Below the pieces are notes generated by a model, which was given only the letters and a program-made list of their open reading frames with translations, was not told the origin of the DNA and did no database searches. Of a stretch of 64,000 nucleotides of DNA, positions 1-64,000 are shown piece by piece; positions within the stretch are counted from its first letter, which is position 1; each line of letters opens with the position of its first letter. A program made the position numbers and the translations under genes. Origin of the DNA: Octopus sinensis (lineage: Eukaryota); contig NC_043021.1 in the NCBI RefSeq assembly GCF_006345805.1, forward strand, positions 8,246,001 through 8,310,000. The letters are read 5' to 3'.

Positions 1-82
1 TATATATATATTATATATATATATATATCTATATACATATATATCTACATATAAATATATATAGATATATATTTCTATATAC

Positions 83-134
83 ATCGTGACGTATATTTGC
101 CATTTAAATATGGCTAACCCCTAAGGGTGGATGC
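83..134 (-). mobile_element. Terminal fragment of the hammerhead-bearing element found at 59881-60288
   Basis: atcgtgacgtatatttgccatttaaatatggctaacccctaagggtggatgc is the near-exact reverse complement of 60237-60288; embedded in (TA)n. Confidence 0.85.
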
Positions 135-250
135 ATATATATATACGTATCTACATACATATATATATATATATATCTACATACATATATATACGTATCT
201 ACATACATATATACATATATATATATCTATATACATATATACATATATAT

Positions 251-461
251 AACGGGAAGCTTTATGAAAATAGACAAAAGACGAAGGCGGGTGGAAAACA
301 AACGAACAATTGTATTAGTATGGCGCTCAGGAAATATAAATAAAACAAGTCTTTAACGTTTCGAGCCTACGCTCTTCAACAGAAAGATACACAGAGAGAA
401 AAAAAACACAGAAAGAAGGAGAGAAAAAAAATGCGTGCAGTAGCTAACGAATCAACATGGC
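251..461 (-). mobile_element. Short Penelope-like pLTR-type element in a (TA)n tract
   Basis: Contains a hammerhead-like motif; shares gaagagc..gctcgaaacgttaaa..ttcctgagcg..taatac with 18632-18845. Confidence 0.65.
350..387 (-). ncRNA. Minimal type-I hammerhead-like motif with variant core (CUGUUGA)
   Basis: Minus strand: tcttt ctgttga a gagc-gtag-gctc gaaa cg tt aaaga; stem I tcttt/aaaga, stem II gagc/gctc, palindromic aacgtt. Confidence 0.65.
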
Positions 462-831
462 GATATATATATATCTACATACATATATACATATATATAT
501 ATCTACATACATATATACATATATATATACACATCTATCTATCTATCTATCTATCTATACATACATACATATATATACATATATATATTTGGATCCATGC
601 TACTTCAAGTTTTGCAGGTTCCTAATGGGCACTAGACTCCTTCAGGATTTTGGAATGTGGAATTTGGTATTCCAAAAGCCTGAACGAATCGGGCCCCATT
701 AGTGTTGTATAAGCACTGCTCTAAAATTATAAAAGAATGGTAACATTATAAATTTTAGAACAAAATATTTTAATTCTATAAAAGATTACACAAAAATTAT
801 GTAAAGCTGAAAATAGTGAAACAATTCTCAC

Positions 832-885
832 CTGATATAGGGTAGGAAGACATCTACATCTTTTTTTATAACACCAATGATATAC
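832..885 (-). CDS. Candidate 54-bp coding exon, phase 0-0, VYHWCYKKRCRCLPTLYQ (unknown protein)
   Basis: Acceptor gtatattatag|, donor cag|gtgaga; length divisible by 3; stop-free in the frame set by the 23361-23378 start exon (a second frame, YIIGVIKKDVDVFLPYI, is also open). Confidence 0.5.
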
Positions 886-1046
886 CTATAATATACAAAT
901 AAATTTTAAAGATAGCAGCAATTGAATTTCATATGTATAGAAAGTGAGACAAAAATAAACGGCTGAATATAATAGATATCAGATGATATATGAAGGGAAA
1001 ACTGGATATATGGTATGACAGGCTAATGAGTAAGTATTATGAGTAA

Positions 1047-1455
1047 GGTGGCGAGCTGGCAGAAACGGTAGAGCGCCGGGCGAAATGCTTAGTGGTATTT
1101 CTTCTGCCGTTACGTTCTGAGTTCAAATTCCGCCAAGGTCGACTTTGCCTTTCATCCTTTCGGGGGTCGATAAATTAAGTACCAGTTACGCACTGGGGTC
1201 GAATCGACTTAATCCGTCTGTCTGTCCTTGTTTGTCCTCTCTGTGTTTAGCCCCTTGTGGGTAGTAAAGAAATAGGTATTTCGTCTGCCGCTACGTTCTG
1301 AGTTCAAATTCCGCCAAGGTCGACTTTGCCTTTCATCCTTTCGGGGGTCGATAAATTAAGTACCAGTTATGCACTGGGGTCGAATCGACTTAATCCGTTT
1401 GTCTGTCCTTGTTTGTCCCCTCTATGTGTAGCCCCTTGTGGGTAGTAAAGAAATA
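1047..1455 (+). mobile_element. tRNA-derived SINE type B: head plus two tandem ~181-bp body units
   Basis: A-box-like tggcagaaacgg, B-box gagttcaaattcc; unit restarts at ggtatttc (1094, 1275); further copies in window. Confidence 0.85.
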
Positions 1456-2353
1456 AGTTTATGCAAACAGTTGAAGGTATCAGTGGTAGAAAAAAGCTAA
1501 GGAAAAGAAGGAAAAATATGGAGAATTCACTGCACAGTCAAAATTTTGGGCATCACAGATGGCAGTAATGCCTATAATTATTAGTATGGAATGCTCCTGT
1601 GCAATCCATAACAGTAATTATTTACACTATTTCAAAAATCACAAATATTGCATTACAATTTCATTCACTGCATAATTTATTATTTGCACATAGTTTAACA
1701 TTGTTGCATGGTCTTTGAATGCCTTTAAGAAACATTTCTCAGTTGCCAGTGCTTGAAATAAGTCTCTGGGTCTGAAGATAACTTTCACAAATCTCAGAAG
1801 CTGCAAAAAGACTCATGGGTATTGCTCTTTATCCTCTGACTAAGTAATGAAAATTAAAAATGTTCTGCCTAATTTTTTTTGAGCAGAGATCTCCATATCA
1901 TCATAGTTTTTTTTACCATATTATATGCTTAACTTTCTCTATAATCATTGCACTATCTGCCTGTCTGTCTGTCTTCCAATAGTATCAAGCAAGCAACTGG
2001 AGTAATAGAATCCTTGGTTGGTTTCATATTCATTCTCTCTGTTTGCACGGGGCAGATAAACTTTCCTATAAGATAGGAAGGAAAATAAGATAGCTTGTTT
2101 TCCTTCCTATCTTATACAAGAGAATTAGATACAAACTCATTCCAATCTATTTAACATTCCACTCTATGTTGACTGGTGATACAGTATGGGCAGATTTTCG
2201 AAATACAATGAATCTTTATACATTTATACAGTTAGGAAATTTTACAAATACACTTTTTCAAGGAGATATGATAAACCTATTTTAATGGGTAATACTACAT
2301 GTACTTTTCATATTTTTTATATTGTGATATAATTCTTTGGACTAACAATGTTT

Positions 2354-2444
2354 GCAGCTGAAGAGAGCTTTAAACCATCTTTTATATCAATAATACAATG
2401 ATGTAATAACGGATTGTTTATAAAGCTTGAAACACGAGTACCGC
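2354..2444 (+). ncRNA. Type-I hammerhead motif with long stem II
   Basis: gcag CTGAAGA gagctttaaac...gtttataaagctt GAAA cacgag TA ccgc; intact core, GUA site, one stem-I mismatch. Confidence 0.65.
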
Positions 2445-2559
2445 TATATCCTTTGTGATCTGTTTATAATTTTATTTGATATATTCTCTCACACCTCTGC
2501 CACTATCTGGCATATATAGGTGCTTACACTTATCAAATATTCACCCTAAATTTACAGTA

Positions 2560-2601
<42 letters not shown>

Positions 2602-2741
2602 ATTTATTTTAAATATTTTAATTAATTGTATCTTATTTTTTAAACAAGAATACATTTGTTAAAATATTTCGTATTTTACAAGATTATTTACGTATATTTA
2701 TTAATTTATCTAATTAATTATTTTATTATTGTTGTTATCTT

Positions 2742-2845
2742 TAACCTGAAGAGTGGCTATATTTATATTGAAGTGATTTTACTACTACTACTATTATTTT
2801 TACTATTATCATTTCTTAAATATACCCATGAAACACGTGTCATCA
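2742..2845 (+). ncRNA. Type-I hammerhead motif with long stem II and decayed stem I
   Basis: CTGAAGA gtggctatattta...taaatatacccat GAAA cacgtg TC; palindromic stem III, GUC site. Confidence 0.6.
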
Positions 2846-3086
2846 TTCTACCAAATATATATGCTTTATTTATTATTTTGCACATTACTTAATCATCGTT
2901 ATATGTTTGATCTTATATTTAATCTTTCTATAATATGTAATTTTCTAGATGGTATAATTTAACTTTTCATTATTGAATTGATAAAAGGTGTTTTTTTTTT
3001 ACTAATTTATATATATATATATATATCTATCTATTATTTTTGTGAAATTTGATTCAGTATTTCTAAATTGAATTTTTCCCTCATAT

Positions 3087-3122
<36 letters not shown>

Positions 3123-3124
3123 CA

Positions 3125-3186
<62 letters not shown>

Positions 3187-3267
3187 CACAGACACACACA
3201 TATACACAAACATATATATATGCATATATATGTATACCTACCTACATACATACATACATACTAACAA

Positions 3268-3343
3268 CTTGGCGCAAACATAACAAACCCCGATATAGTT
3301 CTTAGGGACAGGGAGCAAAAGTCATGCACTGTTATAGAGGTCA
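3268..3343 (+). pseudogene. Fragment of a restriction-like endonuclease of an R4/Dong-type non-LTR element
   Basis: Manual translation [18 protein letters not shown]; resembles the relic at 28330-28712. Confidence 0.5.
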
Positions 3344-3644
3344 AACGTACATACAAACACACACACATACAAACACACTCACACACATACAATGTGCTCT
3401 GTGTATTTTTTTTATAACACCCAACCCTTTGAAGTTGTTCCCCTTCATATGATATACTCACTAAATTATTCATCATGTGCTCTACTTCGGGGGCTGCTGT
3501 TGTATTAGAAAGTTCATTCTGTTGTCTTATTTGTCTCATAATGCTCATCTAATGTTTTTATGCTCATAAATTCTTATAATCAAATTATTTTCCTCCTTTT
3601 TGTCCTTGGTAAATCTAATCAATATCTATTTAATACATTATATA

Positions 3645-5784
<2,140 letters not shown>

Positions 5785-5821
5785 TATGTACTGAAAATGT
5801 TACATACTCTTTACTCCCTGT

Positions 5822-6064
5822 CTTTTACTCTTTTACTTGTTTCAGTCATTTGACTTCGGCCATGCTGGAGCACCGCCTTCTAGTCGAGCAAATCAACCCC
5901 AGGACTTATTCTTTGTAGGCCTAGTACTTATTCTATCGGTCTCTTTTGCCGAACTGCTAAGTTACGGGGACGTAAACACACCAGCATCGGTTGTCAAGCG
6001 ATGTTGGGGGACAAACACAGTCACACCAACATACACGCACACACGCATATATATATATATATAT

Positions 6065-6098
<34 letters not shown>

Positions 6099-6263
6099 TA
6101 CGATAGGCTTCTTTCAGTTTCCATTTACCAAATCCACTCACAAGGCTTTGGTCAGCCCAAGGCTGTAGTAGAAGACACTTGCCCAAGGTGCCACGCAGTG
6201 GGACTGAACCCAAAACCATGTAGTTGGTAAGCAAGCTACTTACCACACAGCCACTCCTATGCC
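5822..6263 (-). mobile_element. SINE type A, full length
   Basis: Reverse complement of the type A sequence. Confidence 0.9.
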
Positions 6264-6516
6264 TTGTATTTGTATATACATTTATTTTACTAGTAATTAT
6301 TCTACTATATATATATTACACTATTACCTTTTATATTCAAATGACCGAGCAGTGTCATGTATTCAACTTTAGCCTATTTACTTATTGCACTGCATGGATG
6401 TATGTCTATGCATATGTCCATCAGAGAGCTGGCTGAGCAATAGGCACAGGCTATGAGACTGCAATGCTCAGAGGAAATCCAAGGTGAAACCGAGAGGTGA
6501 AGGTCATAAGAAAGAC

Positions 6517-6770
6517 ATCATTATCATCATCATTGTTTAACGTCTGTTTTCCATGCTAGCATGGGTTGGATGGTTCGACCGGGGTCTGGGAAGCCAGGAG
6601 GCTGTGCCAAGCTCCAGTCTGATCTGGCAGTGTTTCTACAGCTGGATGCCCTTCTTAATGCCAACAACCACTCCGTGAGTGTAGTGGGTGTTTTTTACGT
6701 GCCTTGGCACAGGGGCCAGAGGAGGCTGGCAACAGCCACGATCGGTTGGTGCTTTTACGTGTCACCGACA
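6517..6770 (-). mobile_element. RTE LINE 3' end with (GAT)n tail
   Basis: Reverse complement of 32570-32838, which follows RTE coding sequence. Confidence 0.85.
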
Positions 6771-6861
6771 CATACAAAATAAGATTGAATAATTCAGCCA
6801 AAGAGGAACTAGAGAGAATAATGGAAGAGGCTAGACAGAAAAGTTTTATTAGACTACAGGA

Positions 6862-7024
6862 GGCGTAGGAGTGGCTGTGTGGTAAGTAGCTTGCTAACCA
6901 ACCACATGGTTCCGGGTTCAGTCCCACTGCGTGGCATCTTGGGCAAGTGTCTTCTGCTATAGCCTCGGGCCGACCAATGCCTTGTGAGTGGATTTGGTAG
7001 ACGGAAACTGAAAGAAGCCCATCG

Positions 7025-7065
<41 letters not shown>

Positions 7066-7268
7066 TTGTGTGTCTGTGTTAGTCCCCCTAGCATTGCTTG
7101 ACAACTGATGCTGGTGTGTTTACGTCCCCGTCACTTAGCGGTTCAGCAAAAGAGACTGATAGAATAAGTACTGGGCTTACAAAGAATAAGTCCCGGGGTC
7201 GATTTGCTCGACTAGAAGGCGGTGCTCCAGCATGGCCGCAGTCAAATGACTGAAACAAGTAAAAGAGT
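6862..7268 (+). mobile_element. SINE type A, full length
   Basis: A box tggctgtgtgg, B box ggttcagtccc, type A tail. Confidence 0.9.
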
Positions 7269-7512
7269 GTGAGGAGCAATTATCAAGAAGACCAGAATGA
7301 AAGTAACATACAACTATGTTACAAAATGAAACTGAAGAAAGAGAAACTGATAGATGTGTGTGTGTGTGTGGGTGTCTGTGTGAGTGAGAGAGACAGAGAG
7401 AGAGAGAGGATCTCAAAGAAGAGATAACGAAACTGACAAGACAAAGAAAGGGAAAGGAGATCAGATGAGTTAAGACATAGAGCTGAAATAAGTCATGTAA
7501 ATGAAACAGAGT

Positions 7513-7770
7513 GGAGGCACGATGGCCCAGTGGTTAGGGCAGTGAACTTGCGGTCGGAGGATCGCAGTTTCGATTCCCAGACCAGGCGTTGTGTGTGTTT
7601 ATTGAGCGAAAACACTTAAAGCTCCACGAGGCTCCAGCAGAGGGTGGTGGCGACCCCTGTTGTACTCCTTTGCCCCAACTTTCTCTCACGCTTTCTTCCT
7701 GTTTCTTGAGTAACGCTGCGATGGACTGGCGTCCGGTCCAGCTGGTAGGGGGCACATACGCCATAGAAAC
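7513..7770 (+). mobile_element. SINE, head C + tail V
   Basis: tggcccagtgg / gtttcgattccc boxes; gcgatggactggcgtcc tail shared with type D. Confidence 0.8.
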
Positions 7771-7974
7771 TTCCAGAGGTACCTAACAACAACAACAACA
7801 ATTGTCTAGGCCTACATAACAACAACAAGAACAACAGCAATTCGAGGGTCTTCCTAAAAACAAGAGCATCTTCCAATATTGCCTAACAATAACAACTGTC
7901 TACAGCTATCTAAAAATAAGAGCAGCTGTCCACAGCATCAACAACACTAGAGAGCTGCATAACAACAACAACAA

Positions 7975-8590
7975 CATCATCATCATCATTGTTTAATGTT
8001 TGTTTTCCCTGCTGGCATGGGTTGGACAGTTTTACCGATGGCCAGCTGGGAAGCTGTCCAGACTCTGGTTGACTGTTTTGTAATGGTTTCTACAGCTGGA
8101 TGCCCTTCGTAATGCCAACCGTTTTACAGAGTGTGCTGAGTGCTTTGTACATGTCATCAGCACAGGTGCGTTTATGCAGCAAGTGCATTTTACACGGCAC
8201 CGGCATGTAAAATGCACTGGAACAAGTTGCTAAATCTGACTACATCTTTTGCATTCCTCTGTGGACATTTTAACCCTTTCATCATCATCATCATCATTGT
8301 TTAACATCCTCCTTCCATGCTGGCATGGGTTGGCCGGTTTGACAGGAGCTAACCAGGTGGGAGCCTGCGCCATGCTTCTGAGTGAGTTTTGGTATGGTTT
8401 TGATGGTTGGATGCCCTTCTAAACACCAGCCACTCCACAGAGTGAGATGAGTGCTTTTTATGTGGCACCCACACAGGCATGGTTAGTTTCGGAATGGTTT
8501 TTACAGCTGGATGCTCTTCCAAATGCCAACCACTTTACACTGTAGACTGGGTGCTTTTTAAGTGGCACCTGCACTGGTGGGGGGGGGGTC
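7975..8590 (-). mobile_element. Two diverged RTE 3' ends (7975-8210, 8280-8590)
   Basis: (cat)n-gtttaa..gctggcatgggttgg..ggatgcccttc motifs. Confidence 0.75.
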
Positions 8591-9027
8591 ACCATCAATT
8601 GTAATGTTTATTTATTCAGATCGTTTTGAATTAGTCATGCATTATCTTGTGGTTTTGAGATTTCCATGATTTGTTTAGTCATTCTAGAATGACGTTGTAT
8701 GTTAGATGTACGAGGCCAAAGTTTGCCTGTTTGAACATAAAACAGGTAGAGTATTTGGGTTAGATATGGCAGGTTTAAATGCTATTGGTCTCCTTATATA
8801 TCCTCATATAAACCTGTAATAACTGACACAGTCTTTGCATTGCTAGTTGCCCCAAATAGCACCTCTGTGTACAGCCTGGTTTGTTAACGCACTCTTTGTG
8901 CAACTTGTACCAACAACTATGAACTGACTTTATTAATGTATTCCCCTTATAACTGAGGACATTTGTATTTAATCATTCATCCACATCACCATGTCATTTT
9001 AAATATATTACACTAGTCTTTCCTCTA

Positions 9028-9258
9028 TTAACCTTTTTGTTACCAACCTGGCCAAAACTGGCTCTGGCTCTCTAGTATAAATGTCTTGTTTTCATAAGTT
9101 CTGAATTAAAATCTTCCACCAAACCTTAGTCAAAATTTATGCTCCTAACACTAGCTTAATGATAACTATGTTATCTTACTAAATTCTTTGTTATATTTAA
9201 AATTAATTGAAAGAAACATAGAGCATCTCAAAATGAATACAAGTAACGAAAGAGTTAA
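9028..9258 (-). mobile_element. TTAA-flanked (piggyBac-type) MITE, ~230 bp
   Basis: ttaa-cctttttgttac...gtaacgaaagag-ttaa termini; reverse complement of the element at 29300-30034. Confidence 0.75.
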
Positions 9259-9888
9259 ATATCATTCTAAATAATGAAAATAAAAATAAAGTAAATCACC
9301 AAGGTATTGAAGGACTTGGCTTCTTTAAATCTCAATGGCCTGTTATTAAATAATGTACAGCTAAGGAGGTTATATTTTATAACTGCAACATATGTAGGGT
9401 GAGGGGAAAGATTTTGACAGATGGGACAGTATGAGGTTTCAGCAAGCATTGTTGAACTTATAACCCTATGTTGTCACAAAATATCTTTCCTTATCTTATT
9501 GATAAAATAATATAAAGAGACATCAGCCTCAGCTTCTTGCAACACATTCTTTTTTGTATTATTGTTCTTTTTACTCCTTTTAAAAAAATTTTTGTTTTTT
9601 TATATAACTCAGTGGCCTATAATTATATAATAAAAATTAGAGGAGGAAGATATTACCAGGGCCTTCCAGACTATGAAGGAGTGGTTAGTTAGGTCTTAAA
9701 AATATTTGCTCTCGGGATTCATGTGTTAAAATATGCATTAAATGTAACAAAAAAAAAAAAAAATAGGTGCAGGAGTGGCTGTATGGTAAGTAGCTTGTTT
9801 ACCAACCACACGGTTCCGGGTTCAGTCCCACTGCGTGGGAAACCAGCCCTTTGAGCCAGGCGTGGCTTGAGAAGGAACAAACAAATAT

Positions 9889-9934
<46 letters not shown>

Positions 9935-10054
9935 TAGATTCAGATGAATATGGTACTTAGGTTGAGGCACCAGAATTTAGTACGGTATTATCCATACAAT
10001 TTCAAAGTAAGGTGATTAAAATCAAAATAAGCAACAAGGATATCCAGAGGTAAT

Positions 10055-10139
10055 GCAGTACGATCATTTCACGCAACTTCATTTAATTGAACAATGCAAT
10101 CATTACATCAATTTAAAATGTAGAGCAATCTTCAGCTGC
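10055..10139 (-). ncRNA. Type-I hammerhead motif with long stem II, partly decayed
   Basis: Minus: gcag CTGAAGA ...long AT-rich hairpin... GAAA tgatcg TA ctgc; stem I gcag/ctgc; tgatcg is one change from palindrome cgatcg. Confidence 0.6.
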
Positions 10140-11750
10140 CCAAAGACATAGAATTTAATTAAATTAGAACAGATGGACACATTAGTATAATTATACCTAA
10201 AATCTCCAAGAAGTTAAGGAGATAGACAAAGGACATGTCTCTACTTCAGCATAGAAGTTGCTAAAATTATCAAGAAGACTCTGTCTGTCACTGATATTTT
10301 GTCTTTATGCGGTCAGTTTTAATTTATAGACTAGTTTATCAAATCCCTTGTATATCTAAAGCTGAGAGAACAGAGGGCAATATCTATTAGGGGTAGGGTT
10401 GAGAGAGTAGACAGGCATTCTAGTTGGTATAGTCATAAAAAAATCAAGATTTATTAAAAGCAATATCATGAGGTTTAGTAAGGAAACCTTAAAACAAGAT
10501 GTTGGCTGATAATTAAGGGGAGTCGCCCAGTAGCAGACTAGTGATAATGAAACAGGGGAAGTCTTATCATATGGTACTATAGTTAAATATTTTAAACAAT
10601 GTTGCTATGTATACAGTTAAAGTTTAGGGTTATTCAAAGGATTATTAAGAAGAATGTTATAACAGAAGGATGGAAATTTATGAATACATTTGAGTATCTA
10701 CCAAACTTCTTACCACAATAGAGGGAGGAAAAGAAATTATCCAGAAATAGTTTAATATTTATACATATTGTATACTTAAATACTAACTCATCAGATGGTA
10801 TCTGTGAATATTGATTAATTGGTATATCCTGGTATTAATAAAAGAGTATTGGGGTAAATGAACATGCTAATTATATATTAATAAAATTTTAATCTAAGCA
10901 GTTTTTTTATAAGTAGTGAATATACCAGTATAGTCTTATATAAGCTAAGTATGAATTTATAGAGATACAAAAATTATATTAATTTTATAAATAAATAAAG
11001 GCTGATTATAAAATAATAAAGAAATGAAATAAAATAATCAAGTAGGGCAGAACACCAAAGAAAAGGAAATAAAATGGCTTAATTACTAATACTATGGTAA
11101 AGTATATGTAGCTTGTTAACACCAATAGAGAAGATTTTTAGAAAAAGTATAATAATTAAAAATATATTAGACTAAAAATTATATATGTTTACTTATTTAG
11201 CTAATATCAATAAAAGACAGATGTTTGGTATCGGCTAAAGGAATATTTAAGTTATGGAGCAATCATATTTTACACTAATCTTTTTTTATAATTAAGGGTT
11301 ATATTATAGGTTTAAGAAGTTACTATTGTTACTCCCTACATAATATCTATAGTTTCTTAGAAGGGTTGTTTAGTTGTGTAGAAGGGTTATTTATATAAAG
11401 GCCCTTATAGATACTAAGATTAGGAGGGTAGAGCCATTTAAGAAAGAGATAAATCAAGTAATTTATAAAAATCATTTCAAACAATATTGTTTTATTGTAT
11501 AAAGTTATAATTTAGGCTAATCAGGAAGATTATTGAGAATGAAATTTTAACAAAAAGATAAAACTTCTTTGAATATTTTGGGTATATACCAATTTTTTTT
11601 AACCACAATAAAGGGAGGAAAAGAAAAATTGCAAAGAAATAGTTTAATATTTATTTATTTATTACTTATCTAAATATTAACTTATTATATGGTTTCTATG
11701 GAGATTGATCGATTGGAGTTAACTGGTATTTAATAAGGGAGCAACTTATA

Positions 11751-12175
11751 GGTGCAGGAGTGGCTGTGTGGTAAGTAGCTTGTTTACCAACCACATGGTT
11801 CCAGGTTCAGTCCCACTGCATGGCACCTTGGGCAAGTGTCTTCTACTATAGCCTCGGGCCGACCAAAGCCTTGTGAGTGGATTTGGTAGATGGAAACTGA
11901 AAGAAGCCCGTCGTATATATGTATATATATATATGTGTCTGTGTGTGTTTGTATGTCTGTGTTTGTCCCCCTAGCATTGCTTGACAACCGATGCTGGTGT
12001 GTTTACGTCCCCGTTACTTAGCGGTTCGGCAAAAGAGACCGATAGAATAAGTACTGGGCTTACAAAAGAATAAGTCCCGGGGTCGAGTTGCTCGATTAAA
12101 GGCGGTGCTCCAGCATGGCCGCAGTCAAATGACTGAAACAAGTAAAAGAGTAAAAGAGTAAAAGAGAGAGAGAGA
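11751..12175 (+). mobile_element. SINE type A with ~8-bp TSD (gagcaact / gagtaact)
   Basis: Empty site preserved in the inverted copy at 12430-12460. Confidence 0.9.
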
Positions 12176-12884
12176 GAGTAACTGAGGTTAAAGAACATGT
12201 CAACTATATACTGATTTAATTAAATCTATGTTGAGTTGTACAGATACCGGTATTACCTTATATAAGCTGAGTACGAATTAATAGGGGTACAAGGATTAGA
12301 TTTATTTAAGGCTACTAAAAATAATAATAATAACAATAATAAAATGAACAGTTAGGGTAGAGCATCATGTAGTTGACATGTATCTGTACAACTTAAAATA
12401 GATTTAATTAGATCAGTATATAGTTAACATGTTCTTTAGCCTCAGTTGCTCCCTTATTAAATACCAATTAAATCCATTTGATCAATCTCCATAGAAACCA
12501 TATAATAAGTTAATAGCTAGATAATTAATAAGTAAATAAATATTAAACTATTTCTTTACAATTTTTCTTTATTATTGTACAGATACCAGTATTACCTTAT
12601 ATAAGCTGAGTACGAATTAATAGGGGTACAAGGATTAGATTTATTTAAGGCTACTAAAAATAATAATAATAACAATAATAAAATGAACAGTTAGGGTAGA
12701 GCATCAAGGAAAAGAAATAAAACAGCCTAATCACTAAAAACCATAATAAAATATCCATACCTTTTTAACTCCAATAGCAAGTATTTATAGAAAATGTACA
12801 ATAATTTATGAGCTAAAAATTGCTAATTAACTTATTTAGCTCACTATAATCAGGATTAACATTCACCTACATAGCTCCCAACCC

Positions 12885-13290
12885 TGACCTGCAACTCCCG
12901 AAAACCTACTAGGTGGGTCCTGCCTCTCAAGGACTGTAGTCTACAGAGCCACTCTCACACCATCCAATGGCATCACAAGGCACTGCTTAGGCATGACAGC
13001 CAATGATTTCAAGGGAAGATACAAACAACACATGCACTCACTCACATGCATGGATAGAGATAATTCTACTTCCTCTGGAAGCTCTGTAACCTCCAGAATG
13101 AAATGCTCAGCATTGAATGGACCATTGTCAACAGGACACCATCCTATTTATCTGGTACCTGCAATTGCCAGCTTTGCCCCCATGAAAGACTGCTCATCAT
13201 CCATCAACCTGCAGCATCTATCAACAGGAAATATGAATTGTCCTATTGCTGTCACCAGAGATATGCCCACTTGGAGAACTTGAAACCACT
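12885..13290 (+). pseudogene. Penelope-like GIY-YIG endonuclease relic
   Basis: Frameshifted GSCLSRTVVYRA..GMTANDFKGRYKQH..NSTS..IEWTIV; parallels the 26025-26340 relic. Confidence 0.7.
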
Positions 13291-13839
13291 GGCTATCAAC
13301 AATCCAGACATACGACCTTAACATTGGCTGCTTCCCTGCACTGGCTGCTCCACAACCAAGTGCAGGGTTACCAACCACCGACCACCAGTGCCTGCATAGT
13401 CTGACCCCCACAGCCTTGTGCATCCCTGCAAACCCCTGATTTCATCTCCACATAAGGGGTATGCACACATACAGATATATAAACACACATACAAGCATCT
13501 ACATGCATGCACCCTACTCACATATGCCTGCACACTTACCCCCATATATATATTCCCACACACACCTACACACATGCACATTTGTATACACACATACATG
13601 CACATACACACATGTATGCAGATATATATGCACACACACTCACTGCACACATACATGCAGACATACCCACAAGCATCTCAAACTTTTGTTGTTTTTTTAT
13701 TCCTTATATTCTGTATCCTCATAATGTTTTTTTATTTTTCACGTTTTATCTTTATTACATATCTTATGATGTTTCATATTGTATTCATTTTATTATTCTA
13801 GTTCATCTGGTTTTATTGCCCATGAGTTGTCAATCTCTT

Positions 13840-14975
13840 AGCCTTATGCAAAGATAGAGTCAATGTAGCAAAGACCAAAGTTATAGTAAGTAGGAAGGTG
13901 AACTCATCACACACCCCCTCAGGTAGGTAGCCCTGCTCGATCTGTAGAAAAGGTCAAGGTAGAAACTCCATAAGATGTACCCACCGTAAGCTATGGACGC
14001 ATAAGAGGTGCAACAATATCAAAGGAAAATTAACCGAGAAGATGGCTTTCATGTGCGGCAGATGCAGAGGGGCAATAGACACCACAGATACTCAGAAAAC
14101 AGATTCCATCACACTCCAAGGGGAGAAACTAGAGTAGTTGATAGTTTCCGCTACATAGGTGACCAAGTTAGTAGTGGGGGTGGATGTTCAGAGAGTGTTA
14201 CCACTAGAATACGAATAGCCTGGGCAAAGTTAAAGAAAGCTTCTACCCCTACTGGTGACAAAGGGTCTCTCACTCAGAGTGAAAGGTAGATTGTACGATG
14301 CATGTGTGCAAACTACCATGCTTCACGGCAGTGAAACATGGGCTGTGACTGCAGACGACATCCGTAGGCTTGAAAGAAATGAAGCTAGCATGATCCACTG
14401 GATGTGTATTGTCAGTGTGCACACACGACAGAATGTAAGCGCCCTGAGAGAAATGCTGGGCATAAGAAGAGAGACGTTTGCGCTGGTATGGTCATGTACT
14501 ACAGATGAATGAGGAGAGATGTGTGAAGAAGTGCCACTCCCAAACAGTTGAAGGAATCTGGGGTAGAGGTAGACCCAGGAAGACATGGGATGAAGTGGTC
14601 AAGTATGACCTTAAACGTTGGGCCTCACAGAGACAATGAAATAAGTCATGTAAATGAAACAGAGTGGAGGCACAATGGCCCAGTGGTTTCGATTCCCAGA
14701 CTGGGCGCTGTGTTTGTTTATTGAGCGAAAACACCTAGAGCCTCAAGAGGCTCTGGCAGGGGGTGGTGGCGACCCCTGTTGTACTCCTTCACCCCAACTT
14801 TCTCTCACTCTTTCTTCCTGTTTCTTGAGTAACGCTGCGATGGACTGGCCTCTCGTCCAGCTGGGGGGAACACATACGCCATAGAAACTTCCAGAGGTAC
14901 CTAACAACAACAAGATATGCTGTGACTGCGAAGACCTGACAAATAACATAAATTCATGGCCGTTTCCTGCACCAG
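13840..14975 (+). pseudogene. RTE LINE C-terminal coding relic interrupted by a 277-bp foreign segment
   Basis: VVDSFRYIGDQVS..RIAW; RVKGRLYDACVQTTMLHGSETW; GRPRKTW. Confidence 0.9.
14666..14888 (+). mobile_element. SINE head C + tail V (internally deleted), duplicated with its flanks from 7484-7795
   Basis: Same flanks tgaaataagtcatgtaaatgaaacagagt and ttccagaggtacctaacaacaacaa. Confidence 0.8.
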
Positions 14976-15039
14976 TAAATAACGTGAGTTCCACATTATA
15001 TATCAGCAGTTTGATAAACCACCATCACTTCCTTATATG

Positions 15040-15641
15040 GTATGTTCAGAGGTTTGCTAATGTTCTACAGCATGAGGATCAGAGGTGTGAAGTGTTCAGA
15101 ATTGCAAAGCAGTGTATTGGCGAGAATAGAGATGTGGTGGGTGAGAAATGTGTGCAAATGGATAATGGTATGCTTGTACTTAGTGACTCAGAGATGAAAG
15201 ACGCGTAGAGGTGCCATTATGAAAGGTTATTAAATGTAGAAAATGAATGGGAGAAGGAGTGTCTTTCAAATATCAAACCAATTGCGGAACCAGCCAGCAG
15301 AGTTGATAGCAGTATAATGGAGAATGCAATTAAGGACATGCTGACAGGGAAAGCCTCTAGACCATCGGGTATCACTGCTGAGATGATTAAAATATCTGAC
15401 GGTGTGGGATACAGCCCAGTTGTGCTTTTTATGTGCCACCGGCACAGGTATCACAACTACAATTTCCATTTGATTTTTATTTGATGTTGATGTGTTTGAC
15501 TCAATAGGTCTCCTCAAGCACAGCAGGCTGTCCTGCGATCCAAGGTACTTTGGATGGGCTGGGGCTGCAATGTGAACCTGGTGCAGGAAACAGCCATGGA
15601 CTCACGTTATATGTCGGGTCTTCGCAGTCACAACATATCTC
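15040..15641. mobile_element. RTE fragments: + strand coding relic (15040-15420) and - strand 3' region (15420-15641)
   Basis: VFRIAKQC..DVVGEKCV matches 31280-31400; 15575-15641 is the reverse complement of 14914-14975. Confidence 0.75.
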
Positions 15642-16233
15642 TTTAAGAAATCCACTTTAAGAAATCCACTGATGACCTTCACAACTCTGATCCATCAAAT
15701 CCATTCAAACAATCCAAACCCATAACTTAGATCTACAGTAAGAGAACAAGCATCCTTCTGCCATCAGTCAACATCAGATTTTTCACCATCACCCACTGTA
15801 CTATCATCCATTCATTGATGTTTCTCAAACACCTCTTTCATGTCCAAATCATGCCTCTTTGAAATTTATTACAATCTAAGAAGAGAAGAAGAAACATAGC
15901 CATATACTTACGTAATGAGAAATGATGCAAAAATCTCAGCTGCAGTAAGTATGGGAAGTATCCGCAACATACTTTTCTTTCGTGGAGCCTTTTGGATATG
16001 GAAGTAAAAAAAAATTATGCAATTTAATGAATATTAATAAAATAAAAGAATTTTCAAGAATTTCAAATTATAATATAAGGAAACATATTGGGAATATGGT
16101 TCAACAAATAGTATTTTAGAATGTCTAATGGAATTAAAAATTATTTTTATGCATTTGTGTACATTTAAACTAATTAAATATTATTTTACAGAATAAGGGA
16201 ATTAAAATTTCTTTGATTAAAACCCTTTCTAAC

Positions 16234-17270
16234 ATGGAAGTATCCAAAGAGCATTTGAGGCACATAATGCTTTATGAATACAAAAAAAAGGAAACTTTGC
16301 AGTCGAAGCGACTTGAAACATACACTCATTTTATGGGAAAGAATGCTTGAATGAAAGAACTTGCAGAAGATGGCTTGAAAAAATTCAGAAGTGGAGATTT
16401 CAGCCTTGAAGATGAAGATCAAACAGGATGACCAGTTGAGTTTAATGATAAGCTCCTTGAGGTATTACTTGAAGAAAATCCTGCATTATTAGTTGAAGAA
16501 TTGGCAATAAAGCTTAGTTCAAACCATACAACAGTTCATCATCATCTTCAACAACTTGAAAAGGTTCCTAAACTTGGAAAATGGGTTCCTCATGAATTGT
16601 CCGAAAGCAACTGCAAATCTCAAGTTGACATCTGCTCTTCTCTCCATTCTCGTGTACTCATTTCCCCCTTTTTGGATAGACTTGTGACAGGTGACAAAAA
16701 ATGGATCTTCTATCGAAATGTTAAATGTCGTAAACCATGGCTTAGTAAAAGGGAAAAAGCTCAACCACAACCGAGAAGGGAACTTCATGGAAAAAAGGTT
16801 CTTCTCTCTATCTGGTGGGATTGCAAAGGAGTAATTCACTTTGACTTGTTACCACATAATGCAACAATCAATGCTCAAGTCTACTGTCAGCAATTAGAGT
16901 GTTTGAACCAAGTGTTGAAGAAGGAAAGACCTGCTTTAGTGAATCAAAAAGGAGTGATTTTTCATCAGGACTATGCTTGACACTACACTACACTGCAAAG
17001 ATCACATTACAGAAGATTGAAGAGCTTGGTTGGGAAAGAATTCCTCATCAACCTTATTCTCCCAATCTTGCTCCTTCAGAATACCGTTTGTTTCATAGTT
17101 TACAGAATCATTTGGGGGACATAATTTTCGCAAGCCAGGAGGAGGTCAAAACTGACAGTTCAGAATTCTTCGCTCTGAAACCAAAAGCGTTTTACATTGA
17201 TGGGATTAAAAAGCTTGTAAATAGGTGGAAGGAAGTCATAGATAATCAGGGAAAGTACATTGATGATTAA
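16234..17270 (+). pseudogene. mariner transposase pseudogene (frameshifts and stops)
   Basis: MEVSKEHLRHIMLYEY start, WVPHEL, DRLVTGDKKW, FHQD, YSPNLAPSEY; probable right TIR 17321-17347 followed by TA; left TIR not found. Confidence 0.95.
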
Positions 17271-17373
17271 ATTTCAATCAAATATAACATTTGATCACTT
17301 GTTTTCTTTATTAAAATTTCGGACAGAACTTATAGGATGACCTGATATATATATATATATATATATATGTTCT

Positions 17374-18281
17374 CTAGCTGACGTACCTGATAGTTCCTGG
17401 GAAAGTGTGGCTTATGCATTAGTTTTGTTCTAATAATTGTTTTGCTAATCCAATAACAAGAATACAAATTATGTAGTCCGTAAAACAGTTTCTGTGCATT
17501 TACATAGAATACCGAACCATCTAACTCAGGATCCTGTTTTTAGGAATTCCCAATAAGTTATGAATACCAAAATTGTGAAGTCAGTTATGTAATAACATGA
17601 AAATAGCTACCCTATAGTAAGAATTCAAATAAAGAAACCTTGAAAAGGGCTTTAATGTGTTCCCAGAGTATATAGAACATAGGGGGAAATAGTAATAAGG
17701 TATGTATACCAAAAGTGTGAAGCATGTTAAGTAATAACAGGCTAATCAGATATGAAATAATAACAATTCAATGTAAATAACTCTGAAAAGGGCTTTTGTG
17801 CATTCCCAGAGAATATTACTATAAGGGGCACAAGTGTTGGTATATTCGTGAATAAGTCACTAACTAAAATAAGTGGATCTATTGTTTAGGAAAATACTAT
17901 TTACTTGTAGAAGGGTTGCACTGGATAAATTGCGAAAATAACTTTAACAGTTCAAATACTAAGAAGTAAGCATACTCAATTTCATTTTTACCAAATAAAT
18001 TAGGAAAATGAATGGGTTATTTCCCTTGGCACATTTAAGGATCCCTTCCAGGGGCGAATGGGTTCTTTCCCTTGGATTCTAAAATAAAATATATTAGAAA
18101 TATAAAAGGATCCCTTCGAGGGGCCCTTTTATCGACTTTTCAACAATCTGAGCATGCCATGAGGTTACCAGACATGAGTTCTACTCACATGTCAAGTTTC
18201 ATCAAAATCCATAAAACGATGTAGGAGTTAGCTAACAACTCCACAAACACACCCACAGACAGAAATTCCCACATAAGTAGA
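17374..18281 (-). mobile_element. Non-autonomous Helitron-like element, diverged
   Basis: Minus strand begins a|TCtac..tctgtctgt..gattttgatgaaacttgac (as in 61178-61290) and ends CTAG; internal ~140-bp diverged duplication. Confidence 0.6.
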
Positions 18282-18625
<344 letters not shown>

Positions 18626-18631
18626 CATTTC

Positions 18632-18958
18632 AAAATGTGACCCCGTGTGTACCGTCGGCGATTTTTTTTTCCTCTGTCTTCCCTTCTCTAGATCTTTCCT
18701 TCTCCTATGTTTCCGACGAAGAGCTCCGCTCGAAACGTTAAACCCTCCTTCTTCCCTTCCTTCCTGAGCGTCCAATAATACTATATTTGTTCCACGTCCT
18801 CGCGTTGTTGTGTTTTTTTGTGCTTTCTTGTTTGGATTAACTATGTATACGTATAGTAAATCCCCCAAAAAGAAGAACAAACAGAAAAAAACGATGCAAG
18901 GACGTGGTACGTGTAAAGTATTAGCAGATGCTCAGGGAAGGATACAAAGATCTTTTAA
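18632..18958 (+). mobile_element. Penelope-like pLTR-type element (18632-18845) followed by a diverged inverted partial copy (18869-18958)
   Basis: ttcctgagcgtccaataatact..ccacgtcctcgcgttg mirrored by cgatgcaaggacgtgg..agtattagcagatgctcagggaa. Confidence 0.6.
18709..18743 (+). ncRNA. Minimal type-I hammerhead-like motif with variant core (CCGACGA)
   Basis: gttt ccgacga a gagc-tcc-gctc gaaa cg tt aaac. Confidence 0.65.
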
Positions 18959-19217
18959 TTTTTTATTTTATTTCTGTATACATACACACACACACACACA
19001 CAAATACATGCATCTGTGCACACACATGAACGCACATATACCTCCCACACATACACCCACATACATACACCCACATACATGCACATACACATGCATACAT
19101 GCACATACATGCCACACACACATGCACGTATGTGTATGTGTGTTTGTGTGTCTATGAGCATGTGTATATGTGAGTGTGTGCGTAGGGTTGTGTTATGTGG
19201 CGGTATATATTTCTTCC

Positions 19218-21400
19218 TGTGTGCATGCATGTGTGTGTGTACATGTATGCATGTGTGTGTATGTGAGTGTGTGTGTATGTATGTGCATGTATGTGTGTGT
19301 GTACATGTATGCATGTGTGTGCATGTGAGTGTGTGTGTATGTGCATGCATGTAGTGTGTGTGTACATGTATGCAGTGTGTGTATGTGAGGTGTGTGTATG
19401 TCCATGCATGTGTGTGTTACATGTATGCATGTGTGTGTATGTGAGTGTGTGTGTATGTCCATGCATGTGTGTGTGTACATGTATGCATGTGTGTGTATGT
19501 GAGTGTGTGTGTATGTGCATGCATGTGGTGTGTGTACATGTATGCATGTGTGTGCATGTGTGTGTGTGTATGTGCATGCATGTGTGTGTGTACATGTATG
19601 CATGTGTGTGTATGTGAGTGTGTGTATGTGCATGCATGTGTGTGTGTACATGTATGCATGTGTGTGTATGTGAGTGTGTGTGTATGTGCATGCATGTGTG
19701 TGTGTACATGTATGCATGTGAGTGTGTGTGTATGTGCATGCATGTGTGTGTGTACATGTATGCATGTGTGTGCATGTGAGTGTGTGTGTATGTGCATGCA
19801 TGTGTGTGTGTACATGTATACATGTGTGTGTATGTGAGTGTGTGTGTATGTGCATGCATGTGTGTGTGTACATGTATGCATGTGTGTATGTGAGTGTGTG
19901 TGTATGTGCATGCATGTGTGTGTACATGTATGCATGTGTGTGCATGTGAGTGTGTGTGTATGTGCATGCATGTGTTGTGTACATGTATGCATGTGTGTGC
20001 ATGTGAGTGTGTGTGTATGTGCATGCATGTGTGTGTGTAACATGTATGCATGTGTGTGCATGTGAGTGTGTGTGTATGTGCATGCATGTGTGTGTGTACA
20101 TGTATACATGTGTGTGTATGTGAGTGTGTGTGTATGTGCATGCATGTGTGTGTGTACATGTATGCATGTGTGTGTATGTGAGTGTGTGTGTATGTGCATG
20201 CATGTGTGTGTGTACATGTATGCATGTGTGTGCATGTGAGTGTGTGTGTATGTGCATGCATGTGTGTGTGTACATGTATGCATGTGTGTGCATGTGTGTG
20301 TGTGTATGTGCATGCATGTGTGTGTACATGTATGCATGTGTGTGTATGTGAGTGTGTGTGTATGTGCATGCATGTGTGTGTGTACATGTATGCATGTGTG
20401 TGTATGTGAGTGTGTGTGTATGTGCATGCATGTGTGTGTGTACATGTATGCATGTGTGTGCATGTGAGTGTGTGTGTATGTGCATGCATGTGTGTGTGTA
20501 CATGTATGCATGTGTGTGCATGTGTGTGTGTATGTGCATGCATGTGTGTGTACATGTATGCATGTGTGTGTATGTGATGTGTGTGTATGTGCATGCATGT
20601 GTGTGTGTACATGTATGCATGTGTGTGCATTGTGTGTGTGTGGTATGTGCATGCATGTGTGTGTGTACATGTATGCATGTGTGTGTATGTGTGTGTGTGT
20701 GTGTGTATGTGCATGCATGTGTGTGTTACATGTATGCATGTGTGTTATGTGAGTGTGTGTGTATGTGCATGCATGTGTGTGTGTACATGTATGCATTGTG
20801 TGTGTGTATGTGCATGCATGTGTGTGGTACATGTATGCATGTGTGTGCATGTGAGTGTGTGTGTATGTGCATGCTGTGTGTGTGTACATGTATGCATGTG
20901 TGTGTATGTGAGTGTGTGTGTATGTGCATGCATGTGTGTGTGTACATGTATGCATGTGTGTGCATGTGAGTGTGTGTGTATGTGCATGCATGTGTGTGTG
21001 TACATGTATGCATGTGTGTGTATGTGAGTGTGTGTGTATGTGCATGCATGTGTGTGTGTACATGTATGCATGTGTGTGTATGTGAGTGTGTGTGTATGTG
21101 CATGCATGTGTGTGTGTACATGTATGCATGTGTGTGCATGTGAGTGTGTGTGTATTGCATGCATGTGTGTGTGTACATGTATGCATGTGTGTGCATGTGT
21201 GTGTGTGTGTTGTGCATGCATGTGTGTGTGTACATGTATGCATGTGTGTATGTGAGTGTGTGTGTATGTGCATGCATGTGTGTGTGTACATGTATGCATG
21301 TGTGTGCATGTGTGTGTGTATGTATGTGCATGCATGTGTGTGTGTACATGTATGCATGTGTGTGCATGTGTGTGTGTGTATGTATGTGCATGTATGTGTG
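19218..21400. repeat. ~58-bp minisatellite of near-alternating purine-pyrimidine sequence
   Basis: Unit gtgtatgtgcatgcatgtgtgtgtgtacatgtatgcatgtgtgtgtatgtgagtgtgt; ORF starts 20124/20182/20240 spaced by 58. Confidence 0.95.
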
Positions 21401-21705
21401 CTGTGTGTATGTGTGTGGGAGGTATATGTGCATTCATGTGCGTGCGCGGGTGCATGTATTTTTGCGTGTGTGTGTGTGTGTGTGTGTTGTGTGTGTGTGT
21501 GTATGTGCGTGAGTGTATGCGTGCGTGTATACAGAAATAAAATAAAATATAATAAAATAAGATGGATAAATAAAGAAAAAGGGAAAATGGGACAAGATGT
21601 AAAAAAAATTACAAAAATTAACAGATACAAGATAAAAAATATAAGATAAAGTAATAAAATTAAAGCGATATCTGTATGTATGTATATATATATATATATA
21701 TATAT

Positions 21706-21867
21706 GAGTGACAGTGTGGTAAGAAGCTTGCTTACCAACCACACGGTTCCGGGTTCAGTCCCACTGCGTGGCACCTCAGGCTAGTGTCTTCTGCTGTAGT
21801 CTCGGGCCGACCAAAACCTTGTGAGTGGATTTGGTAGACAAAAACTGAAAGAAGCCTGTTGTGTGTG

Positions 21868-21936
<69 letters not shown>

Positions 21937-22132
21937 TTGTGTGTCTGTCCCACCCCCAACATCACTTGACAACTGATGCTGGTGTGTTTATGTCCCCATA
22001 ACTTAGTGGTTCGGCAAAAGGGACCAATATTAGGCTTATAAAGAATAAGTCTTGGGGTCGATTTGCTCGACTAAAGGCGGTGCTCCAGCATGGCCACAGC
22101 CAAATGACTGAAACAAGTAAAATAGTAAAGAG
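21706..22132 (+). mobile_element. SINE type A
   Basis: Matches other copies. Confidence 0.9.
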
Positions 22133-22243
22133 TATATATATGTATATCTATCTATATATATATATAGTGTTAATATATTATATATAGTATTAATAAAATA
22201 TGGATATATATAGGTGTGTGGGTATAATATATATATATATATA

Positions 22244-22364
22244 TATCACGTGATCACGTGACCGACCAGTCCATCAGATGTTGTTACACATTGCTGGTCA
22301 CAATGCGTTCGCATTGTTTTAGCCTTCGAATGACGCCACCCCGCTGGCTAAGCGAGCAGGCCAA
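22244..22364 (+). mobile_element. ~120-bp structured element embedded in (TA)n, unclassified
   Basis: Second copy in reverse orientation at 43089-43212, also in (TA)n. Confidence 0.8.
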
Positions 22365-22376
22365 TATATATATATA

Positions 22377-22476
<100 letters not shown>

Positions 22477-22908
22477 ATTTGTATATATGTATATGTATAT
22501 GTGTGTGTATCTGTGCATGTATATACAGATATTTACATACGATGGGCGTACATTTAGTTCCTGTCTACCAAATTCACTCACTGGGACCATAGTAGAAGAC
22601 ACTCGCCCAATGTGTTGTGCATTGGGATTGAACTTGAAACCATGAGCTTTCGAAATGATCTCTTTAACCACACAGCCATGCCTGCATATTACACCAGAAC
22701 TGTGATGAACTGTTTGAAGATATTGTCACTATGAAGGTTTGAAAAATTGAATTTTAGATCCATTTTCAATCAGTGACAAACCAAAAATGTGATTCAAAGG
22801 AAAACTGATAGAATTAAAGATTAATAAAGAGATTAAACTGCAAACAGTTGAACTGAAGAATTAAAAATGCAGTATTCTTTTATTGAGGAAGATGTGAAAG
22901 AATTTCTA

Positions 22909-23250
22909 TGGCTGTGTGAGAAGTACCTTGCTTACCAACCACATGGTTCCGGGTTCAGTCCCACTGCATGGCACCTTGGGCAAGTGTCTTCTACTATAGC
23001 CTCGGGCCGACCAAAGCCTTGTGAGAGGATTTGGTAGATGGAAACTGAAAGAAGCCCCTGGTATGTGTGTGTGTGTGTGTGTTTGTGTATGCTGGTGTGT
23101 CTACATCCCTGTAAACTTAGCAGTTCGACAAAAGAGACTGTTAGAATAAGTACTAGGCTTGCTAAGAATTAATTCCCGGGGTCAATTCGTCTGACTAAAA
23201 GTGGTGCTCCAGCATGGCCGCAGTCAAATAATTGAGACAAGTAAAAGAAT
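22909..23250 (+). mobile_element. SINE type A, diverged (another partial minus copy at 22540-22685)
   Basis: Matches other copies. Confidence 0.85.
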
Positions 23251-23360
23251 AGATGAATATTACAAACTGAAACTGTTTCAAACACTTTGGAACAATTGAA
23301 ATTCGGATTATACAATATTAAATTTAATGAAAGAAAAAATGTAATTTAATTTTCACTTAC

Positions 23361-23378
23361 TTTACGGCAGGGCAGCAT
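23361..23378 (-). CDS. Candidate start-codon exon (whole exon 23361-23409), encoding MLPCRK
   Basis: Acceptor ccctaacttttcag|, donor aaa|gtaagt, aatATG with in-frame upstream TAA, phase 0, CpGs retained in a CpG-poor context. Confidence 0.5.
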
Positions 23379-23970
23379 ATTGACGGAAGATTCTTAAATG
23401 GGTGGAAGTCTGAAAAGTTAGGGACACATATACATACAATTTGATCTAGACAATTATTGGTGTTATGTATACAGTCTAAACAGGAAATTATTTCTGGTTA
23501 ATGTAAGCAGCACAGTGGAGTGTGTGAGTGCATGCAAGTGTGTGCAAGTGTGTGCACATGTGTATGTGTGTGTGTCTGTGCGTGTGTGTGTGTGTGCACA
23601 TGTGTATGTGTGTGTGTGTCTGTGCATGTGTGTGTATGTGTGAGAGCGCGAAACATTTAACACACAGTTGCTGTATAATCAGAAACCACTGCTAATATTT
23701 GATATGTCACAGTTTACATGGAGCAACAAGATTGTAACATCTAATGGCTAGATATGTGTGTGTATGGGAAGGAATAGATATTTGTCATTGTGACAAACAA
23801 CAAATGATGTATGCTTAAATATTATTTTAACCATAAAAAGGCATACATAACACAGTATACATATGTGTGTGTGAATGTATATATATATGTGTATGTGTGT
23901 GTGTGTGTGTATATATATATACACACACATATATATGGACATATATATGTGTGTGTGTGTGTACATACAC

Positions 23971-24003
<33 letters not shown>

Positions 24004-24037
24004 TATACATACACACACACACATATATATGGACATA

Positions 24038-24079
<42 letters not shown>

Positions 24080-24455
24080 TTCTCAAATAATCTTTGCACT
24101 TGTGATTTTTTAATGTTTTTACCCCCATACCTTCGTGGGTTATTTTGAGTAAACACTATCTGAGAGAAATTTTCTTTAAGTATTAGAAATGGCTAAAAAA
24201 TCTTTTTTTGGCTGCTATTTCTAATGAGTTCAGTATGTGGCAAAGTAATTTATTTTACTAAGCCCTTTTATACAATGTAATATTTTGAATTCGCCTTAAA
24301 TGGTCCCTTTACATACTGAATACTTGGTGAAATTGATTAATAACTAATTAATTTTACCCTCAATTGTTGAAATATATATATATATATAATATATATATAT
24401 ATATATACATACACATACACACATATATGTATATATGGACATATATATGTATATA

Positions 24456-24488
<33 letters not shown>

Positions 24489-24492
24489 GGAC

Positions 24493-25755
24493 ATCATCAT
24501 CATTATCATCATCGTTGAATGTCCGTTTTCCATGCTAGCATGAATTGGACGGTTCGACTGTGGTCTGGGAAGCCAGGAGGCTGCACCAGGCTGCAGTCTG
24601 ATATGGCAGCGTTCCTACAGCTGGATGCCCTTCCTAACGCTGACCACTCTGTCCTCTGCAGTCACAGCCCATGTTTCACTGCCGTGAATCATGGCAGTTC
24701 ACACACATGCATCGTACAATCTACCTTTCACTCTGAGCGAGAGACCCTTTGTCACAAGTAGGGGTAGAAGCTTTCTTTAACTTTGCCCAGGCTATTCTTA
24801 TTCTAGTGGTAACACTCTCTGAGCATCCACCCCCACTACTAACTTGGTCACCTAGGTAGTGGAAACTATCAACTACGTCTATTTTCTTCCCCTGGAGTGT
24901 GATGGAATCTGTTTTCTGAGTATCTGTGGTGTCTATTGCCCCTCTGATTCTGTTGCACATGAAAGCTATCTTCTCGGTTAATTTTCCTTTGATGTTGCTG
25001 CACCTCTTTTGTGTCCATAGCTTACACTTGGTACATCTTATGGAGTTTCTACTTACACCTTTTCTACAGATAGAGCAGGGACGCCTACCTGAAGGGGTGT
25101 GTGGTGAGTTTGCCTTCCTACTTACTAGAACTTTGGTCTTAGCTACATTGGCTCTATGGCCTTTTGATTCTAAACCTTGCTTCCACACCCGAAAATTCTT
25201 TTCTAGTTCCGGTAGTGATTCTGCTATGAAAGCTGGTCATCAGCATAGAGGAGCTATGCATCTTGAATTCCTCTGTTATTGCCTGGAGGATTATGATGAA
25301 TAAAAGGGGACTGAGGGCTGAACCTTGGTGGACCCCTACTTCTACCCGGAATTCTTCACTACACACATTGCCAATCCAAACCTTACTAATGGCCTCTCTG
25401 TATAGGGCCTGTACAGCCCTTATTAACCATTCGTCAATCTCCAGTTTCCGCATTGCCCACCAGATAAGGGATCGGGGGACCCTGTCAAAGGCTTTCTCTA
25501 AGTCCACAAAAGCTAAGTATAGGGCTTTATCTTTAGCTAGGTATTTCTCCTGCAGTTGTTGAACCATGAATATGGCATCAGTGGTACTTCTAACCAGCAT
25601 AAAACCAAACTGCATCGCATCTAAGCAGATTCTCTCCCGAATGACATGGGCTATGACCCTCTCTGTGACCTTCATCACTTGATCCAGCAGTTTGATACCC
25701 ATGTAGTTATTTCTATCTAGAGCATCACATTTACCCTAGTAGCAGTTGACTATGG
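24493..25755 (-). pseudogene. RTE LINE reverse transcriptase relic with internal deletions and (GAT)n tail
   Basis: QFGF..STTDAIF..AFVDLEKAFDRVPR..GVHQGSALSPLLFII. Confidence 0.95.
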
Positions 25756-25929
25756 TGATGTTTATGTAGATTTATCATTAGTCTTAGAAGTTTACCATTC
25801 CACTCAATTCAAAGAGAATATTCTTAGTTTAGAGATATTCATTGAATTTAAATTTTTTGGTTCTTGTTTTCACAGTTCTTATTCTAATAATTTTTATTAT
25901 TATATAGAATGTAATGTGTTTATTTGAAT

Positions 25930-26900
25930 TGTTTAAACGTAAATTTTCTTGCATGAAGGTATCTTAGAGCATGTTCTTGTCTTGTGTAGATTAAATTTAG
26001 AAGTGAAGATTTGGTACATTTCCTCTATGCAAAAGTCACATTTTTACTCCCTATTCCATAGAGTTTAGCCTTGCTAATAATATCCCAGCCAATTGAATAC
26101 ATTTTGTTACTATCTTTCAGTGACCAAATTAATTTACTAAGGTTAGTATGATTTTTCTTTTCTCTAAACGTGAAAGAATTTTCATGGCTAGCTATTCTTT
26201 GTTTAATAAAAGGTGAGCTGGCACCTATATAGAAATACTCTTTTTCTTCTGATGTAACTTTGCACTTGTAAACCATATTTTTAATTTTACATTCAAAGTT
26301 TAAAGGAAATTGTCTATTCCTTGTGCAATCACAGTTATTAGCTCTTCTAATTCCATTATTATTTTCTATGTTGGTTTCATTAAGGGTAATCTATAACTTA
26401 TTTTGCCTATTTTCCAGATTATTTCTTCTATTTTTACTGATGACATTCTGGTTAGTGCTCTTTCTAGCATTCTTGTCTTCCCTTTCTAGCCTCATGTCTG
26501 AGTTAGTTATGGTTGATTTCCTTTGATTAATACTTCTGCTATATCTATTTCTCATACCCATAGCTTGGTTAATTATATCAACATACTATTTATTTCTAAT
26601 CCACTATTTATATTCGAGTTACTATCATCAGTATTCACATGGAAACTACTTAACTTACATTGTGTGTTGCTATAATTTGTGCAAGGTTTCAGCTATGAAA
26701 GCCTAAATTTATGCCTATTAAAAATATTTAAAATATTAGCTATTTTTTGCAAAATACTTTTCCATTGAAGAGTAGAACAATTTAGGAATGTTGGAAAGGA
26801 TTGGCTTTCTGAAAGGAATTATATATAACTCATCATTACTAGAGATAATTTTACTAAAAAAGTTTGTGGTATGGTAGCCAGCAGTTTTAGTTAAGCACTT
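25930..26900 (-). pseudogene. Penelope-like element relic: linker plus GIY-YIG endonuclease
   Basis: NCDC..MVYKCKVTSEEKEYFYIGASSPFIKQRIASHENSF..LSKLIWSLK..SIGWDII; upstream IFNRHKFRLS..LAQIIATHN. Confidence 0.85.
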
Positions 26901-27501
26901 ATTAAAAGTGTTTAACCTATTTCCCTGGTTTTTATATTTGGTCCTCTTGTTATTACAATCGTTAATTATTTGTGTAGTTCCATTGGACTGGTTCTCATAG
27001 TAGTTAACTCATTTATCTGGGTGTTTCAATTAATATCTAGGTTTCTTTTCACCTTATGTAGCCCTAATTCTTTAAAATCACTACTAATCATCATATTAGT
27101 TGGTATCCATGGTTATTTTCTAAGTGTTCAGAATTCCTAGCCTTATCTTTTCCCTTAGTCCTTAGCTGGCTATTATTTGTTTTTTTTTTCGCCTGTTGTC
27201 TAGTATACTGCGCTAATTGTTTTAATTGTCCTTCTCACTAATTTTTTTTATTTTATCGCTTTTGCTGTAGAATTTTAATTTTTCCCTATCTCCTGCTTCT
27301 CCAGTGCTAAATTATAAAAATTATAAAAATCCTTGTTTAACTTGAAAATTTCTTGGTTCGCTTGGTTAGAAATACGGGTAGAAGCTTTTTCCTTCTTTTC
27401 TTTTTAGTTTCAGTCTGAGGACTGCAGCCATGCTGGGGGTACCACTGTTTGCTTTGCTACACTTTCACTGAAGCTCCTCTGATAAGTGGTATTTAGTAAA
27501 A

Positions 27502-27893
27502 GGCGGCGAGCTGGCAGAATCAGTAGCACGCTGGGTGAAATGCTGAGCAGTATTTCGTCTACCGCTATGTTCTGAGTTCAAATTCCACCGAGGTCCACTT
27601 CAGGGTCGATTAAATAAGTACCAGTTACGCTCTGGGGTTGAATTAACGACTTAACCCACTTGTCTGTCCTTGTTTGTCCTCTCTATGTTTAGCCCCTTGT
27701 GGGTAGTAAAGAAATAGGTATTTCATCTGTCGCTACGTTCTGAGTTCAAATTCCACCGAGGTCCACTTCGGGGTCGATTAAATAAGTACCAGTTACGCTC
27801 TGGGGTTGAATTAACGACTTAACCCACTTGTCTGTCCTTGTTTGTCCTCTCTATGTTTAGCCCCTTGTGGGTAGTAAAGAAATAGGTATTTCG
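27502..27893 (+). mobile_element. SINE type B: head plus two tandem units sharing the same internal deletion
   Basis: Both units lack tgcctttcatcctt and share diagnostic substitutions. Confidence 0.85.
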
Positions 27894-27896
27894 TAA

Positions 27897-28315
27897 ATGA
27901 AGGAATCTGATGTTGTTGACCTTAGTTATGTCTCTAGCCTTAAGGTAGGTTCATCCAAAACTCTTGACAGAAGAAGATCCAGTTTTGTTTTAAAAACGCC
28001 TGCATCCATGCCAGGCAGGTTTCTCAGGCTTTGTGGTGGGAAATTGAATAGCTGTGGGCCTTTGAAAAACCCAAGCTGTTGCAGTATCTGGTCTTGCATC
28101 CTGATGGCAATGTTGTTGGGATTTTTGGTTCTATGCAGTGGCACCCCATCCTACTGTTTGTGTAACTGACAATGCTAAAGTTTGGTACAAGCCTTCTAGG
28201 ATTTTCCAGGTGTATATTACTCCGTATCTTTCCCACCTTTGTTCTAAAGAGTAGAATCTTAACTCTTTCAATCCCTCCCGGTAGTTGGTATGTCTCATTG
28301 AGCCAATCTTCTTTG
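27897..28315 (-). pseudogene. CR1/L2-like LINE C-terminal relic
   Basis: YREGLKELRFYSLEQRWERYGVIYTWKILEGL..GPQLFN..FKTKLDLLL. Confidence 0.8.
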
Positions 28316-28329
28316 TGTAGTTTTGCTTG

Positions 28330-28712
28330 ATGACAATAGAAAAAAGATGGTATAGGCATATACCAGAAAAAGTCTCTGAAAATGACAATGCAACCTTTCT
28401 TTGGAACATGCCAATGCACACAGGTATAAGAGATCAAGGTTGATAAGCCAGATATTGTTGTCAAGGACCACCAAGAAAAAGAAATCCCTTCTAATTAACA
28501 TATCAGTCCCAACAGATAATAATGTATCTCTGAAAGAAACGGAAAAACTTTTGGAAAACAAAGTTCTGGAAACAGATAACTTGAATGTGGGGCCTGAAGG
28601 CAGAAATAATACCTATAATACTAGGTTTGGTTAAAAAAACATACAGACAAATACATACCCAAAACACCAGGATTTATGAATACACATAATATACATGAAA
28701 TAGCACTGCACA
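28330..28712 (+). pseudogene. R4/Dong-type non-LTR relic, restriction-like endonuclease domain
   Basis: Manual translation WYRHIPEKVSENDNATFLWN..DKPDIVVKD..LLINISVPTDNNVSLKETEKL. Confidence 0.75.
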
Positions 28713-29052
28713 CATCATCATCATCATCATCATTTAACGTCTGCTTTCCAAGCTGGCAAGGGTTGGACAGTTTGACTGAGGACTGGTGAGCCAGATGCTG
28801 CACCAGGCTCAGTCTGATCTGGCAAAGTTTCTACCAATGGATGCCCTTCCTAATGCCAACCACTCCAAGAGTGTAGTGGGTGATTTTATGTGCCACTGGC
28901 ATGAGGGCCAGTCTGGCGGTTCTGGCAACAACCATGCTCAAAGGTGTTTTACATGTTACCTGCACGGGAGCTAGTCTGGCGGCACTGGCAACGACCATGC
29001 TTGATTGTTGTTTTTCATGTGCCACTGGCACATGTGCCAGTAAGGCGACACT
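28713..29052 (-). mobile_element. RTE LINE 3' end inserted in the R4-like relic
   Basis: (cat)n tttaacgtc..ggatgcccttcctaatgcc; the host frame appears to resume KTLSIQ* afterwards. Confidence 0.8.
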
Positions 29053-29299
29053 GAAAACACTTTCAATACAGTAAAAATAACAACACTAAAACAAACTAGA
29101 GCACATGATGCTTAGTACAGTGAAAGCAAATAATAAAAAAATGAAAAAGTGATATTAATAATAAACTACACCGAACAATAAATAATACCATTAGCCAAAG
29201 AATTTGGCTATATCGATATGTACCATATCACTTTTTATAAAAAAAATACTGTCTCAAACAATCACTATAGGTGTGATATGCAATTGTGTATTGCATGCT

Positions 29300-30034
29300 C
29301 TAACCCTTTCGTTACCATATTTATTTTTATATGCTCTGTGTTTTTTTCAATTACTTTAAATATAACAAAGAATTTAGTAAAATAACTTAGTTATCATTCA
29401 GCTAGTGTTAGGAACATAAATTGTGATTAAGGTTTGGTGGAAGATTTTAATTCAATACTTATGAAAACAAGACATTTGTACTCCAGAGCCAGAGGCAGTG
29501 TCAGCCAGGTTGGTATCAAAAGGGTTAAATATAACAAGGAATTTAGTAAAATAACTTAGTTATCATTAAGCTAGTGCTAGGAACATAAATTGTGATTAAG
29601 GTTTGGTGGAAGATTTAAATTCAAAACTTATGTAAACAAAACATTTGTACTACAGAGCCAGAACTGGTTTCAGCCAGGTTGGTATCGAAAGGGTTAAATA
29701 TAACAAGGAATTTAGTAAAATAACTTAGTTATCATTAAGCTAGAGTTAGGAACATAAATTTTGATTAAGGTTTGGTGGAAGATTTTAATTCAATACTTAT
29801 GAAAACAAGACATTTGTACTACAGAGCCAGAGGCGGTTTCAGTTGGGTTGGTATCAAAAGGGTTAAATATAACAAATAATTTAGTAAAATAACTTAGTTA
29901 TCTTTCAGCTAGTGCTAGGAACACAAATTGTGACTAAGGTTTGGTGGAAGATTTTAATTCAAAACTTATGAAAACAAGAGATTTGTACTCAGAGCCAGAG
30001 CCAGTTTCAGCTGGGTTGGTAACGAAAAGGTTAA
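29300..30034 (+). repeat. TTAA-type MITE with its right 169 bp tandemly repeated four times
   Basis: TTAA junctions at 29356, 29525, 29694, 29863 and 30031; left end taaccctttcgttacc, right end ggtaacgaaaaggttaa. Confidence 0.9.
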
Positions 30035-30255
30035 TGCTCTAAGAATGTTATATCCTGAATATATGTTGCTGAAATTAGAGTGTGTCTAACATGTTAGTAC
30101 TTTTTGATGCAGTAATTTCTGTTGTATAGACCTATGTAAGAAATATTTACTGCTAAACAATATAATTAAATACGAAAGCTAACTGTAATTCCTTTTTTGG
30201 TATACTGCTTATATTTATGTATTAAGTAAAAGAAATAATGTAATAATAGGCTCAC

Positions 30256-30629
30256 CTTGTTTGACAATCTAAGTTTGATGAATGAAAGAGTTGAGAAAAT
30301 CCAATTGTTAGATGTATCAGATAAAAAAAACCGCGAAAAACCTTTTAAAGTGGCTCTGATGTAGTGTGAATCTGTGAATATTTTATCTATAGTAGCCTCC
30401 CAAAAATAACTGATAAAAAATTTGAAGAGTTATCTTGAACAGTGTATGGTTGTTAATAGATATCAATGCATGTGTATAAATCTTATATCACAATAAAAGG
30501 ATTGTTAATGCGGTAATTAGTTTTTGAAGTGCTTGGCTAACGTTAGGCTTCGTTCAATGTCACTGGCCAGCCAGAACATTTGTTGTTAAGGACTTGATAT
30601 CAGAAGCAAGATCATGATACAATTAACAG
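30256..30629 (-). other. Candidate non-coding (5' UTR) exon
   Basis: Acceptor attcctgtttcag|, donor aag|gtgagc; unique sequence with retained CpGs; no through-going frame. Confidence 0.4.
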
Positions 30630-30920
30630 CTGAAACAGGAATGTGCTGAACTAAAGTGATACCAATCCCACCAGCTAGAAACTATTTTCAAAATTTTTCA
30701 AATACATTTTTCTTCATAATTTGTATCTTATGACAACAAATTCAATTGAATACATCCTGTGTTTATGTCATTCTTTCTCAGAATTTTACATTCACTCTAA
30801 CAAAAATTAGACAGGGGGTCATTGCTTTCATCAATTATAACTGCCACGTGTTTGTGTATGCGTATGAATGAGTACGTGTGTGTATGCGTGATTGTGTGTG
30901 TGTGTGTATACATTTATTTT

Positions 30921-31188
30921 CTTTTACTTGTTTCAGTCATTTGACTGTGGCCATGCTGGAGCACCGCCTTTTAGTCGAGCAAATCGCCCCAGGACTTATT
31001 CTTTGTAAGCCTAGTACTTATTCTATCACTCTCTTTTGCTGAACCGCTAAATTATGGGGTACGTAAACACACCAGCATCGGTTGTCAAGCGATGTTGAGG
31101 GGACAAACACAAACACACACATATATACATACATACAACAGGCTTCTTTCAGTTTCTGTCTACCAAATCCACTCACAAGGCCTTGGTT
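30921..31188 (-). mobile_element. SINE type A lacking its head
   Basis: Matches other copies. Confidence 0.85.
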
Positions 31189-31272
31189 GGCATACGTATA
31201 TATATGTATATATATATATATATATATAAATATAATATATACACACACGTGTATATATGTATGTACCCTTTT

Positions 31273-32838
31273 ACTTGAAGTATTTCGTGTACTTGAAGTA
31301 TTTCGTGTTGCAAGACAGTGCGTGAGAGAGAATTGTGATGTGGTAGGAGAGAAATGTGTCGGTATAGATGATGATTCACTTGCACTAAATGAGGCTGCAA
31401 AGAGAGAGGTTTGAAGATGCCACTATGAAAGGTGTGGACACAAGGATTAGAATCGAAGGGCCTTAGAGTCAACCTAGCTAAAACCAAAGTCCTAATAAGT
31501 AGGAAGGCAGACAAATCAAAAGACGCCTTCAGGTAGATGACCCTGCTCAATCTGTAGAAAAGGCGTAGGTAGAAACTCTATAAGATGCACCAAGTGTATG
31601 CTATGGACACATAAGAGGTGCAGCAATGTCAAAGGAAGGCTAACTAGGAAGATAGTTTTTGTATGTGACAGATGCTGAGGAGCAATAAACACTGAAAATG
31701 CGCAGAAACCAACTTCCGCTACATTCCAGGGAGAAAAACTAGAAATAGTTGATAGCTTCCATTACCTAGGTGACCAAGTCAGTAGCGGGGGCGGGTGTGT
31801 TGAAAGTGTAATTGCTAGAGTAAGAATAGCCTGGGCAAAGTTCAGAGCTCTTACCTCTGCTGGTGACAAAAGGCCTCTTGCTCAGAGTAAAATGCAGACT
31901 GTATGATGCATGTGTACGAACAGCCATGCTACATGGCAGTGAAACATGGGCCGTGACTGCTGAGGATATGCGTAAGCTCACAAGAAATGAAGCCAGTATG
32001 CTTCGATGGATGTGTAATGTCAGTGTTCATACTCGACAGAGTGTAAGTACCTTGAGAGAAAAGTTGGACCTAAGAAGCATCAGTTGTGGTGTGCAAGAGA
32101 GACGTTTGTGCTGGTATGGTCATGTGGCGAGAATGGATGAAGATAGTTGTGTGAAAAAGTGTCACACCCTAATGGTTGAGGGAACCTGTGAAAGAGGTAG
32201 ACCCAGGAAAACCTGGGACGAGGTGGTGAAGCACGACCTTCGAACATTAGGTCTCACTGAGGAAATGACTAGAGACCGAGACCTTTGGAAGTATCCTGTG
32301 CGTGAAAAGACCCGGCAGGACAAGTGAGACCATAACCCGTGGCCTCTACCTGGGATGTAGCCAGCCCACTTATGCATACCTTTCCTTCTTGGGACACAAA
32401 ACTCTACTTGTGAAGACCTGTTGAGGTAAGTGAAAATCGAAATTGATCAACATCAATGGAAATTGTAGTTGTGATACCAGTGCCGGTGGCACGTAAGAGA
32501 ACCTTCCAAATGTGGCTCTTGCCAGCACCGCCCTGACTGGCCTCTGTGCCGGTGGCATGTAAAAAGCACCATCCGATCGTGGCCGTTGCCAGCCTCATCT
32601 GGCCTCCGTGCTGGTGGCACGTAAAAAGCAGCATCCGATCATGGCCATTGCCGGCCTCGTCTGGCACCTGTTCTGGTGGCACGTAAAAAGCCCCCACTAC
32701 ACTCATGGAGTGGTTGGCGTTAGGAAGGGCATCCAGCTGTAGAAACACTGCCAGATCAGACTGGGCCTGGCTTCCCAGACCCCAGTTGAACCGTCCAACC
32801 CATGCTAGCATGGAAAGCGGACGTTAAGCGATGATGAT
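31273..32838 (+). pseudogene. RTE LINE, 5'-truncated and internally deleted, with 3' UTR and (GAT)n tail
   Basis: RLYDACVRTAMLHGSETW..WYGHVARM..GRPRKTW..DRDLW; tail gcgatgatga. Confidence 0.95.
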
Positions 32839-33229
32839 AGATGTCTAAGCATGTAGAATATCATGAGAACATAGTTTGGGTTATAAACCCTTATCCATAA
32901 TCAACCACACCTCTGCCCTTATTCATTACCTCTTCCCCCATCTGTTATTCCCTTTTGACACTCTTTAGAAATTATGCACCCCCTCCTTTCCCTCCTGATC
33001 CAGTGTCCATATTCTCTCTTATACTCACCAACTAGTATCTTGAGATTCTCTGGCATCTCATAACTACCATCTCTATCTCCTATCCAGCTCCTCCATCCAC
33101 CCTTAAATAATGTGGGGTAGCCATGTATCTCCTCTATAGTAAGACAATTGTGCATGTCCCTCTCTCAAGCTTTAGCCACATTGAGCAAAAACATACTTCA
33201 TCTCTTTCCTTTCTTCACAAACCCTCTGT

Positions 33230-33478
33230 GACAAGATATGCAGTGACATACATCTGGAAAATCCTGGAAGGCCTTGTACCAAACATTGGCAGTGAAAGTT
33301 ATGCAACAGTTGAATGGGGTACTACTACATAGTGCCAAAGGTCTCAGCATCACCATCAAAATACAGCCTCAGATGTTGCAACAGCTTGGGTTCCTAGGGC
33401 CCACAGCTCTTCAATATCCTTGCAAAATGCTTGAGAGACCTGCGTGGTGTTGATGTAGGTGTCTTCAAAACAAAAAGG
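33230..33478 (+). pseudogene. CR1/L2-like relic of the same family as 27897-28315
   Basis: RYAVTYIWKILEGLVPNIG..GPQLFNIL. Confidence 0.75.
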
Positions 33479-33994
33479 CCCCATTTTATATATAAGTATC
33501 ATAAAACCTACCCTTCACTCTGAAGGATAAGCCCTTTATTGCCAGTAGAGATAGTAGCTCCCTGAAATTTTCCAACCAGTTTTCACATTAGGGACTATAT
33601 CTGAACACTTATCTTCACAGCTAATTAAGTCCCCTATGTTACAACAGCTCCCAACTACTTCTAGAGAGCTGTCTAAGCATTGGAAAGTCCATTTCACATG
33701 CACTTTTTCTAATCTTGTGCTCCAGTGTATCAGCTGCTTTCAGAGTCAAACCCTTCTGTTAATCAGCCTGTGACCCCACAGTATCTCTTATGCACCCATT
33801 ATTTATACAGAGTACACAATATGGAAATCTTGTTTACCTGTTTTTCAACACACAGCGAACAGTCATTTCCCAGGTGAACTTCTATTTCTAAAACTTTAGT
33901 CTTTGCATAGCTTACTTTCTGACCTCTTCATTATAGGTTTCTGGACCAGGAATATGAATATATATATATAAATGTGTGTGTGTGTGGGGGGGGG

Positions 33995-34240
33995 GGGCGT
34001 GGCTTAGTGGTTAGGGTGTCAGCATTATGATCATAATATTGTGGTTTCGATTCCTGGACCGGGCGACGCATTGTGTTCTTGAGCAACACTTCATTTCACG
34101 TTGCTCCAGTCCACTCAGCTGGCAAAAATGAGTAATGCTGTGATGGACTGGTGTCCTGTCCAGCTGGGGAACACATACGCCATAGAAACCAGGAAACCGG
34201 GCCCATGAGCTTAGCTAGACTTTAAAAGGGTGCATTTATT
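33995..34240 (+). mobile_element. SINE, head D + tail V
   Basis: tggcttagtgg / gtttcgattcc boxes; near-identical to 50090-50338. Confidence 0.85.
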
Positions 34241-34250
34241 TTATTTTATT

Positions 34251-34290
<40 letters not shown>

Positions 34291-34292
<2 letters not shown>

Positions 34293-34394
34293 AAAAACAA
34301 GTCAAGGTAGAAAATGCTAAAATAATTTTATAAAAAACATTTCAGTTTGTTATATAAAATTATTTTAGCATTTTCTACCTTGACTTGGTTTTCC
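34291..34394. repeat. Inverted repeat: 42-bp arms (1 mismatch), 20-nt spacer, within (TA)n
   Basis: ggaaaaacaagtcaaggtagaaaatgctaaaataattttata and its reverse complement. Confidence 0.9.
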
Positions 34395-34954
34395 ATATAT
34401 ATATCAACGCGTGTTCCTTTTCAACCTTCTACATATACATGTGTGTGTGTATGTCTGTGTACCACCACCACCACCACCACCACATACATACATATCATCA
34501 TCATCATCATTATCATTTAACATACATGTTCCCTGCAGGCATTGGTCTGACAGAATCCAAAAGGCCCAAGAGCTCGATCATTTTTTTTTAGTTGAATGTA
34601 TAGATCCCGGTACTTATTTTTAAAAGCCTAATTCTTATTCTTGCAGCCTCTTTTGCTGAACCACTAAGTTACGGGTATGTAAACACACTAGCACCAGCTG
34701 TCTTCTTGTCAAGCAGTGCTGGCGGGAAAAACACAGACACAATGACAAGAGGGCAGTCTCAGGCACATTGGCATAAAAAAGATTACATTTCTGTTATGGT
34801 TTTGGAGGCAGTTGGTGTAGCTAGAGTGTGAGCCACCCGAGGCAACGCTTGAATTTCCTACCCCCACCCTTGAGCCTCTAAACCCATGCATTTTTATACA
34901 GCAGATCTAAAAGTATCACCCCACCCACCCCATGAAAGCATTGCTCTCAGGTGT

Positions 34955-35680
34955 GGCGCAGGAGTGGCTGTGTGGTAAGAAGCTTGTTTACCAACCACAT
35001 GGTTCCGGGTTCAGTCCCACTGCGTGGCACCTTGGGCAAGTGTCTTCTACTATAGCCTCGGGCCGACCACATCCTTGTGAGTGGATTTGGTAGATGGAAA
35101 CTGAAAGAAGCCCGTTGTATATATGTATATATGCGTATGTGTGTTTGTGTGTCTGTGTTTGTCCCCCTAGCATTGCTTGACAACCGATGCTGGTGTGTTT
35201 ACGTCCCCCATAATTTAGTGGTTCAGCAAAAGAGAGCGATAGAATAAGTACTGGGCTTACAAAAGAATAAGTCCCAGGGTCGAGTTGCTCGATTAAAGGC
35301 GGTGCTCCAGCATGGCCGCAGTCAAATGACTGAAACAAGTAAAAGAGTAAAAGAGTACCTCATCTGAGTACATCACAGTTTGGAGGACAATGAAAAGAAG
35401 TGAAGCTGAGGACTGAATCTTTGATGTATCCCTACTGAATTCATTGCTATACTTATTACTAATCTCTTTTACTTGTTTCAGTCATTTGACTGTGGCCATG
35501 CTGGAGCACCGTCCTTTTAGTCGAGCCCAGGACTTATTCTTTAGAAGCCTAGTACTTATTCTATTGGACTCTTTTGCCGAACTGCTAAGTTACAGGGACG
35601 TAAACACACCGGCATCGGTTGTCAAGCAATGTTGGGGAGGACAAATACAGACACACAAGCATATATACATACACACACAC

Positions 35681-35726
<46 letters not shown>

Positions 35727-35869
35727 GACAGGCTTCTTTCAGTTTCCGTGTACCAAATCCACTCACATGGCTTTGGTCAGCCCGAGGCTATAGTAGAAGG
35801 CATTTGCCTAAGGTGCCACGCAGTGGGACTGAACCCGGAACTACTTACCACACAGCCACTCCTACGCCT
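34955..35869. mobile_element. Tail-to-tail pair of SINE type A (34955-35356 +, 35464-35869 -)
   Basis: Both match type A. Confidence 0.9.
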
Positions 35870-36587
35870 AATACTTACTTTGCTAACGGCATCTCTGCAC
35901 ATGGCTTGTACAGCTCTCACAAGCTATTTGCAGATCCCTAGTTTCCTCAGAGAGCACCAGATCTTAGATTATGGAACTGTGTCAAAAGTCAAGAAATGTC
36001 ACGTACAGGGTTTACTCTTGGCAAAATACTTCTGCATTCTCCACTAAAAAAGATGGCAAATATTTCTTCTTGGCACAAAACCAAACTGCATTACATCTCT
36101 GTAAATTCTGTTCCTAATAAAATGCACTGCATCTCTCTTTAGCAACTTTCATAACCTGATCCAATAGTTTTACGCTTCTAGAGTAAACTTAGTCTCTGCT
36201 TTCAACTGACACTTTTTCTCTTGAGTTGAGCAACAACCATAACAGTTTGTTGACAAAATATACATGGATAAGTGTGTGTTTGTGTGTGTTGACAAATGCA
36301 ATAGAAGAAATGTCTAGTTTGTATCATTAAAGAACAGACTGTTATTGCGGTTCAACCTAAGTCAGCTCTGATCCAAGAGACCTATGATCAAAGCTATTCC
36401 AACCATGACCACCCATCTTTTTCGTTCCAGATATCTAGAACTATATTATTCAATGTATTCTATCCCTTTTTTTAAGATGCAAGGGTGTGATTTAAGGAAA
36501 ATTTGGCGGCCATTTCTAGCAGTTCGAACGACCATGTAGATTTTACACCCTCGTTAGCTCGTCTTTGCGTTAACAGAAATGCAGAGG

Positions 36588-36618
<31 letters not shown>

Positions 36619-37732
36619 AAGAGAGAGGAGAAGAGAGAGAGATGCCGAAATATAACAATATCAGGACATGTAGATGAGAGAGAAAAGATGAAAAAATGCA
36701 AGAAAATAGATTACATACATACATACAAACACACATACACGTACGCGTATAAGGGATATATTAATGGATAGATACGTTTCAATAGGAAGGAACACAGCAC
36801 GAAATAAATCGATAGAAAGATAGACGAACAAACAGCTAAAATAGTAGGAGATAACAGAATTTATCAGACAGGTAAATGAAGATGGAGAATGAGAGAAGGA
36901 GAGACAGAAAAGGTAGATGAATATGAAAAGAAGTAGGTAGAAAGAAGAAAGGTATTGTGGAATAAGACGAAGTGAGAGTGTCAGTTGAAAGCAGAGACTC
37001 CAGAGTTTGTGCACGAACTCAAAAGTAAACGGTAACTTGTAATTGTAGGTAATTGTATATGAGTGGTTAGCTGGTTTGTTAGTTTGGTTGTTAATAAATG
37101 GAAGTGGCGATGCCCGTCGTCATCGCTGTTGAATTCCAGGTAAACCCTAATGAAACAGAATTTTTGTTCAATCGCCTTCCGACCGTGGTCATCCCATTAT
37201 TTTTTTTTTTCGAATACACTATATCTAGGAATGCCCTCCGTTTAAGATAGTATGTTGTGGTATGAAGAAGATTTGGTTGCTATTTCTAGCAAGCAAATGT
37301 CTATGTAGAGGTTCCCTTATGCGGCATAAGTTCAAACCTCGGTTTCTGTTCGTGTTATCACAAACCGCCGAAAGCGAGCACGATAAGGGGACACTGTACG
37401 ACAATGTACCCTTAATTAGGAAATTCAATAAATATTTTACCACGAAGAATTATCGTCGTTAATAGGGCTTTGGGTGGGGCTTGATACAGTAACATAGTCT
37501 AGAGGAGGGGGAGAATTAGTGATAAGAGCGGTAGTTAAGTATCGATCAATAGTTTTGAGCATAATCTTATCCCAACAATTTTAAGGGTGTGTGCGCGAAT
37601 CTTCGTAGAGCTGTGTGTGTGTGTGCTTACACACACATACACACACACACACGCAATTACTGGGGTTATTTCTGAGTGTGTGCACAAGTGTTTGCAGGAT
37701 TGGATCTGTGTATGAGTCCGTAATATTAAAAC

Positions 37733-37790
<58 letters not shown>

Positions 37791-38572
37791 ATATATATAT
37801 ACATGTTCTTATATGTTTATATATATTTTGTGTGTAAGCATGTATGCGCAAGAGAATTTGTAAAGATGAATTTATTTATTAAATGAGATGAACTGTTCAC
37901 TTAAAAGAAACCAAATCATTTCTTCAAAACCCATTTAGATTGATTGTGGCCAAAATAGGAACAGGTTTTCCTGAGTTCGTCTGCATAGGCATATCTTTGA
38001 ATCTATCTGTATATATAGTCACATGTTTGCGGATATATATATATGAATGTACGGTAAATATGGGTACTTGTATACACACAGATATCAAAATTAGGCATTC
38101 GTGACCACGTTCGTAAAATCTGAATAAAATCAAGGCAAAGTTATCTTCAGTAACCTATTGGTTAATACTGGAGATAATACTTAAGCGAGCACTACCTTCT
38201 TTCTCTCAACATATTATACGACTTATTCCCATTCACTACATTTTTAAATTCACCACAAGAAGGAAAACAAAATATTGATCTATGAACAACCCCCTAAACA
38301 TCGTCTTTCCAATGACAATGTTCCGTTCTCATCTACTAATGTCTTATTTCTCTTTCGATTCTCTCTCTCTCTCTTCTTGCGAATTTCGTGTTTCCATCGC
38401 CTCCTCAAATCTCTCTCCCCCAAACACAACATCCATGTGAAAGTATAATATCGGTAATGTTTACATGTGACTCTGTATACATATACATACTAATATATAT
38501 ATATATATGTAGGAATGAATATATATATGTGTACGTACGCGAGAGCATTTCTACTTGATATGATCAACTTAC

Positions 38573-38830
38573 CTTGAAAAATCTGGAGTCTGTATTAAAG
38601 AGAGTCATATCTGATCCATTCTGCGTGTATATGCATACATAGATGTATGTATGGAATATTTCTTTTCCTGTCTAATTCAGAACGATGATGACGACGACGG
38701 TGGGGGATAATATACAAAATGTAGCCCCGATGTAGAGCAGTGCGATAAAAAAAAAAAATCCTTATCCTACCAAATAGCCAACATGAACTACAACATTCGC
38801 CAAAGCCGGAGCAAATGGCAATGTCTGATA
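38573..38830 (-). promoter_or_regulatory. Candidate first exon / TSS region of a minus-strand gene (5' limit unknown)
   Basis: Consensus donor aag|gtaagt at 38573/38572; unique, CpG-retaining sequence near the edge of the CpG-depleted zone. Confidence 0.35.
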
Positions 38831-38931
38831 TAGGACGATCCCCTCCTCTTTTCTTCACTCTGTTTCTCTCTCTGATCACACCCCACTCAGTCTGTTCCTC
38901 TTTGACTGACATTTGAGATTATCTGTTTCTC

Positions 38932-38962
<31 letters not shown>

Positions 38963-39062
38963 NNNNNNNNNNNNNNNNNNNNNNNNNNNNNNNNNNNNNN
39001 NNNNNNNNNNNNNNNNNNNNNNNNNNNNNNNNNNNNNNNNNNNNNNNNNNNNNNNNNNNNNN
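38963..39062. other. Assembly gap (100 N)
   Basis: Direct reading. Confidence 1.
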
Positions 39063-39500
39063 TGTCCTGTGTTTGTCCCTTCTATGTTTAGCCCCTTGTG
39101 GGCAATAAAGAATTGAATATGGCCTTGCAAAATGTGGCGAGTTGGCAGAAACGTTAGCACGCCGGGCGAAATGCGTAGCCGTATTTCGTCTGCCGTTACG
39201 TTCTGAGTTCAAATTCCGCCGAGGTCGACTTTGCCTTTCATCCTTTCGGGGTCGATTAAATAAGTACCAGTTGCGCACTAAAGTTCGATATAATCGACTT
39301 AATCCGTTTGTCTGTCCTTGTTTGTCCTCTGTGTTTAGCCCCTTGTTCGGCAAAAGAGACCGATAGACTAACAAGTACCTGGTTTAACAAAGACATTAGT
39401 ACTGGAGTCAATTCGTCTGACTAAAAATTCCTCAAGGCCGTGCCCCAGCAAGGCCGCACTCCAATGACTGAAAGAAGTCAGAGATAAAAGATGAAAGATT
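39063..39500 (+). mobile_element. SINE type B copies followed by a diverged type A 3' half
   Basis: Junction agccccttgttcggcaaaagagacc. Confidence 0.8.
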
Positions 39501-40149
39501 CAAGCAATGCAGTTGACATCTGCTCCGTCATAAAATGTCAAATATCTTATAGATACGTTTTGTGATAGAGTACAGCATTCGTTTTGTTGCTTCACACACA
39601 ACGTTGATCTGTCATGTCATGTCATGTCATGTCATGTCAAACCCGAGCAACAGCCTGCAATGGAAACACACAGAAATCTTGTTCTGTCAACGACATAAAA
39701 GATACAATCGCTGTTTTATCACTGAGACAATGGTGTTGTTCACTGTTGTCTTTGATAATACATAGTTTTAAATTGCTTTCAAGTAGCTACTTTCAATGTT
39801 TGGAGGCCTTTACGATATTTGATCATCTTATTTCCTTGACCTATTTACATAGTATAGCCAAAACCTTATCAGCATAGAGGCGACATTACTTCGACTGGGT
39901 TTGATGGTACTTCATCGACCCTTTTCTCGTAGTTTGTTGGCTCTCAAAGAGGCTCTTGTGAGAACCAGAGTGGAGTACTTTGCACACGTGCATATACATA
40001 TTCGCACACAGATACAAGTGCATACAAGCACACTCACATACACATACACACACACTCATACACACAATCACACATACACACGCGCATATACACACACACA
40101 GTGGCACACATACACGCACACACAGAGGCACTCACACACACAGGCACCT

Positions 40150-53298: not shown

Positions 53299-53975
53299 AA
53301 AAAAATTAGTCAATGACATTTTTCAGGACGTCCGAGTTTGGAAGGAAGTGATCTACAAACCGGATACCTATCTAAAAAAAGGCACTCAATGCCCAGGTGA
53401 TTGTATTAATTTGAGTGGCAGATTAAGTGTGCCACCCCAGATCTCAGAACCTATATAGTCGGGTCTCATGAGCAGCCTTCGAATTTTTCTATCCAAAGAT
53501 ATTTTTTTCAACCCGGATATTATATGCTTTTGTTTGTAGCTTTATGTACAGCAAAAACGAATTATTTCACGTTCACTCGAAGTTTAATAAATTCTTATGA
53601 CGTCAACAAATGCAAAGTATTTGACCCGGGACTCAAACAATTCCACTCATCCACAGCACCACTCACCACCATTGAACTGGTGACGCAAATTGTGTAGCAA
53701 TGCTGCTGGCTTCATGATGAAACCAGGATTTATCTACAAGTTCGTGAACCCGAGGGCCTTCAAAAATAAGAATAAAAACCTGTTGGCTGTCCACTGGACG
53801 CACAACCCTGGATTACCAAAAGCTTAACTTTGAATATCGTCATATTTTGACATTTATAGGCATTTTTATGGACCACGTTCAATATTCGTGGGTGCTCTAG
53901 GAACGTAACTGCCGGGGGACTACTGTACACGTATTTATATGAGTATATCTATATACATACTTTTCACATATATTT

Positions 53976-53977
<2 letters not shown>

Positions 53978-54045
<68 letters not shown>

Positions 54046-54049
54046 GGGC

Positions 54050-54137
<88 letters not shown>

Positions 54138-54140
54138 GGG

Positions 54141-54222
<82 letters not shown>
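53978..54222. repeat. (GATA)n microsatellite
   Basis: Direct reading. Confidence 0.95.
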
Positions 54223-54223
<1 letters not shown>

Positions 54224-54787
54224 GTTTCTTTATTGGCCACACAGGGCTGCACACAGATGGGACAAGTTACAAGGTAGAGCCTTTCTTTTGGGGGATGAAA
54301 AAAAACAAGATAGATAGATAGATAACAGGCAGACAGAACCTGCTTTGGTGACCGAGAGAATGTGTGTTTATGTACGTTTAGTCTTCGGCGGATCAATGGT
54401 GCGACAGGTTTTACAAGATTGCATGATATCAAAAGCACTAAAAGTGCTTGGTAAGGAGAGCGGTTTTTTGTTAGACACCCTGCAGGACGAAAAACAAAAC
54501 CTGTCAAAGGGCAGGTGAACTCAATAGAGTCAACGACCGTCGAACAGTTGTAAGTGAGAGGCCTCCTAGTATTTGTTTAGATATCTCTCTAGGAGACTGA
54601 AAACTGATGTAACACCTGCAACCTCGTTTGCATACGATGACATAGGCAAAGCTTTTCTTTTTTTACTTATGCTTATGTTGTTTAGAGAGTGGGATTGGTC
54701 TTATGCGAGGCTTTTCCTCACTTTAAAATGCTTCAGTCACTAGCATGGCTAATCTTTAACATCTCTATCATGTGTTGCTTACTATGG

Positions 54788-55162
54788 GGGGGGGAGCACT
54801 CCGTCGGTTACGACAACGAGGGTTCCGGTTGATCCGATCAACGGAACAGCCTGCTCGTGAAATTAACGTGTAAGTGGCTGAGCACTCCACAGACACGTGC
54901 ACCCTTAACGTAGTTCTCGGGGATATTCAGCGTAACACAGAGTGTGACAAGGCCGGCCCTTTGAAATACAGGTACAACAGAAACAGGAAGTAAGAGTGAG
55001 AGAAAGTTGTGGCGAAAGAGTACAGCAGGGATCACCACCATCCCCTGCCGGAGCCTCGTGGAGCTTTTAGGTGTTTTCGCTCACAACGCCCGGTCTGGGA
55101 ATCGAAACCGCGATCCTACGACCGCGAGTCCGCTGCCCTAACCACTGGGACATTGCGCCTCC
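54788..55162 (-). mobile_element. SINE head C + tail X with 14-bp TSD gttgcttactatgg
   Basis: TSD at 54774-54787 and 55163-55176. Confidence 0.92.
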
Positions 55163-55506
55163 GTTGCTTACTATGGCTGATTGTAGGCTCACAATAAAAA
55201 ATTACATGATGGAATGAAAATATTTGTTAGTGTGAGCGGTAACTCTTTGAACGCCTGCTGCAAGAGGCGCCCATCATTGCCACATCTGTCCAGAAATAAG
55301 AGAATAACTAAGGGACCGGATTGCTCGAAACCGAGTTGAATCCATCGTGTATGTGTAATTGTTAAGTTGATCCGATCAATATATCAAGCTTCCACACATA
55401 AAGATATGGTTGTGATAACATGTTAAAATATCGGTTTCAAATTTTGATACAAGGCCAGCAGGTTCGTGGGAGGGTGTAAGTCGATTACAACGGCAATGGT
55501 TCGAGT

Positions 55507-55879
55507 GTGGAGGCGCAATGGCCCAGTGGTTAGGGCAGCGGACTCGCGGTTTCGATTCCCAGACCGGACGTTGTGAGTGTTTATTGCGCGAAAACACCTA
55601 AAAGCTCCACGAGGCTCCGACAGGGGATGGTGGTGATCCCTGCTGTACTCTTTCACCACAACTTTCTCTCACTCTTACTTCCTGTTTCTGTTGTACCTGA
55701 ATTTCAAGGGGCCGGCCTTGTCACTCTCTGTGTCACGCTGAATATCTCCGAGAACTACGTTAAGGGTGCACGTGTCTGTGGAGTGCTCAGCCACTTACAC
55801 GTTAATTTCACGAGCAGGCTGTTCCGTTGATTCGGATCAACCGGAACCCTCGTCGTCGTAACCGACGGAGTGCTTCCAC
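55507..55879 (+). mobile_element. SINE head C + tail X with 13-bp TSD caatggttcgagt
   Basis: TSD at 55494-55506 and 55880-55892. Confidence 0.92.
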
Positions 55880-55890
55880 CAATGGTTCGA

Positions 55891-56173
55891 GTTGATCCAA
55901 TCAACGGAACAGCTTGCTCGTGAAGTTAATGTGCAGGTGACAGAACACTCCAGAGACACGCGTACCCTTAACGTAGATCTCAGGGAGATTCAGCATGACA
56001 CAGAGTGTGACAAGGCTGGCCCTTTGGAATACAGGTACTACTCATTTTTGCCAGCTGAGTGGACTGGAGCAACATGAAAAAAAAAAGTGACTTGCTCAAG
56101 GACATAACGCATCGCTGGGAATCGAACACACGACCGAGACACGTATAACCTAATCACTAAGCCACGCGCCTTC
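55891..56173 (-). mobile_element. SINE head D + tail X
   Basis: Minus: ggcgcgtggcttagtg..ccactcagctggcaaaaatgagta then gtacctgtattccaaagggccagcc. Confidence 0.8.
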
Positions 56174-56204
56174 ACTGTGTAATTGTATTTCTTTAATTTT
56201 TTTT

Positions 56205-56510
56205 ATTTATGCGCCCTTTTCAAGCCTAGCCAGTCTCATGGGCCCGGTTTCTTGGTTTCTATGACGTATGTGTTCCCCCCCAGCTGGACGGGACGCCAGT
56301 CCATCGCAGCGTTACTCGAGAAACAGGAAGAAAGAGTGAGAGAAAGTTGTGGTGAAAGAGTACAACAGGGGTCGCCACAACCCCCTGCCGGAGCTTCGTG
56401 GAGCTTTAGATGTTTTCACTCAATAAACACACAACGCCCGGTCTGGAAATCGAAACTGCGATTCTCCGACTGCAAGTCCGCTGCCCTAACCACAGGGTCA
56501 TTGCGCCTCC
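56205..56510 (-). mobile_element. SINE head C + tail V, full length
   Basis: Matches 7513-7770 and the tail of 50090-50338. Confidence 0.85.
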
Positions 56511-56542
56511 ACGTGTAATTGTATACCGATGTAATGCTTTGT

Positions 56543-56820
56543 GGTATTTCGTCCGCCGCTGCGTTCTGAGTTCAAATTCCGCCGAGGTCGACTTTGCCTT
56601 TCATCCTTTCGGGGTCGATAAATTAAGCACCAGTTACGCACTGGGGTCGTTGTAATCGACTTAACCGTTCGTCTGTCCTTGTTTGTCCCCCTCTGTGTTT
56701 AGCCCCTTGTGGGTAGTAAAGAAATAGGCATTTCGTCCGTCTTTTGTTCCGAGTTCAAATTCCGCCGAGGTCGACATTGCCTTCCATTCTTTCGGGGGTC
56801 AATATAATGAGTACCAGTTG
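56543..56820 (+). mobile_element. SINE type B body units
   Basis: Match type B unit. Confidence 0.85.
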
Positions 56821-57618
56821 AACACTCAACATTGCTGGCCTTGTGCCGAAATTTAAAACCAATATAAGAAGAGCGCGGAGTGGGTGAAAGGAATCATTAT
56901 TGCGCCGGACAAAATACTGAGCTGGGGAACACGTACGCCATAGAAACCGGGAAACCGAGCTCAAGAGCCTGGCTGGGCTTTAAAAGGGTGCATTTATTCT
57001 ATTTATGAAAAGCAGACGGTCATTACAGTTTATAAAAGTATGTAATTCAGAAATGTTAGACTTGTTCCTCGCAGTTATCAATACGAATAGCTGATTAGAC
57101 ACGAGGTTTACACGCATCCGTTACATAAACTATCGAGTTGATGCATTATCTATTTTTAAGTTACTTAAAGATAAGAATAAATGTGGTTGTAAAGAAACAT
57201 GTAAGTATGCAATGACTGCTTTTATGAGCTGGCTGGCAAGAATTGTAGGAAGCTGCGAGTGCTGATATTTCAGCAACAAACTTATTCACAGAACAACTGA
57301 AAGAAATAAATGACTATAGTTTCACATGCTTCAACGAATTGTTAATGATATAGAAAGACGCCAATTTTGGAGGCGCTCGCCAGCAAGAAATCTCATAGAC
57401 AGAGAAATGATAAATTATTAATGCTAAGATCTTTTTTTTTTTTTTTAGTAGCTAATGATGAATTAGTGTTATTGTTTGGAAGTAATACAAGTGGAGATAA
57501 TGGGATCAGCCGCACGCATGTGAATTGTGTCAACAATCCAAAGTCACTAAAAGACCTTCCCAAAAGTTACACTCTCAGTCGAGAGTGAATATAATATCAT
57601 ATTGTACTTGATGTGTGT

Positions 57619-57658
<40 letters not shown>

Positions 57659-57686
57659 GAGAAAGAAGCAACAAGAATGGATAGGT

Positions 57687-57777
57687 TTTTAGTACAATCG
57701 TTTCATACAAGGACAGGCTTTATTAAAAGTTGTAAAAATTACAGCATATAAACGTGTCCCGTACTCATCAGCTAAAA
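57687..57777 (-). ncRNA. Type-I hammerhead ribozyme motif
   Basis: Reverse-complement copy of 58415-58502 with intact core. Confidence 0.8.
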
Positions 57778-58414
57778 TACATGTGAGTTCTCTAGACATC
57801 CTAGTGGTTGAGGCTATACTCATGAAGTAATGTAGATAATTAAGTAACATAAACAGATTTCCAAAGTTCATTAAAGTTCTTTAAAGATGATGTACAGTCT
57901 TATCACAGAATTTTAAAAAGCTACAGCCTCTTGTAAATAGCAGTAATGTGATTAATGTGGCAAATACCTAATCATATAACAAGAATTGATACCTACCTCA
58001 TTGTGTTCAACCATTGATAAATTTATCGCCTGTGAATATGAAATTCCTCTTCATTTCTCTGGAAACTTACATCTACACCATTGGAAATTGTGCATCTATA
58101 CAAAAGATTAATTCACCCTCTCTGTAATGCTAATAAGCAGGATTGAGACCCACCTCGTTGTGATTAACAATGGATAAATTTGTCTTCTGTGAGTATGTAA
58201 TCCCTCATCATATCTCTGGAAATTCATATGTGCTCTATGGATTAGGTCACCTTCTCTGTGATGCTATTAGAACTTTTTTAAAATTCTGTGATAAGACTGT
58301 ACATCATCTTTAAGAACTTTATGAACTTTGGAAATCTGTTTATGTTACTTAATTATCTACATTACTTCATGAGTATAGCCTCAACCACTAGGATGTCTAG
58401 AGAACTCACATGTA

Positions 58415-58502
58415 TTTTAGCTGATGAGTACGGGACCGTTTATATCTGTAATTTTTGCAACTTTTATAAAGCCTGTCCTTGTATGAAACGATTGTACTAA
58501 AA
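58415..58502 (+). ncRNA. Type-I hammerhead ribozyme motif with long stem II
   Basis: ttttag CTGATGA gtacgggac...gtccttgtat GAAA cgattg TA ctaaaa; 6-bp stem I, GUA site. Confidence 0.82.
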
Positions 58503-58693
58503 ACCTATCCATTCTTGTTGCTTCTTTCTCGCTTATAATCACCCCCACATTACTGTATTGTTAAAACAGTATAGTTTTTTTTGGTGCATCTAAGTTAGGT
58601 ACCATATTCAAGTAAATTCATTTAAATTAACTTGATCTTATTGCTTTTGAATATATATATATATATATCTATATAATAATATATATATATTTA

Positions 58694-58728
<35 letters not shown>

Positions 58729-58767
58729 CATATATATATATATATAGATATATATATATACTATATA

Positions 58768-58836
<69 letters not shown>

Positions 58837-58941
58837 CATATATATATATATAAACATATATATATATATTATATATATCGCAGGAGTAGCTATGTGGTAA
58901 GTAGCTTGCTTACCAACCACAGGAAACTTAAAGAAGCCCGT

Positions 58942-59013
<72 letters not shown>

Positions 59014-59163
59014 CGACTGTATGAGGTTATACACTTGTGTTTAACTCCCAAAAGGCTCTGAAACGGTACTTCCTCGAGAAAAAAGAATTTGATTTTCGAA
59101 ATTTGCGGCCCTAATTGAGGGTCATCTATAAATGATGATGATAAGGATGATGATGATTATAAA

Positions 59164-59595
59164 TTCTTTTATTGGCCACAAGGGCAGGGCTCACATAAAA
59201 TTACTTTAAAGGACATGCAACATAAAAGACAAAAACAGGACGATACAATGAGATTAACAACGTGTAAACAATATAATAACAATTAGAAATTAAACAATTT
59301 AAAACTCCCAATAGGGGAGGCGCTTTAAGGACCACGTGGAAAAAAACCCACAAAAGCCAAGGGTGCCTGAACAACAGGGCAAGAGCCCTTCTCCTTTTGT
59401 TTACAGGTGCACGCTCAGAATTGGTCCTTTCACACTGGTCATTCTTCCAACATTCACCCACCTTTCAACAAACTTGCTACAAGGCAACACTTCCCTCTCC
59501 ATCCTCAACTTCCTTTTAAACTTGAAAAAGTTGATGAGGGTTTGGCCAAAGAGGAAAATGTCTGTCTTTAGCCCTTTCAAACGGGTCCAACATAC
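59164..59595 (-). pseudogene. Tx1/L1-like LINE 3' end (a related 3' terminus lies at 54224-54300)
   Basis: Manual translation WTRLKGLKT..LINFFKFKRKLRMEREVL..FVERWVNV..HL*, then a UTR ending gtggccaataaa. Confidence 0.65.
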
Positions 59596-59706
59596 GACAG
59601 TAATAATAATAATAATATAATCTGCTACGAGAAGTAACTCAAACTTTAGATCGACAAATCTCTATCTGTCACTACCAATCTATTGTATTTTTCTATATAT
59701 ATATAC

Positions 59707-59825
<119 letters not shown>

Positions 59826-59850
59826 TATATTACATATATATATATATTAC

Positions 59851-59880
<30 letters not shown>

Positions 59881-59884
<4 letters not shown>

Positions 59885-60288
59885 GGCTAACCCTTAGGGG
59901 TTAGCCATATTGAAATGGCAAAAATACGTCACGATGTGTTACCGCTACTGTATATAACTCACTTTGATATTTATCATTGTTTGATTTCACTTTTCAATAT
60001 CAGCGACAGTGGACGCTGGAAAAAGTATAAGTATTTTGTGAAGGAAATCTAATTCTCGGCGACAACTATGATTGTCACACGCTGACGAGAGGTCAATACC
60101 TCGAAACTCGAGTCCGTGTGTATCATAAGTTGAAGACGGGAAGGATGACTTCCCTTTGCAAATACTGACAGGACACAGATAGTGTGTCTATGGCCAGCTG
60201 GAGGAGTGTGTCCTCCTGGGGCTAAAAACTACAGTAGCATCCACCCTTAGGGGTTAGCCATATTGAAATGGCAAAAATACGTCACGAT
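59881..60288 (+). mobile_element. Non-autonomous hammerhead-bearing element (retrozyme / Penelope pLTR-like), 353-bp period
   Basis: 46-bp direct repeats 59890-59935 and 60243-60288; 5' palindrome 59881-59910; (TA)n on both sides. Confidence 0.85.
60076..60120 (+). ncRNA. Minimal type-I hammerhead ribozyme, canonical core; predicted cleavage after C60114
   Basis: cacacg CTGACGA gaggt-caat-acctc GAAA ctcgag TC cgtgtg. Confidence 0.92.
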
Positions 60289-60317
60289 ATATATATATAT
60301 ATATATATACATATATC

Positions 60318-60683
60318 GGAGGCGCAATGGCCCAGTGGTTAGGGCAGCGGACTCGCGGTCATAGGATCGCGGTTTCGATTCCCAGACCGGGCGTTGTGAG
60401 TGTTTATTGCGCGAAAACACCTAAAACCTCCACGAGGTTCCGGCAGGGGATGGTGGTGATCCCTGCTGTACTCTTTCACCACAACTTTCTCTCACTCTTA
60501 CTTCCTGTTTCTGTTGTACCTGAATTTCAAAGGGCCGGCCTTGTCACTCTCTGTGTCACGCTGAATATCCCCGAGAACTACGTTAAGGGTACACGTGTCT
60601 GTGGAGTGCTCAGCCACTTACACGTTAATTTCACGAGCAGGCTGTTCCGTTGATTCGGATCAACCGGAACCCTCGTCGTCGTA
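60318..60683 (+). mobile_element. SINE head C + tail X
   Basis: Near-identical to 55507-55860. Confidence 0.9.
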
Positions 60684-60726
60684 GCTTCCACATATATATC
60701 TACCGCTCTCTCTCTCTCTCTCTCCT

Positions 60727-60783
<57 letters not shown>

Positions 60784-60944
60784 ACGCATTGCTTTCGGTT
60801 TATTCTCTTATTCTGTTATTCCTTTACTTGCTTCAGTCATTTGACTGTCCATGCTTATAGTTTTTTTAGTCGAAGAAATCGACACCATGACTTATTCTTT
60901 GTAAGCCTAGTACTTATTCTATCGATCTCCTTTGCCGAACTGTT

Positions 60945-61876
60945 TTAAATTCAGATTAGTTTACGTCTGTTTATCGGCTACTTTCTCATTCTCTTTCATT
61001 TGTGACTTTATTTTTTGCCCCCCATGGCTCCTAAGAAAATTTATAGTGAAAGTGCTAAGCGTCGTGCTATAATGCCGGAAGATAAACTGGCTATGATAAA
61101 ACGCCATGAAGAAGATGAAAAACTGGTAGCAATTGCACGATCTTTTGGGATGAGTTGGGCAACTGTATCGAAGATTATCTCTTCTCTATATATATAAACG
61201 GCAGTTTGTCTGTCTGTGTGTCTGTGTGGCTGTCAGGTTGTACCCTCACCCTGACCACGGCTTTCAACCGATTCTGATGAAACTTGACACACACATAGCC
61301 CAATGTCATAATTCAAAACTAACGCAGCGAAAATTTTGAAAAGTTCCCCCAGTTCTGAAAAAAATCGATAAACTCGACATGGGGTCGAGAATCTAAGCTT
61401 TTTATATGCAACACATTTTCTGTCGGGAGACGGCTAGGAACATCGTATACATAGAAGTATTCGAGTCAAGAGAAGACATTGCAACCTACATATGCGCCTT
61501 CGTTCCCTAGAGGGAAAGAACTAGATTGGGATTAGTCGTTGCCTACTAGGGGCTCTTACATACCCGGGCAACGCCGGGCTATGCTGCTAGTACACAATAA
61601 GGACAAGATTTTAGCACACATCAAATCTGAAGCCCCAGGGATGAAGAACACTGTCATCTATAAGAATAAATTATTTGTTCGTAAGCTTAAAATAGGTTTT
61701 TATTAACCATGTATTATTGAAAATGCATTCATAAACAAAGTACGGAACTGGGAATGGTTATAATCGGTTTAGCCTGGAGACAAGCAAATTCGGCCTAGCC
61801 TAGCCTAGAGACAAATTAATTCAACTTAAGTCGTGTGTCCTGGAACCAATTAACGACGTAGGGTGAGGTGTGCCTG
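60945..61876 (+). mobile_element. Tigger/pogo-like deletion derivative with CENP-B-type HTH N-terminus, interrupted by a Helitron
   Basis: MAPKK..KLAMIKRHE..AIARSFGMSWATVSKI|IHNKDKILAHIK; right end ..gaggtgtgcctg followed by TA. Confidence 0.8.
61178..61590 (+). mobile_element. Non-autonomous Helitron
   Basis: a|TC start, hairpin cccgggcaacgccggg, CTAG|t end, no TSD. Confidence 0.9.
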
Positions 61877-61900
61877 TATATATGCGTGCATACGTATATA

Positions 61901-62823
61901 TTTCTTTATTGCCCGCAAGGGGCTAAACACAGAAAGAACAAACAAGAACAGACAAACGGATTAAGACGATTACATCGACCCAGTGCGTAACTGGTACTTA
62001 TTTAATCGACCCCGGAAGGATGAAAGGCAAAGTCGACCTCGGCGGAATTTGAACTCAGAACATAACAGCAGACGAAATACCGCTAGGCATTGCGCCCGAC
62101 GTGCTAACGTATCTGCCAACTCGCCGCCTTTTTAAAAAACAGATGAAATACCTATTTCTTTACTACCCACAAGGGGCTAAACACAGAGAGAACAATCAAG
62201 GACAGACATAGGTATTAAGTCGATTATATCGACCCCAGTGCGTAACTGGTACTTACTTAATCGACCCCGAAAGGATGAAAGGCAAAGTCGACCTCGGCGG
62301 AATTTGAACTCAGAACGTAGCGGCAGATGAAATACCTATTTCTTTACTACCCACAAGGGGCTAAACACAGAGAGGACAAACAAGGACAGACAAACGGATT
62401 AAGTCGATTATATCGACCCCAGTGAGGTAACTGGTACTTATTTAATCGACCCCGAAAGGATGAATGGCAAAGTCGACCTCGGCGGAATTTGAACTCAGAA
62501 CGTAACGGCAGACGAAATACGGCTACGCATTGCGCCCGACGTGCTAACGTTTCTGCCAACACGCCGCCTTTTTAAAAAACAGACGAAATACTTATTTCTT
62601 TACTACCCACAAGGGGCTAAACACAGAGAGGACAAACAAGGACAGACAAACGGATGAAGTCGATTATATCAACCCCAGTGCGTGACTGGTACTTAATTTA
62701 TCGACCCCGAAAGGATGAAAGGCAAAGTCGACCTCGGCGGAATTTGAACTCAGAACGTAACGGCAGACGAAATACGGCTACGCACTTCGCCCGGCGTGCT
62801 GACGTTTCTACCAGCTCGCCGCC
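61901..62823 (-). mobile_element. Tandem cluster of about four SINE type B units
   Basis: Repeated tttctttactacccacaaggggctaaacacagag..gacgaaatac. Confidence 0.9.
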
Positions 62824-63347
62824 CTCATATATATATATGAGGATGGTGTATATACATATGCGTGCATACGTATATACACTCCTGTACTCCTACATACTTA
62901 CATAATGTACATATGTAGGTCTCATGTAGATCATATGACTATTTTTCATTTCACGTGCTTAAAGTGGGAGGCAGATTGTTCACTGTTAACGTCATCCGCC
63001 ATATTGAGTTGCTTACTGGACTCAGTACAGATCAATTCGGAATGTTTCAATGATGCTAACGGAAGGAAATATATATCTGCATGGAAAACCACTTGAGACC
63101 TACATTCTCTCCCTTTCCGAAATCCACTGAACTATATTTGTGCGCTCTCAAAGCTTTCATTGTCCTCCCAAAAAATACTTAAATTTAAGCTGTTGGACTG
63201 ATTTCTCCTCACTTCCGTTTTGTTCATCAAATATACTATCTTTTTACGTAACTGCTACTACTTATAGCTCTCGGAGTGGAATCCTGTCCTTGGCCTCCCA
63301 GTCTACTAGAAAAAAAGCTGTCAAATTTCAAACGACACATTAACCTG

Positions 63348-63607
63348 CCATCATCATCATCATCATCATCGTCGTCGTCGCGTCGTCGTCGTCGTCGTCA
63401 TCATCATCATCATCATCATCATCGTGTCGCCGTCGTCGTCGTCGTCGTCATCATCATCATCATCATCATCATCGTCGTCGTCGTCGTCGTCGTCGTCGTC
63501 ATCATCATCATCGTCATGTCATCGTCGTCATCGTCATCATCATCATCATCATCGTCGTCGTCGTCGTCGTCGTCTATTCATCATCATCGTCATCGTCATC
63601 GTCGTCG

Positions 63608-63642
<35 letters not shown>

Positions 63643-63700
63643 GTCGTCGTCGTCGTCGTCGTCGTCGTCATCGTCATCGTCATCGTCGTCATCGTCATCG

Positions 63701-63745
<45 letters not shown>

Positions 63746-64000
63746 CCACCGTCGTCGTCGTCGTCGTCATCGTTTAACGTCCATATTCCATCCATGCATG
63801 GGTAGGACGGTTAACAGGAGCCGGCCACGTAGAAAAACTACCCTAGGCTACTGCGTCTGTTTTGGCAGGAATTTTACGGCTGGATGCCCTTCCTAACACC
63901 AACCGCTCTGCAGAGTGGTCTCACTTTTTACGTGGCACTAGCACAGGTGAGGTTAGTTTTGGCATGATTTTTACAGTTGGATGCTCTTCCAAACGTCATG
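63348..64000 (-). mobile_element. RTE 3' end whose (GAT)n tail is expanded to ~420 bp of (CAT/CGT)n
   Basis: catcgtttaacgtcc..gcatgggtaggacgg..ggatgcccttcctaac directly abuts the triplet tract. Confidence 0.85.

What the first reader, a model, noticed from the sequence alone, without database searches (positions are those of the whole stretch)
59881..60288. Retrozyme-like mini-element with a canonical hammerhead, terminal direct repeats and a fold-back 5' end, set in (TA)n
Seen: a 353-bp period bounded by identical 46-bp direct repeats (59890-59935, 60243-60288), a 13-bp-arm palindrome at the 5' end, no ORF, and a full type-I hammerhead (stem I cacacg/cgtgtg, CUGACGA, stem II gaggt/acctc, GAAA, palindromic ctcgag, GUC). 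A terminal fragment recurs at 83-134, also in (TA)n. Established: minimal hammerheads with palindromic stem III occur in Penelope-like pLTRs and non-LTR retrozymes and can cleave as dimers; partial-tandem ends fit reverse transcription of a circular or multimeric RNA. Inference: a non-autonomous, TA-targeting family that may yield a ~353-nt circular RNA. I cannot tell whether it is already catalogued.
Basis: partly seen in the sequence, partly recalled or inferred. Interest (0 to 1): 0.8.

Follow-up and report, generated by a model that had tools for sequence, protein, structure and literature searches.

The report
Young ribozyme circle riding Penelope retrotransposons
This is one copy of a 353-base non-coding unit with a hammerhead ribozyme motif that sits at many TA repeats across this animal genome, and the shape of its insertions indicates that it is likely copied from a small RNA circle by the enzyme of Penelope-like jumping genes, a route proposed before but not shown.

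Summary
Observation confirmed. The element is a young non-LTR retrozyme: 654 exact hammerhead cores genome-wide, best copies 99-100% alike, in (TA)n, no long ORF. The family anatomy adds more. Insertions end at two fixed unit positions, A (about 46) and B (88-92). Of 69 two-armed inverted insertions, 62 pair A with B and none pair A+A or B+B. That is the Penelope-like (PLE) 'tail' signature, and an autonomous PLE family in this genome shows the same pairing. Units and arms of one insertion share one haplotype (40 of 40, 55 of 55), and arms cross the cut site without indels (153 of 153). Best reading: rolling-circle, target-primed copying of a monomer circle by a PLE enzyme, primed from both DNA ends. 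Corrections: the 46-bp repeat and 5' palindrome are by-products of this insertion, and this copy has one hammerhead, so it cannot release a circle alone. Cleavage, circles and the partner family are untested. The scan noted similar PLE-type anatomy on other genomes.

The parts
59890..60288 (+). Single arm of the retrozyme: 1.13 turns of the 353-nt unit (unit position 1 = 59890), 5' end at position 1, 3' end at fixed end A (position 46)
59890..59935 (+). First copy of the 46-bp terminal redundancy (pseudo-LTR of this copy; length set by the 5' stop point)
   Evidence: variable 5' ends
60243..60288 (+). Second copy of the redundancy, ending at fixed end A, which runs into (TA)n through a shared AT
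   Evidence: 89 exact end-A junctions in the genome, control 0
59936..59981 (+). 'Tail' segment (unit 47-92); its far edge 59977-59981 is fixed end B in other copies, internal here
   Evidence: (94 end-B junctions, control 0)
59881..59893 (-). 13-nt inverted piece (reverse complement of unit 9-21); inferred fold-back of the cDNA end at the ACCC/GGGT hairpin, joined to the TA tract by ATAT
   Evidence: sequence; hot spot of 5' ends at unit 1-15, 25 of 182 against 7.7 expected; related junctions in L012, L171, L118, L128
60076..60120 (+). Type I hammerhead; predicted cut after C60114 (unit 225); stem III is the 8-nt palindrome at 60106-60113, predicted to work as a dimer
60068..60126 (+). Extended stem I (60068-72 with 60122-26) enclosing the hammerhead, inside a predicted long rod of the circular fold
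59694..59884 (.). Upstream (TA)n target tract
60287..60316 (.). Downstream (TA)n target tract
81..134 (-). Separate 54-bp 5'-truncated insertion of the same family (unit 348 to 48), ending at end A, in (TA)n; 96% alike
   Evidence: L112

Best explanation
This is a 5'-truncated copy of a young non-coding 353-nt hammerhead-bearing unit (a non-LTR retrozyme) that is likely inserted into (TA)n by the reverse transcriptase-endonuclease of a Penelope-like element, likely copying a monomeric RNA circle. SHOWN: high copy number, near-identity, TA targets, tandem arms, two fixed ends that pair A with B, one haplotype per insertion, seamless passage of the cut site, autonomous PLEs with the same end rule in the genome. 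INFERRED, in order: (1) an array with two or more hammerheads is transcribed, cuts itself as a dimer after unit 225 and is ligated to a 353-nt circle (by analogy with PMC7229834; about 0.7). (2) A PLE protein, probably a dimer, cuts both strands of a (TA)n tract and uses the two 3' ends to start reverse transcription on the same circle at sites A and B, 42-46 nt apart (PLE enzyme about 0.9; same molecule about 0.7). (3) Each cDNA runs round the circle for a variable distance (30 to about 2500 nt), and the two are joined by microhomology or short filler; if one arm fails, the other is joined to the target, sometimes after a short fold-back, as here. (4) The partner is likely one of the young TA-targeting Neptune-type families (about 0.65); which one is open.
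For: Copy number and youth: 1450 candidates, 40 scored, 130 matches, full-length ones 96-100%; 654 exact cores, control 0. Target: 128 of 138 3'-type ends run into TA. Fixed ends: 104 A arms (91 called at 46) and 78 B arms (72 at 88, 89 or 92) in 121 insertion units; two-armed units 62 A+B, 7 with one odd end, 0 A+A, 0 B+B; the end-unbiased, core-anchored subset alone gives 15 A+B of 18. PLE precedent: two RT start sites bounding the tail, on both strands (PMC11167929); inverted 5' copy with a tail at one end (PMC8557442). Same genome: family NepD shows A+B in the 4 inverted insertions whose two ends were both in view, 38-nt tail; NepA shows both ends. One template: A124G homogeneous in 40 of 40 and T291A in 55 of 55 multi-copy insertions (permutation maxima 26 and 38); 10 variants private to one insertion are fixed in all its units, 9 of them across both arms; independent set 11 of 12 and 17 of 17. 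Cut site crossed with no indel in 153 of 153; no pile-up of 5' ends there (5 of 182, 5.7 expected). Circular fold -109.5 kcal/mol, z -5.3, 0 of 100 shuffles; two-copy fold gives the dimeric hammerhead. Target duplications where the target is not pure TA: 13 bp in L015, 9 bp in L180.
Against: No cleavage, circle or transcript was shown. No sampled PLE family shares sequence with the unit or its older subfamilies (93 loci, 393 kb), so the partner is unnamed, and only 150 of 5029 GIY-YIG candidates were scored. In the one purified PLE, the hammerhead was dispensable and uncut RNA was the main template (PMC11167929). Homogeneity is also inherited from homogeneous donor arrays. 12 partial and 136 single variants exist beside 61 fixed ones; L173 alternates two variants, L107 has unit-pair variants, L244 has one discordant unit. 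The stall expected where one cDNA meets the other primer is not seen (5 of 78 and 3 of 104, chance level). Core positions are not clearly more conserved than the rest in the young family (7 of 1836 against 352 of 57916). The first stem II pair is not kept in 13 of 19 older sequences.
Confidence: 0.72

Rival explanations
1. Same PLE enzyme and same two start sites, but the template is an uncut linear multimeric transcript of a donor array; the hammerhead is a passenger or acts at another step.
For: PMC11167929 found unprocessed RNA to be the main substrate and hammerhead mutants still active. Seamless cut sites and within-insertion homogeneity also follow if donors are homogeneous. Alternating variants in L173.
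Against: A new mutation must pass through a one-unit stage to become fixed in every unit: 10 private fixed variants, and L128 has three variants fixed in 4 of 4 units. Only 14 of 133 non-fixed alleles recur in another insertion, close to my rough collision estimate of about 10, so unit-specific variants do not look inherited. The hammerhead and the roughly 355-nt unit persist in subfamilies down to 66-70% identity, with two-sided changes in stems I and II.
Confidence: 0.2
2. Single pLTR-like monomers are inserted and then grow locally into tandem arrays by slippage or unequal exchange (the scenario discussed in preprint 10.64898/2026.07.22.740005).
For: Some local duplication happens: whole insertions repeated side by side (L096, L148, L157/158, L260) and unit-pair variants in L107.
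Against: Inverted arms share private variants (9 cases); arms carry partial 5' units at scattered positions with fixed 3' ends; multi-unit arms are already present in copies at 99% identity.
Confidence: 0.04
3. The copies are broken-off 3' ends (pLTR stumps) of an autonomous PLE.
For: Two arrays are joined directly to PLE ORF pieces (L173, L243).
Against: Arms continue upstream into more of the same unit, up to about 7 turns. The two joined ORFs belong to different families whose own 3' ends carry different sequence. Of 30 loci with variant cores, one has a PLE ORF nearby and a TA tract separates them.
Confidence: 0.02
4. The second arm is made by fold-back self-priming on the first cDNA (PMC3846280 model), not by a second priming on the RNA.
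For: 4 of 45 simple junctions have the same 5' coordinate on both arms (0.6 expected). Short fold-backs occur, as in this window. It would also explain variants shared by both arms.
Against: 41 of 45 junctions have unrelated 5' coordinates, 27 of 45 overlap by 1-9 nt, and arm lengths differ freely. A fold-back of an A arm cannot produce the extra B tail.
Confidence: 0.02

Closest known systems
Animal non-LTR retrozymes (Cervera and de la Pena 2020, PMC7229834; read parts 2-4 of 6 and passages, supplement unreadable)
   Same: Tandem 150-450-bp non-coding repeats, GC under 50% (42% here), canonical type I hammerhead with weak palindromic stem III, strongly self-paired circular fold; mussel units are 350-390 bp. 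The paper hypothesises circles copied by an RT into tandem cDNA, with PLEs as strong candidate.
   Different: There the circles were shown and the mobilisation was a hypothesis; here the RNA is untested but the insertion anatomy is resolved: two fixed ends, A+B inverted arms, (TA)n target, one haplotype per insertion. The main text passages I searched had no hit for octopus, cephalopod or microsatellite.
EN+ Penelope-like elements: pLTR, inverted 5' copy and 30-40-bp tail (Craig 2021 PMC8557442, passages; Arkhipova 2013 PMC3846280, passages; Frangieh 2024 PMC11167929, main text parts 1-2 of 4)
   Same: Partial tandems, head-to-head inverted arms, tail on one end, 5' truncation, AT-rich or (TA)n targets, hammerhead upstream of the start sites.
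   Different: No ORF; the whole element is the repeat; tail 42-46 nt against 38 nt in NepA and NepD here; arms run several turns; no sequence likeness to the sampled local PLEs.
Retrozymes as non-autonomous PLE derivatives (Li, Clavereau, Pollet, bioRxiv 10.64898/2026.07.22.740005; read parts 1-3 of 5, supplements closed)
   Same: Same conclusion on the mobiliser class.
   Different: Their evidence is co-occurrence and pLTR phylogeny, mostly in vertebrates; the text has no hit for tail, target site or molluscs and leans on local amplification. Here no parent pLTR was found and the evidence is from insertion ends.
Non-autonomous Chlamys elements such as MRC1 (passage in PMC8557442)
   Same: Non-coding PLE riders with pLTRs and multicopy head-to-tail insertions.
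   Different: Those resemble their autonomous partners at the 3' end, and the clade lacks canonical hammerheads.
L1 twin priming (recalled, no call)
   Same: Both target ends prime on one RNA, giving a 5' inversion joined by microhomology.
   Different: In L1 the second priming site is variable and the arms do not overlap; here it is fixed and both arms can repeat the unit.

Membership tests
Type I hammerhead ribozyme | Core CUGANGA, GAAA, UH with stems I-III, open at stem I | tested here: met
   Rfam 32.2 bits, under the gathering score of 34
Type I hammerhead ribozyme | Stems supported by covariation | tested here: met
   92.1% of cells paired, 12 two-sided changes against 4.9 +/- 1.7; 20 sequences chosen by a pattern that fixes the core, so core invariance there is by construction; first stem II pair broken in 13 of 19
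Type I hammerhead ribozyme | Self-cleavage | not testable with these tools
   needs in vitro assay
Non-LTR retrozyme | Tandem 150-450-bp units each with a type I hammerhead | tested here: met
   353-bp period; 143 of 149 cores intact; 56 of 121 units have an arm with two or more cut sites; this copy alone has one
Non-LTR retrozyme | No protein coding | tested here: met
Non-LTR retrozyme | GC under 50% and highly self-paired circular fold | tested here: met
   GC 42%, 62% paired, z -5.3
Non-LTR retrozyme | Expressed as linear and circular monomer RNA | tested here: inconclusive
   only contigs of runs whose kind is a guess
PLE-mobilised insertion | Fixed 3' ends, variable 5' truncation, partial tandem | tested here: met
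PLE-mobilised insertion | Inverted 5' arm with a tail on one end only | tested here: met
   62 of 69 A+B, none like-with-like; tail 42-46 nt, slightly above the published 30-40
PLE-mobilised insertion | AT-rich or (TA)n target; target duplication where visible | tested here: met
   128 of 138 ends; duplications read in 2 of 22 inspected loci, most others unreadable in TA or absent
PLE-mobilised insertion | Sequence shared with the pLTR of an autonomous partner | tested here: not met
   no match in 93 loci holding PLE or other hammerhead families; sample incomplete
Autonomous PLE (stump of one) | RT plus GIY-YIG ORF upstream of the repeat | tested here: not met
Neptune clade (candidate partners NepA, B, D; my labels) | RT, CX2-5CxxC linker, C-terminal GIY-YIG | tested here: met
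   motif per PMC8557442 passages, which give it for Neptune and Nematis
Neptune clade (candidate partners NepA, B, D; my labels) | Placement in the Neptune clade by RT tree | not tested
   no reference set at hand
Plant LTR retrozyme | Type III hammerhead in true LTRs, 4-bp target duplication | tested here: not met
   type I motif, variable redundancy, 9- and 13-bp duplications

The most novel reading that the evidence does not exclude
These insertions are a genomic record of a Penelope-like enzyme reverse-transcribing a single ribozyme-made RNA circle from both ends of one DNA break, at two fixed sites, by rolling circle. The unit is a long-lived viroid-like lineage (successive subfamilies at about 89, 84 and 70% identity with the same size and ends) that has no sequence-related parent left and is recognised by structure, and the two direct joins to PLE ORFs are template switches onto the partner's own RNA.
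Probability: 0.5. Interest if true: 0.8.

Novelty: new member of a known kind. Interest (0 to 1): 0.6.

Why it matters
How animal retrozymes move is an open point in both papers that define them (PMC7229834; 10.64898/2026.07.22.740005). This family is young enough that ends, junctions and haplotypes can be read, and they point to a PLE enzyme and a one-unit template. It also gives a strict count for the PLE tail (one end A, the other B), which ties the two in vitro start sites of PMC11167929 to the two ends of one insertion. A 353-nt RNA and intact 781-aa candidate proteins from the same genome make a compact test of circle-templated, target-primed reverse transcription. The window's own copy is ordinary and probably a dead end.

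Tried and rejected
RNA: no RNA holder listed (20 holders in 11 studies, none on record as RNA). Four were laid: run X1 has a 383-nt contig, 353 + 30, as a closed assembly loop would give, but a circle and a tandem array give the same and the run may be DNA; not used as evidence. Rfam at gathering found nothing in the window; in 8 PLE loci the E-value scan listed no hammerhead, and their variant motifs were seen only by eye or regex. Parent search: GIY-YIG scan, 14 fetched PLE regions, Rfam hammerhead scan of the genome, variant-core pattern, sensitive blastn with four natural units: no parent. L058 first looked like a PLE with our unit as inverted arm; a TA/GA tract separates them. A 24-nt likeness between unit 75-98 and L051 (E 0.72) lies outside NepA and was dropped. 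Primer-collision stall: not seen. Enrichment of PLE ORFs at non-TA 5' junctions (2 of about 13 by my tally) is not distinguishable from target deletion next to a PLE. ARAGORN found no tRNA in the window. No earlier scan notes by sequence or in this genome. Literature searches for a prior description listed none for this family or for the A+B count; Repbase and Dfam could not be searched, subscription journals are missing, and the supplements of PMC7229834 and of the preprint were not visible and may hold such structures.

Full report
1. The observation. The 54-bp fragment at 81-134 is a second, minus-strand insertion. Below, unit position 1 is 59890.

2. The family. The own genome (2.72 Gb; host unnamed, I take it for an octopus from recalled repeat content, no call) gave 1450 candidates, 40 scored, 130 matches. 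The exact 33-nt core occurs 654 times, control 0; the first 100 fall in about 59 places by my count, so roughly 400 sites. A further 391 variant cores include older subfamilies at about 89, 84 and 70% identity with the same unit length and ends.

3. Ends. I sampled four ways: best matches, the first 30 of 89 end-A junctions, the first 30 of 94 end-B junctions, and 36 places chosen by the core alone. After dropping five duplicates (L179, L158, second copies in L096, L148, L260) and one older hit in L245, 121 insertion units remain; L130 is counted as two because foreign sequence parts its arms. 3' ends fall at A (42-52, 91 of 104 called at 46) or B (87-96). Of 69 two-armed, head-to-head units, 62 are A+B, 7 have one odd end, none are A+A or B+B. 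Of 52 one-armed units, 41 end at A, 10 at B, 1 elsewhere. 128 of 138 3'-type ends run into TA (earlier sample). 5' ends are scattered, with a hot spot at 1-15 (25 of 182, 7.7 expected; core-anchored subset 14 of 51 in 1-22, 3.2 expected) and none at the cut site (5 of 182, 5.7 expected). Arm junctions overlap by 1-9 nt in 27 of 45, are blunt in 2 and have 1-22 nt of filler in 16. Target duplications of 13 and 9 bp are readable in L015 and L180.

4. What the ends mean. An inverted 5' copy with a 30-40-bp tail on one end is the known mark of Penelope-like elements (PMC8557442 passages; PMC3846280 passages). Purified Poseidon protein cuts and extends both strands of AT-rich DNA and starts at two internal RNA sites that bound the tail (PMC11167929). 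This genome has young RT-GIY-YIG families with the CX2-5CxxC linker. They end in (TA)n, and NepD pairs A with B in the 4 inverted insertions with both ends in view, with a 38-nt tail. So the retrozyme's insertions look like those of its neighbours' enzymes. None of the sampled families shares sequence with the unit, so the partner is not identified. Two arrays join PLE ORFs directly; this fits a template switch but also a target deletion.

5. Template. In 63 insertions with arms of at least 60 nt and 90% identity, substitutions were counted against the window's copy. Two common polymorphisms are homogeneous in 40 of 40 and 55 of 55 multi-copy insertions (permutation means 15 and 26, maxima 26 and 38). 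Ten variants seen in only one insertion are in every unit of it, nine across both arms. Against this: 12 partial and 136 single variants, and in the independent set 11 of 12 and 17 of 17. The cut site is crossed without indel in 153 of 153, which argues against jumping between cut monomers. Non-fixed alleles recur in another insertion in 14 of 133 cases. The simplest reading is that both arms and all turns come from one monomer, a circle; homogeneous linear donors are the main rival, and the Poseidon data show a PLE can ignore its hammerhead. The predicted stall at the other primer was looked for and not found.

6. The RNA. As a circle the unit folds to -109.5 kcal/mol (100 shuffles -83.8 +/- 4.8). 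A monomer does not reach the active hammerhead fold; two copies do, through the 8-nt palindrome, as described for such motifs (PMC4209133 part 1). Across 19 distinct sequences, stems I and II show two-sided changes. Expression and cleavage are untested.

7. This copy. One arm from position 1 to end A after 1.13 turns. Its 5' palindrome is best read as the cDNA end folding back at ACCC/GGGT, extending nine bases to ATAT and pairing with the TA tract (inference; related junctions). It has one cut site and cannot release a circle alone; 56 of 121 units can in principle.

8. Comparison and verdict. It meets the sequence-level definition of an animal non-LTR retrozyme (PMC7229834), whose authors proposed circles, RT-made tandems and PLEs as candidates; a 2026 preprint argues PLE origin from co-occurrence and pLTR trees. 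My searches listed no description of this family or of the A+B count and one-haplotype rule; Repbase, Dfam and two supplements were out of reach. Earlier notes of this scan report PLE-type ends on small non-coding elements in other genomes; they are unchecked and not used as support. Verdict: new member of a known kind, with unusually clear evidence on an open mechanistic step. Interest 0.6.

Noticed in passing
L051:1636-6456, L052-L055, L059, L063, L064: Very young Neptune-type PLE family (NepA, 97-99% alike, several intact 781-aa RT-GIY-YIG frames) with an upstream 479-aa ORF overlapping the RT frame across a CCATTTTTTAG run; NepB (L058), NepD (L173) and NepE (L175) have similar T-runs there. 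Possible programmed frameshift.
   Followed up: partly
L038, L047, L050, L057 and L211-L235 3' UTRs: NepA and NepD carry hammerhead variants with a U3-A8 core; NepD is young (99-100% alike at its 3' end, 1072 candidates).
   Followed up: partly
L173:3770-8187 and L243:1393-3170: Retrozyme arrays joined directly, through a 62- or 32-nt inverted piece, to the middle of PLE ORFs of two different families; template switch or target deletion.
   Followed up: partly
L130 (L177:3150-4618), L178, L258:2760-2790: About 850 bp of foreign sequence between a B arm and an A arm; a foreign 5' flank; a 5' junction onto a poly(A) run. Possible capture of host RNA.
   Followed up: no
L181-L210, L029:660-1053, L058:6448-6772: Older subfamilies at about 89, 80-84 and 66-70% identity with the same unit length and ends near A and B; 391 variant cores in all, 5 of the 30 fetched belong to an unrelated element with the same stem III.
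   Followed up: partly
L065-L094: A second abundant hammerhead family with a CAUG stem III palindrome, also beside TA tracts; structure not worked out.
   Followed up: no
L148: Tail alone (unit 51-92), a short TA run, then a 51-to-46 unit, the whole block duplicated.
   Followed up: no
window 60318-60690: Repeat with a tRNA-like head right after the downstream TA tract; looks like a SINE (by eye; ARAGORN calls no tRNA).
   Followed up: no
window 59990 and 60034: The window copy has one T fewer and one T more in two T-runs than most other copies and than the contigs of all four laid runs; period stays 353.
   Followed up: partly
holders: Runs under 8 organism codes hold 0.73-0.86 of the unit's words; only organisms A and C were laid. 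Close relatives or mixed labels; unresolved.
   Followed up: no
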